NCBI GenBank assembly: GCA_036517655.1
Contig: DATDVE010000019.1
Coordinates: 1-61,078 of the forward strand
Source: Minisyncoccota bacterium
Lineage (GTDB): Bacteria; Patescibacteriota; Minisyncoccia; Phycocordibacterales; DATDSR01
Direction: 5' to 3'
DNA length: 61,078 nt
In this document: positions 1 to 61,078 of the stretch, one piece after another
Position numbering within the stretch: position 1 is the first letter of the stretch
How the letters are laid out: each line of letters starts with the position of its first letter
The notes under the pieces: model-generated
What the model was told of the DNA's origin: nothing
Database searches by the model: none
Seen by the model: only the letters and a program-made list of their open reading frames with translations
Position numbers and translations under genes: made by a program

Positions 1-1
1 C

Positions 2-358
2 GTCGCGGCAGGTTCGAACTCTGGTCCAGCACCACTAGATGCATTCGCTTCCTGCCTCACAGAGAAAGGCGCGACATATTACGGAGCCTTCTGGTGTCCT
101 AACTGCCAGAAGCAGAATGCCATGTTCGGCAAGTCGAAGAAGTTGGTCAACTATGTAGAATGCTCGACTCCCGACAGCAAGGGACAGCTGCAAGTATGCA
201 TAGATGCTGGAATAACTAATTACCCTACATGGGACTTCCCACCTATTGCTCCTGCCACTACAACCACTCGCGTAATCGGGGTGCAAGAACTTGAGACATT
301 GTCGCAGATGACTGGTTGCGTTCTGTCTGGTAGCGGAGCAGCCACTACTACTCCGTAG
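2..358 (+). CDS. Thioredoxin-like domain protein, 5' end cut by window edge (VKOR-associated Trx-like type)
   Basis: The frame of ORF 122..358 stays open back to nt 2. It reads ..FASCLTEKGATYYGAFWCPNCQKQNAMFGKS..YVEC..CIDAGITNYPTW. The CxxC site and YVEC/YPTW spacing recall the Trx-like domain fused to bacterial VKOR homologues. Confidence 0.65.
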   Translation, partial: VAAGSNSGPAPLDAFASCLTEKGATYYGAFWCPNCQKQNAMFGKSKKLVNYVECSTPDSKGQLQVCIDAGITNYPTWDFPPIAPATTTTRVIGVQELETLSQMTGCVLSGSGAATTTP

Positions 359-374
359 TTATAAAACGTTATTA

Positions 375-417
375 GAAGTAGAAAGACGAAAGGCCCGAGG
401 TTTGATTCCCCCGGGCC
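375..417 (-). terminator. GC-rich hairpin plus T tract downstream of 435..1070
   Basis: Stem is GGCCCGAGG (392-400) against CCCCCGGGCC (408-417). On the minus strand it is followed by TTCGTCTTTCTACTTCT. Confidence 0.5.
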
Positions 418-434
418 CCTGATACGCGCCGCAC

Positions 435-1070
435 TCACAGGCGGCGATCCTTCGCGAGCTTCTTCTCGAGCTTGCGCTCTTCGCGAGCCAGGCGCTTCTT
501 GTGGTTGCGCAGGGCCCGCGAGTCCTTGACCGGCCCGCAGACCGTCATGGGCTGCAGGATGCAGATCTTGTTCTCGAATATCCCCTGCACCGCCCTGATG
601 CGCGCGTTCTGAGAGTCGTTGGTCGAGTAGTACTGACCCTGTCCCCAGAAGCGCACCTCGCCCTGCGTGCCGTACGCGAAGAGATCCGCGTACTGCGCGC
701 CGCCTCGCGCTGTGGTAGTAAGGTGCAACTCGAGGTAGTTCTCGCGCGTGACCCCCCGTCGCTCGGCCTCGGCCGCGTTCATGCTCGAGTACGAACGGTC
801 CAGGATCTCGACGAGAAGCGTGCCCTCGCGGTCGCGCGTACTCGCGAAGATGCTCCGCATGAGCGACTGGCTGTTCACATCGGCGACGTCCCGCGCGAGG
901 TAGACCTTCCAGCCTCCCTCGCAGAACAGATCCCTGAAGAGAGCCTCCTGACCTTCGCAGGTCCGGTACTCGCCCAGCTGAACGTCGGGCAGAGTGATCG
1001 TGACGCTGACGCCGGCTTCGGCGTGGGCCGCGAGCGCGAAAATCGCGAGAAGTGCTAGAATGCTTTTCAT
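435..1070 (-). CDS. Hypothetical secreted protein (GC-rich island A)
   Basis: 211-aa ORF with a signal-like N-terminus MKSILALLAIFALAAHAEA and a K/R-rich tail. It is GC-rich (43/60 G+C in nt 481-540) compared with its neighbours. No family recognised. Confidence 0.6.
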   Translation of the reverse strand: MKSILALLAIFALAAHAEAGVSVTITLPDVQLGEYRTCEGQEALFRDLFCEGGWKVYLARDVADVNSQSLMRSIFASTRDREGTLLVEILDRSYSSMNAAEAERRGVTRENYLELHLTTTARGGAQYADLFAYGTQGEVRFWGQGQYYSTNDSQNARIRAVQGIFENKICILQPMTVCGPVKDSRALRNHKKRLAREERKLEKKLAKDRRL

Positions 1071-1503
1071 GGGAGCTCACCTATTCCTTTCTCTTCTGAT
1101 ATTGTATCATATTTTGATCCCCACGTCAATAGGTGAGAAAAGCCTTGATTTGCAACTCGAAATTGCAGATAGCCCGGCAGAACGCACCCAAGGCCTCTCT
1201 GATCGAGTGTCACTGCCAGACGATTCTGGCATGCTATTTATTTTTGATGAGCCGGGCTACTACTCTTTCTGGATGAAGAACATGAATTTCCCGCTCGACA
1301 TAATTTGGCTCGATGAGAATTGGAGGGTTGTATGGATAGACGAGAATATATTGCCCGAAACTTATCCGGCATTATTCAATCCCCCATCCCCAATCAAATT
1401 TGTTCTTGAGATAAATACGGGTAAAGCCAGAGAACTAGAACTTAGGCTGGGCGAACGTGTTAGTCTGCCCGCAACCATTCCAGAGCTTGATTCTGGTCAA
1501 TGA
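1069..1503 (+). CDS. DUF192 (COG1430) family protein
   Basis: Motif LEIADSPAERTQGLSDRVSLPDDSGMLFIF..YSFWMKNMNFPLDIIWLDEN is typical of DUF192. The start is uncertain: ATG 1060/1069 or in-frame TTG 1114. The 5' end overlaps the island A start and promoter. Confidence 0.65.
   Translation: MGAHLFLSLLILYHILIPTSIGEKSLDLQLEIADSPAERTQGLSDRVSLPDDSGMLFIFDEPGYYSFWMKNMNFPLDIIWLDENWRVVWIDENILPETYPALFNPPSPIKFVLEINTGKARELELRLGERVSLPATIPELDSGQ
1101..1129 (-). promoter_or_regulatory. Sigma70-like promoter for 435..1070
   Basis: Minus strand reads TTGACG (1124-1129), 17 nt, TACAAT (1101-1106), about 30 nt upstream of the ATG with an AGGTGAG SD in between. Confidence 0.5.
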
Positions 1504-1849
1504 AAAATTTTACATTCTCTCCGCGGCCGGCGGCATTGACTATGAAATTAATTATAGATTGGATGGCGTGTGACATGCCGTAGAAGGCCGTGCGTTCTAT
1601 GCGCTTATCAGAAAGTGTCTCGATGTACATATCCGTGGCATGTTTGGTGGGGATGCCAGCGCCGGAGAGGTCAACAAGAATTCTGAATTTGCGTTCGGGA
1701 AAGCGTTTGATCATATCCTCATAGAATTCGCGCGTCTCGGCTGCCATGTCATCGTGCTCCTCGGGACTCTCACCGGGCGCGGAGAAAGAAAGAGTGACCA
1801 GATTAGTGGTCTCCTCGTATACAAGATGAACCTTCCCTGTGTGCTTCAC
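1460..1849 (-). CDS. STAS/SpoIIAA-like small protein (tentative)
   Basis: 129-aa ORF. ..FRILVDLSGAG.. and the C-terminal VKFFIDQNQALEWL resemble SpoIIAA-like STAS_2 proteins. It overlaps the DUF192 3' end convergently by 44 nt. Confidence 0.45.
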   Translation of the reverse strand: MKHTGKVHLVYEETTNLVTLSFSAPGESPEEHDDMAAETREFYEDMIKRFPERKFRILVDLSGAGIPTKHATDMYIETLSDKRIERTAFYGMSHAIQSIINFIVNAAGRGENVKFFIDQNQALEWLRAD

Positions 1850-1851
1850 CC

Positions 1852-2880
1852 CTACAGTATAACAGGAGTGGCAGAAATATGTTGGTAGACGTACGTGAGA
1901 GCCACAATAAGGACAAGGAGAGCAAGGCCGGAAGCAAGATGTCTGCCATGGTGACGCTTAAGTTCTACTGCAAGCGACAAGACTATGGCGAGCAGAACTA
2001 TGGCAATCAGAACGTAGTAGATTAAGTGCAAGAGAGTGTTGGGACTCGATAGCACACGCGCTCCCAGACTTGCATATTTGGTTGAGTCTTGTTCACCATT
2101 ACTCGTTACTAGTTCCTCGTTACTCGTTACATCTTCAGTCTCTTCTATGTTTCTGACTGCGACAAAAGTAGGAGTTTCGCTTATAGATTCAACTTCTGGT
2201 TCGTTAACTGGCGCGGGAGCCTGGGTGGGGAGAGGCTCAACTTCGCTCGCCTCCACTCGGGCCACCGAGGGCACAATTGATGGCAGTGACGGAGCGTGGC
2301 TCACTGGTCGGCCGAAGTATTGGGCTACGAAAATTGTGGGTTGGCCTTGGTAAATACCTTCTGCTGTGGCAATGCCGATTTCGCTAAATTGCTGATTGAG
2401 AATGTTAGCTCGGTGACCAGGCGAATTCATCCAGGCCTGATTGACCACGCCGGAATCGTTGAAGTTCACCGCCAAATTCTCGCCAGCATAAATAAATCTG
2501 TAACCATTTTTTGTAAACCAATACCAAGGAGTAATACCCGTAGGCGAAACGTGAGCAAAGTAACTGTAACGAGCCATGTCATTGGCCTTCTCCTGCGCAG
2601 CCGCTTCAAGCACGGGATTGCGAGTTAATGGTGTGAGTGAATAGAGAGAGCGATCTTCGTTAGCCAGGTCAATCAAGACTGCAGGCAAAACGCTCGCTAG
2701 ATAATCAATGCGAGAAATTATGAGCGGATAAGATAGAGAAAGTGAGAAAACAGCAACAGCAAAAAGCGAGACAACAGCAATGCTCTTCTTGTGAAAGAAG
2801 TGCGGCTTGTAAGAATTGTGCTCGTGAGGCACGAAGTAATGTCGCAGAAAACCGAGTCCCCGCTTGACAAAATCAATCAT
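1852..2880 (-). CDS. Membrane-anchored CAP/SCP (PR-1-like, YkwD-type) domain protein
   Basis: Has an N-terminal TM segment, then AAAQEKANDMARYSYFAHVSP..GENLAVNF..VVNQAWMNSPGHRANIL..FSEIGIA. A C-terminal TM follows a Pro/Glu-rich linker. Confidence 0.75.
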   Translation of the reverse strand: MIDFVKRGLGFLRHYFVPHEHNSYKPHFFHKKSIAVVSLFAVAVFSLSLSYPLIISRIDYLASVLPAVLIDLANEDRSLYSLTPLTRNPVLEAAAQEKANDMARYSYFAHVSPTGITPWYWFTKNGYRFIYAGENLAVNFNDSGVVNQAWMNSPGHRANILNQQFSEIGIATAEGIYQGQPTIFVAQYFGRPVSHAPSLPSIVPSVARVEASEVEPLPTQAPAPVNEPEVESISETPTFVAVRNIEETEDVTSNEELVTSNGEQDSTKYASLGARVLSSPNTLLHLIYYVLIAIVLLAIVLSLAVELKRHHGRHLASGLALLVLIVALTYVYQHISATPVIL

Positions 2881-2955
2881 ATGTTGAATTATATCACATC
2901 TCCAGAATTTTGCAAGTCGGCTATCCGAGCTTGGAACCTAAGGCTCCAAGTGACC

Positions 2956-2984
2956 TTGACACAGCGGGCGATGGGTGATATAAT
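2956..2984 (+). promoter_or_regulatory. Consensus sigma70 promoter for 3047..3298
   Basis: TTGACA (2956-2961), 17 nt, TATAAT (2979-2984). Confidence 0.6.
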
Positions 2985-3046
2985 GGCCGCAGTAAACTCA
3001 CGACATGAGCCCGGGGTGGCCGGCTCAACGGAAGGGAGGGAAAGAC

Positions 3047-3298
3047 ATGAAGGAAGCGGGGAACTACCTGGTTGTGCGGTATCCCAAGGAACAGCGACCC
3101 ACCCTCGAACTGATGACGAAGGATGAGGTCTTCGCGGGGGGGCAGGAGATCTTTAGCAACAAGACGGATTTGCCAACCCTCAGCCCGGCGGCAACCACAG
3201 TCCTCGAGGGTCTCCTCGAGACGGAGCATGGGCGGGAGGTCGTGCAGAAACTCAGCGAGAACGGATTCAGCATCGGCTTCGGGGCGGCCAACCCCTAG
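3047..3298 (+). CDS. Hypothetical 83-aa protein (GC-rich island B)
   Basis: ATG 3047 lies 7 nt after a GGGAGG SD and is preferred over the ORF-track start 3005. It has a consensus promoter upstream and a terminator downstream. No family recognised. Confidence 0.5.
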   Translation: MKEAGNYLVVRYPKEQRPTLELMTKDEVFAGGQEIFSNKTDLPTLSPAATTVLEGLLETEHGREVVQKLSENGFSIGFGAANP

Positions 3299-3327
3299 AC
3301 AACCCAACCCTATGCAAGCCACAAGAA

Positions 3328-3361
3328 GGCGCGGACCACCCTCCGCGCCTTTCGCAATTTT
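3328..3361 (+). terminator. Intrinsic terminator after 3047..3298
   Basis: GGCGCGG (3328-3334) pairs with CCGCGCC (3343-3349), followed by TTTCGCAATTTT. Confidence 0.55.
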
Positions 3362-3444
3362 GGCTATCCGGACTAGTGGGCTCCTTGCCACGGAATCAGA
3401 TCAGGCATGGGGATCGAGAGCGTTACTCCCCTTAGGCGGCAGTA

Positions 3445-3477
3445 CTCATTGAAAGAAGCGGGGACCTGCGTCCCCGC
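3445..3477 (-). terminator. Intrinsic terminator after 3510..3950
   Basis: GCGGGGAC (3458-3465) pairs with GTCCCCGC (3470-3477). On the minus strand it is followed by TTCTTTCAATGAG. Confidence 0.5.
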
Positions 3478-3509
3478 CTCGTAATGCCTTCGTCCTCTAT
3501 TCGCCGAGA

Positions 3510-3950
3510 TCAGTCTTTCGGGGCTAAGGCGAACATGTGCCTCGCTCCAGCTGCCTGCAGTGACCCGTCGTCCCTCGAGAAGGCGAAATGGAAGGTGACG
3601 TAAGGCTCCCTCTCACCACTCGCGTAAGCCATGACTTCAAGATTCACGCATTCCCCGACTCCGTGAAGGGTGAGGCAAGCTTCTAGTCGATGCGCTTGAT
3701 CGAAGGCCTGTACGAGATCTCTGGATTCGCCATGGCCGAGGCAAAGGTACTTGGTATACGGGTGTCTACTGGTTCCGTCGCAACGGAAAGCCGAAAAACG
3801 AAAGGATAGGTCCGTGCTGAACTGCAAAAATCTGATGAAGAAAAGCAGAGCAGCGTTGTATCCTCGCGTCCACTCGCCACTCGTGTCCGCAGTTTCGAGT
3901 ACATCGCGTAAAGACTTGTCGATGAAGAGGGTAATCTTCTTGGCTCTCAT
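3510..3950 (-). CDS. Hypothetical 146-aa protein (island B)
   Basis: ORF with an AAAGGAG SD 9 nt upstream of the ATG, plus its own promoter and terminator. No family recognised. Confidence 0.5.
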   Translation of the reverse strand: MRAKKITLFIDKSLRDVLETADTSGEWTRGYNAALLFFIRFLQFSTDLSFRFSAFRCDGTSRHPYTKYLCLGHGESRDLVQAFDQAHRLEACLTLHGVGECVNLEVMAYASGEREPYVTFHFAFSRDDGSLQAAGARHMFALAPKD

Positions 3951-4014
3951 TCGCGTTTTCTCCTTTCGAGAGTGGGCACGCCAGGGCCCAATTTAGGGGT
4001 TCAATACTGTCAAT

Positions 4015-4043
4015 AGACTACATCAAAGACCCGATTTTGTCAA
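4015..4043 (-). promoter_or_regulatory. Sigma70-like promoter for 3510..3950
   Basis: Minus strand reads TTGACA (4038-4043), 17 nt, TAGTCT (4015-4020). Confidence 0.5.
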
Positions 4044-4104
4044 TCCCACGTAATGGTTCAAGCATGCCTGAACCATTCTTTACCTAATTCGTGATTCATG
4101 CCCA

Positions 4105-4144
4105 CCCCGAAGGCTTAACCTTCGCGAAGGTTAAGCCTTCGGGG
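4105..4144. repeat. 40-bp perfect palindrome, copy 1 of a two-member family
   Basis: CCCCGAAGGCTTAACCTTCG/CGAAGGTTAAGCCTTCGGGG. It lies 18 nt beyond the stop of 4163..4690 and matches 12948..12987 at 34/40. Confidence 0.8.
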
Positions 4145-4162
4145 GATTACGTTCCAGTCAAG

Positions 4163-4690
4163 TTATCTGCTCGACCAAGGAATGAGTTGATTGGGAGTGA
4201 ACATTGGTATGTCTAGATTGACGCCGCGTAATCTGCAGTATTCTATGTTGGCTTTGCGTCTGGTGGTCATGTAGAAGTTGCCCGTTGGTGCGGTTAGGTT
4301 CCAGGGGGCCAAAACGTCGGATGAATTTGTTTGCTGAAATTGATTGAGGGCCGCAATTGTTAGTGGACCATATACGCCTGTTATTGGCAGGTTTGCGTTT
4401 TGATATTCGTTTAAGAATTCCTGCAAGTTCTTGATAGTCTGTACGCCCGCAGTGTCGCGGCCCTTCATTGCGTATTCGTGAAATCTGGCCACACATGTGA
4501 TGGTGTTGCCATTTGCATCTGTAGCCACACCCAAGACTTGACCAGCCGAGACTGGGCCTGTGGGGTTGACTGTCACCGCGCCGAAGAGGCCTATTGGTCC
4601 ACCAGAACCATATTGAGCATAACTAACGAACGGAAGGAAGCTACCCAAAATAAGGCTTAAAACAAGGAGTTTTGCGCTTTTTGCATTCAT
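4163..4690 (-). CDS. Small secreted protein with a peptidoglycan-binding-like C-terminal module
   Basis: Signal peptide MNAKSAKLLVLSLILGSFLPFVSYA. The last ~125 aa are paralogous to the C-terminus of 6325..9423. NLQEFLNEY..LPITGVYGPLTIAALNQFQ resembles PG_binding_1. Confidence 0.7.
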   Translation of the reverse strand: MNAKSAKLLVLSLILGSFLPFVSYAQYGSGGPIGLFGAVTVNPTGPVSAGQVLGVATDANGNTITCVARFHEYAMKGRDTAGVQTIKNLQEFLNEYQNANLPITGVYGPLTIAALNQFQQTNSSDVLAPWNLTAPTGNFYMTTRRKANIEYCRLRGVNLDIPMFTPNQLIPWSSR

Positions 4691-4762
4691 ATCATTAATA
4701 GTTTACAAGCCTAACATACACTAATTATAATGTCAAGCTCTGGCAGCAATTTACAGAAAGAC

Positions 4763-6340
4763 CTATCTCTTTCTGAAGTACGTGCGCAGGAGCAGTACTA
4801 CTAACGATGTAGAAAGGATTGTGTTATACAAAACCCAAAATTGAATGGTGAGGTAGTTATAGTTTAACGGGTGCAGCTTGCCACTATAGGCCATGAACAT
4901 TATTAGGGCTGTGTAAGCGAGTAGATAGATAATCGCGGAAAAAGTTGCTTGTTTGAACGCCCGCGAGGCACCGGGCTGCTTGCTATTGGTCGCCACACGC
5001 GTGGTATTACTTTTGAAAATAGCAGCAACGATAGAGTGACTGCAACTATAGAGTTGGATGAAGTATGAATAGAACGCTCCCCTGCCGAAGCGCGATATGG
5101 GGAAGGCGAGCATATAGGCGAAGCCCCAAATCATGTACGGCAAGAAGATGATCGCGCCCGCGAGGTTGATGTAGTCGTTATAGAAGAAAAGTGTCCAGAA
5201 AAGTTGGAAAGAAAATAACAAAGTGAGCGGGTGGTGGAAATAATATAAGAAGCCGGTGATGTAGGAGAGCTTAGTCTTCCAGGAGACTTGCGCCTTCCAG
5301 AACTTGCGACCCATGAAAGGGAAGAGACTGCCCGTGCACCAAGTGTGTTGTTGGTGGAAGTAGGCGTGCGGATCGTTGGGGCAAGTGCCGATCCCCAAGA
5401 TCACGGGCACGTAGCGCACTGTCCAGCCGAGGGCTTGGAGATCGAAGCCTGTGTGGGCATCCTCGCTGTGTTCTTGCAAACTCGCGCCGCCAATTTGGGC
5501 AAGCGCTTCGCGTCTATAAATAGCATTCGAGCCGCAGCAAATAGTTGCATCAAGTCTATCGCGAGCCACTTCGATTATACGATAGAAGGCTTCCTGCGAG
5601 TGGGCCGCGCCGTAAGCCAGTGGCTGCTCGCGCTTAATCTTCTTGCCCATGTCGAAGTATTGCGGCGACTGCACAATGCCTATTCTCTTGCCACTGTCAT
5701 CATTGCTAGCATGCTCCATGTAGGGTAGGAGCTCGCGGATAAAGTCAGGATGTGGCGCGCAATCTGCGTCGAGGATTACGATAAACTCGCCCGAGCTCCG
5801 CTCGAAACCGTATCTAATATTACCTGCCTTCTTCATATAGCCTCTGTCTGGTCTGGACAAGTACTCGAAACCATACTGTTTGGCCATAACTTCTTGCTCT
5901 TTGCGTGAATCTTGATCTTTAGTATCGTCGAGCACGTACACTTTTTTATTCACATAGGGCAATGCGGCCACGTGTTGCCAAGTGTTGCGCAGTACACTTA
6001 ATTCTTCGCCGCAGATTGGCAAGAACACGTCAACGGATGGCTCCCCCTTCTTTCCTCCCCCATCTTTTTGGCTGGCCCAAAAGTTTTCTACACAAGCAAA
6101 GTGTTTGGTTAGATCGAAACGCTTGTAGAAAAGATTCTGGATAAAGCTCAAGAGATAATATGCAGAGAAGAAGAGCAGAAGCGGCCCGACGAACCAGCGA
6201 AAGAATAAGTCGTAGCGTATAGCGGGGATGAAGCCATATACAACCAAGAGCCAGGAGACAATGCCGAAAGCGAAAAACACCCGCACGAGCCATGTGGGTG
6301 TTTTTCGGACGTATAAGTATTTATCTATCTGCTCGACCAA
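4763..6340 (-). CDS. Family-2 glycosyltransferase, processive cellulose-synthase-like
   Basis: Motifs VLDD, KKAGNIRYG, ILDADC, SEDAHTG and QQHTWCTG (a QxxRW variant) lie between N- and C-terminal TM bundles. The start overlaps the upstream gene's stop by 16 nt. Confidence 0.85.
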   Translation of the reverse strand: MVEQIDKYLYVRKTPTWLVRVFFAFGIVSWLLVVYGFIPAIRYDLFFRWFVGPLLLFFSAYYLLSFIQNLFYKRFDLTKHFACVENFWASQKDGGGKKGEPSVDVFLPICGEELSVLRNTWQHVAALPYVNKKVYVLDDTKDQDSRKEQEVMAKQYGFEYLSRPDRGYMKKAGNIRYGFERSSGEFIVILDADCAPHPDFIRELLPYMEHASNDDSGKRIGIVQSPQYFDMGKKIKREQPLAYGAAHSQEAFYRIIEVARDRLDATICCGSNAIYRREALAQIGGASLQEHSEDAHTGFDLQALGWTVRYVPVILGIGTCPNDPHAYFHQQHTWCTGSLFPFMGRKFWKAQVSWKTKLSYITGFLYYFHHPLTLLFSFQLFWTLFFYNDYINLAGAIIFLPYMIWGFAYMLAFPISRFGRGAFYSYFIQLYSCSHSIVAAIFKSNTTRVATNSKQPGASRAFKQATFSAIIYLLAYTALIMFMAYSGKLHPLNYNYLTIQFWVLYNTILSTSLVVLLLRTYFRKR

Positions 6341-9300
6341 GGAATGAGTTGCTCGGGAGTGAACATCGGTATATCAAGTGTGATGCCACGTAATCTGCAG
6401 TACTCAATGTTGGCCTTGCGCCTAGTTGTCATGTAGAAGTGACCAGTGGGGCCATTCAAGTTCCAAGGAGTCAACACGTCTGTGGCATTGGTGGTCTGGA
6501 AAGTGTTCACTTGCGAGATTGTGAGCGGACCGTAGAAGCCGGTCATTGGTAGATTAGCGCTCTGGTATTCGTTCAAGAAAGATTGCAGGTTGGTGATAGT
6601 CTCATTGCCGGCAGTGTTACGTCCGCGCATTGCGTACTCGCTGAAGCGAGCAAGGCATGTCTGTGTGTTGCCACTTGAGTCTGTCGAAACACCCAAAACT
6701 TGACCCGCCCCCACCGGACCCACTGCCACTTGCCCTGAGCCCGTCGAAGGGCTCCCCACGGAAATGTAAGCACCCAGAACCGATCCCGAAGGCCCGGTCT
6801 GCGGAGCCGTAGGAGAACTGCCCACAATCTGTCCCCCGCCCCCACCACCGCCAGAACTCGCCGGAGGAGTAACTGGTGCAGGAGTATTATCTGTTGGATC
6901 GCAGGCATCGCCTATGCCGTCACTATCCTTGTCAGCCTGATCTTCGTTAGGAATCAACGGACAGTTATCAGCCGTATCAGCATCGCCGTCGTTGTCATCG
7001 TCATCATCACAAGCATCCCCCATAGCATCGCCATCAGTATTTAGTTGATCAGTATTTTCAACCAGTGGGCAGTTATCGGTTGAATCCAGAATGGTGTCAG
7101 AATCCGTGTCATCACAAACGTCACCCTCTGCATCTTCGTTCATGTTGGCCTGATTGCTGTTGGCATTGATTGGGCAGTTGTCGACCCCATTTAATACCGT
7201 GTCGCCATCCTTATCTGGATCGCAAGCATCGCCTATGCCGTCATCATCGAGGTCAGCCTGGTCGAGATTTGCAATCAAGGGACAATTGTCAGTTTCGTCA
7301 GGGACAGTGTCGTCGTCAGCATCACCATCGTCACATGCATCTCCAACTCCGTTTCCATCAATATCCTCTTGTCCTGGGTTCGAGACAAGCGGACAGTTGT
7401 CTGCATCATCTAGGTCATCGTCGTTGTCGTCATCAGTATCGCATGCATTACCTATTCCGTCCCCATCAGTGTCGAGTTGATCGATATTAGCCACCAGTGG
7501 ACAATTATCTGGAGTATCAAGAACCGTATCATTGTCATCGTCACCGTCACAAGCGTCTCCCGCACCATCACCGTCGGTATCTGTCTGGTCTGCATTCACT
7601 ATCAACGGACAGTTGTCTGCTGTGTCTAAGTCGTCATCATTATCATCGTCATCATCACAGACATCACCCAAACCGTCGCCATCGGTGTCAGTTTGATCGA
7701 GATTGGCAATCAAAGGACAATTGTCAGGTGTATCAAGAACTGTATCATTGTCGTCATCCGGATCGCAGGCGTCGCCTAGTCCATCCCCGTCCGTATCGGT
7801 TTGTTCCGGGTTGGCTACAAACGGGCAGTTATCCGTTGTGTCAAGATCCCCGTCATTATCATCATCGTCGTCGCAGGTATCGCCCATTGTGTCGCCGTCG
7901 TTATTGGCTTGATCAGTATTTGCATTCACTGGGCAGTTATCAGCGTCGTCAAGAATTGTGTCGTTATCATCGTCCGTATCACACTCATCGCCAATCCCAT
8001 CACCGTCGGTGTCAGTTTGATCTGGGTTTGAATTAATGGGACAGTTGTCTGTATCATCACGCACCGTATCATCATCAGTGTCTGGGTCACTCGGATCAGT
8101 TACAGTCTCGTCATCATTCAGCAAAGTATCACCATCCTTGTCTGGATCACACACATCGCCAAGACCGTCGCCATCTATATCTTCTTGCCCAGGGTTATCA
8201 ATTGTAGGACAGTTATCTGCGTCGTTTAGGACGCCGTCATCGTCCAGATCTGTATCAGATGTAACAATGACAGTGCGCGTTACTTGAGTCGCAGCAAGCC
8301 CGTCAGAATCAGACACGTCGTAGGTAATAGTGTACGTACCTTCTGCATTAGTTACTGTGTCGCCACCAACCACAATCGAAGACGTAAGATCGCCATCTTC
8401 CTCGTCAGTAGCTGTAGCACCGGGGTCAGAGAAAGTATCGTCAGTCTCAAGTACTATCGGGTCAGCTCCGATAAGAGTTATCACCGGAGCAGCATTATCG
8501 TCATTTGTTACAGCACAAATTATATCCTGATCTAAGACCAGTGTTCCAGTGTCACAGTCATCTGCGTAGGAAACCGCGTATGTTCCTGGATTGTCCTCAA
8601 CTATTGTGTAGGAGCCCAGCCCAGCAATAGCTACTGTCTGGTCGCTCACAACATCCGAGTGAGTGCCGTCAGCGGCAGTGATGGTGAAGGTAAAACTATC
8701 CGCAGAAGATGTACCACCGTCAGTGTTATCAACTGTCTTGTTTATCGTGATTGTCGGTTTGTATGGTTCGCAGTCAGAGTCATCAAAATCAGTATCTCCG
8801 TCAGTATCGTTATCCGCGCCATCAGTACAAAGTCCACCAGTTTCAGTAGATGGAGGGTTTACAACTATTTCTACGTCAATTGTCTCGTCCCCATCTTGCA
8901 AGAACGAAGCACCACCGCCTGTCTTGAAGCTGTTGTTTTTGTTTGCTTCTGCAATAAAGGTAAACGTACCGCCCGTACTTGCAACTGTTGCCGTAAAGAT
9001 AAATGAAATAGAATCACCCGCATCGATGCCATCGCTACCAGTGTTTAGACTTGCCTCGAGAACCCCGGGCTCACCGAAATCGTCAAGGTCCCATTTCCCG
9101 GCATCTTCGGCGTCACTAAAAGATAAACTCGAAAGACCAGATGTCAGAGTAAATCCGGCAGGAAGGTTTAACCTGATTGCCTTCATTTCATCAGTCGAAC
9201 TTGCTGCGTTCGTGAATGTGACTGTAAATTCCACCTCAGAATCGGCATCTACGATCGTAGGAGAGATCGTAACACTAGCCTCACGCACCGGAGCCCCTGC

Positions 9301-9423
9301 AGCTGTGACATACTCGGTGGTCCAGAAACTTGCTCCTACGGACCAGAGGGCCATGGAAAAGACCAGGGCTAGATGGGTTATTTTTCCCACTGTGCTCTTG
9401 CCTACGTTAAATTTGTCGTACAT
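6325..9423 (-). CDS. Giant surface protein with thrombospondin type-3 repeats, Ig-like domains and a PG-binding-like C-terminal module
   Basis: 1032 aa with an N-terminal anchor/signal. It has a C-x-DG-x-DND-x-DG motif and a DUF5011-like Ig domain (PVITLIGADP..TYTITYDVSDSDG). Twelve NCPxxxNxxQxDxDGDGxGDxCD units and a Gly-rich linker precede the shared C-terminal module. Confidence 0.85.
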   Translation of the reverse strand: MYDKFNVGKSTVGKITHLALVFSMALWSVGASFWTTEYVTAAGAPVREASVTISPTIVDADSEVEFTVTFTNAASSTDEMKAIRLNLPAGFTLTSGLSSLSFSDAEDAGKWDLDDFGEPGVLEASLNTGSDGIDAGDSISFIFTATVASTGGTFTFIAEANKNNSFKTGGGASFLQDGDETIDVEIVVNPPSTETGGLCTDGADNDTDGDTDFDDSDCEPYKPTITINKTVDNTDGGTSSADSFTFTITAADGTHSDVVSDQTVAIAGLGSYTIVEDNPGTYAVSYADDCDTGTLVLDQDIICAVTNDDNAAPVITLIGADPIVLETDDTFSDPGATATDEEDGDLTSSIVVGGDTVTNAEGTYTITYDVSDSDGLAATQVTRTVIVTSDTDLDDDGVLNDADNCPTIDNPGQEDIDGDGLGDVCDPDKDGDTLLNDDETVTDPSDPDTDDDTVRDDTDNCPINSNPDQTDTDGDGIGDECDTDDDNDTILDDADNCPVNANTDQANNDGDTMGDTCDDDDDNDGDLDTTDNCPFVANPEQTDTDGDGLGDACDPDDDNDTVLDTPDNCPLIANLDQTDTDGDGLGDVCDDDDDNDDDLDTADNCPLIVNADQTDTDGDGAGDACDGDDDNDTVLDTPDNCPLVANIDQLDTDGDGIGNACDTDDDNDDDLDDADNCPLVSNPGQEDIDGNGVGDACDDGDADDDTVPDETDNCPLIANLDQADLDDDGIGDACDPDKDGDTVLNGVDNCPINANSNQANMNEDAEGDVCDDTDSDTILDSTDNCPLVENTDQLNTDGDAMGDACDDDDDNDGDADTADNCPLIPNEDQADKDSDGIGDACDPTDNTPAPVTPPASSGGGGGGGQIVGSSPTAPQTGPSGSVLGAYISVGSPSTGSGQVAVGPVGAGQVLGVSTDSSGNTQTCLARFSEYAMRGRNTAGNETITNLQSFLNEYQSANLPMTGFYGPLTISQVNTFQTTNATDVLTPWNLNGPTGHFYMTTRRKANIEYCRLRGITLDIPMFTPEQLIPWSSR
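6897..8245 (-). repeat. Tandem in-frame array of 12 TSP3-type Ca-binding repeats (~108 nt each)
   Basis: Repeated NCP(L/I)..N.DQ.DTDGDG.GDACD.DDDND units are visible in the translation. The shadow ORFs on the plus strand are artefacts of this array. Confidence 0.8.
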
Positions 9424-9488
9424 ATATATTTATAGCCATTAATTGCTTAATAAAAAAATCCTCCCTTTGATACAAACTACGAATATAA

Positions 9489-9517
9489 ATACTATCCCCT
9501 CTGGTGCCAGAGGTCAA
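9489..9517 (-). promoter_or_regulatory. Sigma70-like promoter of the surface-protein operon with an embedded 16-bp palindrome
   Basis: Minus strand reads TTGACC (9512-9517), 17 nt, TAGTAT (9489-9494). The palindrome CCTCTGGTGCCAGAGG (9498-9513) fills the spacer. Confidence 0.5.
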
Positions 9518-9561
9518 GCAGTATAACGAGGCGGTTATAAATATGTGACTGATTAGTATAA

Positions 9562-10341
9562 CTACTCCAGTGCAAGCAGGATCGCCATCAGGGCGAAGCC
9601 TGTGATGATTGCGATTAATTGAATTAGAGATTTGCGGGCACTACTTGTTTTTTGTAATTCTGGCACTAAGTCAGAGGCGGCTATGTAGAGGAAGCCGCCG
9701 GCGGTTATAGGTAGGATAAGTTCTATCAAGCCCTCACTGTTGCCCTTCAAGGCCACGACAATAAGAAGGCCGGCGAATGAGGCAAGGGCAGAGAGGAAGT
9801 TGAGAAAGAGCGCTCTTGCTCGCGAGAAGCCGACGTGCAGGAGTAACCCAAAATCCCCGATTTCCTGCGGGATCTCGTGGAGTATCACAGCAATCGTTGT
9901 AGCGATGCCAACTTCGGTGCTCACTAGATACGCACCACCAATCACGATGCCATCTATTAGGTTGTGCAAGCCGTCAGAGATAATGTTCATGTAGCCGATG
10001 TGCTGATTGGCATGACCGGAGTCAATCTCCACGCCCACTTCATGCACTTCGCCCTCGTGGCCGTGGTGCCAGCGCAGGAACTTCTCAAGAACGAAAAAGA
10101 TTAAAAAGCCCACGAAGATAAGTGAGGTGATCTTGGGCGTCACCTCTAATTCTGGCAGAATATGCAGGAAGACGTCACCCAAGAGTGCTCCCACAGAGAG
10201 GCTAATTAGGGCAAACAAGACCTTGCGCAACCTGATTACGTTGAGAGAAATGGTGAAGAGGCCAACGAGGGATATGAGGCTAACTATTAGTATGGATAGA
10301 GCGGCTAGCCAGAGCATGCCACTATGATATACTAAATTCAT
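9562..10341 (-). CDS. ZIP-family divalent metal transporter
   Basis: Multi-TM protein with a His-rich loop (HHGHEGEVHEVG) and the ZIP signature HEIPQEIGDFGLLL. Confidence 0.85.
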   Translation of the reverse strand: MNLVYHSGMLWLAALSILIVSLISLVGLFTISLNVIRLRKVLFALISLSVGALLGDVFLHILPELEVTPKITSLIFVGFLIFFVLEKFLRWHHGHEGEVHEVGVEIDSGHANQHIGYMNIISDGLHNLIDGIVIGGAYLVSTEVGIATTIAVILHEIPQEIGDFGLLLHVGFSRARALFLNFLSALASFAGLLIVVALKGNSEGLIELILPITAGGFLYIAASDLVPELQKTSSARKSLIQLIAIITGFALMAILLALE

Positions 10342-10353
10342 AGCAATAAAAAT

Positions 10354-10371
10354 AACGGGATGGGTCCCGTT
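10354..10371 (-). promoter_or_regulatory. Terminator-like hairpin in the ZIP transporter leader
   Basis: Minus strand reads AACGGGA-CCCA-TCCCGTT followed by ATTTTTATTGCT, then the ATG 12 nt downstream. Confidence 0.3.
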
Positions 10372-10442
10372 AGAAATTAAGTCGCGGGGTCATACATAAT
10401 ATTAAGTAGACAGTATGGTTTATTATTTAAATTTCTAATGGG

Positions 10443-11186
10443 ATGGAGACACAAAATCAAAACGAGAATAGCTCCGCGCCAGAATCCAAGTTGTCTGTAC
10501 CCGCGGCAATAATCGTGGCCGGCGTCATCGTCGCCCTTGCGCTCATTTATACAGGAGGCGGTAAGGGAAGCGGGTCGAATCCCGACCTTGCGGGCCAGAA
10601 GAATTCCGAGCAGAAGAAGCAGGCCGACAATGTTGTCCCGGTTAGCCCAGGCGAACACATATTGGGTAATCCAAATGCGCAAGTTATGGTCGTGGAATTC
10701 TCTGACATCGAGTGCCCATTCTGTAAACGCTTCCATGACACAATGCATCAAGTGATCGAAGAATACGGCAAGGATGGCAAGGTGGCTTGGGTCTATCGCC
10801 ACTTCCCTCTCCAGATCCACCCTAAGGCCACACCGGAAGCAGAAGCAACAGAGTGCGTTTGGGAACAAGGCGGAAATGAATTGTTTTGGAGCTATCTTGA
10901 CGCGCTATTCGCCGCGAGCCTCTCAAATAATCAGACCGATCCTGCTGTGCCCGCGCAAGTGGCTAAGACAATAGGCGTGGATATGGCAAAGTACAACGAG
11001 TGTACACGTACACGCAAGTACCAAGCAAAAGTTGTGGCGCAGATGGAGGACGGCTTCAATTCTGGAGTCACGGGTACACCATATAGTATTGTGATCGCCG
11101 CAAATGGCAAGAAATTCCCAATCAACGGAGCCCTGCCCATCGAGAGTGTGCGAACAGTGATCGAGCAAGCCCTTAAAGAAAAATAA
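10443..11186 (+). CDS. DsbA-family thiol:disulfide oxidoreductase, membrane-anchored
   Basis: Has an N-terminal TM segment. VVEFSDIECPFCKRFH contains the CPFC active site, followed by a DsbA-like helical insert. Confidence 0.85.
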   Translation: METQNQNENSSAPESKLSVPAAIIVAGVIVALALIYTGGGKGSGSNPDLAGQKNSEQKKQADNVVPVSPGEHILGNPNAQVMVVEFSDIECPFCKRFHDTMHQVIEEYGKDGKVAWVYRHFPLQIHPKATPEAEATECVWEQGGNELFWSYLDALFAASLSNNQTDPAVPAQVAKTIGVDMAKYNECTRTRKYQAKVVAQMEDGFNSGVTGTPYSIVIAANGKKFPINGALPIESVRTVIEQALKEK

Positions 11187-11187
11187 A

Positions 11188-11736
11188 ATGAGAGGCGGTA
11201 ACGGGAGAGTCGTAGCCCTTGCGATCGCCCTGGTTATAGTTGTCATTGCGCTCGTACTGCGATACTCACGCTCGGACACTGCATCTGTTGATACATACGT
11301 GGGCGGCGAACCACAACTCGGAGAAGCAGGGAGCGAGCACACACATATGAGTATGCTAGTGTTTGTCAGTGGCAAGTTACTCGATTTCTCGCAGCCGTTA
11401 TATCAACTGCAAAATGAGCTTGTGCACTTCGAGGACGCCGACGGTATCTTCATACACAAACACGCAACCGGGGTGACCCTTACTTATCTGTTCGAGAGTC
11501 TCGAGATGGAGCTAACTAGCGACTGCATCAGATTAAGGACCGGACTTGAGTACTGTAGTGACGGGAAGGCGAAATTGCAAACTTACCTAAACAAGGAAAA
11601 ATTTGGGGATTGGGACAAGTATGAATTGCGAGATGGTGATAAGATACTAATTGACTATGGCAACACCTCGGAATTTGATCACAAGCTCTTGCTCAATACC
11701 GTGCCAGATCTGACTCCAGAGTTACTAATAAACTGA
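11188..11736 (+). CDS. Hypothetical membrane-anchored protein
   Basis: 182-aa ORF starting 1 nt after the DsbA stop. It has an N-terminal TM (VVALAIALVIVVIALVL) and conserved His/Cys residues. No family named. Confidence 0.55.
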   Translation: MRGGNGRVVALAIALVIVVIALVLRYSRSDTASVDTYVGGEPQLGEAGSEHTHMSMLVFVSGKLLDFSQPLYQLQNELVHFEDADGIFIHKHATGVTLTYLFESLEMELTSDCIRLRTGLEYCSDGKAKLQTYLNKEKFGDWDKYELRDGDKILIDYGNTSEFDHKLLLNTVPDLTPELLIN

Positions 11737-11740
11737 CAGA

Positions 11741-12010
11741 ATGGACCAATATAACACCCAGATTCAGGATATCGCTCCATCCCTCGGACTTAATTTTGCC
11801 AACTTGGCGGCCAAACTTTCTGACAACCTGCTTTGGGGAGTGCTGGGTTTACTTGCAATAATCTTGGGCGCTACTACCGTTGTTCTCTACTATCACTGGA
11901 TGCGCTACGGCTTCGGGGACAGAATGGTTATCTTTGCGCAGGTGCTCTATACGGTTGTTCTTATCTCTGGCTTTGCTGTGATGATTGGTTCAGTCAACTA
12001 TTATGGCTAG
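11741..12010 (+). CDS. Small two-TM membrane protein
   Basis: 89-aa ORF with two hydrophobic helices, tightly packed in the operon. Confidence 0.5.
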   Translation: MDQYNTQIQDIAPSLGLNFANLAAKLSDNLLWGVLGLLAIILGATTVVLYYHWMRYGFGDRMVIFAQVLYTVVLISGFAVMIGSVNYYG

Positions 12011-12569
12011 GTTACCGCTTGAACCGGGGGAGAAGATTCTTCTTACCTGTCATAGGCACTGGATCGTCTACTTTATAGATGCAATTGTGCTCTTCATATT
12101 ATTCCTACTGCCCTATCTGATATTCCGATTTCTTGGACTTAGCGAGGGCATTGATCCTGCGGAGAGAGAGTACCACATAGCAGTTTTTGCATATACTGCG
12201 TGGTTCATCTTGCTCTGGACATACTTCTTCATCGTTTGGACGAACGCATATCTCGACGCTTGGATTGTCACTGATAGACGCATTATAGATATAGAACAAC
12301 AGAGCCTCTTCCACAGATCAGTGAGCGATTTTCGCATAGAGAAAATTCAGAACATTATGGTCAAGGAAACTGGCTTCATAGCCAACATGTTAGGTTACGG
12401 CACGATTATTGTAGAAACAGCTGGCGAACGCATTATTCTCGAGTTCGACAATATCCCCAAGCCATACAAAGTACGTGACTTAATATCAGAGTGCCACGAT
12501 AAATGCCTAGCTAAACTCGCAAATAGTGGTATATCCCCAGACGCAAGAGACATCATCCTCGAACACTAA
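12003..12569 (+). CDS. Bacterial PH-domain (bPH_2, YdbT/YdbS-like) membrane protein
   Basis: Start MARLPLEPGEKILLTCHRHW, then two TM helices and a PH-like domain. ATG 12003 overlaps the upstream stop (ATGGCTAG). Confidence 0.65.
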   Translation: MARLPLEPGEKILLTCHRHWIVYFIDAIVLFILFLLPYLIFRFLGLSEGIDPAEREYHIAVFAYTAWFILLWTYFFIVWTNAYLDAWIVTDRRIIDIEQQSLFHRSVSDFRIEKIQNIMVKETGFIANMLGYGTIIVETAGERIILEFDNIPKPYKVRDLISECHDKCLAKLANSGISPDARDIILEH

Positions 12570-12627
12570 AATCCCAGGCGGTATAATAAAAACTAACGCG
12601 CGGTGCCCACCCGGGGCCCTTCGTGCG

Positions 12628-12855
12628 TTATTGTGCACCCTCATCTTCGTCAGGATCGTAGCCAGGTCCCTGGAGACCCTTGTCGATCTTATTTCCAACT
12701 TCGACAAGTGCCCAGAGAATGAGACCGAGCGGATTGGTGGGATCTAGAAGAGCCCTTTCAAACCTTGCATTCTTTTTATTCTCGACCTTTATCCTCCGTT
12801 TTGTCTGGCCACGCCCCTTGGGAGACGGTTTTCGCTGCTGAGTCCTTTTCGCCAT
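12628..12855 (-). CDS. Hypothetical 75-aa basic protein (GC-rich island C)
   Basis: ORF with an AGGAG SD 9 nt upstream, in a GC-rich patch. No family recognised. Confidence 0.4.
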   Translation of the reverse strand: MAKRTQQRKPSPKGRGQTKRRIKVENKKNARFERALLDPTNPLGLILWALVEVGNKIDKGLQGPGYDPDEDEGAQ

Positions 12856-12947
12856 GGTGTCTTCTCCTAGGTGAAGTTACAGCACAAACATACTCAAAAG
12901 ATCCAGGGGGCTACATTTGCCTTAGCCACGCGTAATTCGGAACTGGT

Positions 12948-12987
12948 TCCTGAAGGCTTAACCTGCGCTAAGGTTAAGCATTCGAGG
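12948..12987. repeat. Imperfect 40-bp palindrome, copy 2 of the 4105..4144 family
   Basis: TCCTGAAGGCTTAACCTGCGCTAAGGTTAAGCATTCGAGG. It lies 19 nt beyond the stop of 13007..13261. Confidence 0.75.
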
Positions 12988-13006
12988 AATACCAAAAATG
13001 ATTCAT

Positions 13007-13261
13007 TTAGACAGCGACCCAATTAGCAGCTACGGGAAGCCTAACGGGTGTGTTTTTACTTGAGTTGTGTTTGCTAAAGTTAAGGATCGTCAGTCCCCTA
13101 ACTAGCCCCGTTCGAGAGTCCGTACGTAAGAGAACATCATCGGAGGTCTCTGCTACATTATCTCTGGGAGAGGGCTTCCCTTGAGATAGGTACAGCACAT
13201 CGGCTTCTTTGTCGAAAAGATAGTACAAATTTATTTTTCCTTTTTTCACTTTTTTAGGCAT
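13007..13261 (-). CDS. DUF2283-family small protein (putative antitoxin)
   Basis: YLFDKEADVLYLSQGKP...TGLVRGLTILNFSK matches the DUF2283 pattern. It starts 2 nt after the upstream gene. Confidence 0.6.
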   Translation of the reverse strand: MPKKVKKGKINLYYLFDKEADVLYLSQGKPSPRDNVAETSDDVLLRTDSRTGLVRGLTILNFSKHNSSKNTPVRLPVAANWVAV

Positions 13262-13263
13262 AT

Positions 13264-13533
13264 TTAGAGTATACGACTTGTAACGTAGGCCGTCAATACG
13301 AAATGCCTCGCATTAACCTTGACTACTATTGCCAACCATTTTCCCCTCGGAAGGCTGCGGTAGAAAATCATAACTGATGCGTCATATTTCGATGGTTTTA
13401 TGTGGTCCGGTTTACCTAACGCATCCTCGAATTTATCCAGATAGACATTCACTTCTGGATGAAAATCTAGAACATGCCGAAGTCTTTCATCGGTTAATTC
13501 AATTTGACCAAATACTGATTGGTAGCGCTGCAT
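13264..13533 (-). CDS. Small toxin-like protein (DUF4258/BECR-fold-like, tentative)
   Basis: 89 aa. IELTDERLRHVLDFHPEV...LAIVVKVNARHFVLTAYV follows the usual pattern of toxins paired with DUF2283. Confidence 0.45.
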   Translation of the reverse strand: MQRYQSVFGQIELTDERLRHVLDFHPEVNVYLDKFEDALGKPDHIKPSKYDASVMIFYRSLPRGKWLAIVVKVNARHFVLTAYVTSRIL

Positions 13534-13537
13534 AATT

Positions 13538-14812
13538 CTAGTAGCCGACGAGGCGTTTGGTTTTTTTGTGGGTTCGGATTTTCTCGTGGGCTTTGGCTTC
13601 TATTTGGCGGATACGCTCTCTTGTAACAGCAAATTGTTTGCCTACTTCCTCAAGTGTTCTTTGCACACCGTCTTTTAGACCGTGGCGCAGTTCTAGAATC
13701 TCGCGCTCTTTGGGCGATAAGTCACCCAGTATTTCTCTGATCTGGTCTTGAAGTATTCTTTGTGAGGCGTTGTAGTCGGGCGCAGCAATTTTCTCATCGG
13801 CAATGAATTCACCCAGCACAGATTTGCCATCATCGTCATCCCCCACCGGCTTCTCGAGCGAGATAGTCGATTGGTCTATTGATTCAATGTGATGCACTTT
13901 CTCTACGTCTACACCCATCTCGGTAGCTATCTCGCCTGGTAGTGGATCACGCCCAAGATCTTGGCTAAGTCTGCGCACTACTTGCTTGTACTTAGCAATT
14001 GTTTCTACCATGTGCACCGGTATGCGAATAGTTCTGGATTGATCAGCAATGGCGCGGGTGATAGCTTGTCTGATCCACCACGTGGCATAAGTCGAGAACT
14101 TGTAGCCTTTGCTCCAATCAAATTTCTCTACTGCTTTAAACAGGCCGATATTGCCCTCCTGAATTAGATCCAGAAGTGTTAAGTCAGACGAGCGGCCCAT
14201 GTACTTTTTTGCAATCGAGACAACTAAGCGCAAATTTGCTTTAGCAAGTTCATTCTTGGCTTCTTCGTCACCAAGAGCAATGCGTTTGGCAAATTCTTTC
14301 TCCTCGGCAGCCGTGATCAGTCTATATCTGCCTATTTCTTTGAGATACATCTGCACAGAATCGTAATCGGGAGTATCGAGGTCTAATTTATGCTTACCGG
14401 GTTCGCCAGATTCCTCGAACTCAAGCAGTCCGCCGCCCTCCAACACATCAATCCCACGCTCGTTGAGACGCTCGTATAGCTCGTCGAGGAAGAGAATGTC
14501 ATCTTCAATCTTGGGGAACTCTTTCAAAATTTCGCCGTAGGTCACGAATCCCCTTTTCTTTCCACGATCTATGAGCGCCTCGGCCTTCTTCTCCAGGTGG
14601 GCCTTGCGCTTCGGGATCGTCCGCACTGGCTTCACTACTACAGCAGCTTTCTTCACTGCCTTCTTTTCTTTCTTTGCCCTCTTTTCTCCCTTTACTGATT
14701 TTGATTTCTTTGCGCGCAATTTTCTAACCCCCCCATTTTTCCGGGTCGGCGTAGCACTTTTCTTGGCCACTTTCCTCTTCGCAACCTTCTTTTTCGCCTT
14801 CTTCATTTTCAT
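13538..14812 (-). CDS. rpoD: RNA polymerase primary sigma factor
   Basis: Regions 1.2 to 4 are recognisable ([52 protein letters not shown]). It has a Lys-rich N-terminal tail. Confidence 0.95.
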
Positions 14813-16536
14813 TTGGATTGGGGGGTTAGTTTTTTACTAATTTCTTGGCACTTGTTGAGGCAATCCCTTATCTCGTCCTCGTCGCCATTAATCTCCGCCC
14901 GGCGCAATTTCTCCATAGCTTCTGCGAATTCTGCCTTGTACACTTCTTGTGATAAACGTGACAGAAGAGTTTTCGTTTCTTCCTCAAGGTTAAAGGAGAT
15001 TGGGTAGTACAGTTCCGCTTCGAAGAGCAAGCTCTCAATATCGTCACTTATCATACTCACATCAAGCAGATCCGACAACTTTTTCTCTAATATTTTAGAT
15101 TCCTCCGGATTCTTGCGGCTCTTATACAAGGCAGCTATGCCAAGAAGACGCCTACCGACCATTATTACGCTACTACTAATTCTCGCATCTTTTTGTTCAC
15201 CTCGAGATCGAGACGAGTCTTCTCGCTGGTCTTGTGCGGAACCTCCAGATTTGCGCCATTTATCATAATCACTCTTAGCCGCTTCGAGTGAGACACCTAG
15301 GACCTGGGAAATTTTTTGCATTACCTTGTCCTTCTCAATTTCATTATACATATCAGATAGATGGGGATACAGGTAGGTGTGCAGAGCCTCTTGAATTTTC
15401 CTGCTATCCTTCCCGCTCTCCCCCATGCGGGCAGATATCATCTCCAGTGCAAAATCGGTGAACGGCTTCTCCTTCTCTAGCGTATTTCGCCACAACTCTG
15501 GATTCTTTTGGATAAGCGAGGCCGGGTCCTCACCCTCTGGTAAAGTAATCGCAGAGACAAACATGTCCCGCGAGAGCGCTAATCTCACAGCTTTCTCTGA
15601 TGCCCTGAAGCCTGCCTCATCAGCGTCAAGCAAGATAGTAAGATTGTTAGACAAACGAGTGAGAATATCTAGATGGAGAGGAGTAAGTGCTGTGCCGGAG
15701 ACGCCTACACAGTTTGTTGTACCAATCTGATGGGCCATGATCACATCTATCTGGCCTTCTACCAATATCGTTTTGTCGCGTTCTCTGATCGAGTTTTTTG
15801 CCTGGTTGAGGCCGTAGAAAACTCTAGACTTGTGGAATAGCAGAGTCTCTGGCGAATTTATATACTTGCCTTGATTATCATCCGTAGCTCCCGGAAGTAC
15901 ACGCGCCGAGAAACCAATGGGGCGGCCAGAATAATCAAAGAACGGAAACATTAATCTGCCTCTAAATCTGTCGTAGTAACCCTTGTCAGATTTGACCAAG
16001 AGACCTGCTTTTTCTGCGTCTATTTCTGAATAGCCCTTTGCTCTTAAGTGCATGGCAAGATTCCTCCAGCCCGCAGGGGCAAATCCTATCTTGAAGCTTT
16101 CTATCATTGCCCCGTCAATACCGCGCTCCTTGATATACTTTTTTGCCACTTCGCTTTTGGCAAATTCGCTCTGGTAGTAACTTACTGCCTGATTCATGGT
16201 TTCTCTAAGTCGTCCTTGGGACAAGTTCTGGCCCGAAAATTGACTGGACAGAGTCACCCCAGCTTTCTCGGCGAGCAACTTGAGAGCCTCTTTGAATTCC
16301 ACATTCTCAATCTCCTCCACGAAGGTAAATATGTCTCCTCCTTTGCCACAACCGAAACAGTGGAATGACCCCCTATCAGGAGACACGAAAAATGATGGAG
16401 TACGCTCGTTATGGAACGGACATCTTGCCCTGTAATTCTGCCCCGCTTTTTCTAGTTTGACGTATGAAGAAACCACGTCTTTAATTGAGAGTCTCTGTTT
16501 TATCTCGTCTATGGGAGACTCGGCGCTCGTTGACAT
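14809..16536 (-). CDS. dnaG: DNA primase
   Basis: Zinc ribbon [30 protein letters not shown] plus a TOPRIM domain (ILVEGQIDV). The stop overlaps the rpoD start (ATGA). Confidence 0.95.
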
Positions 16537-16539
16537 CTC

Positions 16540-19500
16540 CTATTCTCTGGATTTCTCCTTTGACTTCGGACTTGCGTTCTTCCAACCGGTTCCAGCGGGT
16601 ATTAAGCGACCTATTAACACATTCTCCTTCAATCCATCCAACCGATCCACTCCTCCGCGCAGAGCCACCGACGTAAGGGTGCGCTGTGTGTTCTCGAATG
16701 AAGCGGCGGCCAAGAAGGAAGACGTCGTCATAGAGACATCGGATATACCAAGCAGGGTGTCTTCCGACTGCGCCTTCTTGCCGCCCTTGCTTACCGTAAA
16801 CTCATTTTCCTCGATCAATTCACCCGCACTCACAATTTCGCCTTTGGCGAAAACTGTATCACCGGCATCTTTTATACGCTTGCGGCTGAACATCTGACGA
16901 ACAATAACTTCTATATGCTTGCGTGAGATAACCGCTCCTTGCGATGAGTAAATCTCATGGATAACTTCCAGAATATGATTCTCTGCCTCGATCCGCCCAG
17001 ACATTTCAAAGAGAAGCGAGATATCCACTGGTCCATCCGTCAGAATATCTCCCTTCTTAACAAGTGCGCCCTTCTTGACCAGAATAGTGCGATTACGTGG
17101 GGCAGTATATTCTTCGCGTTCATCTTTACTTTTCCCGCGCGATGCAGGATCTGTGAGAATAGAGATAACTTGTTCCTCATCGCCCGTTCTTATATCTACC
17201 ACTTCACCATCTACACCAGAGATGACGCTCGGATTCTTGGGTAGGCGCTTCTCGAAAATCTCTTCGACTCTGGGCAAACCGGTAGTAATGTCACCCTGAT
17301 CAGTAGCCACGCCTCCCTGGTGGAATGTTCTCATAGTAAGCTGCGTACCCGGTTCGCCGATGGCCTGGGCGGCCACTACTCCAACTGCTTCCCCAAGTTC
17401 CACCAAAGCATTCCTGCCCATATCAAGACCGTAACATTTGCGGCAGAGACCTTCGAGGGTCTTGCAGGAAAGTGGCGAACGCACAATGACCTCGCTCGTG
17501 CCGGTCGCATCAATCAAGGCCGCCTCGCGCTTAAAGATCAATTCTCCTTTCTTCAGAACTCCCTTTACGTCAGAGAGCAATACTCGGCCTCGAATATCAG
17601 CGGCAAAGTTAGAATGCACGTGGCCACTAGCCGCGCGCTTGATTACCCTTCCCACTGTGTCTCCACAATCCTCTTCGCTGATAATCAGACTGTCGGCAAC
17701 ATAAACTAATTTGCGTGTTAGATAGCCGGCCTTGGCTGTGTTAAGGGCCGTATCTGTTAGACCTTTTCTGGCACCGTGAGTAGTGATGAAATATTCGAGA
17801 GGCGAGAGCCCTTCCATGTAAGAAGGGATCACTGGGAAGTTGATGGTGCGACCGGAGGGGTTAACGATAAGACCCTTCATGCCCGCCATCTGCGAAACGT
17901 TTATTATTTTTCCTCTTGCACCGGATGTTAGCATGCTTACTACAGAGCCGTCCGCCTCAAGTGTAGTCGGCAAAATCTTGTCGAGCTTATTTTTTGCTTC
18001 CTGCCACACCTCGATAGACATTCTGTACTTCTCCTCATCAGAGATAAAGCCTTCGCTGAATTTGTCTTCTATTGTAGCCACCTTCTTCTTGGCTTCGGCA
18101 ATAATACCTTTCTTCTCATCTGGTACACGCACCGCATCAATACCCCAGCTAATACCGCTTTTCTTGGCGTAGAGGAATCCAGACTTCTTGACGTTATCGA
18201 GTATCGCGGGCAATTCGCTCAAACCGTAGCGAGCGATAAGATCATCTACTATCTCGGACATATCCTTGGCGGTCACTGGCTTGTTGATGTAGGGGAAATC
18301 GTCCGGCAAGAAACTGTTGAAGCGCAAGCGACCCACTGAAGTGCGGAAGGGCTTGTTCTCGAAGGCGCCAAATTTCTCTTTCTCTGTTGGCAAAACCATA
18401 ATCTCCTCGCGCAGGTTGATCTGGCGGTAATCGTACGAAGCAATCGCAGCATTGGGGCTTGAGAAATACTTGAGCGATTTGACATCCACGTCATGACCAA
18501 TAGTTTTAGTCATCCAATAACAACCGAGAATAATGTCGAGCAGTTTGAACTTGGCCAGCACCTCGTTGTTACCTGGACCAAGCAAGTTCTTCTCTGATGC
18601 CATAATCTCGTCAGCCTCTTTCTGGGCTGCATTTGACAGGGGAAGGTGAACGGCCATCTGGTCACCGTCGAAGTCGGCATTAAAAGCGCTACAAACTAAT
18701 GGATGCACCTGAATAGCATTTCCTTCTATTAGTACCGGCTTGAAGGCCTGTACGCCGAGTCTGTGTAGTGTGGGCGCGCGGTTAAGCAAGACGCGCTTGT
18801 CGCGAATGACGTCTTCGAGAATTTCCCAAACTTCTGGAATACCTTCATCGATCAATTTACCTGCGCCCCTGATGTTAAAGGCAAGCTCTCTCTCTAGTAA
18901 TTTGCTAATTACGAATGGCCTGAATAATTCTAGTGCCATGTGCTTGGGCAGGCCGCATTGAGACAACTTCAATTCCGGACCTACGACAATTACTGAACGG
19001 CCCGAATAGTCCACCCGCTTACCCAGAAGATTCTGCCTAAATCTGCCGTGTTTGCCTTTTAGGTTATCAGAAAGTGACTTGAGTGGTCGGCGTTGGGCTT
19101 GTGAGACAGCGCCCGTTGCTTTGTGAATCGAGTTGTCTATGAGTGCATCAACCGCTTCTTGCAATATACGTTTCTCGTTGCGCAAGATTACATCCGGAGC
19201 GCTAAGCTCGAGAAGTTTCTTAAGTCTGTTGTTGCGATTAATTACGCGCCTATATAGATCGTTGATATCGGAAGTTGCATGCCGACCACCATCAAGGGCC
19301 ACCATCGGCCGCAAGGCAGGAGGGATTACAGGGATGACCTTGAGAAACATCCACTCGGGACGCACAGACCCTCGGCGGAGGGATTTGAGCAGATTGAGGC
19401 GGCGCTCTATTCTTGGCTTCTCGCTTGCATTGCCTTGTTCATACTCAGCCTTGCTCGATTCGTACATTTTGTCGAGATCAAGCGATCGGAAAATATTGTA

Positions 19501-20196
19501 CACAGCCTCGGCCCCGATCTCCGCCTCGAAGACATGCCCATACTTCATCGAATACTTGTGATAAGAAACTTCGTCAAGCACTTTCCAGCGCTTTAGCATA
19601 TCAAGCTCCCCCTTGGCATCCGAGAGCGACTGCTTGAGACGTTCTCGTGCCTCATCGCTCCGAAGGGTTTTGTACTTGGCTTTATATTCGGTGTCGAGCT
19701 CTTTGTAGACTTTGTCCTTCTCTGCTTCGTTCACCTTCGTGACAATATAACCAGAGAAATAAACTACTTTCTCAAGATCTGCGACCGGCACGCCAAGGAG
19801 CACGCCCATGCGCGAAGGTATACCCTTCAAGAACCAGACATGTGCCACCGGCGAGGCAAGCTCAATGTGACCCATGCGCTCGCGACGCACAATACTGCGA
19901 GTTACTTCCACGCCACACTTCTCGCAGATAATATCTTTATAGCGTATGCGACGATATTTCCCGCAGTAACATTCATAATCTTTCTCCGGCCCAAAGATAG
20001 CCTCGTCGAAAAGTCCCTTGCGCTCTGATCTTTGTGTACGGTAGTTAACAGTCTCTGGTTTTGTAACTTCGCCATATGACCATTCTTTTATACGCTCGGG
20101 CGAAGCAAGTCGCAGAGTAATAGCGTTGAAGTCAATCGGCTCCTTGACGTGAGCATTCGCGGCAGTGCTTGTCCCATGTGCTTTGTATGTTTCCAT
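16540..20196 (-). CDS. rpoC: RNA polymerase beta' subunit
   Basis: Contains NADFDGDQMAVH, the zinc motif CYCGKY..CEKCG, and the trigger-loop region. Confidence 0.97.
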   Translation of the reverse strand: METYKAHGTSTAANAHVKEPIDFNAITLRLASPERIKEWSYGEVTKPETVNYRTQRSERKGLFDEAIFGPEKDYECYCGKYRRIRYKDIICEKCGVEVTRSIVRRERMGHIELASPVAHVWFLKGIPSRMGVLLGVPVADLEKVVYFSGYIVTKVNEAEKDKVYKELDTEYKAKYKTLRSDEARERLKQSLSDAKGELDMLKRWKVLDEVSYHKYSMKYGHVFEAEIGAEAVYNIFRSLDLDKMYESSKAEYEQGNASEKPRIERRLNLLKSLRRGSVRPEWMFLKVIPVIPPALRPMVALDGGRHATSDINDLYRRVINRNNRLKKLLELSAPDVILRNEKRILQEAVDALIDNSIHKATGAVSQAQRRPLKSLSDNLKGKHGRFRQNLLGKRVDYSGRSVIVVGPELKLSQCGLPKHMALELFRPFVISKLLERELAFNIRGAGKLIDEGIPEVWEILEDVIRDKRVLLNRAPTLHRLGVQAFKPVLIEGNAIQVHPLVCSAFNADFDGDQMAVHLPLSNAAQKEADEIMASEKNLLGPGNNEVLAKFKLLDIILGCYWMTKTIGHDVDVKSLKYFSSPNAAIASYDYRQINLREEIMVLPTEKEKFGAFENKPFRTSVGRLRFNSFLPDDFPYINKPVTAKDMSEIVDDLIARYGLSELPAILDNVKKSGFLYAKKSGISWGIDAVRVPDEKKGIIAEAKKKVATIEDKFSEGFISDEEKYRMSIEVWQEAKNKLDKILPTTLEADGSVVSMLTSGARGKIINVSQMAGMKGLIVNPSGRTINFPVIPSYMEGLSPLEYFITTHGARKGLTDTALNTAKAGYLTRKLVYVADSLIISEEDCGDTVGRVIKRAASGHVHSNFAADIRGRVLLSDVKGVLKKGELIFKREAALIDATGTSEVIVRSPLSCKTLEGLCRKCYGLDMGRNALVELGEAVGVVAAQAIGEPGTQLTMRTFHQGGVATDQGDITTGLPRVEEIFEKRLPKNPSVISGVDGEVVDIRTGDEEQVISILTDPASRGKSKDEREEYTAPRNRTILVKKGALVKKGDILTDGPVDISLLFEMSGRIEAENHILEVIHEIYSSQGAVISRKHIEVIVRQMFSRKRIKDAGDTVFAKGEIVSAGELIEENEFTVSKGGKKAQSEDTLLGISDVSMTTSSFLAAASFENTQRTLTSVALRGGVDRLDGLKENVLIGRLIPAGTGWKNASPKSKEKSRE

Positions 20197-20208
20197 ATTG
20201 TGTATTTT

Positions 20209-23200
20209 CTACATTCGTTTAAGCTCGACGTCGAGGGCGAGACCTCTAAGTTCGTTTAAGAGCACAGAGAACGAGGCTGGCAAATTAATCTGGCCTATGT
20301 CTTCGCCTCTTACAATCGAATCGAAGGCAGCCGAGCGACCCACGATATCGTCTGACTTAATAGTTAGCATCTCGCGCAATACGTGCGAGGCGCCGTAGCC
20401 TTCCAGAGCCCAGACTTCCATCTCGCCGAATCTCTGACCTCCGCCCTGCGCGCGGCCACCAAGGGGCTGTTGAGTAATTAGTGAATATGGGCCAATACTG
20501 CGCATGTGGATCTTGTCCTCCACCATGTGGTGCAGTTTAAGTAAGTACATATAACCCACAGCCACGTCCTGTTCGAATGACTCGCCTGTCTGGGCATCGA
20601 AGAGCTTGACCTGGCCGTTGCTTGGCAAACCTGCCTTGACCAACTCTTCTTTAATCTCATCCGCTGTGGCACCGATAAATGTTGGCGTGACAGCCTGATA
20701 GTTTAAGGTGTGGGCGGCCATACCCAAGTGCATCTCCAGGATCTGACCCAAGTTCATGCGGCTTGGTACGCCAAGCGGAGTGAGCACTATGTCAACTGGC
20801 GTGCCATCTGCCATATAAGGCATATCCTCTTCAGGCAAAACGCGAGAGACAACGCCCTTGTTACCGTGCCTGCCAGATAATTTGTCACCAACTGTTACAT
20901 TTCGGAGTTGGGCAACTTCGATATAAACGCGTTTGATAATGCCGGACTCGAGTTTGTCGCCGTGGTCTCGGGAGAAAACTTTAACTCCCACTATTCTTCC
21001 TCTTTTCCCATGTTCCATTCTAAGCGAAGAGTCTTTGACATCGCGGGCCTTCTCTCCGAAAATGCTGCGCAAGAGTCGCTCCTCGGGAGTTAGTTCTGTT
21101 TCGCCCTTGGGAGTGATCTTGCCAACTAATATGTCATTGGGGCCAACTTCGGCACCGATACGCACAACACCTTCTTCGTCAAGATTTTTTAATTTAGATT
21201 CACTGACATTGGGAATATCGTGAGTTGTGACTTCAGGCCCAAGTTTAGTATCACGCACATCGCACACAAATTCTTCAATATGGATGCTGGCAAACTTGGA
21301 ATCCTTAACAAGTCGTTCTGATATGACAATAGCATCTTCGTAGTTAGCGCCGGCCCACGATAGGAATGCGACGAGCACGTTCTGACCAATTGCAATCTCC
21401 CCCCCTACAGAGGTCGAAGTATCAGCAAGTAATTCGCCACGTTTAACGTGCGCGCCAAGATTGACCACTGGTCGCTGATGGAAAATCGTGAACTGATTTG
21501 AGCGAGAGAAATTAACAATAGGATAAACGCGCGTCTTGCTGTTCTCTGTCTCCTTGATCGAAATCTTCCTGGCGTCTACTCCTACCACCTCGCCAGCCTC
21601 CTTGGCCAAGATCAGGCGTCCGCTTGAACCAGCTGCCGTTGCCTCAATGCCTGTGGCCACAAGTGGCGCTTCGGGCACGATGCAGGGCGTTGCCTGCTTC
21701 TGCATGTTAGAACCCATGAGCGCACGGTTAGCATCGTCGTGTTCAAGGAACGGAATCATTGCCGTGGCAAGGGAGAAAGCCTCGTAGGGCGCAACATCTA
21801 TAAATTCAACTTCACTACGCGGCACAACTGTCGGGTTACCTGCGGCGCGGATTTCTACCTCCTCACTTGTGATCATCCCGTCCTCATCATAGCGAGTGGC
21901 TCCATGAGCAATCTTATGAGCCTCCTCGTCGAAGGCGTTCATGTAGACAATTTCCTTTGTCACCTTGCCGTTTACAACCTTCGCATATGGCACCTCGATA
22001 ATGCCAAGTTCATTGACTCGCGCATACGAAGAAAGTGTGAGGATCAGACCGATATTCGGGCCTTCAGGAGTCTGCACCGGACAGACACGACCATAATGCG
22101 AGGTGTGTACGTCACGCACTTCATAGCCTGCACGTTCGCGGGTCAGACCTCCCGGACCGAGAGCACTCATGCGACGCAAGTGTTCGATCTCTGATAAAAT
22201 ATTTTCCTGGCCCATAAACTGGGACAGTTGGTTGGTGGTGAAAAACTCTTTGACCCGCGCCTGCAGGGGTCGGGTTGTAATGAATTGAACGGGCATAGAT
22301 GTCTCTGCGTCCATGGTAGACATTCTGTCTTGAACGTTGCGCTTGATCTGAGCCATACCTAGGCGCAATTTCTGCTGCAGCATTTCCCCGACGGAACGCA
22401 CACGGCGGGATCCTAGGTGATCGATGTCGTCTTCGCTTGCATCCGGATCGCCCGAGAGCTTAATAATGTGCGTAACGATAGTGACAATGTCCTCAAATGA
22501 TAGAGTTTTCTTGGTCACCGCTTTGGCCGAAGTATCCTTGCCGAAACGCTCATTGAAGCGGAATCGCCCAACTACGGACAAATCGTATTTCTCCTCGCCG
22601 AATAGACCAGTAATGAAAGCTTCAGCCGTCTCGGCTGTGGCCAAATCTCCTTCGCGTAACTTAGAGTAGACCTCAATGAGTGAATCACCGCGGGTCTTGG
22701 CCGCATCTTTAGCAAAAGTGTTCGTAAGATGCGGATTGTCTTTGGCAACATCCCCGAAGGCCGCAAGAATCTCCTCATCACTCTTGTCTGTGAAGGCACG
22801 CAGGAGTGACGAGACTGGGAACTTACGCTTCTTGTCTACGCGCACATATATAATATCGTCTTGTTCAGTCTCTATCTCAATCCAAGCGCCACGGGCCGGG
22901 ATAATCTTGGCTCCGAAGTGGCGCCGGCCCTTGAGAAAATTCTGAGTGAATATTACGCCGAATGAGCGAGCCAATTGCGGCACGATCACACGCTCCACTC
23001 CGTTGATGATAAAAGTTCCGTGTCCAGTCTGGAGCGGAAAGTCGAGCATGAAAATTTCCTGATCCTTGGAAGTACCCAAGGTCTTGTTATTGAGTCTCAC
23101 CTTAACCCGAAGAGGCGTCTCGTATGTGAGCTTCTGCTCCTTGGCGTGATACTCATCGTACTTCGGTTCATCGAGTGTGAAGTCTAGAAATTCGAGAGAG

Positions 23201-23367
23201 AACTTCTTTCCCGAATAGTCACTTATAGGAGTAAACTCCTTGAAGACTTCCGCAAGTCCCTCCTTCACCAGCCACTCGTATGAGCGTGTCTGAACCTCGA
23301 CAAGATTCGGCAAGGGCAATAGGGGTTCTTTAAAGCGCGAGAAATACTTCTTTTGCAGTTTTTGCAT
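20209..23367 (-). CDS. rpoB: RNA polymerase beta subunit
   Basis: Rif-region FFTTNQLSQFMGQENILSEIEHLRRMSALGPGGL, GRHGNKGVVS and QRFGEMEVWALE are present. Confidence 0.97.
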   Translation of the reverse strand: MQKLQKKYFSRFKEPLLPLPNLVEVQTRSYEWLVKEGLAEVFKEFTPISDYSGKKFSLEFLDFTLDEPKYDEYHAKEQKLTYETPLRVKVRLNNKTLGTSKDQEIFMLDFPLQTGHGTFIINGVERVIVPQLARSFGVIFTQNFLKGRRHFGAKIIPARGAWIEIETEQDDIIYVRVDKKRKFPVSSLLRAFTDKSDEEILAAFGDVAKDNPHLTNTFAKDAAKTRGDSLIEVYSKLREGDLATAETAEAFITGLFGEEKYDLSVVGRFRFNERFGKDTSAKAVTKKTLSFEDIVTIVTHIIKLSGDPDASEDDIDHLGSRRVRSVGEMLQQKLRLGMAQIKRNVQDRMSTMDAETSMPVQFITTRPLQARVKEFFTTNQLSQFMGQENILSEIEHLRRMSALGPGGLTRERAGYEVRDVHTSHYGRVCPVQTPEGPNIGLILTLSSYARVNELGIIEVPYAKVVNGKVTKEIVYMNAFDEEAHKIAHGATRYDEDGMITSEEVEIRAAGNPTVVPRSEVEFIDVAPYEAFSLATAMIPFLEHDDANRALMGSNMQKQATPCIVPEAPLVATGIEATAAGSSGRLILAKEAGEVVGVDARKISIKETENSKTRVYPIVNFSRSNQFTIFHQRPVVNLGAHVKRGELLADTSTSVGGEIAIGQNVLVAFLSWAGANYEDAIVISERLVKDSKFASIHIEEFVCDVRDTKLGPEVTTHDIPNVSESKLKNLDEEGVVRIGAEVGPNDILVGKITPKGETELTPEERLLRSIFGEKARDVKDSSLRMEHGKRGRIVGVKVFSRDHGDKLESGIIKRVYIEVAQLRNVTVGDKLSGRHGNKGVVSRVLPEEDMPYMADGTPVDIVLTPLGVPSRMNLGQILEMHLGMAAHTLNYQAVTPTFIGATADEIKEELVKAGLPSNGQVKLFDAQTGESFEQDVAVGYMYLLKLHHMVEDKIHMRSIGPYSLITQQPLGGRAQGGGQRFGEMEVWALEGYGASHVLREMLTIKSDDIVGRSAAFDSIVRGEDIGQINLPASFSVLLNELRGLALDVELKRM

Positions 23368-23490
23368 ATAAAGATAAAAAGAAAATTACCCCAGTAAAAT
23401 CTTGCTAGGGCACTTTATCCTCCCTAATTATTCTCTTGTTTCTTCACGCCCAATTTCTCGATCGAATCACTATCAAAACTTGTAAACACC

Positions 23491-23518
23491 ATTATAAACG
23501 ACCCATGTTTATTGTCAA
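23491..23518 (-). promoter_or_regulatory. Consensus sigma70 promoter upstream of rpoB
   Basis: Minus strand reads TTGACA (23513-23518), 16 nt, TATAAT (23491-23496), about 120 nt upstream of the rpoB ATG. Confidence 0.6.
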
Positions 23519-23563
23519 GCACCCCACATGTCAATCCCCCAAATCTGTGGAAAACCCACGTTT

Positions 23564-23584
23564 GTTGGATACCCGGTATCCAAC
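23564..23584. repeat. REP-like 21-nt palindrome, copy 1
   Basis: GTTGGATACC-C-GGTATCCAAC. It ends 2 nt before the RAYT stop codon. Confidence 0.85.
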
Positions 23585-23585
23585 G

Positions 23586-24233
23586 TTATTCCTCAAGTAA
23601 TAAATTTTTGAGCTCTTCATAATCAGCTCTTTTTGATTTCATATGTACGAGATTTTCTTGGGAAAAATCTTCGTACTCCTGCTTATTTTTAAACTGCGCT
23701 AGGATAATATCCTTCTTGCACATGTTGCCTGTATCGCTAATATATTCATCCCAGCTCGACCGTACAAGTTTATTTAATTCACCTGACAGATTATGAACTT
23801 TATTATTCAGATTTATGTAACTACTTAGGTGCAACAGATGCTCATTACTTTCTATATGTTTTACCTTAAACTGACCTTCGAACAGAGAGCCTGTCCTGTG
23901 ATGCTTGAGATTAAAGTAGTTCGCGTAGCCACCCAACCTTTTCATGAACTTACTTATACCATCATCTTTAAGAGGAGATAGCAGGAAGTGGAAGTGATTG
24001 GGATTTAAGCAATAACAAACTATGTCAACTAGTCTTTTTCTAGGTTTTATTCTCTCTGCCTCACTTAGTCTTGCGTGCTCAAAAATACTCCAAACAGGAT
24101 CCTCAGAGTTATAGAGATCCAAACCAAGAATAAACCTCTCGGAGTCTGCCTTATCCATAACAATTTGACGATGATCCACGCCACGATTATAAACATGGTA
24201 AAACTCACCTTGAGCAAAACTGATCTTTCTCAT
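23586..24233 (-). CDS. REP-associated tyrosine transposase (RAYT, IS200/IS605 Y1 transposase-like, COG1943)
   Basis: YHVYNRGVDHRQIV, the HUH motif CLNPNHFHFLLSP, GSLFEGQFK, and the catalytic-Tyr region SSYINLNNKVH. It is flanked by the palindrome. Confidence 0.8.
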   Translation of the reverse strand: MRKISFAQGEFYHVYNRGVDHRQIVMDKADSERFILGLDLYNSEDPVWSIFEHARLSEAERIKPRKRLVDIVCYCLNPNHFHFLLSPLKDDGISKFMKRLGGYANYFNLKHHRTGSLFEGQFKVKHIESNEHLLHLSSYINLNNKVHNLSGELNKLVRSSWDEYISDTGNMCKKDIILAQFKNKQEYEDFSQENLVHMKSKRADYEELKNLLLEE

Positions 24234-24248
24234 AAGAGGATTCTACCT

Positions 24249-24269
24249 GTTGGATACCGGGTATCCAAC
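24249..24269. repeat. REP-like palindrome, copy 2
   Basis: GTTGGATACC-G-GGTATCCAAC. It lies between the RAYT start (24233) and the NUDIX stop (24287). Confidence 0.85.
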
Positions 24270-24286
24270 AGTGGACTGCGGATATG

Positions 24287-24781
24287 TTATCTGGAATCCC
24301 AGTAAATACAGGATCCTGAATTTATCGCCTTCAGGGCGCGTTCAACCCTAGATCCAATGTTTGAACCACATAGTTTGTATACCTCTTTGTGATTCACAAA
24401 CTCATATGCTTTTATTTCATCTGCTTGTAGCTTAATTTTTCTTTTATCTGCTTCGCTAAGTACTCCGCCTAAGAACACGAAATGAAGCATCTCTTCTTTT
24501 TCGATCTGCGTATGTCGATAGTCAACACCAACCAAGCGTGGGTCCTTAAGTTCTAGTCCAAGTTCTTCTTTAGTCTCACGAATAGCGGCCTCGAGCGGTG
24601 ACTCATTTTCTTCAATTCCCCCGCCTGGTACTTCCCAGTTTTCCTTATAGGTAGTTTCGAGTACGAGGACGTTTCCTAGCTCGTCAGGAAAAACAACAGT
24701 CGAAGACATCAACTTCCTGTTTCTTTTTGCCAAATACTGAGCTCGTTCATCTAGGCTAAATAGCTTCATGTATTTATCCAT
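24287..24781 (-). CDS. NUDIX hydrolase
   Basis: Nudix box GGGIEENESPLEAAIRETKEELGLE. Confidence 0.85.
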   Translation of the reverse strand: MDKYMKLFSLDERAQYLAKRNRKLMSSTVVFPDELGNVLVLETTYKENWEVPGGGIEENESPLEAAIRETKEELGLELKDPRLVGVDYRHTQIEKEEMLHFVFLGGVLSEADKRKIKLQADEIKAYEFVNHKEVYKLCGSNIGSRVERALKAINSGSCIYWDSR

Positions 24782-24802
24782 GTTGGATACCGGGTATCCA
24801 AC
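24782..24802. repeat. REP-like palindrome, copy 3
   Basis: Identical to copy 2. It occupies almost the whole 24-nt gap between the NUDIX ATG (24781) and the trmD stop (24806). Confidence 0.85.
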
Positions 24803-24805
24803 TAT

Positions 24806-25462
24806 TTACTTTTTATTCATTTTGGTCAGGCGCCAGGACTCGATGTTTCTATGGTGACCGGATAGGAGAATTTTGGGCACTTTGTATGTTTTGCCTCTAA
24901 ATTTGAAGGACTCTGGGCGGGTGTACACTTCGCCGCTTGCTACTCTTGATTCTTCGAGCGACTCACTCTTGCCAAGCACTCCCGGGATCCGGCGCGTGAT
25001 TGCATCTATCATGATCATGGCTGGCAGCTCCCCGCCAGTTAACGTGTACGGCCCTACAGAAATTTCTTCGGCTTTCAAAATCTTTTTAACCCGCGCATCA
25101 ATGCCCTCGTAATGCCCTGCTATCACCACAATCTCTTTATACTTCTTCGCCCACTTCGCTGCCATCTCATTAGTAAACTGCCGCCCTCTTGGATTTGTGA
25201 TTACAATTTTTAGTTCTGGTTTTGCACTTTTCGTTTTGAGTTTTGCGATTGCTCTCAAAATTGGTTCAGCTTTCAGCACCATCCCAGGACCGCCACCGTA
25301 TGGCCGATCGTCTGCTCGTCTATGCTTGTCGCGCGTGAACTCTCGGGGATTAATTATCTCTATTTTTATCTTATTATCCTTTTGCGCCTTCCAGAGCATC
25401 GAACTCTCAAGATACGGCTTGACAGCCTCTGGAAACAGAGTCAGTATCGTGAATTTCATCAT
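24806..25462 (-). CDS. trmD: tRNA (guanine37-N1)-methyltransferase
   Basis: MKFTILTLFPE.., DDRPYGGGPGMVL and GHYEGIDARV are present. Confidence 0.95.
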   Translation of the reverse strand: MMKFTILTLFPEAVKPYLESSMLWKAQKDNKIKIEIINPREFTRDKHRRADDRPYGGGPGMVLKAEPILRAIAKLKTKSAKPELKIVITNPRGRQFTNEMAAKWAKKYKEIVVIAGHYEGIDARVKKILKAEEISVGPYTLTGGELPAMIMIDAITRRIPGVLGKSESLEESRVASGEVYTRPESFKFRGKTYKVPKILLSGHHRNIESWRLTKMNKK

Positions 25463-25490
25463 CTCGGATTTCGTGCTTTGAGTTTCGTGC

Positions 25491-25826
25491 TTAGCCTAAA
25501 TTTAGATCTGCCATGGCCTCATCAACCGTTTTCATAACGGGCGTAGTTGAGAGCGCTGGTCGTTCTGGACGAGTACTGCCTTCTGGTTCGTTGATCTTTA
25601 GGTTTACTCTTGCGCCGTTCTTGATACCCACTACACGCAGTATAGTCCTGATAGCTTTAGCCGTGTTGCCCATCTTACCAATAATCTTGCCCATGTCCTC
25701 CGGATGCACATCAAGACTAAGTAACACTCCTCTTTCGTCGATAGTACGAGTAATCTTGACCGCTTCTGGGTGATCTACGAGTGCTTTAGTCACGTATTCC
25801 AGTACCTGTTGGTCCTGTTCTGTCAT
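25491..25826 (-). CDS. KH-domain RNA-binding protein (KhpA/YlqC-like)
   Basis: LVDHPEAVKITRTIDERGVLLSLDVHPEDMGKIIGKMGNTAKAIRTI. It occupies the classical rpsP-KH-trmD position. Confidence 0.8.
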   Translation of the reverse strand: MTEQDQQVLEYVTKALVDHPEAVKITRTIDERGVLLSLDVHPEDMGKIIGKMGNTAKAIRTILRVVGIKNGARVNLKINEPEGSTRPERPALSTTPVMKTVDEAMADLNLG

Positions 25827-25860
25827 AGCCGTAATAACTAATTATAATAAAGAAATTGTA

Positions 25861-26208
25861 CTACGCAGCTGGAGTCTCGGCAACAACCTCTTCTGTTTGT
25901 GCAGTTTGTGCAGTTTCCGGCTTCTTGACTATCTTAGCCGGTCTAACATCTCTCTTCTTGCCAGCTACAATTCCCTCGCGCACGAGTAGGTTATGCAAAG
26001 TGCCCGAGGCTTGCGCTCCCACAGATAACCAGTATTTAACCCTTTCAGCATTAACCTGCAGGTCCTTACCCTTTTCTAATCTCGCATCGTAATGCCCTAC
26101 TTCCTCGACATTCTTACCAGCCTTGGGGCCTGACTCTTTTTCAGTCACCACAATACGATAAGAAGGATCATGCCTACGCCCCACGCGTTGTAATCTAATC
26201 ATTAACAT
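25861..26208 (-). CDS. rpsP: 30S ribosomal protein S16
   Basis: MLMIRLQRVGRRHDPSYRIVV. Start 26208 is chosen because the longer ORF (to 26295) would overlap the rnr start and has no S16-like N-terminus. Confidence 0.9.
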   Translation of the reverse strand: MLMIRLQRVGRRHDPSYRIVVTEKESGPKAGKNVEEVGHYDARLEKGKDLQVNAERVKYWLSVGAQASGTLHNLLVREGIVAGKKRDVRPAKIVKKPETAQTAQTEEVVAETPAA

Positions 26209-26228
26209 AACCCAAACACTATCAGAAA

Positions 26229-26237
26229 TGCTATAAT
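26229..26237 (+). promoter_or_regulatory. Extended -10 box (TGcTATAAT) 8 nt upstream of the rnr ATG
   Basis: TGCTATAAT at 26229-26237 and ATG at 26246. No SD is present, which implies a leaderless or near-leaderless mRNA. Confidence 0.45.
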
Positions 26238-26245
26238 CTCGCAAC

Positions 26246-28294
26246 ATGCAAAGGAATTCAGGCAACAAGCGGCGAGAGTTTGGCGGCAAGAGCAAAAATC
26301 ACGGCGATCGCCGTAATTTTAAACATGACAAACTTCACAAGCGCCAAGTACCAAACAAGAACCAAAACGTGCAAACTTCCAAGCGAGAAATAGAGGGCGT
26401 GATCAAACTTGCGGGACGCAAGGGTGGTTTCGTCTTGCCCGAGGGGTACACCGACGAGGTCAGAATTGATCCGGCATTCTTGGGCACTGCTCTGCATAAC
26501 GACGAGGTCAGGGTACTGCTTCATAAACCCCACTTCGCCAAGGCTTCGCGGGGCGGTGAGCAGGAGCTCACCGGTGAAGTTATCAAGATTCTCACTCGAG
26601 CCAAAAGTCGCTTCGTTGGCACGATTGCAAATGGCAAATTTGTGCCCGATGATCGCAGATTCTATCTGGAAGTAGAGCTTGCCAAAGAGGGGGGGGCTGA
26701 GGCGGCTGACCAGAAGGTCTTAGTTGAGATCACCGATTGGCATAGCTTCCCCATTCGTGGGAGAGTGGTAGAAATATTGGGCAAGCAGGGCGAGCATGAG
26801 ACAGAGATGCTCTCGATCCTGGCAGCCACTGGCATCGTCTATGACTTCCCCACTCTAGTCGAAGCAGAAGCGAAAGAGGTGGCGGCCCGTCTTCGCCAAG
26901 GCTTCGACGAGGTGAGACGTGATATGAGAAGCACGCTGACCTTCACCATCGATCCCGCAAGTGCTAAAGATTTTGACGATGCGCTCTCGTTTAAAGAATT
27001 TGGCAGTGGGAAATACGAGATAGGGGTACACATTGCTGACGTCTCGCACTTCGTCAGGCCTGGAACAAAGCTAGATGATGAAGCGAGGCGCCGGGCAAAT
27101 AGCGTATACATGGTGGATCGCACGGTACCAATGCTACCGGAAGTTTTGTCTGCTGATATTTGCTCTCTGGTACCCAATCAAGACAGACTCACATATTCCG
27201 CGATCTTCGTTATAGATAAGACTGGCAAGGTAGAGAGTGAGTGGTTTGGCCGCACTATTATCCACTCGCAGAGGAGATTTACTTACGAAGAGGCAGCCAA
27301 GATTCTGAAGGATAAATCAGGTCAATATGCCGAAGAACTCATGATACTCAATGAGATCGCCCAGAATCTTCATAAAGAGCGGGTACGCAAGGGTTCAGTG
27401 ATCTTTGAGAAAGACGAGATCAAGGTCGAGCTAGATGCACAAAGCAAACCGGTGCGCATATATGTCAAAGAGCGATTAGCAACCCACAAGCTAATCGAGG
27501 AGTTCATGCTCCTCGCCAACAAGCATGTTGCCCGTTACCTGTATCTGGGAGTTGGGAAATTAGGTGGGGCGGCAGTGTACCGAATTCATGATGTACCGGA
27601 CAAGGATCGCATAGTACTGGTTAAATCATTTCTCAAATCTTTGGGATACAAGTTTGAGGGAGACCCGAAAAAGTTTGGCGCCCGTGAGATCAACGAACTT
27701 TTCGCCCAGATCAAGGGCGAGGATATCGAGATGCTGGTGCAGACGGCAGTCTTGCGCTCGATGGCCAAGGCCATTTACTCCACTCGCAATATTGGCCACT
27801 TCGGACTTGGCTTCGAGTTCTACACCCACTTCACCTCGCCGATCCGCAGATACCCAGATGTGCTGGTCCACAGACTCTTGACAAAATATCTTTCGGGTAA
27901 GCCCATAGAGAAGAGCGAGGTCATAGAGTTCGAGCGAATCGCACGCTACTCAAGTGAGCGCGAGCGCGAGGCTGAAGCGGCAGAGCGCGAGAGCGTCAAG
28001 TACAAACAAGTTGAGTACATGCTCTCCCTTAAGGAGAAAGACCCGACAAGACTATACGACGGCACAATTGTGGGGGTCACAGAGTGGGGCATCTTCGTCG
28101 AAGAGCAAAGTGCGAAGTCAGAAGGCATGCTACGCCTTTCTAGTTTGGGGGATGATTATTACGAATTCGATGAGAAAAAATTTGCCATCATAGGTAAGCG
28201 TACCAAAAAAGTTTACAGATTAGGAGATAAAATAAAAGTAAAATTACTAGAAGTAGACGTCCCCCGCCATCAAATCACCTGGGAACTGGTATAA
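26246..28294 (+). CDS. rnr: Ribonuclease R (RNB family 3'-5' exoribonuclease)
   Basis: RNB motifs DPASAKDFDDALS and HFGLGFEFYTHFTSPIRRYPD, with a C-terminal S1 domain. Confidence 0.9.
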   Translation: MQRNSGNKRREFGGKSKNHGDRRNFKHDKLHKRQVPNKNQNVQTSKREIEGVIKLAGRKGGFVLPEGYTDEVRIDPAFLGTALHNDEVRVLLHKPHFAKASRGGEQELTGEVIKILTRAKSRFVGTIANGKFVPDDRRFYLEVELAKEGGAEAADQKVLVEITDWHSFPIRGRVVEILGKQGEHETEMLSILAATGIVYDFPTLVEAEAKEVAARLRQGFDEVRRDMRSTLTFTIDPASAKDFDDALSFKEFGSGKYEIGVHIADVSHFVRPGTKLDDEARRRANSVYMVDRTVPMLPEVLSADICSLVPNQDRLTYSAIFVIDKTGKVESEWFGRTIIHSQRRFTYEEAAKILKDKSGQYAEELMILNEIAQNLHKERVRKGSVIFEKDEIKVELDAQSKPVRIYVKERLATHKLIEEFMLLANKHVARYLYLGVGKLGGAAVYRIHDVPDKDRIVLVKSFLKSLGYKFEGDPKKFGAREINELFAQIKGEDIEMLVQTAVLRSMAKAIYSTRNIGHFGLGFEFYTHFTSPIRRYPDVLVHRLLTKYLSGKPIEKSEVIEFERIARYSSEREREAEAAERESVKYKQVEYMLSLKEKDPTRLYDGTIVGVTEWGIFVEEQSAKSEGMLRLSSLGDDYYEFDEKKFAIIGKRTKKVYRLGDKIKVKLLEVDVPRHQITWELV

Positions 28295-28297
28295 TAA

Positions 28298-30343
28298 TTA
28301 TTTAGCGTAACTTACTGCGTCGTCGAATCTGATTGATAGCAATTTCGAGATGCCATCGGCTGACATTGTCACTCCATATAAGACACTCGCGTGACTCATG
28401 GTCTCGCGGTTATGGGTTACAACTATTAGCTGCGATTTGTCAGATAGTTTTGTTAGCATTTCACCGTACTTGCGAGCATTTGTCTCATCGAGAGCTGCGT
28501 CTGTTTCGTCAAGTACTAAGAAGGGCGGCGGATTAACTTGGCTCATGGCAAATAAGAGCGCTATTGAGGTGAGCGCTCGCTCGCCTCCAGAGAGCATTTC
28601 TAGGCCTCTAATCTTCTTGCGCGGAAGATTAACATCTATATCAATCCCCCACTCACTCTCTATTTCCTCGCCGGCCTCGTCTACGCCCCCACCAATTTTG
28701 ACTACGCCGACAGAGGCACTACCGCCGCCAAAGAGAGTCGCGAAGAAACTGTTAAACTCTTTGTTTACAAGATTCAAACCCTCTTTAAACTTCACCTCAA
28801 GTGTTTCGGTCAGCTCTTTCATTAAATTTTTCAGCGAGTTTGCGCTCTTATCAAGATCTTCTAGCTCGCGTGTTAAATGCTCATCGCGGGCACGTGTATC
28901 TTCGTATTCTTTAATCACATCCGAGCCCACCCCGCCAGCATCTTCGATCCTAATCTTGAGTCGCTCTATTTTTTTGCGCAAATCATGCTGCTGCTCACGC
29001 GTTACAGAAACCAGGTTTCCAGACTCTCCTGAAACCTGGTTTCGGGAATCGGCGAGGATATTCACTCCGGTGAGAAGGGCGATCTCGTGAGCATCTCGGG
29101 CGAAGACTTCGTGTTCTATCTTATGCCCAGCCTCTCGCAAACTTACTTTTTCAACCTCTGCCCTAAGTGTTGACTCACGGGCGCGCAATTCATAAGAGAC
29201 TTTTTCTTCTTCACGTAGAGTGTCTAATTCGCGCGTCTCTTCTTTTTCTTGTGTGATTAAATCCTGAATCTTCTGTTCAAGTTCAGATTTCTCTTTCAGC
29301 CAGTGACTCGAATCTGACCCTAAGGGCTCCCCTTGGGTAACTCCAAGGGGAGCCCTTGGAGTTCGGGTGATTACTTGCCCGCAATATCTGCATCTCTCTT
29401 CGCCACGCTCGTCTACTCTCACAAGCTCAACTCGCTTGCCTGCTTCGATCTTACCTTCTAGCCTGCCAATTAATCTAGACAGCTCATCTTTTTCATTTCT
29501 CAACTTACTAAGGCTCTCTGTGAGCTCATGGATTCTAGGGCTACGACCAACTTTCGCAAGCTCCTTTTCTATTAATGCCAGATCGTGCTTAACCTCATGC
29601 AAGTCAGCACTAATCGCTTCTTTCAAATTATCAAGATAGATCTTCTCGTTTGCAAAATACTCACTCGATAAGTTAGCTAACTCAGCTTTTTGCAAAGCTA
29701 ATTTCTCTACTTCTTCCACTTGCTTTTTTAGGAACTTAAGATGCGGGGCAATCTCGCGTCTAAGCGACTCGACTTGTTTAATATTCTCACTTGTCTTCTC
29801 TAGTCTCTTGTCGCTTTCGCTTAATTTGTACTGATAAATTTTTAGTCCCAGTGCATCTTCTAGAATCTCGCGTCGCTCTTTGGGGTTTGCAGAGAGCACG
29901 TGATCTGCCTCGCCTTGGCTAATTATGTGATGCCCTGATGGACCTAAACTCACGGCACTAAGTAGTTCTATAACGTCTCGCAACCTTACCTGCGAATTAT
30001 TAATAGAATAAATATTTTGGCCGTCTCTGTGGACTTCGCGTTCTACTATCACTTCGCTGAACTCAATGGGCAATTTTTTATCAGCATTATCAAAGACGAG
30101 TACAACAGATGCTCTGTTTAATCTGCCCGAACTACCCGCGCCATTAAAGATCAGATCTTCACCGCGTTTACCACGCAAACTTTTCATGCTTTGCTCACCC
30201 ACTACCCAGCGCAAAGCCTCAGCCACATTACTCTTGCCCGAGCCGTTCGGCCCAACAATAGCCGTAATAGGCGCATCGAACTCAAGCGAAGTCTTCTTGG
30301 CAAAACTTTTGAACCCAGTTATTTCTATCCTCTTTAATCTCAC
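28298..30343 (-). CDS. smc: SMC-family ATPase, short hinge-less form (681 aa) with a central CxxC
   Basis: N-terminal head (M)RLKRIEITGFKSFA..GPNGSGKSNVAEALRWVVGEQS and C-terminal head LSGGERALTSIALLFA..FLVLDETDAALD. Only ~400 aa of coiled coil lie between them, with CRYC at the midpoint. GTG 30343 is the preferred start. Confidence 0.8.
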   Translation of the reverse strand: MRLKRIEITGFKSFAKKTSLEFDAPITAIVGPNGSGKSNVAEALRWVVGEQSMKSLRGKRGEDLIFNGAGSSGRLNRASVVLVFDNADKKLPIEFSEVIVEREVHRDGQNIYSINNSQVRLRDVIELLSAVSLGPSGHHIISQGEADHVLSANPKERREILEDALGLKIYQYKLSESDKRLEKTSENIKQVESLRREIAPHLKFLKKQVEEVEKLALQKAELANLSSEYFANEKIYLDNLKEAISADLHEVKHDLALIEKELAKVGRSPRIHELTESLSKLRNEKDELSRLIGRLEGKIEAGKRVELVRVDERGEERCRYCGQVITRTPRAPLGVTQGEPLGSDSSHWLKEKSELEQKIQDLITQEKEETRELDTLREEEKVSYELRARESTLRAEVEKVSLREAGHKIEHEVFARDAHEIALLTGVNILADSRNQVSGESGNLVSVTREQQHDLRKKIERLKIRIEDAGGVGSDVIKEYEDTRARDEHLTRELEDLDKSANSLKNLMKELTETLEVKFKEGLNLVNKEFNSFFATLFGGGSASVGVVKIGGGVDEAGEEIESEWGIDIDVNLPRKKIRGLEMLSGGERALTSIALLFAMSQVNPPPFLVLDETDAALDETNARKYGEMLTKLSDKSQLIVVTHNRETMSHASVLYGVTMSADGISKLLSIRFDDAVSYAK

Positions 30344-30352
30344 ATTTATATG

Positions 30353-30417
30353 GTACCAACTCACCCGGACTTTGTCTCGCCCTCTCTTATCTATAAGAGA
30401 GGGTTGGGGTGAGTTAT
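30353..30417 (-). promoter_or_regulatory. 65-bp structured repeat, copy 1 (promoter/operator module upstream of smc)
   Basis: About 94% identical to 34113..34176. It contains the palindrome CCCTCTCTTAT-ct-ATAAGAGAGGG (30380-30403) nested in AACTCACCC/GGGTGAGTT arms. The minus strand has GAGACA, 17 nt, TACCAT, 6 nt, GTG. Confidence 0.6.
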
Positions 30418-31100
30418 TAGTAAAAAGATGCGAGGGCAGCTTTGGCGGCTTCTGTTTCAGCTTCTTGCTTGCTCATTCCTGTGCCCTTGCCAATTAACTT
30501 TGTATTCAAATAAACTCCCACAGTAAATGTCTTGGCGTGGTCAGGGCCAACTTCTTTGATCGTTTTATACACTGGCGTTATTCCCTCGCTATCTTGAGCT
30601 TTTTCTTGCAACACACTCTTGGGATCTTGCCAGAGACTCTTCTCTACCACTTCATCTGCTTTCTCAAGGAGCACTTTCTTGAGGAACTCACCAGCAGATT
30701 TGTAATCACCATCAAGATAAATCGCGCCCACAAGCGCCTCAAACGTATTAGCCAAGATCACAGCGCGAGCTCTGCCAGTATCCTTAGCCTCACCCTTCGA
30801 CAGCAACAAGTATGCACCCAAGCCGAGCACCCCGGCCACTTTCGAAAGGCTCACAGTGTTAACAAGGGCCGCACGCACACTTGTAAGTTCCCCTTCTGTC
30901 TTACCGGGATACTTGTTGTATAAATATTCTGTGCACACAAGCTCGAGCACAGCGTCACCCAAGAATTCTAATCTCTCGTTGTGCGGCAACTTAAAGCTCT
31001 TGTTCTCATTTAGGTAAGAACGATGAGTGAGGGCCTGGGTTAGCAGATCCTTATCTTTGAAATTATGCCTTATCAGTTTCTCCAGATTCTCTGATTGCAT
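30417..31100 (-). CDS. rnc: Ribonuclease III
   Basis: Signature ERLEFLGDAVLELV plus a C-terminal dsRBD (GPDHAKTFTV..GKGTGMSKQEAE). Confidence 0.93.
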   Translation of the reverse strand: MQSENLEKLIRHNFKDKDLLTQALTHRSYLNENKSFKLPHNERLEFLGDAVLELVCTEYLYNKYPGKTEGELTSVRAALVNTVSLSKVAGVLGLGAYLLLSKGEAKDTGRARAVILANTFEALVGAIYLDGDYKSAGEFLKKVLLEKADEVVEKSLWQDPKSVLQEKAQDSEGITPVYKTIKEVGPDHAKTFTVGVYLNTKLIGKGTGMSKQEAETEAAKAALASFY

Positions 31101-32016
31101 GTAATGTCTCTATTCCCTTATCAATAATGGGCCGAACGTCGGGATACATTTTCAACCCCTCGACTTCGCTTAAATTAAACCACTTGACTTGATCTAGCCC
31201 GCCACTGCCTTCGGGCAACTTGATACTAGCAGGATTCTTGGCCCGCGCAAGGAAGTAGGTCACTTGCTTCCTCATATTGCCAATCTCCGGATCCGTGGCT
31301 ACGTACTCGTTCACTCCTATCAACTTCTTAGTCTCTATTTCAAGATTCATCTCCTCTTTGATCTCGCGCACAACTCCCGTCTCCTCGTTCTCGCTGCCTT
31401 CCACACCACCCTTACTAAGCGTCCAGTAGCCGAAGACATCGTGCACGAAAGCAAGCATCTCGTTGCCTTTCTTGTCTCTACAATACACCACGGCACCCAC
31501 TAACTTTTTATGCGGCAGTAATTCTTTCTCTTCTTTAGTTAGATCTTCTTTCTTCTTGTACTTGCGTTTCTTCTTGGGCAATTCGTCCTTGCCCGGCTCA
31601 CCCATCTCTTTATAAATAGTGCCTAAAACGCCATTTATAAATTTCCCACTACGTTCCCCACCAAAACTTTTTGCAAGTTCGATTGCCTCGTTAATTGCCA
31701 CGCGCGCTGGCACTTCTTCTTTCTTGGCAAAGAGCAGCTCATATAAGCCTACGCGCAAAACATTCCTATCAACTAAGGGTGTTTGGAGTAGCGGCCAGTC
31801 GCGTGCGGCTTTAGTAATTATCTCGTCCAGAGTTCCTCTCGTCTTTATAACTCCCCTAGTTAGTTTAACTATGAAATCCTTCTCCGCTCCGTCTTCTCCA
31901 AATTCGTTGATGTTACGTGCCAGGATGTCGTCAATCTTATCTTTCTTGCCATCATAAAAATCCCACTCAAATAGTGATTGTAACGCAATCCCGCGTGAGA
32001 CGTGTCTCTTGGCCAT
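31063..32016 (-). CDS. nusB: NusB antitermination factor fused to a C-terminal NUDIX hydrolase domain
   Basis: Residues 1-140 are NusB-like (RGIALQSLFEWDF, RVAINEAIELAKSFGGERSGKFINGVLG). A KKKRKYKKKED linker follows, then the Nudix box GGVEGSENEETGVVREIKEEMNL. Confidence 0.8.
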   Translation of the reverse strand: MAKRHVSRGIALQSLFEWDFYDGKKDKIDDILARNINEFGEDGAEKDFIVKLTRGVIKTRGTLDEIITKAARDWPLLQTPLVDRNVLRVGLYELLFAKKEEVPARVAINEAIELAKSFGGERSGKFINGVLGTIYKEMGEPGKDELPKKKRKYKKKEDLTKEEKELLPHKKLVGAVVYCRDKKGNEMLAFVHDVFGYWTLSKGGVEGSENEETGVVREIKEEMNLEIETKKLIGVNEYVATDPEIGNMRKQVTYFLARAKNPASIKLPEGSGGLDQVKWFNLSEVEGLKMYPDVRPIIDKGIETLHAIRESGETDKA

Positions 32017-32074
32017 AAATTTGAAATGTACTCATTTCACCCTGCGAAGTCCGCCTCGGGCGGACGAAGTAGGG

Positions 32075-32293
32075 TTACTTAGCTTCAGCCTTGCGCTTCT
32101 TCTCGCGCTTGGCCCCCTTCGCCAATACATCCACAACAACTCGCCCCTTATAGCTACCGCAAGTCTGGCACATTGTGTGTGCGAGCTTTTGCGAGCCACA
32201 TTTCTCGCACTTACCCATACGTAAACCCGTAAGGGCATGGTGGCTGCGGCGGTTAGCCGTGTGGGAACTCGTATGTCGCATCCGTACTGACAT
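32075..32293 (-). CDS. rpmF: 50S ribosomal protein L32
   Basis: MSVRMRHTSSHTANRRSHHAL..CEKCGSQKLAHTMCQTCGSYKGR. ATG 32293 is preferred to the ORF-track start. Confidence 0.8.
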   Translation of the reverse strand: MSVRMRHTSSHTANRRSHHALTGLRMGKCEKCGSQKLAHTMCQTCGSYKGRVVVDVLAKGAKREKKRKAEAK

Positions 32294-32294
32294 G

Positions 32295-32316
32295 TTGCAA
32301 TCGTACACGATTGCAA
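32295..32316 (-). promoter_or_regulatory. 9-bp-stem hairpin abutting the rpmF start codon
   Basis: TTGCAATCG-tgta-CGATTGCAA (as read on the minus strand) ends 1 nt upstream of the rpmF ATG (32293). Confidence 0.35.
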
Positions 32317-32336
32317 GGCAAAACGCAAAATCAAGA

Positions 32337-32377
32337 GGCGGTGGGTAGTCAGATTTTCATCTGATTTCCCCACCGCC
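32337..32377 (-). terminator. Long hairpin terminator after island D
   Basis: GGCGGTGGG..TCAGAT-tttc-ATCTGA..CCCCACCGCC. On the minus strand it is followed by TCTTGATTTTGCGTTTTGCC. Confidence 0.55.
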
Positions 32378-32389
32378 TTCTTCCCCCGA

Positions 32390-32770
32390 CTAGCTCGAGG
32401 CGCTAATCCCCAACCCTCGCGCTCGTGCTTGAACCGGGACCTTCTTCTTTGCCGGGCTGGTGGTGTACCAGCGATACAACGGCCAAAGGAGGAAGAACAG
32501 CAGGAGACCGGCGAGGTAGGGAATCCCGAAGAACGGAATGAGAACCGGCCGAGACCCCGACGTTAGGATCACAAAAACCGAGATGGCGGCGGCGGAGAAC
32601 GCAGCGATTCCCGTCCAGACAGTCTTCTCTCGCGTGTACAAGCCGAGGAAGACGTTCGTGGCCAGGTAGCGATTCGCGGACCAGAACCCGCAGAAGAGGG
32701 TTGAGGCCGTGAAAAAGCCCCCAAGCGCAAGGACGAATACAGCGAGACCGTAGAGCAAACCCTCCGGCAT
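32390..32770 (-). CDS. Hypothetical 4-TM membrane protein (GC-rich island D)
   Basis: 126-aa ORF with hydrophobic helices and an AAAGGAGG SD 8 nt upstream. Confidence 0.5.
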   Translation of the reverse strand: MPEGLLYGLAVFVLALGGFFTASTLFCGFWSANRYLATNVFLGLYTREKTVWTGIAAFSAAAISVFVILTSGSRPVLIPFFGIPYLAGLLLFFLLWPLYRWYTTSPAKKKVPVQARARGLGISASS

Positions 32771-32819
32771 GATGTTGCCTCCTTTCCGGAATTACTCTAT
32801 TCTTCTTCGTCTCGTTTGT

Positions 32820-33029
32820 CTACTCGGCTTGCCGGTCATTCTCGATGACCACGACGCGCTTCTGACGGGATTCCGCTTCTACTTCGCTCTCGTCGAGCCA
32901 CCTTCCTAATGCCCTCTTGAATCTCCAGAAGTGGCGCGTTAATTCTGCCTGATCCCTTTGAGTAGGCACCAGCGAGATCACGAGCTCTTCCAGAAGGTCG
33001 AGCCACTTAAGTATCCTCTCCTGTCTCAT
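32820..33029 (-). CDS. Hypothetical 69-aa protein (island D)
   Basis: The start overlaps the upstream stop (ATGA coupling). The protein is charged and helical. No family recognised. Confidence 0.4.
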   Translation of the reverse strand: MRQERILKWLDLLEELVISLVPTQRDQAELTRHFWRFKRALGRWLDESEVEAESRQKRVVVIENDRQAE

Positions 33030-33454
33030 ATCTTGATCCCCCTTGTTCTAACTGTGCTGTGGCCAATCACATATGTTGCGCTATATTGGGGAGAGAAGCC
33101 ATGGCTCTTGTACTCTTCTGCCTCGTCTTCTGTAATCAACGTGTGTCTTTGGACCTTCCTCTCCCACAAGAAACTATTGGCTTCTCCAAACAACACAATT
33201 CCGTAGGTGTAGCTTTCCTCGATACTTCTTCGCACGCGAAGCATCGCCCACTTGATGTCTGGCTCACGAGTATCCGGCAAGACAACAACTTCGATCTCGA
33301 TATCTCCCAGTCGAACCTGGACTTCGCCAACCCAGACGATCAGATCGGGTACACGCAACATCGTCACTCCCCCGGAGTTGCTCCCTGGCTCCCAACGATG
33401 CACATCAGTGGGAGCCCCAGCTAAAACAGCGAACAACAGAATTAATCCTTTCAT
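33026..33454 (-). CDS. Hypothetical secreted 142-aa protein (island D)
   Basis: Signal-like MKGLILLFAVLAGAP, with a GGAGG SD 5 nt upstream of the ATG. Confidence 0.5.
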   Translation of the reverse strand: MKGLILLFAVLAGAPTDVHRWEPGSNSGGVTMLRVPDLIVWVGEVQVRLGDIEIEVVVLPDTREPDIKWAMLRVRRSIEESYTYGIVLFGEANSFLWERKVQRHTLITEDEAEEYKSHGFSPQYSATYVIGHSTVRTRGIKI

Positions 33455-33482
33455 GAGGCCTCCTCTCTTCTAAAACAATCCT

Positions 33483-34103
33483 CTACCGAAAAGTTAATCT
33501 GGTCAAGTAGCTCGTCCTGTGGATCGGCGAGAGGCCGTGTTTCCCAATAGCGGCATAGTGCGCACCCGTGCCATAACCCTTATGCTTCGCAAAATCCCAA
33601 GCTGGATACCGGGTACCCAACTTAGTCATTTTTTTATCTCTGTGCACTTTGGCCAACACACTCGCCAGGCCAATTATCGGCACAAGTGAATCGCCCCTGG
33701 TGATAGTTTTTTGATTTTTAAATACTTTGGGAGCACGCAACCCTCCGTCAAGCAAAACCTCACTTTTGGTTACCTGGTAACCAAGTTGGACAGTTAGGCG
33801 GGTGAGTGAACGTGAGATGGCGAGGTTTACTGCCCAGACAATTCCCTTTTTATCTATTATTGTGTGTGCGACTGATGAAATTTTGTAATCTAGCTTGCCT
33901 ATTTTTTTTAACTCTTTCAGTCTTGCAACTATTTTTTCGCGCTGCCCCGGTGAAAGCTTTTTTGAATCCAGTGATAAGTTTCGCGAAGCAAAATTTCTAC
34001 AAGTTTCTATCAAATTTCGATCTCTTATAGCTAGTGCGCAGACGGTTACCGGCCCAGCTATGGGCCCACGGCCAACCTCGTCTATGCCGATTACCCAGTT
34101 CAT
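33483..34103 (-). CDS. rnhB: Ribonuclease HII
   Basis: MNWVIGIDEVGRGPIAGPVTVCA and ..FAKHKGYGTGAHY. ATG 34103 is preferred because the MSWYYDC extension lies inside the repeat module. Confidence 0.9.
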   Translation of the reverse strand: MNWVIGIDEVGRGPIAGPVTVCALAIRDRNLIETCRNFASRNLSLDSKKLSPGQREKIVARLKELKKIGKLDYKISSVAHTIIDKKGIVWAVNLAISRSLTRLTVQLGYQVTKSEVLLDGGLRAPKVFKNQKTITRGDSLVPIIGLASVLAKVHRDKKMTKLGTRYPAWDFAKHKGYGTGAHYAAIGKHGLSPIHRTSYLTRLTFR

Positions 34104-34112
34104 GCAATCATA

Positions 34113-34176
34113 GTACCAACTCACCCGGACCTTGTCTCGCCCTCTCTTATTTATAAGAGAGGGGTGGGTGAGTTAT
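34113..34176. promoter_or_regulatory. 65-bp structured repeat, copy 2 (divergent rnhB/dnaE control region)
   Basis: Same module as 30353..30417. The minus strand has GAGACA, 17 nt, TACTAT, 6 nt, ATG (rnhB). The plus-strand dnaE -10 box TATAAT (34174-34179) begins in the module's last 3 nt and lies 6 nt from the dnaE ATG. Confidence 0.6.
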
Positions 34177-34185
34177 AATCTTTAT

Positions 34186-37100
34186 ATGCCTAAACCGCCC
34201 TTTATTCACCTACACACCCACACTCACTACTCACTTCTTGATGGCCTAAGCCAGACGGAAAGATTAGTTAAGTTGGCCAAGAAATATGAGATGCCGGCCC
34301 TCGCTATCACTGATCACGGCAACATGTATGGGGCTATTGAATTTTACAAACTCTGCAAAGATGCCGGCATCAAGCCGATCATTGGCGTAGAAGCTTACGT
34401 GGCCAACAGAACTAGATTTGATAAAGATCCAAATATAGACAACAAACGCTACCACTTAACACTGCTTGCCAAGAACGAAACTGGTTATAGAAATTTATTG
34501 AAACTAGTGACAGCCTCGCAACTAGAGGGTTACTACTACAAGCCGCGCATGGATCACGACTTACTGCGCGCGCATCATGAGGGTGTCATTGCTTTGTCGG
34601 GTTGCTTCAACGGCGAACTTGCCCGAGCCTTGCGCGCGAAAAACATGGACGAGGCCAGAAAAGTTGCGAAAGCTCATCAAGAAATCTTCGGCAAAGAGAA
34701 TTACTTCCTCGAAGTCTGGCACGACCCTTCTATTGACGGCGGCATAGAAGTGAAGAACGGGATTATCGCTCTCGGCAAGGAACTCGCCATCCCCATTGTG
34801 GGGACGCAAGACTCGCATTATCTATCGCTTGACGACAAGCATGCCCATGAGACCTTGCTTGCCATACAGACGTCCGCCGAAATGAGCGACCAGAACAGGT
34901 TCTCAATGGCCCACGGCAACTATTCATTTATTTCTACCAAAGAAGCTTACGAGAAATTCGTAGACAACCCCGAAGCAGTTGAGAATACTAACAAAGTGGC
35001 AGACATGTGCGAAATTAATCTCGAACTTGGCAAATGGGTCTTCCCCAAATTGCAACTCCCAGACGGCACCACAGCCACGAGCGAGTTGCGGAGACTAGTT
35101 GAGGAAGGGGCAATCAAGCGCGAGCTCGAGATCACAACAGTCGTGCGCGAGCGTATCGATTATGAGATAGAGATTATCAAGGGCAAAGGTTATGCGCCAT
35201 ACTTCTTGGTTGTAGCGGATCTCTTGCGCTTCGCCGCGGAGAAAAATATCTATACTAATATCCGAGGTTCGGTAGCTGGGTCTATCGTCACATACCTAAC
35301 CGGCATTACCAAAGTTAATCCGCTTGAGTACAAGTTGCCCTTCGAGCGCTTCTTAAATCCTGAGCGACCTTCGGCGCCAGACATAGATATGGATTTTGCA
35401 GACAACAGACGTGATGAGGTGATCGAGTATGCCAAGAATAAATATGGTGCTGATCACGTGGCCCAGATCGGCACATTTGGAACAATGATGGCCAGAGGCG
35501 TGGTGCGTGACGTGGCCCGAGCCCTTGGCAAGCCATACGCGCTCGGCGATCAAGTTTCTAAACTAATCCCCATGGGCTCGCAAGGTTTCCCCATGACTAT
35601 TGATCGTGCTTTCGAACTCGAACCAGAGCTAAAAAAACTTTACGACACTAATCAAGAGGTTAAAGAAATTATTGACGTCGGCAAGAGGCTCGAAGGCTGT
35701 GTACGCCACATATCAGTACACGCGGCTGGAGTAGTGATCGCGCCCACAGATCTCACAGACTTCACTCCCCTACAACTTGATCCTAAGGGCGGCAAAGTGA
35801 TCACGCAGTATGACATGTACACGGTAGAGGACGCTGGACTGCTCAAGTTTGATTTCCTGGGAATTAGAAATTTGGCAATACTAGCTGACGCGGTCGAGCG
35901 TGTGAAGAAAATTAGAGATCTTGATATAGACATCGAGAAGATTCCGCTTGATGATAAGAGAACTTTTGAGATGCTCGCTCGCGGCGCGACTATGGGCCTC
36001 TTCCAACTTAACGGCGCGGGCATGACAAGATTCCTAAAAGAGCTCAAGCCCTCAAGCATCCACGATATTAACGCCATGGTGGCTCTGTACAGGCCGGGAC
36101 CGATGGAGACAATCCCGCAGTATATCGAGCGCAAACACAATCCAAATATGATCACATATCTGGATCCGAGGATGAAAGAGTATCTTGATTTCTCATACGG
36201 CGTGCTGGTATATCAAGATGATGTGCTCCTCACGGCTATACACTTGGCTGGCTACTCGTGGCTTGAGGCAGATAAACTTCGCAAGGCCATGGGCAAGAAG
36301 ATCCCCGCCGTTATGGCCGCAGAAAAGGAAAAATTAATCAAAGGCTTCATAGAGTTTGGCAAACTCTCGAAAAATTTGGCTGAACAACTCTGGCACTTGA
36401 TCGAGCCCTTCGCCGCCTACGGCTTCAACAAAGCGCATGCGGCAAGTTATGGCCGCGTGGCGTATCAGACGGCATACATGAAGGCCAATTATCCGGCCGA
36501 ATACATGACAGCCGTGCTCACAGCAGAATCCGGCGACATCGAAGAGGTGGGGAGGATTATCGAGGAGTGCAGGCGCATGGGCTTCGAGGTGCTCACGCCC
36601 GACGTCAATGAATCATATTCAGATTTTACAGCGGTCAAAGACAGCAAAAAAATAAGATTCGGATTAAGAGGCATAAAAAACTTCGGTGAGGAGATCGGCA
36701 GAGCTATCATTCGCGAACGTAAAGAACACGGGCAATACAAAACTTATTCAGATTTCCTAACTCGCGTGCAGCACAAAAATCTGAACAAGAAATCACTCGA
36801 GGCACTAATCATGGCCGGGGCGTTAGATACTTTGGGCGAACGAGAACAGATGCTTGCAAATATAGAAGAGGCGCTCGCATTTTCGCGTGCACTGGGCAAG
36901 CAAGAAAGCAACCAAAATAGCTTGTTTGGTAGCTCTGCAGAAACCGCACCAACTTTTAAAATGCGCGAAGCAAATCCGGCCACTATGGGTGATAAATTGA
37001 AGTGGGAGAAAGAATTGCTGGGTCTCTATATCTCTGGCCATCCGCTTGAGCCGCATCGCGAGAAATTCACCAAACATGATCAGACGATAAGCAAAATTAA

Positions 37101-37362
37101 GTTACTGCGAGACAGCGAACCAGTGCTTGCGGCGGGATTACTAAGCAACATCAAGACTATTATCACCAAAAGTGGAAACAAGATGCTCTTCGGCAGATTA
37201 GAAGACTTCACCGATTCAATTGAGCTAGTCGCCTTCTCAAACACGTACGAAGAATTCAAGGATTTGCTAACAGCAGACACCTGCATAGCCGTAAGAGGTA
37301 GCGTGAGCCACAGAAACGGCAACCCCAGCATAGTAATTGAAAAAGTAAAGAAACTAGAGTGA
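34186..37362 (+). CDS. dnaE: DNA polymerase III alpha subunit
   Basis: PHP domain FIHLHTHTHYSLLDG, plus GSVAGSIVTYLTGIT, PDIDMDF and NKAHAASYG. ATG 34186 is preferred over the ORF-track start inside the repeat. Confidence 0.95.
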   Translation: MPKPPFIHLHTHTHYSLLDGLSQTERLVKLAKKYEMPALAITDHGNMYGAIEFYKLCKDAGIKPIIGVEAYVANRTRFDKDPNIDNKRYHLTLLAKNETGYRNLLKLVTASQLEGYYYKPRMDHDLLRAHHEGVIALSGCFNGELARALRAKNMDEARKVAKAHQEIFGKENYFLEVWHDPSIDGGIEVKNGIIALGKELAIPIVGTQDSHYLSLDDKHAHETLLAIQTSAEMSDQNRFSMAHGNYSFISTKEAYEKFVDNPEAVENTNKVADMCEINLELGKWVFPKLQLPDGTTATSELRRLVEEGAIKRELEITTVVRERIDYEIEIIKGKGYAPYFLVVADLLRFAAEKNIYTNIRGSVAGSIVTYLTGITKVNPLEYKLPFERFLNPERPSAPDIDMDFADNRRDEVIEYAKNKYGADHVAQIGTFGTMMARGVVRDVARALGKPYALGDQVSKLIPMGSQGFPMTIDRAFELEPELKKLYDTNQEVKEIIDVGKRLEGCVRHISVHAAGVVIAPTDLTDFTPLQLDPKGGKVITQYDMYTVEDAGLLKFDFLGIRNLAILADAVERVKKIRDLDIDIEKIPLDDKRTFEMLARGATMGLFQLNGAGMTRFLKELKPSSIHDINAMVALYRPGPMETIPQYIERKHNPNMITYLDPRMKEYLDFSYGVLVYQDDVLLTAIHLAGYSWLEADKLRKAMGKKIPAVMAAEKEKLIKGFIEFGKLSKNLAEQLWHLIEPFAAYGFNKAHAASYGRVAYQTAYMKANYPAEYMTAVLTAESGDIEEVGRIIEECRRMGFEVLTPDVNESYSDFTAVKDSKKIRFGLRGIKNFGEEIGRAIIRERKEHGQYKTYSDFLTRVQHKNLNKKSLEALIMAGALDTLGEREQMLANIEEALAFSRALGKQESNQNSLFGSSAETAPTFKMREANPATMGDKLKWEKELLGLYISGHPLEPHREKFTKHDQTISKIKLLRDSEPVLAAGLLSNIKTIITKSGNKMLFGRLEDFTDSIELVAFSNTYEEFKDLLTADTCIAVRGSVSHRNGNPSIVIEKVKKLE

Positions 37363-37365
37363 GGG

Positions 37366-37393
37366 TTGACTTTGGGTTTGGGACCGCTAATCT
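37366..37393 (+). promoter_or_regulatory. Sigma70-like promoter at the start of the GC-rich unit with no convincing ORF
   Basis: TTGACT (37366-37371), 16 nt, TAATCT (37388-37393), immediately after the dnaE stop. Confidence 0.4.
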
Positions 37394-37696
37394 AGAGATA
37401 GGCAATGCGAGGTGGTCGGCCAGTCCCGCCACAATGGGTCGCACTGGACCCGCCCCAGGCGCCGCGACGCCCCTTCTGCAACAACGATTCTCTCACCAAC
37501 CGATCCTGGACCTCTCGCGAAATCCAAAGAGCCGGCCGACCAGCTCCTTCTTCTTTCAGCAAGTAACCGCTTGACATGGAAATCGCCATCTGATAGGCTG
37601 TTTTCAGCACCAGTTCTTCGAGGACGGACCCGAACAAACCCTATATGCTTAGCAATTGCGCAAGTACGTCTGGCCAGACACGTGTAGCATCCTGCG

Positions 37697-37754
37697 CTTC
37701 CCAACTTCCCAACTTCCCTGCTTCCGACTTCCATTTTCCCTCTTCCGCGCTTCC
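37697..37754 (+). repeat. Periodic CTTCC microrepeat (7 copies, mostly 8-nt spacing)
   Basis: CTTCC occurs at 37697, 37705, 37713, 37721, 37728, 37742 and 37750. It is followed by the pyrimidine tract CCTCGCCTCCCCTCCTTCC. Confidence 0.8.
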
Positions 37755-37808
37755 AACTGCCTCACCCTGCGTTCGGGCCGTCCTCGCCTCCCCTCCTTCC
37801 CGCAACAC

Positions 37809-37850
37809 CCTCCGGTAGCCATCCTCGCTGCCGGAGGTGTTCTCTTTTTA
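37809..37850 (+). terminator. Hairpin plus T tract ending the GC-rich unit, 44 nt upstream of thrS
   Basis: CCTCCGG (37809-37815) pairs with CCGGAGG (37831-37837), followed by TGTTCTCTTTTTA. Confidence 0.5.
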
Positions 37851-37893
37851 TGGGTTCTACTTTCAAAAGAAATTTGATAAGATAACTAAACAT

Positions 37894-39726
37894 ATGAGGC
37901 TACCTCACATCCCCAATCCGCTTAAGATTCTCTCGCGCGAGCATAAGCCTAAATCTCCTGAAGAGTTGGCTCCTATGCGCCACACACTTGCGCACTTACT
38001 TGCCGCTGCCGTGCTTGAACTGTGGCCGGATGCTAAGCGCACTATTGGCCCTGCTATTGATAACGGCTTCTATTACGATTTTGAGTTCCCCACTTCGCTA
38101 GAGCTTCGCGGGGCAAGCACTAAGCCAATTACAGATTCCGATTTGCCAAAGATCGAGAGCAAGATGCGCGAGCTCTTGCCTAGCTGGATTAAATTTGAAA
38201 AGCATGAGTTAACTGCCGAGGAAGCTAAAAAAGAATACATTGGAAATGAATACAAACATGAACTGATAGATGAATTCACAAAAGAAGGTCAAAAAGTAAC
38301 TTTCTATAAATCTGGCAACTATTCTGATTTGTGTAAGGGCGGCCACGTCGAGAATCCGAGTAAGGAGATCAAGCCAGATTCATTCAAACTCTCGCACATA
38401 GCCGGAGCCTATTGGCGAGGTGACGAGAAAAACAAAATGCTCACCCGTATTTACGGCTTGGCATTTGAGAGTAAGGAAATGTTGGAGAAGTATATCGCCC
38501 AGCAGGAAGAAGCCAAAAAGCGCGATCACAAAGTTCTTGGCCCGGCTCTTGACCTATTTATGTTCCACGAGACTTCTCCTGGAATGCCGTACTGGCTACC
38601 CAAAGGCATGATAGTTATAAACAAACTTGTCGATTTTTGGCGGAAAGAACACCGAGAGCGCGGATATCTAGAAATTGCTTCACCTCTAATTAATAAAAAA
38701 GAGCTCTGGATCACTTCTGGTCACTGGGACCACTACAAAGATGACATGTTCATCTCAAACATGGGGGAAGGTGAAATTTACGGCATTAAACCAATGAATT
38801 GCCCTAACGCAATGATTGTATTCGGGTCACAAACAAGAAGCTATCGGGATTTGCCATATCGCCTATCAGACACAGACATACTCCATCGTTACGAACGCTC
38901 AGGCACACTCAATGGACTTTTACGGGCACGTTCATTTAGACAAGACGATTCACACAACTTTATCGCTGAAGACATGATAGAGGCAGAATGCGCGCGAATC
39001 CTTGACCTCACGGAGCGTTTCTATGGTATTTTCGGCCTGCAATATCACCTCAAATTAAGCACGCGGCCAGACCAATTCATGGGAGATATTGAAACATGGA
39101 ATCGCGCAGAATCTGCATTGCGTAAAGTTCTAAACGAAAAAGTTGGATCTGGTAAATACGGAATTAAAGAAAAAGATGGCGCATTCTATGGTCCCAAAAT
39201 AGACATACATATGACTGATGCGTTAGGAAGGGAGTGGCAGATGGGCACAATTCAACTTGACTTCCAACAGCCTCGCCGCTTCGGACTTGAATATGCAGAC
39301 AAAGATGGTTCTCGTAAAACTCCAGTAGTAATACACAGAGTTCTATATGGTTCGATCGAAAGATTTATCGGAATCCTGATAGAACACACAGCAGGCAACT
39401 TCCCTTTCTGGCTCAGCCCAGTGCAGGCCAAAGTCTTGCCTATTACTGACACGCAGAAGAAGTATGCCGAGAAAGTATACGACGAGCTGATCAGCGCTGG
39501 CATAAGAGCCGAGATAGATACTCGCACAGAGAGTCTGGGTAAAAAAATCCGTGACGCCAAACTCGAGAAAATCCCCTACTTAATAGTGATAGGCGAAAAA
39601 GAACAAAAAGAAAGCAAAGTTACGCTGGAAGCTAGAGGGCTGGAGGCTGGAAGCAAGAAAGAAAAAGGTGTGTCTATGAAAGTCTCAGAACTAGTAGAAA
39701 AGTTAACAAAAGAAAACCTCTCATAG
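37894..39726 (+). CDS. thrS: Threonyl-tRNA synthetase lacking the N-terminal TGS domain
   Basis: MRHTLAHLLAAAVLELWP..GPAIDNGFYYDFEF (second additional domain), class II core (KPMNCP, RARSFRQDDSH) and anticodon-binding domain. The sequence begins ~45 aa later than E. coli ThrRS. Confidence 0.93.
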   Translation: MRLPHIPNPLKILSREHKPKSPEELAPMRHTLAHLLAAAVLELWPDAKRTIGPAIDNGFYYDFEFPTSLELRGASTKPITDSDLPKIESKMRELLPSWIKFEKHELTAEEAKKEYIGNEYKHELIDEFTKEGQKVTFYKSGNYSDLCKGGHVENPSKEIKPDSFKLSHIAGAYWRGDEKNKMLTRIYGLAFESKEMLEKYIAQQEEAKKRDHKVLGPALDLFMFHETSPGMPYWLPKGMIVINKLVDFWRKEHRERGYLEIASPLINKKELWITSGHWDHYKDDMFISNMGEGEIYGIKPMNCPNAMIVFGSQTRSYRDLPYRLSDTDILHRYERSGTLNGLLRARSFRQDDSHNFIAEDMIEAECARILDLTERFYGIFGLQYHLKLSTRPDQFMGDIETWNRAESALRKVLNEKVGSGKYGIKEKDGAFYGPKIDIHMTDALGREWQMGTIQLDFQQPRRFGLEYADKDGSRKTPVVIHRVLYGSIERFIGILIEHTAGNFPFWLSPVQAKVLPITDTQKKYAEKVYDELISAGIRAEIDTRTESLGKKIRDAKLEKIPYLIVIGEKEQKESKVTLEARGLEAGSKKEKGVSMKVSELVEKLTKENLS

Positions 39727-39736
39727 AAATACGAAC

Positions 39737-39761
39737 GGGGGCAAGAGCAACTTGTGCCCCC
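39737..39761. terminator. Hairpin between convergent thrS and 39773..40135
   Basis: GGGGGCA (39737-39743) pairs with TGCCCCC (39755-39761), with T-rich flanks on both strands. Confidence 0.45.
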
Positions 39762-39772
39762 GCCCCCTCATT

Positions 39773-40135
39773 TTACAACCCACCGAGGTCGCTGAATTTC
39801 TCCTTGGCGAACCCCATGCCAAGTTCTTCGAGAATCAAATCGCTAGTCTCATCACCGAGCTCCTCGAGCCCTGCCCAGTTGAGCTCGTTCCTGTCCGGGA
39901 AATCGCCTCGCTGTGCGTATGCACGGCCCAGCGCCCACGAAAGTTTACGCATGAGACCACGATCATCCTTACTCTGTGACCCAGCTTTGACGAGCTTGGC
40001 CTCGAGGCCAATGATCTTCTGATCACGCTCTTCGATCGTGCTAGTCATCCCCGAGATGATCGTCTGGGCTTGTTTGAGCTTGAACTTGAGCCGCTTGATT
40101 TGCTCCTGCTTTCGGTCGCGCTTCGTGGCTGCCAT
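39773..40135 (-). CDS. Hypothetical coiled-coil 120-aa protein (GC-rich island F)
   Basis: ATG 40135 lies 7 nt after an AAGGAGG SD. The ORF-track TTG at 40186 is actually the -35 box. No family recognised. Confidence 0.5.
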   Translation of the reverse strand: MAATKRDRKQEQIKRLKFKLKQAQTIISGMTSTIEERDQKIIGLEAKLVKAGSQSKDDRGLMRKLSWALGRAYAQRGDFPDRNELNWAGLEELGDETSDLILEELGMGFAKEKFSDLGGL

Positions 40136-40157
40136 TGCGGGTCCTCCTTCGAGTCCG

Positions 40158-40186
40158 AATGTATCACATGCCGGCAGTACTGTCAA
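40158..40186 (-). promoter_or_regulatory. Sigma70-like promoter for 39773..40135
   Basis: Minus strand reads TTGACA (40181-40186), 17 nt, TACATT (40158-40163). Confidence 0.5.
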
Positions 40187-40295
40187 TGTCTATGAAAGCC
40201 TGCCCCGACGACGGCAGGAAATAGGAAATTCATTTTCTGGCCAGCGTCCCGGCGCTCCGAGGAAAATGCAATTTGCTATTTCCTGTAGTAACTAA

Positions 40296-42320
40296 TCAAA
40301 CGTCAACCTCTGCTAGTTTGGCGTTCGCTTGGATGAAGAGCTTGCGTGGTTCGACTTCGTCTCCCATTAGGATTTCGAATGTTTTGTCGGCTTCGAGAAC
40401 GTCGTCTATGTTTACTTGTTTTAAGATACGCCCTGCCGGATCCATGGTGGTCTCCCACAGTTCCGAGGGATTCATTTCTCCCAAGCCTTTATAGCGCTGT
40501 ATTCGGAATTTGCCCTGCTTCTTTTCTTCTGTTTCTTCGCCTTCTTCTGCAGATTCAACTTGAGGTTCCTTGCCAATTATTTTTGCTTTCTCTTCGTCAG
40601 AATATGCGTAGTTTACTTCTTTGCCTTTTGAGATTTTATACAACGGCGGTTGGGCAATGTAAATAAATCCGCCTTCTATTAGCGGCTTATAATATCTGTA
40701 AAAGAGCGTGAGCAAGAGCGTGCGGATATGCGAGCCGTCTACGTCAGCATCTGTGGCGATTATGATCTTATGATAACGTAGCTTTTCTATATTAAACGTG
40801 TCGCCAATGGCAGCGCCCAGAGCTATGACGATGTTCTTAACCTCTTGCGAAGCGAGCATCTTATCAAGCCTCGCCCGTTCTACGTTTAAGATCTTGCCGC
40901 GTAAGGGCAGAATTGCCTGTGTGCGGCGATCGCGTCCTTGTTTGGCCGAGCCACCTGCTGAATCCCCCTCTACAATAAAGAGCTCGCTCTCTTGGGCTGA
41001 TTTGCTTTGGCAATCTGCGAGCTTGCCCGGGAGTGTCATGCCCTCAAGCGCGCCCTTGCGCAGAACGCTATCTTTAGCCGCCTTAGCCGCCTTGCGTGCT
41101 CGCACAGCGATTATCACTTTGTTGATTATTGCCTTGGCATCATCGGGGTGTTCTTCCAAGAAGCCGTTAAACGCATCGCCAAAGACTGTGCTCACGGCCG
41201 TCTGGGCCTCCACAGATCCCAGCTTTGCCTTAGTCTGACCCTCGAATTGCGGGTCTGGAATCTTGACTGATATTACAGCCGTGAGACCTTCGCGCACGTC
41301 GTCGCCCGTGAACGCATCATCACCATCCTTGATCCAACTATTCTTCTTGGCATAAGTATTTAGTGTTCTGGTCAGAGCTGTTCTAAATCCAGATAAGTGC
41401 GTGCCACCCTCGGGTGTGGGGGTGTTATTGGCGAAAGAATATTCGTGCGAAGTAATATCATCCACGTATTGCAGTGCAATCTCTACTGCTACTTTTTCCG
41501 CCTCCTTCTCTATATAAAAGATATTTTTGTGTACAGGTTTTTCTGTCTGATTATAAAATGTGACAAACGAAACTAACCCCCCTTCGAAATAAAACGCATA
41601 AGATGGCACGTCTAGTTCTAGCTCGTTGAAATAGAGCACGTTCTCAAGATCTATCTTGCCCTTGTATTCACGAGCATCGTAGGCTCTAATTCTGACTTTC
41701 TTTGATAAATATGCCTGCTCGCGCAGGTAGTCAACTATGCGTTTCCAGCCATAAACAGTTTCAGAAAAAACTGTTACGTCTGACTTGAAGGTGATGACTG
41801 TGCCGTGAGCTTTAGTCTTGCCAACTTTCTTCACGTTCGCTTTCTTCTTGCCGCGAGCATACTCCTGCATCCATACTTCACTATCCTTGTGCACTTCGGC
41901 TCGTGTCCATTCAGAGAGGGCGTTCACGACAGAGGCACCCACGCCGTGCAAACCGCCCGAAACTTTGTAAGCATTCTGGTCGAATTTGCCACCCGCATGT
42001 AGCGTAGTCATAACTGTCTCAAGCGCACTCACTTTGGTTGTCTTGTGGATGTCAACGGGAATGCCGCGGCCATTATCTGCAACCCTAACTACTTCGTCAG
42101 GAAGTAGCGTGATCTCGATGTCATTTGCATAACCGCCCATAGCCTCGTCGCGCGAGTTGTCGAAAATCTCCTTAACCATGTGGAATAAGCCCTCCGGCCC
42201 AGTTGACCCAATGTACATACCCGGCCGCTTGCGAACCGGTTCAAGACCCTCAAGAACCGAAATAGAACTAGCATCGTATAGGTGCCCGCTTCCGTTCTCT
42301 TTTGCCTTATCCTTGGCCAT
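40296..42320 (-). CDS. gyrB: DNA gyrase subunit B
   Basis: GLEPVRKRPGMYIGST, GGLHGVGASVVNALS, EGDSAGGSAKQGRDR and PLRGKILNVE are present. Confidence 0.97.
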   Translation of the reverse strand: MAKDKAKENGSGHLYDASSISVLEGLEPVRKRPGMYIGSTGPEGLFHMVKEIFDNSRDEAMGGYANDIEITLLPDEVVRVADNGRGIPVDIHKTTKVSALETVMTTLHAGGKFDQNAYKVSGGLHGVGASVVNALSEWTRAEVHKDSEVWMQEYARGKKKANVKKVGKTKAHGTVITFKSDVTVFSETVYGWKRIVDYLREQAYLSKKVRIRAYDAREYKGKIDLENVLYFNELELDVPSYAFYFEGGLVSFVTFYNQTEKPVHKNIFYIEKEAEKVAVEIALQYVDDITSHEYSFANNTPTPEGGTHLSGFRTALTRTLNTYAKKNSWIKDGDDAFTGDDVREGLTAVISVKIPDPQFEGQTKAKLGSVEAQTAVSTVFGDAFNGFLEEHPDDAKAIINKVIIAVRARKAAKAAKDSVLRKGALEGMTLPGKLADCQSKSAQESELFIVEGDSAGGSAKQGRDRRTQAILPLRGKILNVERARLDKMLASQEVKNIVIALGAAIGDTFNIEKLRYHKIIIATDADVDGSHIRTLLLTLFYRYYKPLIEGGFIYIAQPPLYKISKGKEVNYAYSDEEKAKIIGKEPQVESAEEGEETEEKKQGKFRIQRYKGLGEMNPSELWETTMDPAGRILKQVNIDDVLEADKTFEILMGDEVEPRKLFIQANAKLAEVDV

Positions 42321-42373
42321 ATTTACTTGTTAATTATAGCATAATTCACCCCCGATTTCATCCCCAATTTTCC

Positions 42374-42402
42374 TTGACTTTTAGTACGGAAGGTGATACA
42401 AT
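42374..42402 (+). promoter_or_regulatory. Sigma70-like promoter for 42429..42668
   Basis: TTGACT (42374-42379), 17 nt, TACAAT (42397-42402). Confidence 0.5.
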
Positions 42403-42428
42403 CATAGGTAGAAATTGAGGGGAGAAAG

Positions 42429-42668
42429 GTGACACCATTGGCCAAGAAACTTGCAATCGTGATCATATCAGACAACAGAACCAAGAGGGCCACGGTGGCC
42501 TATCGCAACCGGAGGGCCGACGAGGCAACTTTCGACCAGAGGCCCTACGAGAGTATGGTAGAGATCGAGGGACAGACGATCACTCTACCTTTTACTAACA
42601 CATTCTGTCTCGTCACGCTCATGAAGGAAGGCGGCAAGTGGTATTTTGTGGACCGCCAAATCCGCTAG
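42429..42668 (+). CDS. Hypothetical 79-aa protein (GC-rich island G)
   Basis: GTG start preceded by a GAGGGGAGAAAG SD, with a promoter upstream and a terminator downstream. No family recognised. Confidence 0.45.
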   Translation: MTPLAKKLAIVIISDNRTKRATVAYRNRRADEATFDQRPYESMVEIEGQTITLPFTNTFCLVTLMKEGGKWYFVDRQIR

Positions 42669-42674
42669 CTAGAA

Positions 42675-42715
42675 GGCCCCGGGGAACCCCTCACCCCGCG
42701 GGCCTTTCGTTTTTT
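42675..42715 (+). terminator. Intrinsic terminator after 42429..42668
   Basis: GGCCCCGGGG pairs with CCCCGCGGGCC, followed by TTTCGTTTTTT. Confidence 0.6.
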
Positions 42716-43040
42716 ACAAATTAAGAAATTGCTTCATCTGTGCATCTAGCGTCTGAAGTACTGAACGATCAATTGAACCTACAAATTTAGACAATCGTTT
42801 TGTTGAAATAACTCTAATCTGAAATACGAGCGCGACAGAGGTCAGAGAAAGTCCATTACGTTTATTGGGTTCGACAAGTAAGGTAAAGGGGAACCTCAAC
42901 GCATCCTCATTTGACGTACACGGGACCACAACCACTGTTCCTGAAATATTAGAACTATAAACAATCGCCGGCCTTGCGCCAGCTTGTTCATGACCAGTAG
43001 TGTTTGGGAAATCGACCAAATATATCTCCCCTTTTCTCAT
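42714..43040 (-). CDS. mazF: MazF/PemK-family type II toxin endoribonuclease
   Basis: MRKGEIYLVDFPNTTGHEQAGARPAIV...VVPCTS...SVALVFQIRVISTKRL. Confidence 0.85.
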   Translation of the reverse strand: MRKGEIYLVDFPNTTGHEQAGARPAIVYSSNISGTVVVVPCTSNEDALRFPFTLLVEPNKRNGLSLTSVALVFQIRVISTKRLSKFVGSIDRSVLQTLDAQMKQFLNL

Positions 43041-43046
43041 CGTAAA

Positions 43047-43268
43047 TCAATTAGGAAGTCTGTGCTCGAAATTTGTGAGCGCTTCATCACTTAATTGTTC
43101 CCATGCGTTAAACTCTTGACTCAAACTGGTAACATTTTTTACACGCTCCAGAAAATATAGGACCGCGCGCTTCACAAATTCTCCTTCTTGCACTCCAAAA
43201 ACCTTGGATGCAAGTTTAACCCGCTTTCTCGTTTGTTTTGAAAATCTTGGTTGTGTTAGGACATCCAT
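43047..43268 (-). CDS. Putative cognate antitoxin
   Basis: 73-aa ORF 6 nt upstream of mazF, in the canonical antitoxin-first order. Confidence 0.55.
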   Translation of the reverse strand: MDVLTQPRFSKQTRKRVKLASKVFGVQEGEFVKRAVLYFLERVKNVTSLSQEFNAWEQLSDEALTNFEHRLPN

Positions 43269-43315
43269 GTATTTATATTAGCTTGTTCGTCGTAAGTATA
43301 CCACATCCCCCGAAA

Positions 43316-44455
43316 CTAGCGTAATTCTGCCTTATACACTTCTTTAGTTTGGTCGTAGACTTTCTTCTGTAGTGCATCTACTTCTTCGTTTGTTAGCGTG
43401 CGATCGAGACTGCGGTAAGTTATGCGATATGTGTAGCTTATTTTGCCTTCGCCAAACTTTTGCGCGTTCTCATACTTATCTATCAGCTCTACTTGCTCTA
43501 TAAGATCGCCGCCGATGTCTCTGATCAGGTCAAAGTAATTGTTGGGCACGAAGTCGCTACTTACGACAAACGAGATGTCGCGCACTACGGCTGGGAATTT
43601 AGAAACTTCTTGATACTTTTGCCCAAGTTCAAGTTGCTTTTTAACTCGCGGATCTTCTGACCAAAGTAATCTTACGTCTGGTAACTCCATACTCATCATG
43701 GCGAACCTCTCAAGGCCAGGGCCCATAGCCCAGCCATTCCACTTATCGCCGTCAACTCCCAGAAGTTTGAGAACACTACCCTTCACAACGCCTGCGCCAC
43801 ATAGTTCGATCCACTGACCGTTAACTTCGACCTCCATGTCGATTGAGGGGTCCGTGTACGGGAAGCTATCTTCGTTGAATCGATATTTAACATCCGGCCC
43901 AATAACTGCCTTGGCCACATTGGCAAGTGCTCTCTCAAGATCTTGCTTACCTAGAACTTCTTTATCTTTGGGCGAAAGATACCATGCGTCTATCTGATGG
44001 AAGACGTTCATGTGCTTCCGGTCAATTTCATCTTTGCGATAAACTTTTCCGTACGAGAAGCAGCCCACAGATTCTCCCTTCTCCATCCTTGCTTTGACGT
44101 CAGGATCGAGCAGATAGTAGTACCACATAATAGTAGTGTGGGTGCGCAGTATGTGATTGTCGTCTACATAATAAGTATCAGATTTAGAACGCGCCGGATG
44201 ATCCTTGGCAAAACCAAAGAGATCAAATGTTATCTCTGTTGATACAACTTCAGAAGTCTCGATGTCGTCAAAATTCTTGTAATCTGGTATACCAAGAATC
44301 CTATCTACAATATCTTTCAGCGGCGAGCCTGGGGTACGAGAGAGATCTGGCATAGCCATGTAGCGACGTATGCGCACAGCTTCCGAATCTGTACGCTCTG
44401 CAAGATTCTCTAGTGGTTCACGTGTATCTTCCTTTGCATCAATGTTTCGTCTCAT
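43316..44455 (-). CDS. pheS: Phenylalanyl-tRNA synthetase, mitochondrial-type monomeric form (PheS core plus FDX-ACB domain)
   Basis: Class II core: DHPARSKSDTYYV..ILRTHTT, VYRKDEIDRKHMNVFHQID, GWAMGPGLERFAMM. The C-terminal SKFPAVVRDISFVV...DLIRDIGGDLIEQVELIDKY...YTYRITYRSLDRTLTNEEV is an FDX-ACB domain. It is colinear with human FARS2 as I recall it. Confidence 0.85.
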   Translation of the reverse strand: MRRNIDAKEDTREPLENLAERTDSEAVRIRRYMAMPDLSRTPGSPLKDIVDRILGIPDYKNFDDIETSEVVSTEITFDLFGFAKDHPARSKSDTYYVDDNHILRTHTTIMWYYYLLDPDVKARMEKGESVGCFSYGKVYRKDEIDRKHMNVFHQIDAWYLSPKDKEVLGKQDLERALANVAKAVIGPDVKYRFNEDSFPYTDPSIDMEVEVNGQWIELCGAGVVKGSVLKLLGVDGDKWNGWAMGPGLERFAMMSMELPDVRLLWSEDPRVKKQLELGQKYQEVSKFPAVVRDISFVVSSDFVPNNYFDLIRDIGGDLIEQVELIDKYENAQKFGEGKISYTYRITYRSLDRTLTNEEVDALQKKVYDQTKEVYKAELR

Positions 44456-44614
44456 ATGTCTTTAATTATAGTCTATAAATGGCAAACCCGCCGGGTGGCG
44501 GGAGTTCGTGCATAAACAATGAACCACCCGCTACGCCGGCTCCATAAAGCTAAACTGGAAGCTAAAGAAAAAAGCGTGATTGGTCATACCAAAAGATTAG
44601 CGCATTGAAGAAAT

Positions 44615-44659
44615 AAAGCAAGCAAGAATTGCGAAGGCCCGGGGTTGTTCTCCCGGGCC
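44615..44659 (-). terminator. Hairpin after 44673..45008
   Basis: GGCCCGGG (44636-44643) pairs with CCCGGGCC (44652-44659). On the minus strand it is followed by CTTCGCAATTCTTGCTTGCTT. Confidence 0.5.
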
Positions 44660-44672
44660 CACTCCCCACTCA

Positions 44673-45008
44673 TCACTTGCGCTTTGATCCGGCCCACTCA
44701 TGGATCCTTCTTACAAGATCTGCTGTCGACATCCCGGAGAGCCCCGCGAGACGTAGAGCGTTGACCACTTGCTTGGCCGCGATCTCCTTCAGTGCATCTT
44801 CATCAAGAGGTTCACCGTGATCTGCTCTTTCGAAGAGCTCTGCTGTCTTGCCCAAGGACTTGGCGATGTGTAGGACGACATGGGCGATCTGGTTGTCTTC
44901 AGGAACGGTCCCGCCTCTGCGCTTGGCAATGCCTGGATAGTCCTCTTTCTCGAACTCCCAGCTCTCACGAACGATATCCATGATTCCCTGAAATGTGGTT
45001 CCTGTCAT
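44673..45008 (-). CDS. Hypothetical 111-aa all-alpha protein, weakly MazG-like (GC-rich island H)
   Basis: ATG 45008 lies 4 nt after GGGAGG. Helical pattern is ..HVVLHIAKSLGKTAELFER..ALKEIAAKQVVNALRLAGLSGMS. No clear EExxE metal motif, so the family call is tentative. Confidence 0.4.
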   Translation of the reverse strand: MTGTTFQGIMDIVRESWEFEKEDYPGIAKRRGGTVPEDNQIAHVVLHIAKSLGKTAELFERADHGEPLDEDALKEIAAKQVVNALRLAGLSGMSTADLVRRIHEWAGSKRK

Positions 45009-45163
45009 TGGACCTCCCTTTGTCCCACGAGAAGGGCGTGGGCTTGTCGCAGTTGAGGCACTTCGCCTTTTCGGGCTCGAGCGCTCTGCACGATGGCGTG
45101 TGGTAACCAAGGTACCAGCAATAGATCCGCCAAGGATAAAGGGGCAACCTCAGCCTGATCCAC
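45005..45163 (-). CDS. Possible 52-aa ORF coupled to the downstream gene
   Basis: GTG 45163. The stop TGA overlaps ATG 45008 (ATGA). A competing frame (ORF 44965..45204) cannot be excluded. Confidence 0.2.
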   Translation of the reverse strand: MDQAEVAPLSLADLLLVPWLPHAIVQSARARKGEVPQLRQAHALLVGQREVQ

Positions 45164-45200
45164 AAGTACCAGAGGAAATGGAGTCGAAACCCTCCTTTTC

Positions 45201-45422
45201 TCACTTACCCGCCACCAGTTCGAGCTTTTCGATTCGCTTCTTCAGGTCTAGATTTTCATAGACAAGCTGCGCGATGGCTTCGCTCATGGCGAAGTTTGGC
45301 GTGCCGACAGCATTCGGCGCGTTGCCGATCTTCTCCAGGCACGGCAGGAGCTTTTCGAGATAAGACAGCTCGGCACGTGGGACTATGTGTTTGAAGCCGC
45401 AAGTCTTGCAAATGGCGATCAT
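45201..45422 (-). CDS. Hypothetical 73-aa CxxC protein (island H)
   Basis: ATG 45422 lies 5 nt after GGAGGTGA. The sequence begins MIAICKTCGFKH.. and has a coiled-coil tail. Confidence 0.45.
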   Translation of the reverse strand: MIAICKTCGFKHIVPRAELSYLEKLLPCLEKIGNAPNAVGTPNFAMSEAIAQLVYENLDLKKRIEKLELVAGK

Positions 45423-45440
45423 CCTCTCACCTCCAGACAC

Positions 45441-45469
45441 ACCCTATCTCATTTGCCGACCTATGTCTA
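45441..45469 (-). promoter_or_regulatory. Weak sigma70-like promoter for the island H operon
   Basis: Minus strand reads TAGACA (45464-45469), 17 nt, TAGGGT (45441-45446). Confidence 0.3.
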
Positions 45470-45473
45470 GCTC

Positions 45474-45510
45474 TGTCCGAAAAGACAAACGATCGTGGGA
45501 TAAATCGGAC
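45474..45510. repeat. 37-bp inverted repeat, left arm (flanks the PaaX-like gene)
   Basis: TGTCCGAAAAGACAAACGATCGTGGGATAAATCGGAC. It is the reverse complement of 46113..46149 at 35/37 (first 25 nt perfect) and lies 18 nt past the stop codon. Confidence 0.85.
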
Positions 45511-45527
45511 AACAAAATAACAACTAT

Positions 45528-46112
45528 TCAGCCTGGGAGCTCGAAGCTTTCTCTTAAGTCTTGATCAAACTCTATTTCGTCTACTACAAAGTACCTTACC
45601 TCGCGCGACAGATGATATTTCCGTCGAATTAACTCTATCGCCTCTCGACATTCGTATGGGTATGCCCAAAGACTCTTTTGTATATTTGCGAATCCTAGCG
45701 AGACAAGGACAGAACGTAGCTCATCCCTAGCATCTCGTCTCTTCTCGGGAATATCGAAACTGACCATGTGCCACTTACCATCCCAACGCCCCGGTTTCTC
45801 AATTTTAAGTTCGCCAATACTTATTTTCTCTGCCAAATCTTCTCCCTTTTGAGTGAGATCGTAACCCCTCCTGTTATTCTTCAGAATTGATTTTAGCAAA
45901 CCCTTCCGAACCATATTTTCTAGGCGCTGTTTGAATTCGAAGTGTTTCTTTCGTAGTCTTCTGGGATTATCTTTAGTCCCATAGCCGCCTGTGTACAAAT
46001 CAAATGGCAACAGGATCCCTGTTGCCTCTATTTTAGTAAGGATTTCGCGTTCGAGCTTCCCCAGCTTCTGGTTCTTTCTATATTTCTCAATATCATCTCG
46101 CATTTTACCCAT
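45528..46112 (-). CDS. PaaX-like domain protein (winged helix plus Cas2-like fold)
   Basis: WDGKWHMVSFDIPEKRRDARDELRSVLVSLGFANIQKSLWAYPY matches the PaaX-family core. It has an N-terminal wHTH-like region. Confidence 0.6.
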   Translation of the reverse strand: MGKMRDDIEKYRKNQKLGKLEREILTKIEATGILLPFDLYTGGYGTKDNPRRLRKKHFEFKQRLENMVRKGLLKSILKNNRRGYDLTQKGEDLAEKISIGELKIEKPGRWDGKWHMVSFDIPEKRRDARDELRSVLVSLGFANIQKSLWAYPYECREAIELIRRKYHLSREVRYFVVDEIEFDQDLRESFELPG

Positions 46113-46149
46113 GTCCGAATTATGCCACGATCGTTTGTCTTTTCGGACA
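46113..46149. repeat. 37-bp inverted repeat, right arm
   Basis: GTCCGAATTATGCCACGATCGTTTGTCTTTTCGGACA. It starts at the nucleotide next to the ATG of 45528..46112. Confidence 0.85.
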
Positions 46150-46179
46150 AAGTTATTAACACCCTTAAAGTAAGGGGGC

Positions 46180-46719
46180 TTAGTTCAGAGTCTTTTCGCC
46201 TTCGTGCCACTCGGCTGGACAGAGTTTGCCGGTCTGTAGGGCCTTTACCACGCGCAGTGTTTCTTCTACGCTCCTTCCTACGTCGTTGTCAGAAATTGTG
46301 ATGTGGCGCACTACACCCTTGGGGTCAATGATGAAGGTGCCTCTGTAGGCTACTCCTTCGTCTGTTTTGTGCACTCCATAATTGTTTATCATGTCTCGGC
46401 GGAAGTCAGAGAGAAGGGGAAAATTTAGCTTGCCGCCAAAGTCTCTTTCGATCCAAGCTTTGTGAGATTCTTTAGAGTCTACCGATACTCCCACTATCTC
46501 ACAATTTGCTTTCTTAAACTCACCCGAGCGTTTAGAAAATTCTTTGATCTCTGTTGGACAGACGAAAGTGAAGTCGAGCGGGTAGAAGAATATTACTAAC
46601 CATTTGTTTTTGTAATCTTTTAGACTGTATCTTTTGTACTTGCCAGCAAGAACGCCATCAAGACTGAAGTCTGGGGCTTCTGATCCTACCGTTGGGATGA
46701 AACTTTGATAATCCATCAT
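46180..46719 (-). CDS. 2-Cys peroxiredoxin (AhpC/Prx family)
   Basis: FFYPLDFTFVCPTEI with a resolving-Cys region near the C-terminus (LCPAEW). Confidence 0.92.
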   Translation of the reverse strand: MMDYQSFIPTVGSEAPDFSLDGVLAGKYKRYSLKDYKNKWLVIFFYPLDFTFVCPTEIKEFSKRSGEFKKANCEIVGVSVDSKESHKAWIERDFGGKLNFPLLSDFRRDMINNYGVHKTDEGVAYRGTFIIDPKGVVRHITISDNDVGRSVEETLRVVKALQTGKLCPAEWHEGEKTLN

Positions 46720-46755
46720 GATAATTTCTAAGTTCTAATTACTAATTTTAGCGAG

Positions 46756-46828
46756 AGCCGCCTCCCAGACTCGAACTGGGGACCTTTGCTTTACAAAAGC
46801 ATTGCTCTACCAACTGAGCTAAGGCGGC
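46756..46828 (-). tRNA. tRNA-Thr (anticodon UGU), no encoded CCA
   Basis: Hand-folded cloverleaf: GCCGCCT/TA/GCTC-AGTTGGTA-GAGC/A/ATGCT-TTTGTAA-AGCAA/AGGTC/CCCAG-TTCGAGT-CTGGG/AGGCGGC/T. Confidence 0.9.
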
Positions 46829-46849
46829 AACAGCGCTATTATACTCTTT

Positions 46850-47257
46850 TTATTCGTCGATTCTACCGCTACCAGTATCTTGCGCATGGCTCTTAATATC
46901 CTTCAGGAACTGCGAACTATTTCCCCTATTGCTAGTGTCTATGGTCTGTTTCCCTTTGATCGTGTTTATGAGCCGCTGGAGATGCGATTCAGTACCGCGC
47001 GTCCAGGCTCGAAACCATGGCACAAAACGTCGCAAAGCTTCGTATGTGAACTTATAGAATGTCTCAGCCACTTTGTGTTGAGCATGCCCAAAGACACGCT
47101 CTACCCGCTCAAAAAATGACTCGGTAAGCGAATGTTCAGCATGGGCCGATACAGGCACTATATTGTTGAGAGTGTCACTACCCCTCGAGAGCACGAGCAC
47201 GGCCCCCCACGAGGCCAAGAGTGCTAGGATAAATAAGTACAATGCAACGCTAAGCAT
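46850..47257 (-). CDS. Hypothetical membrane-anchored protein
   Basis: 135-aa ORF with N-terminal TM MLSVALYLFILALLASWGAVLVL. Confidence 0.5.
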   Translation of the reverse strand: MLSVALYLFILALLASWGAVLVLSRGSDTLNNIVPVSAHAEHSLTESFFERVERVFGHAQHKVAETFYKFTYEALRRFVPWFRAWTRGTESHLQRLINTIKGKQTIDTSNRGNSSQFLKDIKSHAQDTGSGRIDE

Positions 47258-47265
47258 AATTTCTT

Positions 47266-47718
47266 TTACTTGGTAGAGAACCTAGAGAATTCGCCTATCT
47301 CAATCCTTTCTCCAAATTTCTGTATAGCCGCTTCTATAAGTTGCTTCACCGTCTTATCGCCATCCTTGACGAACGGTTGCTCCAGCAATGTCTCCACATT
47401 TTCTGGCGCCAGCGCAGATATATGCATGGCGATATCGTATGCGAGTGCCTGGAACTCGCTATTGCCAGCCACAAAATCTGTCTCGCTCTCAAGCTTAATC
47501 ATAGCCCCTATATTCTTATTGCTGTGGACGTAAGCAGCCACGGTGCCTGCGCCAAGCGTGCGGTCTGCCTTCTTGAGGGCTCCAGCTGCACCTTTACTCG
47601 TAAGGATCTCGCTCGCCTTGGCATGATCGCCCCCTGCCTCTTCAAGGGCAGCCTTACAGAGGGCTATAGAAACCCCCGTCTCCTCGCGTAATTGCTTTAT
47701 GTCCTGTGCTGTAACCAT
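47266..47718 (-). CDS. tsf: Elongation factor Ts, minimal 150-aa form
   Basis: UBA-like N-terminus IKQLREETGVSIALCKAALEEAGGDHAKASEIL, then VAAYVHSNKNIGAMIKLESETDFVAGN. Confidence 0.85.
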   Translation of the reverse strand: MVTAQDIKQLREETGVSIALCKAALEEAGGDHAKASEILTSKGAAGALKKADRTLGAGTVAAYVHSNKNIGAMIKLESETDFVAGNSEFQALAYDIAMHISALAPENVETLLEQPFVKDGDKTVKQLIEAAIQKFGERIEIGEFSRFSTK

Positions 47719-48395
47719 ACGCCTACAATCTCATCCATGATCAACTTTATACTTGCAACTGATTTATCATTTCCAACTATTGGATAATCAAGCACTGAAA
47801 TATCACAATCTGTGTTGGCAAGGCCGAGTAGCGGTATACCGAGTTTCTTAGCTTCTGTCACTGCAATACTCTCCTTGTCAGGATCTACAACGAATACCGC
47901 CCCTGGCAATTCGTGCATCTCTACTATACCGCTGAAGAAGCGCTTGAGATTACCCACCTCGTGAGCTATTCTGGCTCTCTCCTTCTTCGTATATTTGTTA
48001 AGTTCACCAGAATTAGATTTCGCTTCCCAGTCACCCAATCTTTCTACCCGCTTTCTAATCTCATCAAAATTTGTAAAAGTTCCCCCAATCCAACGTAGAG
48101 CCACATATGGTAGACCCGCTCGAATTGCCGCTTTCTCGATCACACTGCGAGCCTCGCTCTTGTTGCCCACAAGCAGCAACTTCTTGCCAGTTTCGCGCAA
48201 TTTCGCTAAAAATTCTTTAGCTTTGATTATCGAAGACTCGGTCTTCTCAAGATCTATAATCTCGATGTCGTTCTTAGTACCGAAAACGAATGGCTTGGTG
48301 GAAGGATGTCTCCGGGCACGCCGAGAACCATAATGAACCCCGGCCTCGGAGAGGCCTTGAACAAAGATATTGGGCTTTTTTGCAATTTCTGTCAC
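47697..48395 (-). CDS. rpsB: 30S ribosomal protein S2
   Basis: GVHYGSRRARRHPSTKPFVFG..IEIIDLEKT and LLVGNK are present. GTG start. Confidence 0.93.
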   Translation of the reverse strand: MTEIAKKPNIFVQGLSEAGVHYGSRRARRHPSTKPFVFGTKNDIEIIDLEKTESSIIKAKEFLAKLRETGKKLLLVGNKSEARSVIEKAAIRAGLPYVALRWIGGTFTNFDEIRKRVERLGDWEAKSNSGELNKYTKKERARIAHEVGNLKRFFSGIVEMHELPGAVFVVDPDKESIAVTEAKKLGIPLLGLANTDCDISVLDYPIVGNDKSVASIKLIMDEIVGVWLQHRT

Positions 48396-48413
48396 AGCCG
48401 GGGTATCCTATCA

Positions 48414-50291
48414 TCAAATCTCTATGACGTCTATACCCCCCGTTTCCGAATTCTTATTAGGCTCACCCTGACATGAGGAGTCTCGCGGGATATCTATGAT
48501 GTTATCCTTATCCGAATCCCAGCCTTTCCAGTCTACGAATCCATCATTGTCGTTATCAACGCCGTCATTACAGGCGGGGCACAATCCAGGTCCGTCGGCT
48601 GGACAATTACCCTGTATGACAGGATTAGTCTCGTTACTGTCCGCGCGATTGAAGCAACCAAGATCTGCCGGATAATCCGTCTTACCGTCGTTGTCGTTGT
48701 CTACACCATCATTACACGCTGGGCAAACTCCCGGGCCATCGGCGGGGCAGTTGGCTCCGGTTTCGGATTCGTTGTCGTCGCTTAACGAGCTACAGTCCTG
48801 ATCGTTGGGGGAATCGGTAAAGCCGTCGCCGTCGTTATCTACTCCATCGTTACATTGCGCACATATACCGGGGCCGGCGGCTGGACACCCGAGTGTCTGA
48901 TCACGCTCATCGTCATCGTCTGCGCTGTCGCACCCTGGATCATCCAGGTCAAGTTTACCGTCGTTGTCGTTGTCTAATCCATCAGAACACTGCGGCAAAA
49001 TAACAGGCGCATCGCCAAAATGGGCAGTGGCGGCTCTTGAAGTACTCATCTCGAGAGTACACACAGGATTAGTGCCCGTACAGGAACCTGTCCATTTTTG
49101 GAACACGGTATTGTTGCCGGGCAGTGCCGAAAGTTTAACTGACTCGTCATTTAGATAAGTCTCCGTGCAATCGGTACCGCAATTAATGCCGGGGCTAGCC
49201 GAGATAACACTTCCCTTATTGGGCTGACGCTCGAAAACTAAGCTAACTGTAAGCAATGCGTTGGCCTCGTTATTATCTTGAGGGTTATCAGAACAACCAC
49301 TATCGTTGAGCCAGTCGATCTTGCCGTCCCCGTCGTTATCGAGGCAGTCGTCGCAGGCAGGACCCGCAGCGGCAAGTTCACTTGTGCCATTTAGGCTCAA
49401 GCACTCCGGATCCTCGGGATAATCAAATTTATTATCTAAATCGTTATCGATATCATCATTGCAAGCGGGACATACACCTGGGCCATCCGTGGGACAGTTG
49501 GCTGTGCGGAAAGTGGCCTTAATCTCCTTATTAGTCGTGAGATTGATATTATTGCAGAAGCGCGAAGTTATGGTACCGCATTCATTGGCATTTGCCCCCG
49601 ACCAATTACTGAAGACATAGCCAGGACCCGCCGTGGCCACAAGATCGATAGTGGCATTCTGATCATACGGGAAAGAACAAGAACTTAGGGTGCACGTGTC
49701 ACTCTCGACATTAACTTTGGAGCCTCCACCACCGAATACCACTCCAGTTGTAATATTAACTTGCGAAACAGAGAACACGCCAGGCCCCTTCGAAGGATTC
49801 CAGCTCATCCAACCGAGAACTTGGTCAGACCACGAGTAGCCTGTGAATTTAGTACCGTCAAAACTTACTCCGTAATTTGCGTCAGACAAGTGCACCCAGC
49901 CTTCCCAACCTTGCGCACTACTGCCAGATAAAACTTTGGCCCAACCCGTAACTGTGTCATCAACTAACTTGGGGGCACATGGTGAAGTCGGGCAACCGGA
50001 TACATCACCTGCGTTAAAACTAATCCAGCCTAGGCCAGAGTTCCAGGCATAGCCAGACAGCGCACCGGTGTCCCTGTCTAAATTAACACCGTAATTTGCA
50101 CTAGAGCAGGAATTATTGTTTGAGCAATTGAAACTCACCCAGCCAACGTTTGCACTCCAAGCGTAACCCTCGACCCGGCTGGTCTCGGCATGAACAGGAA
50201 GTGCAAAGTTGAAAATGAAAAAAGCAAAAGTACAGGTCAAAATCCAAAATTTTGATTTTTTAACTGTAATTTTGATTTTTGAACTCTGCAT
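48414..50291 (-). CDS. Secreted Cys-rich repeat protein (GYAWS/GWISF repeats, InlB-B-like repeats, six C-x-DG-x-DND-x-DG metal-binding-type modules)
   Basis: Signal/TM at the N-terminus. GYAWSANVGWVSFN, GYAWNSGLGWISFN and GYSWSDQVLGWMSWN repeats are present. There are two G.V...P....C...C...Y......L.A.P..G..F..W.G.C modules and repeated CPADGPGVCPACNDGVDNDNDG..D units. Confidence 0.8.
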   Translation of the reverse strand: MQSSKIKITVKKSKFWILTCTFAFFIFNFALPVHAETSRVEGYAWSANVGWVSFNCSNNNSCSSANYGVNLDRDTGALSGYAWNSGLGWISFNAGDVSGCPTSPCAPKLVDDTVTGWAKVLSGSSAQGWEGWVHLSDANYGVSFDGTKFTGYSWSDQVLGWMSWNPSKGPGVFSVSQVNITTGVVFGGGGSKVNVESDTCTLSSCSFPYDQNATIDLVATAGPGYVFSNWSGANANECGTITSRFCNNINLTTNKEIKATFRTANCPTDGPGVCPACNDDIDNDLDNKFDYPEDPECLSLNGTSELAAAGPACDDCLDNDGDGKIDWLNDSGCSDNPQDNNEANALLTVSLVFERQPNKGSVISASPGINCGTDCTETYLNDESVKLSALPGNNTVFQKWTGSCTGTNPVCTLEMSTSRAATAHFGDAPVILPQCSDGLDNDNDGKLDLDDPGCDSADDDDERDQTLGCPAAGPGICAQCNDGVDNDGDGFTDSPNDQDCSSLSDDNESETGANCPADGPGVCPACNDGVDNDNDGKTDYPADLGCFNRADSNETNPVIQGNCPADGPGLCPACNDGVDNDNDGFVDWKGWDSDKDNIIDIPRDSSCQGEPNKNSETGGIDVIEI

Positions 50292-50297
50292 TTCGAT

Positions 50298-51167
50298 CTA
50301 TCGTATTGTATCACTTGCCTTCCCCAGTGTCTCGAGGATATCCCCAATATTGCCAGCCATAATACTCTCGATATTATGCCAGCTTTCTTTAATCCTGTGG
50401 TCCGTAATCCTGTCTTGGAGAATGTTGTACGTCCTGATTTTCTCTGACCTATCACCTGTGCCTATTTGATTTTTACGTGTGCTGGCCTCCTCTTTGGCCC
50501 GCTTTTCCTCTTCTAGCATTGCAAGTTTAGCCTCTAGGATGCTCATAGCCTTCTCGCGATTCTTAAGTTGCGACCGCTCACTTGAAGATCTGACCATGAT
50601 TCCTGATGGCTTGTGTTTGAGGATAACAGCAGTTTCGACTTTGTTCACATTCTGACCCCCAGCTCCGCCTGATCTGGTAAAAGAGAGCCCAAGGTCGGCT
50701 GGGTTAATCTTAATCTCTCCAGACTTGCGCACCGGCATCACCGCCACCGATGCCGTGCTCGTATGCACCCGCCCAGACTTCTCTGTCACTGGCACGCGCT
50801 GGATCCTGTGTACCCCCGACTCGTACTTTAAGCTCTCATAGGCACCCTTACCCTTAATTTCGTAAACCAACTCATCAAGTTCTACAACACTCCAATTCTG
50901 CTTACGCGCATAATTTGCATACATGTTGCCAAGTTCGCGGGCAAATAGAGTTGCCTCGTCGCCGCCCGCCCCAGCTCGTATTTCCAAAATTATTTCTTTA
51001 GTATTATCCGGTCCAGTTGGACCATTCTCATTTAAGCCGCCGTTTAGAATCTCCTCCATCTGCGTCCACATAAATTTAGCCGTTTCTGGATCAGACTTAA
51101 CAAGCGCCTCATATTGGAGCGCCAAATATTTGGTCCTAGGATTACTTTTGAATTCTTCGAGAGTCAT
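50298..51167 (-). CDS. prfA: Peptide chain release factor 1, N-terminally short (289 aa)
   Basis: RF1-type [14 protein letters not shown] (PxT), plus GGQ ([16 protein letters not shown]) and [10 protein letters not shown]. Confidence 0.88.
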
Positions 51168-51179
51168 CCCGTTGGAGCT

Positions 51180-51440
51180 CTAAAGAGCCTTCACACCCTT
51201 CTTCTTTTTGGGAGCTTTAGCTTTCTTGGGAGTGGTGCTTGCTTTAGAACTGCGGGTCTTGAATCTTTCCACGCGGCCAGCGGTATCTATTACTTTTTTA
51301 TCGCCAGTGAAGAAGGGGTGACAGGCACTGCAAATTTCTACCTTAATTTTCTCTTGCGTGCCACCCACGGTGAAACTGTTGCCGCAAGAGCAAGTTACAA
51401 GCGCATTTGTATAATAAGTTGGGTGTGTATCTTTCTTCAT
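51180..51440 (-). CDS. rpmE: 50S ribosomal protein L31
   Basis: [30 protein letters not shown]. Confidence 0.92.
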
Positions 51441-51739
51441 GATCTTGCGAGTTTATGCTCAATGCTTATTATCCTACGATTAACGTTTTGAGTATCTTTC
51501 AAATCTGTTTTTGTTGCCATACCCAGCTCAATATTAGAGATTCGCTCTGTTACTCCAGCTACTTGTCCAGCCAATAATTCTATCTGCTTAGACAATATTT
51601 CGTTACCTTTTTCTAGCTTTTCAGATAGCGACTTAGTGCTAGCATCAAGTTTCTGCAGAATAGCCTCGTTTGTAACGACTTTCTTGCCATTACCACTGAC
51701 TTTCCCTTTGTTTTTGGCAACCTTTGCCATGCCCGCCAT
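51437..51739 (-). CDS. Hypothetical coiled-coil 100-aa protein
   Basis: The ORF's stop overlaps the rpmE start (ATGA). The protein is Lys-rich at the N-terminus and heptad-like. Confidence 0.45.
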
Positions 51740-51754
51740 CTTAGCACGCCCCCG

Positions 51755-53152
51755 CTACTGGTCAAGGAGGGCGATATCCTTCTCAAATTGAGCGGCCCGA
51801 GAAGCTACTTGGTAGCCGTAGCTCGAGACCGGATTCATATGTCTTGCAAGTCTGCTACCACTGCTAGTTAAGCCGGAGTAGTACTTAGCTGCGGCACAAG
51901 CGCGCAACTCGAACGTGCTCGAGAAAGCCGTCTTGCACCTGTCTAAAGCATCCGCCAGATAAAGGGCTGTGCCTGTGAAGGCGTCTGTACTATTGAATGG
52001 ATTAGGCGTTTGTATCCCCATGACACTTGCGACACGGGATTTGAAGCCAGCCTGGGTTCCAACATTCCACCAAGTGGTAGGCATGAACTGGGCTGGGCCC
52101 ATGGCTCCTCCATAGGATCCGTCCGAATAGATCGGACACGACACGGGCGTAGTGTTGGCGTTAAGTCCAAGTTCGGCCATGATGGCGAGGTACGACGGCT
52201 TCTGCGAATCGGCCATAACAGTCCCGTTCTGGTTAGACGCTGTCTGGTTGTATGTGCACTTGCCAATATTCTTGCCAATGAGACCTCCGGACGAAGATTC
52301 CTGCGAGAGCACAGCGAGCGTGAGCGCCGCGTTTACCCCCACACGCGCTTCGTACATACGCACAAGTTTAAGCGCCTCTTCAAAACGTAATTCCTGACCG
52401 CCAACCGTGCGAAAGATTCTATTTCTGATCTCGTTCTTTATGCGCTCCTTCTCTGCGATCTCTTTCTTGTATGCATCCTCTTCTGCACGCGTTAGCTTGA
52501 GCACATGTTCTTGCTCCTTCTTCAAACCGTCTGTGCGCTTCTTCTCCTGTTCTTGAATATACTTGAGTTCGCCTTCTTTCACCTTCGACTGTTCGAGACG
52601 CGCTTTTTCTTCCTCTGTTTCCTCCTTCACCTCCGCGATCTCAACTAAAGTGCCGCGCAGACGTCCGCGCACAACCTCGTAGTCGTCTAGATTAACAAAG
52701 AATTCGGAGAGGTCGTCATTCGACAGGAAGGCCTCCGTCGGAGTGAAGGAACTTACTTCCATAGTTTTGCGCAAGAGTTCTGCAAGCGAGTCGCGCATCC
52801 TGCCAATTTTCTCGTCTAAGATATTAATATTCTTATTGCGCACACTTATATCATCACCTAGTTGGGCGATCTTGATGTTGCGTGCTTTGATCTCTGCCTC
52901 TGATTTCTGAATCTTATATTTCAACTCTGCAATAGTCTTCTCTATTGATGTAGCCTGTCGTTGTGTAAGCGTGAGCTTAGTCTGATTTTCGGCAATCTCT
53001 TTCTCGCAAGCGATAAGCAGAGCCTGCAACTGCTCATCTGTAAACCCGGAAATATTACTTGGACAAGCGCCTTGAGCCGACGTACCCGTCGGCAAACCCC
53101 AAACCCCAAGCACCAAAGCCCAAACAAAAACAAATAAGCCAGCTTTTCTCAT
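51755..53152 (-). CDS. Secreted lytic transglycosylase-like protein (SLT_2/MltB-type) with a long N-terminal coiled coil
   Basis: Signal peptide, then ~230 aa of coiled coil. C-terminal LSQESSSGG.. and GGAMGPAQFMPTTW are typical of the MltB-like lysozyme fold. Confidence 0.7.
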   Translation of the reverse strand: MRKAGLFVFVWALVLGVWGLPTGTSAQGACPSNISGFTDEQLQALLIACEKEIAENQTKLTLTQRQATSIEKTIAELKYKIQKSEAEIKARNIKIAQLGDDISVRNKNINILDEKIGRMRDSLAELLRKTMEVSSFTPTEAFLSNDDLSEFFVNLDDYEVVRGRLRGTLVEIAEVKEETEEEKARLEQSKVKEGELKYIQEQEKKRTDGLKKEQEHVLKLTRAEEDAYKKEIAEKERIKNEIRNRIFRTVGGQELRFEEALKLVRMYEARVGVNAALTLAVLSQESSSGGLIGKNIGKCTYNQTASNQNGTVMADSQKPSYLAIMAELGLNANTTPVSCPIYSDGSYGGAMGPAQFMPTTWWNVGTQAGFKSRVASVMGIQTPNPFNSTDAFTGTALYLADALDRCKTAFSSTFELRACAAAKYYSGLTSSGSRLARHMNPVSSYGYQVASRAAQFEKDIALLDQ

Positions 53153-53217
53153 ATGTATATATTATAGCAAAAACGCCTCGCCCCGCGAAGCCAAATTATT
53201 TTTGGGCGAAGTGGGGG

Positions 53218-53246
53218 TTGACTAGGCTGCGCGCGAGGCGTAGTTT
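53218..53246 (+). promoter_or_regulatory. Sigma70-like promoter for 53398..53943
   Basis: TTGACT (53218-53223), 17 nt, TAGTTT (53241-53246). Confidence 0.4.
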
Positions 53247-53397
53247 GGGATAGGAATACTGGACTCACCCAATGGCTAGTTGCCAAGCCCATGATGGCAA
53301 CCCGAGCGCTCTAGGACAGAGTGAATGCTCTAAGTCACGGGAAAGAACGATAACAAACCCGAATGACCAAAGGCGAACCTCAAAAGAGGAGTCACAA

Positions 53398-53943
53398 ATG
53401 CCAACACGCAAGGGCAAACATGGAGTCAGCAGCCCGCACAACGATCCTGGTAAACGTTCGCATGACGAGGTCGAGCAAGCGCTACGCAACTTCCTCAAGA
53501 TCGACCTCTTCCAGCGCGAGGTGGCCGGAAAGTTCGTGGACGTCTTCAGCGGACTGAACCGCACCGACCCATCCCTTCGCGAACACGTAGCGGACGCTGT
53601 CGCCGACGCCCTCAACGCCAAAGAGCCCAAGCCGTGGTTTTCCAATGATCAGATCACGGCACTATGCTCACTACTGTCCAAGATCACGTCGTGCCATCCG
53701 GCCCTAGGACAATACGGGTACGAATGTCTGCGAGCATCGAGCGGTCTCATGGTGGAACGAAAGCGACTGATCGTGGTAGAGAATGCGGCCGACTTCCGCC
53801 AGAACATCCCAGACTTCGTCGAGAAGGCCAACATGATCCTCGCGTGCATGGGCAGCGAGTTTGTGTTCGGCGTTCAGAAGATCACTGATTTCACTTACCA
53901 ACTTCGCCTAGGCCCACACGAAGGGCCTGCGGCAACTTCCTAG
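53398..53943 (+). CDS. Hypothetical 181-aa protein (GC-rich island I)
   Basis: ATG 53398 lies 6 nt after a GAGGAG SD and is preferred to the ORF-track start 53272. No family recognised. Confidence 0.5.
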   Translation: MPTRKGKHGVSSPHNDPGKRSHDEVEQALRNFLKIDLFQREVAGKFVDVFSGLNRTDPSLREHVADAVADALNAKEPKPWFSNDQITALCSLLSKITSCHPALGQYGYECLRASSGLMVERKRLIVVENAADFRQNIPDFVEKANMILACMGSEFVFGVQKITDFTYQLRLGPHEGPAATS

Positions 53944-53950
53944 GACCATG

Positions 53951-53995
53951 GAGGCCCGGAACGCGTACTGCGTCCCGGGCCTCGTCATTTTTATA
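53951..53995 (+). terminator. Intrinsic terminator after 53398..53943
   Basis: GAGGCCCGGAACGC-GTAC-TGCGTCCCGGGCCTC followed by GTCATTTTTAT. Confidence 0.6.
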
Positions 53996-54004
53996 TTATC
54001 GAGA

Positions 54005-54691
54005 TTATTTCTTTTCTTCTTTCTTTTCGGATTTTTCTGGGGCGGGAGATCCGGCAGTTTCTTCGCCTTCTTTAGGCTCTTTGCCTTTCTTTTCTACTTC
54101 TATTGCTGTTAGGTCAACTGCTACTGGTTCCTCTTCTTTCTCTTCAATTATTTCTTTTACAAGAGCCACCACTTCAGTTGGAGGAGTTATGAGATCGGCT
54201 GACTCGGGCAACTTGATATCGCGAACATGGACAGAGTCACCAAATTTCTCAAGGCCGGATATATCAACTTCGATCTGGTGCACCAAGTGCTTGGGCAGAA
54301 CTTTGATCTCGATCTCGTGCATCACCTTCACCAAGAGCGCGCCCAAATTTTTGACAGCAGGGGATACGCCCACGAACTCAAGGGCCACCTTCACCTCCAC
54401 CGGCTTATTGGCATCAATTGCATAAAAGTCAGCGTGCATGGGTTCGCCCGTAAGTGGGTGAACAGCAACATCTTGTATCAAAACATCGTAAGTCTTTTTC
54501 TCCTCCTTGAGCGAAACGAGGGTAGATTCGCCAGCAGCCTTCCAAACTTTCTTAAACTCTTTAGCAGGCACAAAATAAGAACCCGAGGCATGCTTACTGC
54601 CGTAGACAACCACAGGCAACTTGCCACCCGCACGCGACTTGGCCAGCTTCTTGCCGAAGGTATCTCGCTTCTCCAATGTCATTTCTAGCAT
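54005..54691 (-). CDS. rplY: 50S ribosomal protein L25/general stress protein Ctc
   Basis: ..RDTFGKKLAKSRAGGKLPVVVYG.. and ..IQDVAVHPLTGEPMHADF.., with an acidic/Lys-rich tail. Start is 54691 or 54682; the longer track ORF runs into the GC-rich island. Confidence 0.85.
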   Translation of the reverse strand: MLEMTLEKRDTFGKKLAKSRAGGKLPVVVYGSKHASGSYFVPAKEFKKVWKAAGESTLVSLKEEKKTYDVLIQDVAVHPLTGEPMHADFYAIDANKPVEVKVALEFVGVSPAVKNLGALLVKVMHEIEIKVLPKHLVHQIEVDISGLEKFGDSVHVRDIKLPESADLITPPTEVVALVKEIIEEKEEEPVAVDLTAIEVEKKGKEPKEGEETAGSPAPEKSEKKEEKK

Positions 54692-54711
54692 AGCAACTAG
54701 TATACACAATA

Positions 54712-54756
54712 CGGATAAAAAAGGAAGACCGCCGGGCTCTTGCGAGCACTCGGCGG
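54712..54756 (-). terminator. Intrinsic terminator after 54778..54954
   Basis: Imperfect stem CCGCCG..GAGC / GCTC..CGGCGG (54729-54756). On the minus strand it is followed by TCTTCCTTTTTTATCC. Confidence 0.5.
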
Positions 54757-54777
54757 GCGGGGGCGGCTGGTCGGCGC

Positions 54778-54954
54778 CTACGATCTGGACTTGGGACGCC
54801 AAGGCGTCGGGTCAAGATCGAGCCGCAGGACGTTCCGGCCGAAGGCGGCGTGCTGAAACAGCAACTCCAGCGCTGCCAGCTGCTCTGGATCGGTAGCCGC
54901 GGCCTGCATGGCCTCGAAGGCCAGCAGTTCCTGCTTGTCTACGGGTATGCTCAT
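54778..54954 (-). CDS. Hypothetical 58-aa protein missing from the ORF track (GC-rich island J)
   Basis: Hand translation gives MSIPVDKQELLAFEAMQAAATDPEQLAALELLFQHAAFGRNVLRLDLDPTPWRPKSRS. It has a GGGAGGA SD 7 nt upstream, a consensus promoter and a terminator. Confidence 0.55.
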   Translation of the reverse strand: MSIPVDKQELLAFEAMQAAATDPEQLAALELLFQHAAFGRNVLRLDLDPTPWRPKSRS

Positions 54955-54975
54955 TCTTGGATCCTCCCAACCTGC

Positions 54976-55004
54976 AGTATATCATAGACTCGACCAGATG
55001 TCAA
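54976..55004 (-). promoter_or_regulatory. Near-consensus sigma70 promoter for 54778..54954
   Basis: Minus strand reads TTGACA (54999-55004, overlapping the stop of 55001..56668), 17 nt, TATACT (54976-54981). Confidence 0.55.
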
Positions 55005-56668
55005 GCCCAGTGTCTAATATGGCCCAGATTATAGCCTACGCCTTCGCTTGCCCCGAGTCCGTTCGAGGGGACCTTCTTTCTGGGATTGAATATGCCTTGG
55101 GGGTCAAAAATTTGCTTGGTTTTCTTGAAAAGTTCGAGCACTTCGGGTTTGTACATGCGATCAAGGTACGGTGTCCTGACTAAGCCATCGTTATGCTCGC
55201 CTGTAATCGAGCCGTCATACTTCCCTACCAAGTCATACACCTTTTTTGAGAGCTCGCTGATAATCTGCTTAAAGTCTGGCCTCGCAAAGTCCATCAAAGG
55301 AATAATGTGGAAGTTGCCATCGCCAATATGGCCGGCAATTGTGTATTCAAGTTTGTAGCTATTCATAAGCGTTGCTAACTCTGGCAAGAACTTGGGTAAG
55401 TGCTCTGGCAGCACCACAATATCGTCAATAAATGGTGCGGTATGCTTGCCATGGACGTGCTTACGCAAGAGATTGAAGCTCTCGTGGCGCACTGTCCAAT
55501 ATTTATTTTCTTCTTTGTCATTTTTTGCTATATGCGTTCTGATATCGTGCTTTTTAAGATTACTCTCTGCTGCGCGCGCCTTAGTATATATCTCATCTTC
55601 AGAATCACCCGTAAATTCCGCAACTAGGATTAATTTGGGAACGCCGCCTAAAAGAATCATTTTCATCTCTGGAATAAACTGCCAGCCAAGCGAAATAATA
55701 TTTTTTGCCCCAAGTTGACGCATCATATCGGGCATGAAGCGCACCGCAAGCTTCATGCTGTGATCATCATAAGCTTCAAAACTTTCGGGTTTATGAGATA
55801 GGATGGTGGCGACAATTTCGGCAAGTGTCACAAGCTCGTCTAGCATAATCACAAGCAGGGCCGAGTGCGCTTTGGGTTTGATCAGGCCAAATTTAATTTC
55901 TGTAATAATGCCTAACGTGCCTTGTGAGCCCACAAGCACTTTATTGATATCAAAAGTAGTGCCATCCCATACGTCCCAGAGATAATAACCGGCAGAATTT
56001 TTGTGCACTTTCGGCTTCGCCTCCCGCAATAAGTTTCTATTAGTTTCTACAAGTTTGAAAAGTTCTCTATAAATATTCCCTTCAAAATTGTTCCGCGCAA
56101 TTTTGCTATCTAGTTCAGATTTATTTAGCGCGTGAGTTGTGTATTCGTTGCCGTCAGAGAGCACGACTTTAAGTTCCCTTACATAATCAATCGTCTTGCC
56201 ATAGATTAGCGTCTTCTCGCCACCGGAGTTATTGGCCACCATCCCCCCAACTGTGCACAATTCTTTGGAAGCGGTGTAGCTAGGCAAGAGCAGGCCTTTG
56301 GCAAGTGTGGCTTTCTCAAAGTCACGATAATAAGTGCCGGGCAAAACTGTGATCTCTTGCTTTGCCTCGTCAAATCCCTTAACGCCCTGAAAATATTTCA
56401 GAAAGTCCAGAACAATCGATTCTGTAAGGGGCCCTCCCGACATATCTGTGCCGGCAGCCCGCGCAGTGAGCGATAAATTTGGAAACTCGGTTTTGTGTAA
56501 ATTTACGAAGCTAACTAAGTTCTTTATATCCTCACCACCATGGGGCGCCACAACTAACTCCGGATGAACTTCAAAAATTGATGCGTCAGTTGAGCTAGCC
56601 TTAAGTACGTCCGGAGCATCGCTCACTTCCCCCTTGATTACATGTTGTAACTGCTCTTTAAGAGTCAC
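55001..56668 (-). CDS. FAD-binding oxidase (GlcD / D-lactate dehydrogenase-like)
   Basis: FAD_binding_4-type N-terminus (LTARAAGTDMSGGPL, GGMVANNSGGEK) and a C-terminal FAD-oxidase domain (GSITGEHNDGLVR). Confidence 0.85.
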   Translation of the reverse strand: MTLKEQLQHVIKGEVSDAPDVLKASSTDASIFEVHPELVVAPHGGEDIKNLVSFVNLHKTEFPNLSLTARAAGTDMSGGPLTESIVLDFLKYFQGVKGFDEAKQEITVLPGTYYRDFEKATLAKGLLLPSYTASKELCTVGGMVANNSGGEKTLIYGKTIDYVRELKVVLSDGNEYTTHALNKSELDSKIARNNFEGNIYRELFKLVETNRNLLREAKPKVHKNSAGYYLWDVWDGTTFDINKVLVGSQGTLGIITEIKFGLIKPKAHSALLVIMLDELVTLAEIVATILSHKPESFEAYDDHSMKLAVRFMPDMMRQLGAKNIISLGWQFIPEMKMILLGGVPKLILVAEFTGDSEDEIYTKARAAESNLKKHDIRTHIAKNDKEENKYWTVRHESFNLLRKHVHGKHTAPFIDDIVVLPEHLPKFLPELATLMNSYKLEYTIAGHIGDGNFHIIPLMDFARPDFKQIISELSKKVYDLVGKYDGSITGEHNDGLVRTPYLDRMYKPEVLELFKKTKQIFDPQGIFNPRKKVPSNGLGASEGVGYNLGHIRHWA

Positions 56669-56685
56669 TTTAGGATTTTAAAATA

Positions 56686-57555
56686 TTACTGGGAAACAGA
56701 AAAAAGTTTTAAACGTGCTTCTGCTACTTTCTGGATTGCCTCAAGCGCTCCGTGAGCAACTTTAGGCGGGGCAATCTCGTCTGGGAATTCTTCTAAGTGT
56801 ACAAGCATCGCGTCATGCCAGGCCTTGCGCAGCTCCGTGCTGATATGCACCTCATTTATGCCTGCCTTTATCCCATCAAGTAAATTAGGCGTGCCCGAGC
56901 CACCGTGCAAAACTAAGGGAACCGACACAACATCTGCTATTTCACTTATTCTGTCTAAATCAAGTGGCGGATCTCCACCAGCTGGCGGACCGGCACGCAA
57001 CATGCCGTGCACATTGCCCACCGCGGGCGCAAAAAGATCAACTCCAGTTTCTTCCACAAATCGCTTGGCATCGTTTGCACTGGTCATTTGCACACCCTCG
57101 GGTAGAGCGTCACGCACAGTGGAACCTTCGCCAATATAACCCAGTTCGCCTTCAACTATTATGTCGCGACCAGTTTGCTTGCCGGCTTTACGCGCATAAT
57201 CAACGCATTTTTTAGTAATTTTTATATTCTCGTTAATATCTAGTTTTGCACCGTCAAAAATTACGGAATCAAAACCCGCATCAATCGCCTCCTTAACCCT
57301 CTCGTATGAATATGTGTGATCTGCGTTCAAATAAATTTCGTGGCCTTCGTCGCGCAAACTCCTAACAATCGCCACAGCCTGCCTAATGCCTACCCAATCG
57401 CGCTCGCCCTCGGATAAGCCAAGTAGTACCGGCACGTTTAATTTGTGAGCGGCATTGAGTACGCCCCAGAGCATCTCAAAACTTGAGAAATTAAAGTGTC
57501 CGATAGCATAACCGCCCTTCTTAGCATCTGCCAAAATATCGCGATAACTCTTCAT
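56686..57555 (-). CDS. fba: Class II fructose-bisphosphate aldolase family protein
   Basis: GYAIGHFNFSSFE, ..LNADHT.. and VPLVLHGGSGTP are present. Confidence 0.88.
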   Translation of the reverse strand: MKSYRDILADAKKGGYAIGHFNFSSFEMLWGVLNAAHKLNVPVLLGLSEGERDWVGIRQAVAIVRSLRDEGHEIYLNADHTYSYERVKEAIDAGFDSVIFDGAKLDINENIKITKKCVDYARKAGKQTGRDIIVEGELGYIGEGSTVRDALPEGVQMTSANDAKRFVEETGVDLFAPAVGNVHGMLRAGPPAGGDPPLDLDRISEIADVVSVPLVLHGGSGTPNLLDGIKAGINEVHISTELRKAWHDAMLVHLEEFPDEIAPPKVAHGALEAIQKVAEARLKLFSVSQ

Positions 57556-57597
57556 GAATTAAGTATAGCACGAGCGAGTCCACAAGCTTTCCACAGG

Positions 57598-57831
57598 TTA
57601 TGCCCATAATTTAGCTAGACGCATTTCGTTCTCTTCGACCACGAGAGCGCCGCGGTTCTCTTGGCAACTCGACCTGGGTTCTGCGTTACCCCGGTCGAGA
57701 ACGGTCGCATCCCCACCCACGTTGACTGGACCGACGTTGGTAACGGGACAGGACAAGAACGTGAAGCGCTCGCCTCTTGACGGGGCAAGCAAATGATCCT
57801 CGCAGGATCTCTTGGACCGGTTAGCCACCAC
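57598..57831 (-). CDS. Possible 77-aa protein (GC-rich island K); the frame is ambiguous
   Basis: The GTG-start ORF has a balanced composition and GC-rich third positions. The overlapping 72-aa ATG frame (57615..57833) looks low-complexity. Neither has a family match by eye. Confidence 0.25.
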   Translation of the reverse strand: MVANRSKRSCEDHLLAPSRGERFTFLSCPVTNVGPVNVGGDATVLDRGNAEPRSSCQENRGALVVEENEMRLAKLWA

Positions 57832-57855
57832 ATGGCGCCGGTCCTTTCGTTTTAT
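57814..57855 (+). terminator. Plus-strand terminator-like hairpin with no obvious plus-strand gene
   Basis: GGACCGG (57814-57820) pairs with CCGGTCC (57838-57844), followed by TTTCGTTTTAT. Confidence 0.35.
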
Positions 57856-57866
57856 ACAATTAGAGA

Positions 57867-58733
57867 CTACCTGATACCAGTATCACAGTGCAGAACAACG
57901 TCTGTGAAGCTGCCCTCATTCACCACCACCGTTTGCTCGGCACAGAATGGGAAAGGCGAATCCGGCGACGCCTTACGTGGCACGGGTTCGAATATATAAA
58001 CTCCGGAGGGCAATGATACTTCGAAGTAGCCCCTTGTATCATTTGTAATTGCCGCCATTGGATTCCTTGAATTAACCTCGCGTATGCCTATGGTTGTCTG
58101 ATAGAGATTGTCGTCACAGCTTGAGTCGCCCTCGCGCATTACTGGGCAAATTGGTCCCAACAACACAATGCCTTTCACACCGGAATTAGTCGTTGGGGTC
58201 TTGGGCGGTAGTACAATCGGGAGACTGGGCGGGTAAACTAGTTCTTTTATCACTGCCCGGCCCGAGCTACTCAACGCAACTCGTACCGCGAGCTCACCAG
58301 ATAAGTCCTCTATATCGTGGCCAGTGCCCTCCGGAACGAAATAACTCTCGATGCCATAATCAACATTTATTACAGACCCATACATGCTCTTGACTGTCCC
58401 GGCTATGAAAATACCTGAATCGGGCTGTTCTAGATTTATTCCATCTGCCCTCGCATATTCACCATCTTGCAAAAGATTCACATACACTTTGTCCCCTACT
58501 CCAAGGGATTCATTCCACCCACGATTAAATATAACCACATCCGCTTGGTCGAGGGTGCTGATCTCGTAACGCAACGTGACGTAATCGCCACGGAAAATAT
58601 CTCTGGGGTCAACTGGGACAGTTTGCAGGAGCACTTCTTGTCCACCGCGCAATACACTCTCCTTGCTTGCTATGAAGACAGCAAAGATTGCTAACCAAAA
58701 TAGTCCGATAAAGAGAAAAACTTTCTTGCTCAT
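57867..58733 (-). CDS. GDYXXLXY-domain protein with a C-terminal beta-sandwich region
   Basis: N-terminal TM, then DPRDIFRGDYVTLRYEIS (the GDYxxLxY signature). Confidence 0.8.
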   Translation of the reverse strand: MSKKVFLFIGLFWLAIFAVFIASKESVLRGGQEVLLQTVPVDPRDIFRGDYVTLRYEISTLDQADVVIFNRGWNESLGVGDKVYVNLLQDGEYARADGINLEQPDSGIFIAGTVKSMYGSVINVDYGIESYFVPEGTGHDIEDLSGELAVRVALSSSGRAVIKELVYPPSLPIVLPPKTPTTNSGVKGIVLLGPICPVMREGDSSCDDNLYQTTIGIREVNSRNPMAAITNDTRGYFEVSLPSGVYIFEPVPRKASPDSPFPFCAEQTVVVNEGSFTDVVLHCDTGIR

Positions 58734-59953
58734 GAGATTGCTGGGTTAGTGGGGGCAGCAGGGGTAGCAGAATTAAAGCGCGCCTTGAGCTCGCGACGTT
58801 TGCGTTCAAGAGCGATACCACCCAAGATTAAGATTGCGCCACCCACCATAAAGAACACAGAAGTTGAGAGCATATCCCAGAAAAAGTCGAAGTAGCGGGC
58901 AAGGATTAGCAGCGCTATCCAGAAAGCGCCCGCGTTGATCACCTTCATATCTTCTCGCCGGTATCCTGTATAGATAGTACCGATGCCAACACCGGCAAGG
59001 GCAAGGTTGAAGATGACGCTATAGATAATGCTTGTGGCCGGGAAGAAGAAAAAGACGGTGGTAAGCGCCGCAAGCGTAAGTGCGAGTGAACTCTCGAAGC
59101 TGTTAGTATCGGCTCTGGCGGGGTTGAAAAAGAGGCTAACTACGGAAAGCAAGATAGCCAACACAGCAAAAATGGCAAAGAAGATTGTGAATTCTCCCGA
59201 GTAAGCTGCTTCACCTCGATAGCCACCGAACCAACCCTTGTTCGCCCCACTTGAGAAAAACTCGAATGTGAGAACAAAAAGTGAGGCGAGTGACAGTCGT
59301 AGTCCGAACAGCCTATAAGCTCGGGCCACTTTATGTAACTTAGGCGAAAGATAATGCAGAGCACCGAAGCCAAACAGGGCAATCGAAGCAACCAGATAAA
59401 GTGCGGGCGTGCGATACAGATCAGGACCGAACTCACTACCATGTTCCCACAGGTAACTGGCAATCCAGATATAGAAGAGCAAGGCCGAGAGCCCGGCCAT
59501 AGGGACAGAAGCAAGACTGTAGACAAGAGGCAAGACACCCACGAGCCAGATCAGTACAAGCGTGGGATTGCCGGCGTTGACATTATATATCTGGGCCAAT
59601 AGGAAAACTGTCGCGCCAAATAGAAGTGCGCCTAAGAAGATGAGAGCGCCACCAGTGCGTGGCAAATTTTGCCACTTGTACTTCATAAAGTAGCCGAGCG
59701 TATAAGCACCGAGAGTGGCCAATACCAAGATTGCTGTCTTGCCAACGTCGGTGAGCACGTCCCAGTTCGATGAGACAAACAGGATTGCCCCAAGTCCCAA
59801 GAGTATTGCTCCAATGGTGGAGAGCGCGGAGATGAATCTATTGGAACTCTTATCCTTCTTGAATGCGCTACTATCAACAAGCATCTTAGACGCCTGCTCA
59901 CTCGTGATAGTCCCTTTAGCGACCCACTCCTCAATTTGTATTTTGTCTACCAT
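58730..59953 (-). CDS. DUF2157-like polytopic membrane protein
   Basis: N-terminal soluble helix (IEEWVAKGTITSEQASKM) followed by about 11 TM helices. The stop overlaps the start of the GDYXXLXY gene. Confidence 0.65.
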   Translation of the reverse strand: MVDKIQIEEWVAKGTITSEQASKMLVDSSAFKKDKSSNRFISALSTIGAILLGLGAILFVSSNWDVLTDVGKTAILVLATLGAYTLGYFMKYKWQNLPRTGGALIFLGALLFGATVFLLAQIYNVNAGNPTLVLIWLVGVLPLVYSLASVPMAGLSALLFYIWIASYLWEHGSEFGPDLYRTPALYLVASIALFGFGALHYLSPKLHKVARAYRLFGLRLSLASLFVLTFEFFSSGANKGWFGGYRGEAAYSGEFTIFFAIFAVLAILLSVVSLFFNPARADTNSFESSLALTLAALTTVFFFFPATSIIYSVIFNLALAGVGIGTIYTGYRREDMKVINAGAFWIALLILARYFDFFWDMLSTSVFFMVGGAILILGGIALERKRRELKARFNSATPAAPTNPAIS

Positions 59954-59970
59954 AGTCTATATATTATACA

Positions 59971-60960
59971 TCATTTGCGTCTAATTACTTTCCTCGCCTT
60001 TTCCATGATTCCTTTTTTGTCTAGGCCAAAGTGTTTGACCAGCTCGTTTGGTTCCCCTGATTGGCCATACACGTCTGGTACACCCACAAATTCAATTGGC
60101 ACTGGATAATTTGCTGCCAGTACTTCGGCCACGGCGCTCCCCATACCAGCTACAACTTGATGCTCCTCAACAGTGACAACTGCTCCCGCACGCTTGGCCA
60201 CTTCAATCACGGCTTTTTCGTCAATGGGTTTAATAGTGTGCAAGTTGAGCACAAGCACACTTGTGCCTTGGTGCCATAGCTCGCTTGCGGCAAGTAAAGC
60301 ATTGTGCACAAGCGAGCCGCAAGCAATGATAGCCACTTCGGGTTTCTCTTTCTCCCAAAGTAAATTAGCCTTGCCAATCTCAAATGGCGACTCATCTGTT
60401 GTGATCACGGGTGTTTTCTCGCGCGCTAAGCGCAAGTAACTAGGCTGATTGTTCTTGGCCAGTGCGAGTGTGGCCTTCTTGGCCTCAATGCTGTCGCAAG
60501 GAGCTACAACAACCATACGCGGCAAAACGCGCATCAGGGCAATGTCTTCGATCGCTTGATGCGTGCCGCCATCTGGACCTACGGACACACCCGCATGCGA
60601 ACCCACAATCTTGACTGGCACATTGTTGTACGTGATAGTAGTGCGAATTTGCTCCCAATTTCTGCCGGGACTAAACATGGCATAACTCGACACAAAAGGG
60701 ATCTTGCCCATGTGAGCGAGACCCGAGGCAACTGTCACAAGATTCTGCTCGGCCACCCCAATCTCGATAAATCGCTTCGGAAACTTGTTGGCAAATAAGT
60801 GCATCTGCGTACTTTCTGTTAAGTCAGCGCAGAGCCCAACAACATTCGCGTCTAGTTCCCCAGCCGCAAGCAAACCCACCCCAAAACCCTTCCTGATTGG
60901 TTCTTGCTCACAATCCCGCTCAAAAATCTTGGGATTTAATTTTTGGTCTTTATTAATCAT
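59971..60960 (-). CDS. Transketolase, C-terminal (pyrimidine-binding plus C-domain) subunit
   Basis: FIEIGVAEQNLVTVASGLAHMGKIPFVSSYAMF, GSHAGVSVGPDGGTHQAIEDIA and a C-terminal TK_C domain. Confidence 0.9.
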   Translation of the reverse strand: MINKDQKLNPKIFERDCEQEPIRKGFGVGLLAAGELDANVVGLCADLTESTQMHLFANKFPKRFIEIGVAEQNLVTVASGLAHMGKIPFVSSYAMFSPGRNWEQIRTTITYNNVPVKIVGSHAGVSVGPDGGTHQAIEDIALMRVLPRMVVVAPCDSIEAKKATLALAKNNQPSYLRLAREKTPVITTDESPFEIGKANLLWEKEKPEVAIIACGSLVHNALLAASELWHQGTSVLVLNLHTIKPIDEKAVIEVAKRAGAVVTVEEHQVVAGMGSAVAEVLAANYPVPIEFVGVPDVYGQSGEPNELVKHFGLDKKGIMEKARKVIRRK

Positions 60961-61078
60961 AGTTATAGTGAAGCTGATCGTCTTGGCAAATGAACTTCAA
61001 CTCGCCGTCCACGAACTGGTAATACTCGAGAGAGAACCCATTCGGCACAAGTAGGAGTGAACTGTCTTTGCGAAAGGC
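60953..61078 (-). CDS. 3' end of an unidentified upstream ORF (cut by window edge)
   Basis: The open minus-strand frame reads ..AFRKDSSLLLVPNGFSLEYYQFVDGELKFICQDDQLHYNYD*. It overlaps the transketolase start by 8 nt. It does not look like a transketolase N-subunit tail. Confidence 0.3.
   Translation of the reverse strand, partial: AFRKDSSLLLVPNGFSLEYYQFVDGELKFICQDDQLHYNYD

Follow-up and report, generated by a model that had tools for sequence, protein, structure and literature searches.

The smc gene and its conserved neighbourhood

The window (the whole stretch of DNA analyzed, 61,078 nucleotides) contains an uninterrupted minus-strand ORF at positions 28298..30364 that encodes a short Smc-like protein, here called mini-Smc. 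The ORF encodes 688 aa when read from the first in-frame GTG (30364), which sets the residue numbers used below, and 681 aa when read from the GTG at 30343. Translation from the second GTG gives the N-terminus VRLKRIEI, which fits the homologues' N-terminal consensus MxLKRLE, and GTG 30343 is therefore probably the true start. Directly upstream of smc on the same strand is rnc, encoding RNase III (30417..31100), which is preceded by a NusB-NUDIX fusion gene (31063..32016, also minus strand) to form a nusB-rnc-smc block. On the other side the locus is bounded by the convergent RNase R gene, rnr (26246..28294, plus strand). Linkage of rnc and smc is classical, and mini-smc occupies this orthologous smc position: among 78 related loci, rnc is kept in 67, the NusB-NUDIX gene in 68 and rnr in 62. 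All of the neighbors are housekeeping genes (nusB, rnc, rnr, rpsP, trmD, dnaE, and rnhB), and the block is kept in 60 to 68 of the 78 genomes. The flanks are tight, with 53 nt to rnc upstream and 3 nt between the smc and rnr stop codons. With smc packed so closely between rnc and rnr, the locus leaves no space in which a lost hinge could lie.

A first-pass annotation, made from the DNA sequence alone, had described a 681-aa protein with no scpA or scpB adjacent, and our results agree on both points. No Pfam match to ScpA or ScpB was found among the scanned ORFs of plausible size, a search confined to the 61-kb window. Neither was found in 80 related genomes at a distance of up to 10 kb from smc, with inspection covering the conserved neighbor clusters and ten rarer clusters. 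For the genome as a whole, the lack of a neighboring scpAB says little. These same clusters from the 80 loci contain no Mre11/SbcD gene, and none adjoins mini-smc. Within 10 kb of the gene for one homologue (P0046), which lies on a 430-kb contig, there is neither ScpAB nor SbcCD.

A bacterial Smc head on short arms

The N-terminal half of the ATPase head (residues 8 to 174; 29843..30343, minus strand) is 46% identical to the N-terminal head of Bacillus subtilis Smc (5h67_A). It carries the Walker A motif GPNGSGKS (residues 38 to 45; 30230..30253, minus strand), the RWVVGEQS motif, and the Q-loop SQGE (residues 149 to 152). The C-terminal half (residues 546 to 688 plus the stop codon; 28298..28729, minus strand) carries the signature LSGGE (residues 591 to 595; 28580..28594, minus strand), the Walker B/D-loop LVLDETDAALD (residues 616 to 626; 28487..28519, minus strand), and the H-loop VTHN (residues 649 to 652). 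This is a bipartite Smc-type ABC-ATPase head from which none of these elements is missing, and it includes every motif that the first-pass annotation had quoted for SMC-type head halves. A single Pfam SMC_N match covers residues 10 to 673 (E = 3.2e-69).

The SMC_prok_B model (TIGR02168) gives mini-Smc 546.7 bits, which is just under its curated cut-off of 567.35 because the middle of the protein is missing. Other models give far lower scores: 70.1 bits for RecN (TIGR00634; cut-off, 407.85), at most 55 bits for Rad50 models (cut-offs, 700 to 1087), 28.5 bits for SbcC (cut-off, 478.5), and 51.6 bits for the archaeal ASRP model NF045487 (cut-off, 300). The best sequence matches in the PDB are the B. 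subtilis and Geobacillus Smc heads (E = 5e-96 to 7e-84), while Rad50 matches are far weaker (E = 1e-12 or worse). The top Foldseek matches of the mini-Smc model are Smc head/joint structures, the first being 5xei ("Smc head with coiled coil and joint"). Membership in the Rad50/SbcC, RecN, ASRP, or MukB family is ruled out by the head scores, and the earlier affiliation of the head with Smc, not with SbcC/Rad50 or RecN, is borne out. Judged by its sequence, we conclude that mini-Smc is the Smc orthologue of this genome, with a bacterial Smc head and the complete ATPase motif set. Family members carry the NCBI name "AAA family ATPase," and this name, together with scores under the cut-off, means that surveys may wrongly count Paceibacteria as lacking Smc.

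In the AlphaFold2 monomer model (mean pLDDT, 80.8), the head bears an antiparallel intramolecular coiled-coil arm less than half the canonical length. The N-terminal arm helix comprises residues 175 to 307 (29444..29842, minus strand) with a kink at residues 272 to 276. The C-terminal arm helix comprises residues 352 to 545 (28730..29311, minus strand), with a joint-like loop at residues 433 to 455 (29000..29068) and a break at residues 477 to 479. Such an arm, with a joint-like discontinuity, is another likeness to B. subtilis-type Smc, as is the position of the gene directly downstream of rnc. However, the arm has only ~133 helical residues (~160 to 180 aa by the measure of Burmann et al., PMC5344682), compared with 344 aa in canonical Smc. 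Its length would be ~20 nm, which is less than half of the ~47 nm of B. subtilis Smc, and the central ~550 residues of canonical Smc (the hinge and distal arms) are missing. By the same measure, natural Smc arm lengths have a minor mode at ~163 aa, and engineered B. subtilis Smc arms shorter than ~253 aa have not been reported to be functional. Arm length is tightly kept: the distance from head anchor to the first Cys of the apex has a median of 164 (range, 147 to 173), and that from the second Cys to head anchor has a median of 205 (range, 191 to 219).

The place of the hinge is taken by a non-helical apex of only 44 residues (residues 308 to 351; 29312..29443, minus strand; pLDDT, 38 to 63). 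It is modeled as a short β-hairpin bearing a CxxC motif, followed by a Pro/Gly-rich, low-confidence linker (residues 336 to 351; 29312..29359) that differs in length among homologues. Mini-Smc has no match to SMC_hinge (PF06470) in Pfam even at E ≤ 1, and no hinge was found in any homologue checked. Mini-Smc is thus an Smc without a hinge domain, and both this and the location of the CxxC at the predicted coiled-coil apex are as the first-pass annotation had proposed.

The apex motif and its relatives

The apex string ERCRYCGQVITRTPRAPLGVTQGEPLG (residues 323 to 349) contains C325 (29390..29392) and C328 (29381..29383), both on the minus strand. They lie in a putative zinc-hook motif, C325-R-Y-C328-G-Q330 (CRYCGQ; 29375..29392, minus strand), that aligns with CPVCG of Pyrococcus furiosus Rad50. 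In both sequence and position, this is a CxxC at the apex of the Rad50/SbcC type and a putative zinc site. Among the 64 proteins of the window's clade, the two Cys and the Gln of C-x-[YF]-C-G-Q are invariant (64/64), the Tyr is present in 57, and the Gly is present in 56. The clade consensus is G-[ED]-[KR]-x-C-x-Y-C-G-Q-x-[IV]. Exactly two Cys, both in the motif, are found in 51 of the 64, and the frequency of Cys elsewhere is 0.04%, which places the motif beyond chance. Overall identity in the clade is 49 to 77%, and the apex region apart from the CxxC is only 37% conserved. Near the motif, the clade alignment shows no further conserved His, Cys, or Asp that could act as a third or fourth ligand. 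With two conserved potential ligands per chain, a four-ligand zinc site would need a dimer.

When the apex profile of this clade was compared with the PDB, the best natural matches were the P. furiosus Rad50 hook structures 1L8D and 6ZFF, at a marginal E value of 0.03, with the CxxC in register and the flanking coils aligned. A second flavor of the motif, GRCP[LTM]CG[SRN], occurs in a clade that includes Nomurabacteria-labeled genomes. Its profile matches the Rad50 hook, also marginally (E = 0.022), and other zinc knuckles too. The likeness to the Rad50/SbcC hook therefore consists of a coil-CxxC-coil apex, two Cys per chain, a profile match in register and, in many family members, an identical local C-P-x-C-G. 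The differences are that the head is that of Smc, that there is no Mre11/SbcD partner gene, and that the window's flavor includes, in C-x-Y-C-G-Q, a conserved Tyr and Gln, along with an additional β-hairpin of 10 to 15 residues ahead of the Cys. A GR[LI]EG motif (GRLEG in mini-Smc, residues 300 to 304; 29453..29467, minus strand) marks the distal end of the N-terminal arm. It is common to the hook-type apex, where its first Gly is invariant, and to the Cys-less apex described below, where its last Gly is invariant in the alignment.

Homologues of like length number in the hundreds and come from NCBI, JGI, ENA, and Logan. The 120 listed database matches are 670 to 769 aa, with one exception of 942 aa; the best 150 representatives of 50%-identity clusters are 643 to 782 aa, except for one 357-aa fragment; and 76 intact smc ORFs from 80 GTDB species genomes (taken from among the matches listed, leaving out the closest species genomes, at >51% identity) encode 711 to 840 aa. 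The relatives examined in these three sets are all Paceibacteria-type. Based on these comparisons of sequence, we conclude that the lack of a hinge characterizes the Paceibacteria Smc family as a whole.

The first-pass annotation had proposed conservation of the CxxC as a check on its reading, and the reading survives this check, as it does those on the head type and on an assembly or frameshift artifact: the motif is kept throughout the window's clade. A qualification is that ~140 of the best 150 cluster representatives have a Cys-less helical cap in place of the hook. The Cys-less forms have an extra two-helix insert of ~45 aa that is absent from hook forms. The possibility that the Cys-less apex is a degenerate hinge was rejected, as its profile matched only designed helical bundles in the PDB. 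Given this Cys-less majority, the hook is one of at least two replacement solutions and not the rule. The Cys-less relatives also imply that the hook is not required for the function of the family and that dimerization could rest partly on the arms.

In neighbor-joining trees of heads and arms (apex masked, without a canonical Smc outgroup), two clades of hook-type proteins were supported at 84% and 95%, and hook monophyly was recovered in 0 of 100 bootstraps, a result obtained with a weak method. A single origin of the hook was provisionally rejected on this basis. We tentatively suggest, as a possibility about which we have considerable doubt, that the hinge and ~200 residues per arm were lost once in Paceibacteria and that unrelated tip modules then repeatedly took their place. 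Most lineages would have the Cys-less two-helix cap, whereas zinc hooks (C-x-Y-C-G-Q and the SbcC/Rad50-like G-R-C-P-x-C-G) would have arisen or been acquired on more than one occasion. If this is true, nature treats the dimerization module of a loop-extruding SMC as an exchangeable cassette, a whole bacterial class can maintain its chromosomes with a 20-nm Smc that has neither hinge nor elbow, and Paceibacteria Smc may work with a non-canonical kleisin or with none.

A putative zinc hook for dimerization

The best explanation of these observations, to which we assign a probability of roughly 0.7, is that a Zn(Cys)4 hook dimerizes a naturally miniaturized, hinge-less Smc with arms of ~20 nm. 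Mini-Smc would be the ATPase core of a bacterial condensin that organizes and segregates the chromosome. Each chain would fold back on itself, so that the N- and C-terminal halves build a canonical Smc ABC-ATPase head and ~133 helical residues per strand form the antiparallel arm of ~20 nm. At the tip of the arm, in the place of the hinge, a small knuckle would present C325-x-x-C328, and the two Cys from each of two chains would form one tetrahedral Zn(Cys)4 site, giving a constitutive tip-to-tip homodimer as in Rad50/SbcC. As in other Smc proteins, ATP would govern the engagement and disengagement of the heads. We infer zinc binding, the 2:1 stoichiometry, hook-mediated dimerization, and joint action with a kleisin (ScpAB) in DNA entrapment or loop extrusion. 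There is experimental precedent for such an arrangement: B. subtilis grows normally with an Smc that carries the zinc hook of P. furiosus Rad50 instead of its hinge (PMC5344682), and the Rad50 hook and the SMC hinge are interchangeable in yeast (PMC6969161). Several observations weigh against the explanation: the likeness to the Rad50 hook is marginal (E of ~0.02 to 0.03) and shared with generic zinc knuckles, the apex is modeled with low confidence, most of the family has no Cys, ScpA and ScpB were not found in the 61-kb window or the 80 related loci, and the arm is shorter than the engineered B. subtilis arms reported to be functional.

It is also conceivable, at clearly lower odds, that the CxxC caps the hairpin within a single chain as a structural or redox element, either a disulfide or a metal site with non-Cys ligands, and that dimers form by arm zipping or by ATP-dependent head engagement alone. 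To judge from the Cys-less relatives, the family can do without a hook, GR[LI]EG could be the real tip contact since it is present in both apex types, and the AlphaFold2 monomer places the Cys in a small β-hairpin. However, the motif offers no additional conserved ligand for an intrachain site, a stable CxxC disulfide is unlikely in the cytoplasm, and the motif and its coil-CxxC-coil setting fit an intermolecular hook. Moreover, restriction of the ~45-aa insert to Cys-less forms suggests that each type needs a dedicated tip module.

Considerably less probable is that the protein is a Rad50/SbcC-like or RecN-like repair ATPase or a defense SMC such as Lamassu LmuB, and not a condensin Smc. Proteins of this kind share the apex hook, the short arms, and the absence of a hinge, and PADLOC returned generic matches to mad3 (219 bits) and LmuB (116 bits). 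The LmuB score is far under the Smc score, the scores of the head point overwhelmingly to Smc, neither Mre11/SbcD nor an effector gene adjoins, and the conserved housekeeping block is unlike a mobile defense island; a defense-system SMC was rejected on the basis of this synteny. There is practically no chance that an assembly error, a frameshift, or decay into a pseudogene has shortened a normal smc, a reading favored by the unusual length of the gene and nothing else, given the intact ORF, the tight flanks, the same protein encoded on an independent ENA contig (P0001), the like-length homologues, and the retention of all ATPase motifs.

The hinge is regarded as a defining part of SMC proteins, one that serves in dimerization and DNA binding and as a possible DNA gate. 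Laboratory chimeras have suggested that its fold is dispensable. With a hook-dimerized mini-Smc, the family would be nature's own hinge-replacement experiment, performed across a very large class of bacteria, with two or three tip modules at the least and arms that fall short of half the usual length. It would give the SMC field a compact, naturally optimized minimal Smc for structural and single-molecule work, as well as a way to ask if a hinge, an elbow, or a set arm length is necessary for loop extrusion or chromosome loading. It would also connect the architectures of Smc and Rad50 in evolution. Our search of the literature, which took in few of the subscription journals, turned up no account of a zinc hook in a natural bacterial Smc.

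The mini-Smc of this Patescibacteria (CPR) genome would be a natural counterpart of the laboratory-built Smc-hook chimera. The Smc(Zh) chimera and Mini-Smc constructs of Burmann et al. 2017 (PMC5344682) have a hook for the hinge on an Smc head and arm, and shortened arms, and the chimera is functional in vivo. In contrast to mini-Smc, which is natural, widespread, and shorter-armed, they are artificial, carry a transplanted archaeal hook, and have functional arms of at least 253 aa. The archaeal ASRP proteins (ClsN/coalescin and Sph1/2; NF045487; PMC9389158) are also SMC-superfamily proteins, of ~600 aa, with a zinc-hook motif for the hinge and an implied role in chromosome organization, but they are archaea-specific and form a family separate from Smc, whereas mini-Smc is a bacterial Smc orthologue by sequence. 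A cluster of hinge-less SMC proteins from marine Actinobacteria-like genomes (Sussfeld et al. 2025, PMC12153180) shares the SMC-type heads, the coiled coil, the lack of a hinge, and an origin in uncultured bacteria. By its description it is set apart from the Patescibacteria family, a subset of which bears the hook, since it is explicitly without CXXC and branches with Actinobacteria.

Heads and arms of mini-Smc

The smc open reading frame (ORF; 28298..30364, minus strand) is a single unbroken frame of 688 aa counted from its earliest in-frame GTG. Starting at GTG 30343 (VRLKRIEI...) gives a 681-aa protein that agrees, in the alignment, with the homologue consensus N terminus MxLKRLE, and this is probably the true start. 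Every sequence motif quoted in the first-pass annotation is found in the ORF, and the half-length product, mini-Smc, has a Walker A (GPNGSGKS, residues 38 to 45), a Q-loop (SQGE, 149 to 152), a signature motif (LSGGE, 591 to 595), a Walker B/D-loop (LVLDETDAALD, 616 to 626), and an H-loop (VTHN, 649 to 652).

The heads had been called SMC type, and the profile searches agree. SMC_N (Pfam) gives one match (residues 10 to 673, 3.2e-69). The top NCBIfam model is TIGR02168, the bacterial Smc equivalog, at 546.7 bits versus a cut-off of 567.35, and its best stretch aligns residues 9 to 308 with model positions 1 to 299 of 1181. This is far above the scores for RecN (70 bits), Rad50 models (≤55 bits), archaeal ASRP (52 bits), and SbcC (28 bits), which rule out membership in Rad50/SbcC and ASRP. 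In a PDB sequence search, B. subtilis and Geobacillus Smc heads lead (E 5e-96 to 7e-84), and Rad50 heads score no better than 1e-12. AlphaFold2, run with 64 homologues, gives a model with a canonical predicted head (mean pLDDT of the model, 80.8). Foldseek ranks 5xei, the P. yayanosii Smc head with coiled coil and joint, first (E 4e-26), ahead of further Smc, cohesin, and condensin heads. By sequence and predicted fold, which agree, the heads are those of bacterial Smc.

There is no Pfam match to SMC_hinge even at E≤1, and the model has a nonhelical apex of only 44 residues (308 to 351), in which the Cys residues lie on a short beta-hairpin followed by a low-confidence Pro/Gly linker; the hinge is absent, as had been claimed. 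The predicted N-arm helix spans residues 175 to 307 (kink at 272 to 276) and the C-arm residues 352 to 545 (loop at 433 to 455). According to TIGR02168 and PDB alignments, ~550 central residues of canonical Smc are missing, which comprise the hinge and ~200 residues per arm. By our own calculation, antiparallel pairing of the two arm helices would give ~133 helical residues per strand, or ~20 nm; the B. subtilis Smc arm is 344 aa, ~47 nm (PMC5344682). Natural Smc arm lengths are multimodal, with modes recurring every ~91 to 99 aa and perhaps a minor one at 163 aa (Burmann et al., PMC5344682). By the measure of those authors (head to dimerisation module, mean of the two sides), the mini-Smc arms are approximately 160 to 180 aa, about two periods below B. 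subtilis in what is an approximate comparison.

Mini-Smc is an Smc orthologue without the hinge that serves as a criterion for Smc. Its homologues are labelled "AAA family ATPase" by NCBI, and this name, together with the TIGR02168 shortfall, may lead gene-content surveys to score Smc wrongly as absent.

The best 120 matches in a 5.8-billion-protein database are 670 to 769 aa long, save one of 942 aa; none has a precomputed hinge domain, and the named organisms among them are Paceibacterota, Parcubacteria, or Patescibacteria MAGs. An exhaustive HMMER search over 1.84 billion cluster representatives gave the same picture, with the representatives of the best 150 clusters (50% identity) being 643 to 782 aa, bar one fragment. 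When each GTDB species was represented by one genome, the smc ORFs of the 80 loci among the matches listed were 711 to 840 aa and, where the genomes are named, came from Vogel-, Nomura-, Kaiser-, Yonath-, Taylor-, Zambryski-, Lloyd-, Adler-, and Wolfebacteria as well as genomes named Paceibacterota and Minisyncoccia. Hinge-lessness is a trait of the whole family. A frameshift or assembly deletion is excluded by the intact ORF and by homologues of like length; the smc DNA in the window is complete, with no sequence lost. The sole long outlier among the close homologues listed, P0020 (942 aa), has its surplus sequence in or after the N-terminal head and has neither hinge nor CxxC.

The apex motif and its Cys-less counterparts

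C-x-x-C is found at the aligned apex position in 63 of the 120 closest homologues. Across these 63 and the window protein (49 to 77% identity overall), C325 (29390..29392), C328 (29381..29383; both minus strand, within ERCRYCGQVITRTPRAPLGVTQGEPLG), and Q330 are invariant, in a local consensus of G-[ED]-[KR]-x-C-[RPK]-Y-C-G-Q-x-[IV], while mean conservation of the 77-residue apex segment around the motif is just 37%. Exactly two Cys, both of them motif residues, are present in 51 of the 64 proteins, and beyond the motif Cys makes up 0.04% of residues. The distance from head anchor to motif is 147 to 173 residues on the N side (median, 164), and that from motif to head anchor is 191 to 219 on the C side (median, 205). 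The CxxC is conserved in window-type proteins, but not across the family, most members of which are Cys-less.

The best natural matches of the window-type apex profile among all PDB sequences are the P. furiosus Rad50 zinc hook (1L8D, E 0.031; 6ZFF, E 0.055), with KCPVCGREL over kCryCGQvI and the flanking coils also aligned. A second flavour of hook, [SA]-G-R-C-P-[LTM]-C-G-[SRN]-x-[IL], is placed straight between two helices in five species genomes among the loci listed, two of them labelled Nomurabacteria (L033, 3903-6059; L053, 10001-12142; L055, 8155-10299; L059, 10001-12136; L071, 9950-12118). Its local string is that of the SbcC/Rad50 hook, to which it is nearer than is the window's C-x-Y-C-G-Q. 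The Nomurabacteria-type profile matches the LysW zinc ribbon (E 0.016), the Rad50 hook (E 0.022), and further zinc knuckles in the PDB. The apex motif appears to resemble a zinc knuckle in a hook setting, with marginal E-values that do not imply homology to the Rad50 hook.

After the hook, the Pro/Gly-rich linker TRTPRAPLGVTQGEPLGSDSS (29312-29359, minus strand) is encoded by alternating 7-mers (CCAAGGG/CCCTTGG) that could fold into two overlapping hairpins, of 11 and 8 bp, and that give the peptide repeat PLG...PLG. This insert is missing or altered in most homologues and appears to be the product of local slippage or of palindrome expansion, which a disordered loop would tolerate.

Only a minority of the family bears a hook, and most of its proteins lack Cys altogether: among the first 120 matches 57 are Cys-less, as are ~140 of the best 150 cluster representatives. 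In an alignment of this type (P0072 and 54 others), a single Cys occurs in 15 proteins and none in the other 40; L006 (10019-12250) is an example of the type. Their apex has ~40 to 45 extra residues in place of hinge or hook, which in P0072 are predicted, with modest confidence, to be two short helices (328 to 346 and 351 to 371). The insert has no hinge match in Pfam, and the PDB matches of its profile are all designed helical bundles. Common to both apex types is a GR[LI]EG motif in the N-arm, at its distal end just ahead of the apex (29453-29467, minus strand), each alignment having one invariant Gly. The family provides minimal forms of Smc that occur in nature, and their tip modules are of at least two or three kinds.

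In neighbour-joining trees of heads and arms (apex masked), the window's hook clade has 14 members (84% bootstrap) and another has 10 (95%). The Nomurabacteria-type group (42%) lies apart from the window's clade, and hook-bearing proteins form one clade in 0 of 100 replicates. Neighbour joining being crude and the aberrant P0020 the sole outgroup, these trees do not tell repeated gain of the hook from its repeated loss or from poor resolution.

A proposed zinc hook as dimerisation module

The best-supported reading, from sequence and from analogy with Rad50, is that the hook would form one Zn(Cys)4 site making a constitutive tip-to-tip homodimer, because each chain has only two conserved metal ligands, at the point of chain reversal, and Cys is otherwise purged. 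The two Cys of each chain would contribute to one shared site joining two tips, and the zinc hook would substitute for the hinge in an otherwise ordinary Smc ATPase. In Rad50, two Cys come from each chain at the zinc hook (Hopfner 2002, as cited in PMC5344682). A B. subtilis Smc carrying the P. furiosus hook instead of its hinge "supported normal growth," from which its authors drew the conclusion that chromosome segregation does not depend on how the dimerisation domain is folded (PMC5344682); the reverse swap is functional in yeast Rad50 (PMC6969161). The existence of Cys-less relatives is consistent with the CxxC being an intrachain cap or redox element in a dimer formed by other means, which we consider unlikely.

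Mini-Smc resembles Rad50/SbcC at the tip, without being a member by NCBIfam scores, and resembles the engineered B. subtilis constructs Smc(Zh) and Mini-Smc (with a zinc hook in the hinge's place and shortened arms) in overall design. Archaeal ASRP/ClsN proteins are short, SMC-related, and have zinc hooks (PMC9389158), but mini-Smc is not one of them. The one earlier report of hinge-less SMCs concerns a marine Actinobacteria-like cluster (PMC12153180), for which the CXXC motif is stated to be absent. In the literature searched, coverage of which was incomplete, we found neither the Paceibacteria mini-Smc family nor any naturally occurring bacterial Smc with a zinc hook described. The sequence-level case for a hook-bearing mini-Smc is strong, and the roles of hinge and arm length are still under debate in SMC research.

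Gene order and neighbours

In the window, rnc ends 53 nt before smc, its downstream partner, and the RNase R gene is convergent with smc, their stop codons being 3 nt apart. In 62 to 68 of 78 listed loci, nusB(-NUDIX), rnc, and smc stand in this order ahead of a convergent rnr, just as in the window; rnc-smc is the classical Smc position in B. subtilis. We conclude that mini-Smc is this class's own Smc, passed on by vertical inheritance. The Smc heads and housekeeping synteny make a repair or defence protein very improbable, and the PADLOC matches (mad3, 219 bits; LmuB, 116 bits) reflect generic SMC-head similarity.

ScpA and ScpB were not found among the scanned ORFs of the 61-kb window, in keeping with the earlier observation that neither gene is adjacent, nor among the neighbour clusters (the conserved ones and ten rarer ones) inspected up to 10 kb from smc in 80 listed genomes, nor beside P0046, a homologue on a 430-kb contig. 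The scpAB genes are frequently unlinked to smc.

The nusB product is a fusion of NusB with a C-terminal NUDIX hydrolase (31063-32016, minus strand), and a protein of the same size class precedes rnc-smc in 68 of 78 related genomes listed. Elsewhere in the window, all on the minus strand, are an IS200-like/REP-associated tyrosine-transposase-like protein between rpoB and a NUDIX gene (23586-24233; Y1_Tnp, E 5e-6), a MazF/PemK-type toxin gene between gyrB and pheS (42714-43040; E 4e-25), and a 1032-aa, probable surface protein with eight thrombospondin type-3 repeats and a bacterial Ig-like domain (6325-9423), followed by a family-2 glycosyltransferase. A ZIP-family zinc transporter gene (9562-10341, minus strand) lies ~18 kb from the hook-bearing smc.

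Follow-up and report, generated by a model that had tools for sequence, protein, structure and literature searches.

What is the GC-rich stretch that separates dnaE from thrS in an ultra-small genome of the Patescibacteria (CPR), and does the regular CTTCC repeat that it carries reflect a function? The window (the whole stretch of DNA analysed, 61,078 nt) is contig C19 of a 712-kb genome assembled as 23 contigs, with 48% GC and a completeness of 96.7%. The segment in question, 37363-37893, is preceded by dnaE (DNA polymerase III alpha; 34132-37362, plus strand, stop codon TGA at 37360-37362) and followed by thrS (threonyl-tRNA synthetase; 37894-39726, plus strand, ATG at 37894). An earlier note on this DNA had described the segment as GC-rich, repeat-bearing and lacking a convincing reading frame, and had proposed a structured sRNA or sponge, an unusually long thrS leader or a decayed island. 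The GC content is indeed raised, 0.555-0.60 versus 0.48 across the genome, and the GC skew falls to -0.39. We conclude that the feature is real but ordinary: an orphan, non-coding insert that is specific to this lineage and carries the decayed remains of an octanucleotide repeat. The reading that we prefer, and to which we give slightly better than an even chance, joins an orphan non-coding insert, a repeat generated by slippage, passive transcription as a 3' extension of dnaE and persistence as tolerated filler. Among the three explanations first proposed the decayed island comes closest, in that the segment is absent from both assembled same-genus junctions and lacks coding signal.

The dnaE-thrS junction and its insert

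The same-genus comparison was made with genomes G003 and G002; G001 was left out, its junction being unassembled. The C-terminal 250 residues of DnaE are 79% identical to those of G003, with the KKLE end common to both proteins, and the G003 ThrS is 82% identical. In that genome the gap measures 123 nt, from the end of dnaE at L019:4493 to the start of thrS at 4617, and in G002, where ThrS is 54% identical, it is ~100 nt. In the G003 gap, CCTCCCCTCC is followed by a hairpin of 14 pairs and by U7, shortly before the start of thrS. The identical 10-mer is found in the window (37787-37796, plus strand) just 5' of an intrinsic terminator (hairpin plus U tract, 37804-37850, plus strand), the position of which matches that of the G003 dnaE terminator. 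Judged by this shared arrangement, the 3' end of the segment is the old dnaE terminator. Given the short gaps of G003 and G002 together with the terminator arrangement shared with G003, we take the ~400 nt upstream of the old terminator (roughly 37385-37785) to be new in this lineage. These limits are approximate because a MAFFT alignment of the three gaps was too diverged to place boundaries. An orphan non-coding stretch of ~400 nt would thus have entered the junction in this lineage only, presumably landing past the dnaE stop codon but before the intrinsic terminator that dnaE already had. A relative of ~80% identity has 37355 linked to 37966, and 37360 linked to 37978.

The junction itself varies more widely. 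Metagenome loci were retrieved by thrS (the best ones 59-71% identical), and dnaE and thrS were adjacent in 22 rows among the 86 loci with any match, two of the 22 being one and the same G003 place. The matched ends lay 19 to 3781 nt apart, and the cargo of the longer gaps was mutually unrelated: a peptidase S51, a HAD hydrolase, HlyD plus FtsX, and orphans. As the gap lengths differ and the longer gaps hold unrelated cargo, the dnaE-thrS junction is a variable spot.

Searches for the insert elsewhere found only the insert itself. Lowering the word size to 7 or searching by tblastx still gave one copy in the source genome, and neither blastn against 40 relatives nor phage and plasmid records gave a match; 23 pattern matches in viral contigs were rejected, none being confirmed. 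A cmscan-type search of the segment, the check that the earlier note had suggested, returned no Rfam family at E ≤ 10. The covariance model R1 of the repeat domain detected only its own source among 151 genomes (0 of the 150 others); it was built from one sequence, and the stricter filters may miss weak matches. RNase P RNA and tmRNA were discarded as identities of the segment since both were placed elsewhere in the genome (C23:7102-7543 and C11:1719-2107, respectively), and 6S RNA was not found anywhere in the genome.

Contigs from three other runs agreed with the window, with 0 differences over 37446-38400 (X3), over 37503-38224 (X4) and over 37574-37748 plus 37771-38400 (X5). Such identity is uninformative on constraint. 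No change in repeat number was seen in the contigs of the three runs, which can hide rare variants. The stretches without a spanning contig among those listed were 37412-37445 (X3), 37407-37502 (X4) and 37388-37573 (X5), and 37412-37445 was bridged by none of the listed contigs in the three runs. Because the breaks fall at contig ends and their positions differ, we read them as low coverage and not as chimerism. None of the eight runs listed with the sequence was an RNA run.

The CTTCC array is a degenerate tandem repeat

The seven CTTCC motifs, mostly 8 nt apart, that the earlier note had picked out at 37697-37754 (plus strand) were confirmed. They start at 37697, 37705, 37713, 37721, 37728, 37742 and 37750 (spacings of 8, 8, 8, 7, 14 and 8 nt), and an eighth motif lies at 37796. 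Seven CTTCC in 60 nt is the maximum of the 712-kb genome, the runner-up place having four, and the three-unit pattern CTTCCNNNCTTCCNNNCTTCC occurs twice in the window and in 0 of 100 shuffles. Hence, the cluster is not a product of chance. Tandem Repeats Finder (TRF) reported CTTCCCAA x2.8 at 100% identity plus degenerate periods of 7 and 22 nt. The 100-nt stretch at 37701, with 50 C and 12 G, is among the three most C-over-G-skewed loci of the genome. The periodicity would go back to replication slippage, by which an 8-nt unit was repeated in tandem before point changes degraded the copies, and the array would not be a set of binding sites.

The distribution of such patterns is patchy. Of 401 genomes of the order, three had the four-unit pattern with at most one mismatch, one of them being the source genome (the reversed control gave 0), and a search of all prokaryote species genomes gave at least 120 stretches with the exact 8-nt CTTCC pattern, spread over many phyla. 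On this distribution the CTTCC octamer array is a sporadic type of tandem repeat and not a CPR signal. In genome G330 (L103:1480-1620) the repeat (AGGAAGTT) x4.6 immediately follows a TATAAT box, with an FtsW/RodA-like gene ~100 nt downstream, and this perfect octamer repeat could vary in copy number. The tuf-rpsJ gap of G036 (L101:1486-1690) is filled with CTAGGAAG octamer units, 3' of which are complementary CCTAGCCCC-type repeats and two ~55-nt direct repeats just upstream of rpsJ. The GGAAG strand is sense to the neighbouring genes in G330 and G036, whereas it is antisense to the neighbours in the window.

Phase-variable contingency repeats are short tandem (simple sequence) repeats of small-genome bacteria, and the window array resembles such repeats in being composed of head-to-tail copies of an 8-nt unit. 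However, it has only 2.8 perfect copies, lies outside any promoter or reading frame and has the same copy number in the contigs of the three other runs, and we do not class it as a phase-variable repeat. A TIGR array (TIGR-Tas), which PMC12045711 defines by units of 36 nt that contain two spacers of 8-9 nt and adjoin a Tas gene with a Nop domain, was ruled out; the period here is 8 nt, of which three bases vary, and the flanking genes are dnaE and thrS. Elsewhere in the source genome, C9:380-520 holds a second extreme C/U-rich tract, with a perfect hairpin and then a T-rich run on its 3' side. The gap in which it is found is downstream of an msrA-like gene, and both neighbouring genes are on the other strand.

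Probable transcription of the insert

The earlier note had likened the segment to a transcription unit bounded by promoter-like hexamers and by a hairpin with a T tract. Both elements are present on the plus strand, and the downstream one stood up. A terminator scan gave a stem of 11 pairs at 37809-37837 with a T-rich tail, and folding extended the hairpin to 37804-37841, then CUCUUUUU (z = -5.8). Hence, a G+C-rich hairpin is directly followed by a U tract, as expected of an intrinsic terminator. The upstream boundary fared less well. The TTGACT-16-TAATCT pair (37366-37393; TTGACT at 37366-37371, TAATCT at 37388-37393) matches the sigma-70 consensus at 8 of 12 positions, a promoter scan of 37000-38200 gave 0 sites and no -10 box with 5/6 matches was present on either strand of 37340-37920. 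The end of TAATCT lies 11 nt before the ATG at 37405, compared with about 6-8 nt at the leaderless peak of the genome. Placed directly past the dnaE stop codon, the hexamers could form a weak promoter. Upstream of thrS there is a -10-like box, TAAGAT at 37878, with 4/6 matches.

As no strong promoter or terminator lies between dnaE and the insert, passive readthrough from dnaE is the default, and the insert is most likely transcribed as a long 3' untranslated extension of the dnaE mRNA that would end at the old terminator. A weaker second hairpin with a T-rich run is present at 37529-37556. Transcripts of dnaE could end at this earlier point, in which case the repeat part would require its own start or would go untranscribed. 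A C/U-rich tract is not a general trait of terminators in this genome; the 30 nt upstream of 192 predicted terminators average 24% C and 23% G.

Both 3'UTR-derived sRNAs and long bacterial 3' UTRs share the terminator of their mRNA. The insert resembles them in being an untranslated stretch, with possible internal structure, between the dnaE stop codon and an intrinsic terminator. It differs from them in having neither conservation nor an identified target.

Predicted structure and the possibility of a C-rich RNA

Two inverted repeats divide the segment. The first, I1 (37409-37546), has 13-nt arms (37409-37421 and 37534-37546) that are 92% complementary, and the fold of this 5' domain was not better than those of shuffles (z = -1.0). 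The second, I2 (37619-37786), has arms at 37619-37636 and 37771-37786 that form 15-16 pairs with one bulge, and it encloses the CTTCC array. The fold of 37615-37790 gave z = -3.24, with 0 of 200 shuffles equally stable and the CTTCC array predicted to be unpaired. For the whole segment z was -3.1 on the plus strand and -1.0 on the minus strand, the signal coming from 37615-37790. The 15-16-bp inverted repeat would close the repeat-bearing part into a hairpin-like domain. Watson-Crick pairing is possible on both strands, and thus the I2 stem is uninformative on strand and could exist as a helix in RNA or as an inverted repeat of the DNA. The predicted fold of 37615-37790 and its 15-16-bp stem, unlikely by chance, are a hint of either RNA structure or a mobile-element origin.

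The RNA alternative is that a C-rich RNA with a function is made from the segment, as an independent sRNA of ~450 nt or as a species processed from the dnaE 3' UTR, in which the stem-closed loop would display seven single-stranded CUUCC motifs and titrate a pyrimidine-binding protein or G-rich RNAs. The plus-strand folding scores and the unpaired array speak for such an RNA, the unit is bracketed by promoter-like hexamers and a strong terminator, and it holds the densest CTTCC cluster at one of the three most C-skewed loci of the genome. We nevertheless regard this explanation as unlikely. The RNA has no homologues, whether by blastn in 40 relatives or by covariance model in 150, the promoter-like hexamers are weak and the spacing of the motifs is simply that of the tandem repeat. 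A genome-wide duplex scan gave only the segment itself and compositional partners such as a poly-Gly coding tract.

Moreover, the usual partners of such motifs are missing from this host. The earlier note had read the plus-strand CCUCC/CUUCC as anti-SD-like and the minus-strand GGAAG/GGAGG as Shine-Dalgarno (SD) sequences or CsrA-type GGA sites, and none of these readings holds in this organism. The 16S rRNA gene is at C12:8237-10640, and its tail after helix 45 (L227:2040-2200) lacks CCTCC. Part of the Parcubacteria have been reported to lack the CCUCC motif (PMC9297842). The 5-mers most enriched upstream of 458 long ORFs are TATAA (62 versus 8 expected) and ATAAT, whereas GGAAG is depleted there (3 versus 8 expected). 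TATAAT boxes with at least 5/6 matches precede 157 of the 458 ORFs, and their distance to the ATG peaks at 6 nt (42 ORFs) and 7 nt (15 ORFs). So sharp a peak implies that the mRNAs are largely leaderless.

CsrA (PF02599) was not found in the 96.7%-complete genome, the control search being positive in 3 of 14 genomes. The segment is like the CsrB/RsmZ sponge RNAs in that GGA motifs are clustered on one strand (GGAAG x7, minus strand). It is unlike them in that the motifs are 7-8 nt apart within a single purine tract and not in hairpin loops, and in having no Rfam match, no CsrA in the genome and no promoter for the minus strand, on which the fold gave z = -1.4. The Rho RNA-binding domain (PF07497) was likewise not found in the genome, with the control positive in 9 of 14 genomes; the tract at 37701 is C-rich and G-poor, as a rut site would be, and was rejected as such given the lack of Rho. 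SD, anti-SD and CsrA-style readings of GGA/CCUCC motifs are best avoided in lineages with 16S rRNA lacking the anti-SD.

The most specific form of the C-rich RNA alternative is that the dnaE 3' region yields a stable RNA in which the 15-bp stem presents the seven CUUCC as a decoy. We consider this very improbable, and the same slight chance covers, as part of the one proposal, the suggestion that the decoy would bind a pyrimidine-binding protein or purine-rich RNAs. If true, such a decoy would be a new type of sponge in the CPR, in a host without an anti-SD tail, CsrA or Rho, and if the RNA were abundant, the insert would offer a rare means of studying how the CPR regulate their genes after transcription.

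Coding potential

The segment contains ORFs of 53-115 aa in several frames on both strands, which the earlier note had considered unconvincing, and we agree. Scored with a model trained on 354 long ORFs, they have codon log-odds between -0.24 and 0.13, compared with 0.237 for the average true gene and 0.084 at the 5th percentile of true genes. Pfam searches of eight segment ORFs gave nothing significant and no credible relatives were found. The DUF7066 match of the 57-aa plus-strand ORF (E 0.014) was discarded at 15.8 bits versus a cut-off of 27, and no relatives of the 91-aa plus-strand ORF were found.

A different explanation is that the minus strand carries an orphan or decaying protein gene, namely the 115-aa ORF at 37387-37734, or the remnant of a gene that formerly occupied the junction. 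The 115-aa ORF is recorded as a predicted protein on seven contigs, the minus strand is purine-rich, as are the coding strands of the genome, and genes are present at the dnaE-thrS junction of relatives. We judge this explanation to be distinctly unlikely. The 115-aa ORF has a codon log-odds of -0.11 and no Pfam match, and no -10 box lies at leaderless distance. The 124-aa minus-strand frame, compared with 1.84 billion representatives, matched itself and one other sequence, the 1043-aa tandem-repeat protein P0003 (E 3.5e-13, 66 bits). This score is inflated because it is the sum over ten near-identical repeat matches of ~25-32 bits each, and P0003 was not accepted as a relative. A single repeat match has a pairwise E of 5e-6, which we estimate as an E of ~1000 when scaled to the 1.84-billion library. 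The junctions of relatives gave no support either. An intact protein gene there, of which the segment would be a pseudogene, was the outcome that the earlier note had named against its own interpretation, and none was found: no gap ORF of 15 junction loci resembles the insert, the best tblastn match having E 0.048 over 10 aa.

The public collections hold 'proteins' of 115, 43 and 166 aa from 37387-37893 (minus strand). The 166-aa entry (P0005) is the frame of the 115-aa ORF with an in-frame stop codon read as Gly, and all three are likely to be annotation artefacts. The locus is an example of how a conserved junction in an ultra-small CPR genome gathers orphan DNA of raised GC content, in which gene callers go on to predict spurious ORFs.

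Mobile-element and leader alternatives

The insert could also have arrived as a small foldback or MITE-like element, the remnant of which would be bounded by I2 (37619-37786). The near-perfect inverted repeat of 15-16 bp flanks ~135 bp, as terminal inverted repeats would, and this explanation has the merit of accounting for the arrival of the DNA. However, a search of the source genome at a word size as low as 7 gave a single copy, the 40 relatives searched by blastn and the 150 searched by covariance model gave none, no target-site duplication is visible at the I2 arms and there is no similarity to the REP-like palindromes at 23564-24802 of the window. Hence, we consider a MITE-like origin quite improbable.

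That the segment is a long thrS leader with a terminator/attenuator, in which thrS (a gene that is leader-regulated in some bacteria) would be controlled by the hairpin with its T tract, located 44 nt before the ATG of the gene, is exceedingly improbable, as no T-box or other leader family matched in Rfam at E ≤ 10, the hairpin and T tract correspond to the post-dnaE terminator of G003, which has this arrangement in its 123-nt gap without a leader, the G003 and G002 gaps are only ~100-125 nt and the insert is absent from relatives with intact thrS.

Within the preferred reading of an orphan insert, and with the same slight lean in its favour, no sequence-specific function of the insert is indicated and tolerated filler DNA is the simplest account of it.

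Other features of the window and genome

No skew switch marking a replication origin or terminus was seen across the window. The match to the 16S rRNA gene falls into two parts, and the initial 865 positions of the model are stretched over 1782 nt (C12:8237-10018, L226), which points to an insertion of ~900 nt in the gene. Insertions in 16S rRNA genes are common in the CPR. Between thrS and gyrB, the minus strand of the window contains a 137-aa ORF (39773-40186) that has native codon usage (log-odds 0.285) and encodes a charged, coiled-coil-like sequence. This ORF is probably a real small gene.

What the first reader, a model, noticed from the sequence alone, without database searches (positions are those of the whole stretch)
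43316..44455. Mitochondrial-type monomeric phenylalanyl-tRNA synthetase in a bacterium
The 379-aa protein joins a PheS class II catalytic core to a C-terminal FDX-ACB (ferredoxin-fold anticodon-binding) domain. That domain normally ends the bacterial beta subunit PheT. The whole sequence is colinear with human mitochondrial FARS2 as I recall it. Examples are DHPxR..D.YY, VYR.D.ID..H...FHQ, FP.T.PS.EME...G.W.E..G.GV, GWA.G.GLER.AM.....PD.RL.W.ED.R, SK.PAV..DISF, DL.R.IGGDL.E.V.LIDK. and YRITYR...RTL...EV. It lacks the long N-terminal coiled coil of bacterial PheS, and no pheT is adjacent. Canonical bacterial PheRS is an (alpha-beta)2 heterotetramer, so a monomeric form here bears on genome minimisation and on the origin of the organellar enzyme.
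Basis: partly seen in the sequence, partly recalled or inferred. Interest (0 to 1): 0.7.

Follow-up and report, generated by a model that had tools for sequence, protein, structure and literature searches.

The report
Single-chain mitochondrial-type PheRS in bacteria
This gene encodes a one-piece phenylalanine-tRNA-charging enzyme of the type known from mitochondria, and it is a very highly conserved housekeeping gene across a large radiation of tiny-genome (CPR/Patescibacteria) bacteria, where textbooks expect a two-gene, four-subunit enzyme.

Summary
ORF 43316-44455 (-) encodes a 379-aa protein made of a PheS-type class II catalytic core and a C-terminal FDX-ACB (PheT-B8) anticodon-binding domain. 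It is colinear with human mitochondrial PheRS and predicted to share its fold (TM 0.76-0.78). It lies on a bacterial chromosome of a Parcubacteria-type CPR organism, between gyrB and tRNA-Thr. All catalytic residues, the Phe-specificity residues and the four residues that read anticodon base G34 are conserved. It is not SrmL, NCBI's 'mystery ligase': it scores below that cutoff, sits in a separate clade, and SrmL has lost those residues. The family is large (>6000 relatives at E<=1e-10; 182 GTDB species matched using patterns from this one sequence), single-copy, syntenic with gyrB, and more conserved than ThrRS, RF, S2 or EF-Ts. Rooted trees indicate one alpha-B8 fusion event and place the bacterial clade as sister to the organellar clade. 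No canonical pheS or pheT was found in 1.49 Mb of related DNA. In 16 of 84 loci a free-standing PheT-B2 domain gene precedes the gene. Two points remain untested: genome-wide absence of pheS/pheT, and the monomeric state. Ten full-text searches found no paper describing this.

The parts
43316..44455 (-). Complete gene for the 379-aa single-chain PheRS (stop codon 43316-43318)
   Evidence: ORF list. Identical protein on 13 contigs. Homologs of 65-84% identity and the same length and domains.
44327..44455 (-). Short N-terminal helical region (aa 1-43), in place of the long coiled coil of canonical PheS
   Evidence: No Phe_tRNA-synt_N hit. The AF2 model shows helices at 12-20, 24-34 and 45-54. 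The region is conserved among CPR homologs: D23, R28, M35, D37 and L38 are invariant.
43634..44326 (-). Class II PheS-type catalytic module (aa 44-274)
   Evidence: Pfam PF01409, E 2.7e-50. Structural matches to canonical PheS cores.
43988..44047 (-). Motif 2 (aa 137-156, KVYRKDEIDRKHMNVFHQID), including the ATP-binding R140 and H153/Q154/D156
   Evidence: Invariant in 47 CPR homologs. Aligned with E. coli GRVYRND..FHQME and eukaryotic GDVYRRDEID..FHQME. Glu is replaced by Asp at position 156.
43844..43864 (-). Phe-pocket loop FPYTDPS (aa 198-204). T201 corresponds to E. coli PheS T251. The second Phe of the canonical FPFT is Tyr200 here.
   Evidence: F198, P199, T201, P203 and S204 are invariant and Y200 is >=90% conserved. 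Alignment with E. coli FPFTEPS.
43700..43735 (-). Motif 3 (aa 241-252, GWAMGPGLERFA). A243 corresponds to the E. coli PheS A294 specificity residue, and R250 is the motif-3 arginine.
   Evidence: G241, W242, A243, G245, G247 and R250 are invariant. Alignment.
43319..43603 (-). FDX-ACB / PheT-B8-type anticodon-binding domain (aa 285-379)
   Evidence: Pfam PF03147, E 5.1e-24. Matches TIGR00472 positions 698-798. 25-31% identical to canonical PheT B8 domains and 32-45% to the organellar-type and phage-borne domains of the eukaryote-like clade (45% and 41% to the two presequence-bearing ones).
43436..43480 (-). G34-recognition residues D326, Y328 and S340 (LIDKY...KISY). The fourth residue, R379, is the last codon at 43319-43321.
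   Evidence: These correspond to human D364, F366 (= T. thermophilus beta-Tyr731), S375 and R414 (PMC7540514). The mapping uses the alignments. D326, S340 and R379 are invariant and Y328 is >=90% conserved.
44456..44672 (-). 217-nt upstream intergenic region. A TATAAT hexamer lies at 44465-44470, nine nt before the ATG, and there is no obvious Shine-Dalgarno sequence.
   Evidence: Read directly from the sequence. The promoter scan did not call it, because there is no matching -35 element. Weak evidence only.

Best explanation
The gene encodes a functional single-chain phenylalanyl-tRNA synthetase of the mitochondrial (PheRS-M) design: the catalytic module of PheS fused to the B8 anticodon-binding domain of PheT, with none of the other beta-subunit domains. 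It is most likely the housekeeping PheRS, and probably the only one, of this Parcubacteria-type CPR bacterium. Proposed mechanism: the catalytic module binds ATP (motif-2 R140, motif-3 R250) and Phe (FHQxD, FPYT loop, T201, A243) and forms Phe-AMP. The C-terminal domain reads G34 of tRNAPhe(GAA) through D326, Y328, S340 and R379. As in human mtPheRS, the anticodon-binding domain swings from a closed apo position to an open position when tRNA binds, and Phe is transferred to A76. With no B3/B4 domain there is no post-transfer editing of Tyr-tRNAPhe, so accuracy depends on the synthetic site alone. Shown here: the architecture, the predicted fold, residue conservation, strong purifying selection, single copy, housekeeping synteny, and wide distribution in the CPR. 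Inferred: catalytic activity, monomeric state, domain swing, lack of editing, and absence of pheS/pheT from the rest of the genome.
For: Domains. Colinearity with human mtPheRS at E 2e-58. AF2 model with pLDDT 91.4 and pTM 0.89, whose best structural matches are closed-state human mtPheRS (TM 0.76-0.78, rmsd 3.4-4.0 A over ~390-407 columns); the open tRNA-bound form 3TUP gives TM 0.58. Catalytic, specificity and G34-reading residues are invariant or >=90% conserved in 47 homologs, and their roles are documented for the human enzyme (PMC7540514). The gene is more conserved than other essential genes in the same genome pairs: +3.4 identity points over GyrB (n=54), +13.6 over ThrRS (n=12), +13.4 over RF, +18.0 over S2 and +15.3 over EF-Ts. 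There is one copy per locus in 84 loci, and gyrB lies within 3 kb in 54 of 80 genomes. 182 GTDB species genomes matched from patterns of this one sequence; >6000 relatives at E<=1e-10, a count that is not restricted to this family. A code-25 (Gracilibacteria/Absconditabacteria-type) CPR lineage also has it. Five-sequence PheS and PheT profiles found no canonical PheS and no PheT B1, B3/4, B5 or B6/7 domains in 1.49 Mb of related CPR DNA. In 16 of 84 loci a free-standing PheT-B2 domain gene is operon-linked upstream; this fits a dismantled beta subunit of which only the tRNA-binding pieces survive.
Against: The protein scores below the curated cutoff of TIGR00469 pheS_mito (240.4 vs 258.35), and its best NCBIfam hit by score is SrmL (261.8 vs cutoff 300). 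Genome-wide absence of pheS/pheT was not tested. The 1.49 Mb examined is all anchored on this one gene, so if pheT were placed at random only about 1.6 chance encounters would be expected, and finding none is weak evidence. Some CPR lineages do have PheRS-beta (PMC5370408). A related Oligoflexia protein sits among metabolic genes and may be an accessory paralogue, so this architecture can exist as an extra copy. Two active-site positions differ from the canonical and organellar enzymes (Glu to Asp156; second Phe of FPFT to Tyr200) with unknown effect. No tRNAPhe gene was found in the loci, so identity elements could not be checked.
Confidence: 0.72

Rival explanations
1. It is an extra paralogue. 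The genome also encodes a normal (alpha-beta)2 PheRS elsewhere, and this single-chain enzyme is a second PheRS (for example stress-specific or analogue-resistant) or has a specialised tRNA-dependent role.
For: Genome-wide absence of pheS/pheT was not tested. Other CPR lineages have PheRS-beta. The same architecture occurs in an Oligoflexia bacterium next to peptidase, GCS2 and racemase-type genes, which looks accessory, and as SrmL in non-housekeeping contexts.
Against: Accessory paralogues are not normally single-copy, syntenic with gyrB in 54 of 80 species, and more conserved than ThrRS, RF, S2 and EF-Ts. No canonical subunit was found in 1.49 Mb. The operon-linked free B2 domain looks like a remnant of a lost pheT. 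These genomes are small and reduced, which makes redundancy less likely (general knowledge of the CPR).
Confidence: 0.2
2. It is a member of the SrmL 'PheS-related mystery ligase' family (NF051887), or works like one, joining something other than Phe to tRNAPhe.
For: SrmL is the top NCBIfam hit by score (261.8 bits, profile positions 32-346 of 349), and SrmL falls in the same bacterial subclade with 80% bootstrap.
Against: The score is below the 300-bit cutoff, whereas true SrmL proteins score 376-446. SrmL forms a separate long-branched clade with 100% support. SrmL has lost most of the residues this protein keeps: FHQ becomes EPHQ/IIHH in four of five representatives, the FPFT.PS loop becomes HPYT..G (HYYT..G in one), GxG becomes ECG, the G34-reading aromatic is gone and the Ser is Asn in all five (the Asp survives in three), and the C-terminal Arg is missing in four of five. 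The one SrmL locus examined lies beside a defence-type reverse transcriptase and is not in a housekeeping context.
Confidence: 0.03
3. It is a recent transfer from a eukaryote (a nuclear FARS2-type gene captured by a CPR bacterium), or eukaryotic contamination or mis-assembly.
For: The best solved-structure and sequence matches are eukaryotic mitochondrial enzymes.
Against: The identical gene with the same bacterial neighbours was recovered in several independent assemblies. GC content matches the surrounding DNA. The CPR sequences form their own 99-100% supported clade, which groups with other bacterial forms (80%) outside the eukaryote/virus clade (70%) and is not nested within eukaryotes. 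The family spans at least the Parcubacteria group, Doudnabacteria and a code-25 lineage.
Confidence: 0.03

Closest known systems
Eukaryotic mitochondrial/organellar PheRS (human FARS2; AARS Online family PheRS-M; TIGR00469 pheS_mito; PDB 3CMQ, 3TUP)
   Same: Same two-domain design (alpha catalytic module plus B8/FDX-ACB), colinear sequence, and the same predicted fold in the closed state (TM 0.76-0.78). Same motif 2/3 residues, Thr/Ala specificity residues and G34-reading Asp/aromatic/Ser/Arg tetrad. No editing domain. Both domains share a single origin with it, with 100% support against canonical PheS and PheT.
   Different: Encoded on a bacterial chromosome with no targeting peptide. It belongs to a separate bacterial clade that is sister to the organellar clade. 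Identity is only about 30-44% in the core. The score is just under the TIGR00469 cutoff (240 vs 258), although a family member, P0121, passes at 264. Asp replaces Glu after FHQx, and Tyr replaces the second Phe of FPFT. The loop before the G34-reading Ser is longer and PheT-like. In some genomes it is paired with a free-standing B2 domain gene.
Canonical bacterial (alpha-beta)2 PheRS: PheS (TIGR00468) plus PheT (TIGR00472)
   Same: The catalytic core is homologous to PheS (28-33% identity), and the C-terminal domain is homologous to PheT B8 (25-31% identity). The G34-reading residues match those of PheT: LFDVY, KS, and the terminal LR.
   Different: One polypeptide in place of two. There is no N-terminal coiled coil and no B1, B3/B4 (editing), B5 or B6/7 domains. 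No adjacent pheT. Scores are far below both cutoffs: 141 vs 237 and 81 vs 403.
SrmL, 'PheS-related mystery ligase' (NCBIfam NF051887)
   Same: Same two-domain architecture and similar length. It is a bacterial (and huge-phage) protein in the same bacterial subclade of the fused family.
   Different: SrmL has lost the PheRS active-site signature and most of the anticodon-reading residues, has a long insertion in the FDX-ACB domain, and lies on a long branch. The one locus examined sits beside a defence-type reverse transcriptase. The window protein keeps all PheRS residues and scores below the SrmL cutoff.

Membership tests
Mitochondrial-type single-chain PheRS (PheRS-M / TIGR00469) | Architecture: PheS-type class II catalytic module fused to a C-terminal FDX-ACB (B8) domain, with no other beta-subunit domains | tested here: met
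   Pfam PF01409 at 44-274 and PF03147 at 285-379, nothing else
Mitochondrial-type single-chain PheRS (PheRS-M / TIGR00469) | Score at or above the curated TIGR00469 equivalog cutoff (258.35 bits) | tested here: not met
   240.4 bits. A 61%-identical family member, P0121, scores 264.3 and passes.
Mitochondrial-type single-chain PheRS (PheRS-M / TIGR00469) | Full-length fold equivalent to solved human mtPheRS | tested here: met
   AF2 model with pLDDT 91.4. Foldseek top hits 5mgh, 5mgw, 3cmq and 8p8x with TM 0.76-0.78 and E about 1e-33. This is a predicted structure, not an experimental one.
Mitochondrial-type single-chain PheRS (PheRS-M / TIGR00469) | Conserved class II motif 2/3 arginines, FHQ, and the Thr/Ala Phe-specificity residues | tested here: met
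   R140, H153, Q154, T201, A243 and R250 are invariant in 47 homologs. Two substitutions were noted (D156, Y200).
Mitochondrial-type single-chain PheRS (PheRS-M / TIGR00469) | G34-recognition tetrad of the anticodon-binding domain (human D364, F366, S375, R414) | tested here: met
   D326, Y328, S340 and R379
Mitochondrial-type single-chain PheRS (PheRS-M / TIGR00469) | Common descent with the organellar enzymes: clade of fused proteins separate from canonical PheS and PheT | tested here: met
   100% bootstrap for both domains against five canonical outgroups. It falls in a bacterial sister clade, not inside the eukaryote-like clade. NJ trees only.
Mitochondrial-type single-chain PheRS (PheRS-M / TIGR00469) | Acts as a monomer | not testable with these tools
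   Inferred from homology and the lack of beta-subunit domains. No multimer modelling or experiment was available.
Mitochondrial-type single-chain PheRS (PheRS-M / TIGR00469) | Charges tRNAPhe with phenylalanine | not testable with these tools
   Needs an aminoacylation assay or complementation.
Mitochondrial-type single-chain PheRS (PheRS-M / TIGR00469) | Replaces the heterotetrameric enzyme in its compartment or cell (no pheS/pheT) | tested here: inconclusive
   None found in the window, in about 20 kb of extension, or in 1.49 Mb of related loci. Whole genomes could not be searched.
SrmL (NF051887) | Score at or above the curated cutoff (300 bits) | tested here: not met
   261.8 bits. True members score 376-446.
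SrmL (NF051887) | Placement in the SrmL clade, and the SrmL-type diverged residues (EPHQ, HPYT..G, ECG, Asn in place of the G34-reading Ser) | tested here: not met
   Separate clades, each with 99-100% support. The window protein has the PheRS residues.
Canonical bacterial PheS (TIGR00468) | Score at or above the cutoff (237.45), N-terminal coiled coil, and a partner pheT gene | tested here: not met
   141.4 bits. No PF02912 hit. No pheT in the window or flanks.
Canonical bacterial PheT (TIGR00472) | Full multi-domain beta subunit (B1-B8) | tested here: not met
   Only profile positions 698-798 match, 80.8 bits vs cutoff 402.65.

The most novel reading that the evidence does not exclude
The one-polypeptide alpha-B8 PheRS was invented in bacteria, not in eukaryotes. 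Large parts of the CPR/Patescibacteria (the Parcubacteria group, Doudnabacteria and code-25 lineages) have discarded pheS/pheT and translate with this editing-free enzyme. Some of them still keep the beta-subunit B2 domain as a separate operon partner, which would be a living intermediate of beta-subunit dismantling. Under this reading the eukaryotic organellar PheRS and the huge-phage copies descend from such a bacterial single-chain enzyme, which would explain why mtPheRS never looked alphaproteobacterial.
Probability: 0.3. Interest if true: 0.85.

Novelty: new variant of a known kind. Interest (0 to 1): 0.68.

Why it matters
Reviews of PheRS state that the heterotetramer is conserved in all prokaryotes and that the mitochondrial enzyme is the only monomeric enzyme with a class II catalytic module (PMC3275996). 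A deeply conserved bacterial clade of the same design would change that picture. It would show that a free-standing cell can probably run cytoplasmic translation with the smallest known PheRS and no Tyr-editing site, which bears on minimal-genome design and translational fidelity. It would give the organellar enzyme a bacterial sister group, so its origin becomes testable by phylogeny. It would provide a compact bacterial single-gene PheRS for genetic-code engineering. There are practical consequences too. NCBI labels every named homolog in the two hit lists 'hypothetical protein', while JGI labels these proteins 'alpha chain' and the 140-aa B2 protein 'beta chain'. Two consequences follow, though neither was tested here: pheS/pheT marker-based completeness estimates and phylogenomic marker sets may misjudge these genomes, and bacterial PheRS inhibitors aimed at the alpha-beta interface or the editing site would not apply to them.

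Tried and rejected
1. SrmL membership: considered because it was the top NCBIfam hit, and rejected on score, clade and residues.
2. Literature: ten full-text searches found nothing on a bacterial single-chain PheRS. They combined PheRS, phenylalanyl-tRNA synthetase, pheT, FDX-ACB, 'monomeric PheRS' and 'FARS2-like' with CPR, Patescibacteria and Parcubacteria. The candidate papers I read were irrelevant to the question.
Searching the protein database with the B2 domain, hoping to surface CPR full-length PheT, returned only 140-aa stand-alone proteins in the top 120. Extending the window by about 10 kb each side found nothing.
4. tRNAPhe identity elements: no tRNAPhe gene in the window or in 50 related loci.
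5. Rfam: only tRNA-Thr, and no leader or T-box upstream of the gene.
6. Promoter and terminator scan: no better than shuffled controls.
7. Whether the B2-linked loci form one clade: they do not, being scattered over a 44-tip subtree, so I draw no conclusion on whether the linkage is ancestral.
Full report
THE OBSERVATION. Pfam finds the PheS-type class II core (PF01409, residues 44-274, E 2.7e-50) and the ferredoxin-fold anticodon-binding domain (PF03147, residues 285-379, E 5.1e-24). It finds no PheS N-terminal coiled-coil domain. Against all PDB sequences the best matches are human mitochondrial PheRS (E about 2e-58), colinear over residues 54-366. Canonical PheS chains match only the core, and PheT chains match only the last ~100 residues.

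THE SETTING. The window is an ordinary bacterial chromosome segment. It carries rpoB, rpoC, dnaG, rpoD, dnaE, RNase R, thrS and gyrB, a MazF-type toxin, a PaaX-like regulator, AhpC, a release factor, and ribosomal protein genes for L25 and L31 seen in the matching assemblies, plus one tRNA-Thr. The identical protein occurs on 13 contigs, with the same neighbours on the two long enough to show them. One of these is a 146.9-kb Rifle groundwater scaffold, which let me see about 10 kb beyond each end of the window. The nearest species-level relatives are MAGs labelled Patescibacteria, Zambryskibacteria, Yanofskybacteria, Nomurabacteria, Paceibacteria/Minisyncoccia and Doudnabacteria. In NCBI taxonomy, Zambryskibacteria belongs to the Parcubacteria group of the Patescibacteria (CPR), while Doudnabacteria is placed as a separate candidate phylum outside that group.

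IS IT A REAL PheRS OR A LOOK-ALIKE? NCBIfam raised a complication. The highest-scoring model was NF051887, 'PheS-related mystery ligase SrmL' (261.8 bits, cutoff 300). TIGR00469 pheS_mito followed (240.4 bits, cutoff 258.35). Both are below threshold. An exhaustive search of 1.84 billion representative proteins returned 9121 relatives. Among them I identified true SrmL proteins scoring 376-446 bits, eukaryotic organellar enzymes (Vitrella, Euglena and other eukaryote transcriptomes), an Oligoflexia protein, and compact ~350-aa proteins that pass TIGR00469.

Residue-by-residue comparison settles the question. The CPR clade keeps motif 2 (VYRKDEID..H..FHQ), the Phe-pocket loop FPYTDPS, and G-x-G-V-V. 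It also keeps motif 3 (GWA.G.G.ER), which includes the Thr and Ala that correspond to E. coli T251 and A294, the classic Phe-specificity residues. It keeps all four residues that read anticodon base G34 in the human enzyme: D364, F366, S375 and R414 (PMC7540514), which here are D326, Y328, S340 and R379. Canonical PheT B8 domains have the same tetrad. SrmL has replaced most of these. FHQ becomes EPHQ or IIHH in four of five representatives. The pocket loop becomes HPYT..G (HYYT..G in one) and GxG becomes ECG. In the anticodon-binding domain the stacking aromatic is gone and the Ser is Asn in all five, the Asp survives in three, and the terminal Arg is absent in four of five. The window protein is therefore PheRS-like in every functional position and is not SrmL. 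Two substitutions are characteristic of the clade: Asp for Glu after FHQx, and Tyr for the second Phe of FPFT.

STRUCTURE. An AlphaFold2 model built from 47 homologs is confident (mean pLDDT 91.4, pTM 0.89). Its best matches among solved structures are human mtPheRS in the closed apo state (TM 0.76-0.78, rmsd 3.4-4.0 A over ~390-407 columns). The open tRNA-bound form 3TUP gives TM 0.58, and canonical PheS chains align only with the core. The domain arrangement is thus predicted to be that of the mitochondrial enzyme. The closed-to-open swing on tRNA binding is inferred by analogy.

HOW WIDESPREAD AND HOW CONSTRAINED. The large protein database holds more than 6000 relatives at E<=1e-10. The best 120 are all ~380 aa with the same two domains and 64-84% identical. 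NCBI names them 'hypothetical protein' and JGI names them 'phenylalanyl-tRNA synthetase alpha chain'. Patterns derived from this one protein found 182 confirmed copies among GTDB species-representative genomes. Each of the 84 loci fetched holds exactly one copy, and gyrB lies within 3 kb in 54 of 80 genomes. Across the same genome pairs the protein is slightly more conserved than GyrB (+3.4 identity points, n=54). It is far more conserved than ThrRS (+13.6), release factor (+13.4), S2 (+18.0) and EF-Ts (+15.3). That is the behaviour of an essential core gene. A related gene with 13 in-frame TGA codons at conserved glycine positions shows that a code-25 CPR lineage (Gracilibacteria/Absconditabacteria type) has the enzyme as well.

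IS IT THE ONLY PheRS? This is the key open point. There is no other PheS-like or FDX-ACB ORF in the window or in the extensions. Profiles built from five canonical PheS and five canonical PheT sequences found nothing in 1.49 Mb of related CPR DNA except this gene and one further element. That element was unexpected. In 16 of 84 loci a ~140-aa ORF lies directly upstream on the same strand, often overlapping the PheRS start. It is a free-standing PheT-B2 tRNA-binding domain. It scores best against the pheT model at positions 40-150 (112 bits), ahead of YtpR (89), TapR (46) and the MetRS C-terminal and CsaA-type models (all about 22 or less). This family has 744 members, all stand-alone, which JGI labels 'beta chain'. 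In one Doudnabacteria MAG the two genes carry consecutive locus tags. The picture fits a beta subunit reduced to its two tRNA-binding pieces, B8 fused and B2 free. These are still indirect arguments. All the DNA examined is anchored on one gene, so the expected number of chance pheT encounters is only about 1.6. Other CPR lineages do have PheRS-beta (PMC5370408). I could not search whole genomes. I put 'sole PheRS' at roughly 0.7.

EVOLUTION. I used five canonical PheS/PheT pairs as outgroups: E. coli, plus four recovered from bacterial DNA deposited as 'phage' records. All two-domain proteins form one clade apart from PheS (100% bootstrap), and their C-terminal domains form one clade apart from PheT-B8 (100%). 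This indicates a single fusion event. Within the fused family the catalytic-domain tree splits into a eukaryote/virus-like clade (70%) and a bacterial clade (80%). The bacterial clade contains SrmL plus a huge-phage protein (100%), and [(CPR 99% + code-25 98%) 73% + Oligoflexia] 85%. The CPR enzyme is therefore a sister of the organellar enzymes and is not nested within them. That argues against a recent eukaryote-to-CPR transfer and leaves open a bacterial origin for the organellar form. These are neighbour-joining trees on 208 and 92 columns and should be treated as provisional.

NOVELTY. The enzyme design is known from mitochondria, so this is not a new kind of enzyme. What appears to be undescribed is a deeply conserved, probably housekeeping, bacterial clade of it. 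A review from the laboratory that solved these structures states that the heterotetramer is conserved in all prokaryotes and that the mitochondrial enzyme is the only monomeric enzyme with a class II catalytic module (PMC3275996). Ten full-text searches of about 8.3 million papers found no mention of a bacterial or CPR single-chain PheRS. Subscription-only literature could not be searched. Database curators have evidently seen related proteins, since TIGR00469 hits some of them and the SrmL model exists.

VERDICT. The evidence strongly supports a single-chain, mitochondrial-type PheRS that serves as a core gene of Parcubacteria-type CPR bacteria. Its status as the sole PheRS and its monomeric state remain to be shown.

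Noticed in passing
L019:9427-9858(+) next to PheRS at ~10001-11140; also L008, L010, L012, L014, L016, L020, L021, L022, L023, L026, L028, L034, L036, L037, L057. Not in the window.: A ~140-aa free-standing PheT-B2 (tRNA_bind, PF01588) domain gene lies immediately upstream of the single-chain PheRS gene, co-oriented and often overlapping its start. Its best NCBIfam match is pheT positions 40-150 (112 bits). The family has 744 stand-alone members; JGI labels them 'PheRS beta chain' and NCBI 'hypothetical'. It could be a trans-acting tRNA-binding partner and a remnant of a dismantled beta subunit.
   Followed up: partly
L086 (160-kb Logan contig), L100 (341-kb scaffold), L101 (29-kb contig): Compact 338-354-aa single-chain PheRS genes, of which four of the five representatives scanned clear the TIGR00469 cutoff comfortably and P0172 only just (P0191 itself was not scanned), sit in phage-like neighbourhoods: dense runs of small unknown ORFs with a phage metallopeptidase, PcfJ, GP88, ThyX, dNMP kinase, eIF-1a, RRF and ArgRS. 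Huge phages appear to carry mitochondrial-type PheRS.
   Followed up: partly
L097:5893-6978(+) (LR745206.1, a 634,780-bp 'uncultured phage'): This megaphage encodes an SrmL-type protein (EPHQMD, HYYT..G, ECG signatures) that clusters with SrmL at 100% bootstrap.
   Followed up: partly
L089:9463-10833(+) and L090:154-1524(+): A related single-chain PheRS gene has 13 in-frame TGA codons at positions where Gly is otherwise conserved, including motif 3. This implies genetic code 25 (Gracilibacteria/Absconditabacteria-type CPR). The database translation had read TGA as Trp. The gene lies next to an F-type ATP synthase operon.
   Followed up: yes
L088:605-9741: A true SrmL gene is followed by two ~740-aa proteins of unknown function, a reverse transcriptase matching defence-type RTs (PADLOC RT, UG26, UG17, Drt9), a 564-aa unknown protein and a PLD-like protein. 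SrmL may belong to a defence or mobile-element module.
   Followed up: partly
L087:10001-11245 (Oligoflexia MAG JAIBBV010000034.1): A 414-aa single-chain PheRS-like protein (43% identical to the query, PheRS residues retained) lies among peptidase M20, GCS2 and two MR_MLE racemase-type genes in a non-CPR bacterium. This may be an accessory paralogue.
   Followed up: no
window 42714-43268 (-): A MazF/PemK-family toxin gene (42714-43040) and a 73-aa upstream ORF with no Pfam hit (43047-43268), probably its antitoxin, lie 47 nt downstream of the PheRS gene on the same strand. They were seen on the two same-organism contigs long enough to show neighbours; the more distant loci were not checked for them.
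   Followed up: no
window 40296-44455 and 54 of 80 related loci: The single-chain PheRS gene and gyrB lie within 3 kb of each other in 54 of 80 species genomes. In many loci tRNA-Met/tRNA-Asp or tRNA-Thr genes also flank the PheRS gene.
   Followed up: partly
window 6325-9423 (-): A 1032-aa predicted surface protein with eight thrombospondin type-3 repeats and a bacterial Ig-like domain. This is an unusual adhesin-like protein for a small-genome episymbiont.
   Followed up: no
window 44465-44470 (-): A perfect TATAAT hexamer lies nine nt upstream of the PheRS ATG, with no recognisable Shine-Dalgarno sequence. The mRNA may be leaderless or have a very short leader.
   Followed up: no
window 43988-44047 and 43844-43864 (-): Two clade-specific active-site substitutions: FHQxE becomes FHQxD (D156 invariant) and FPFT becomes FPYT (Y200 >=90% conserved). 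They might affect Phe/Tyr discrimination in an enzyme that has no editing domain.
   Followed up: no
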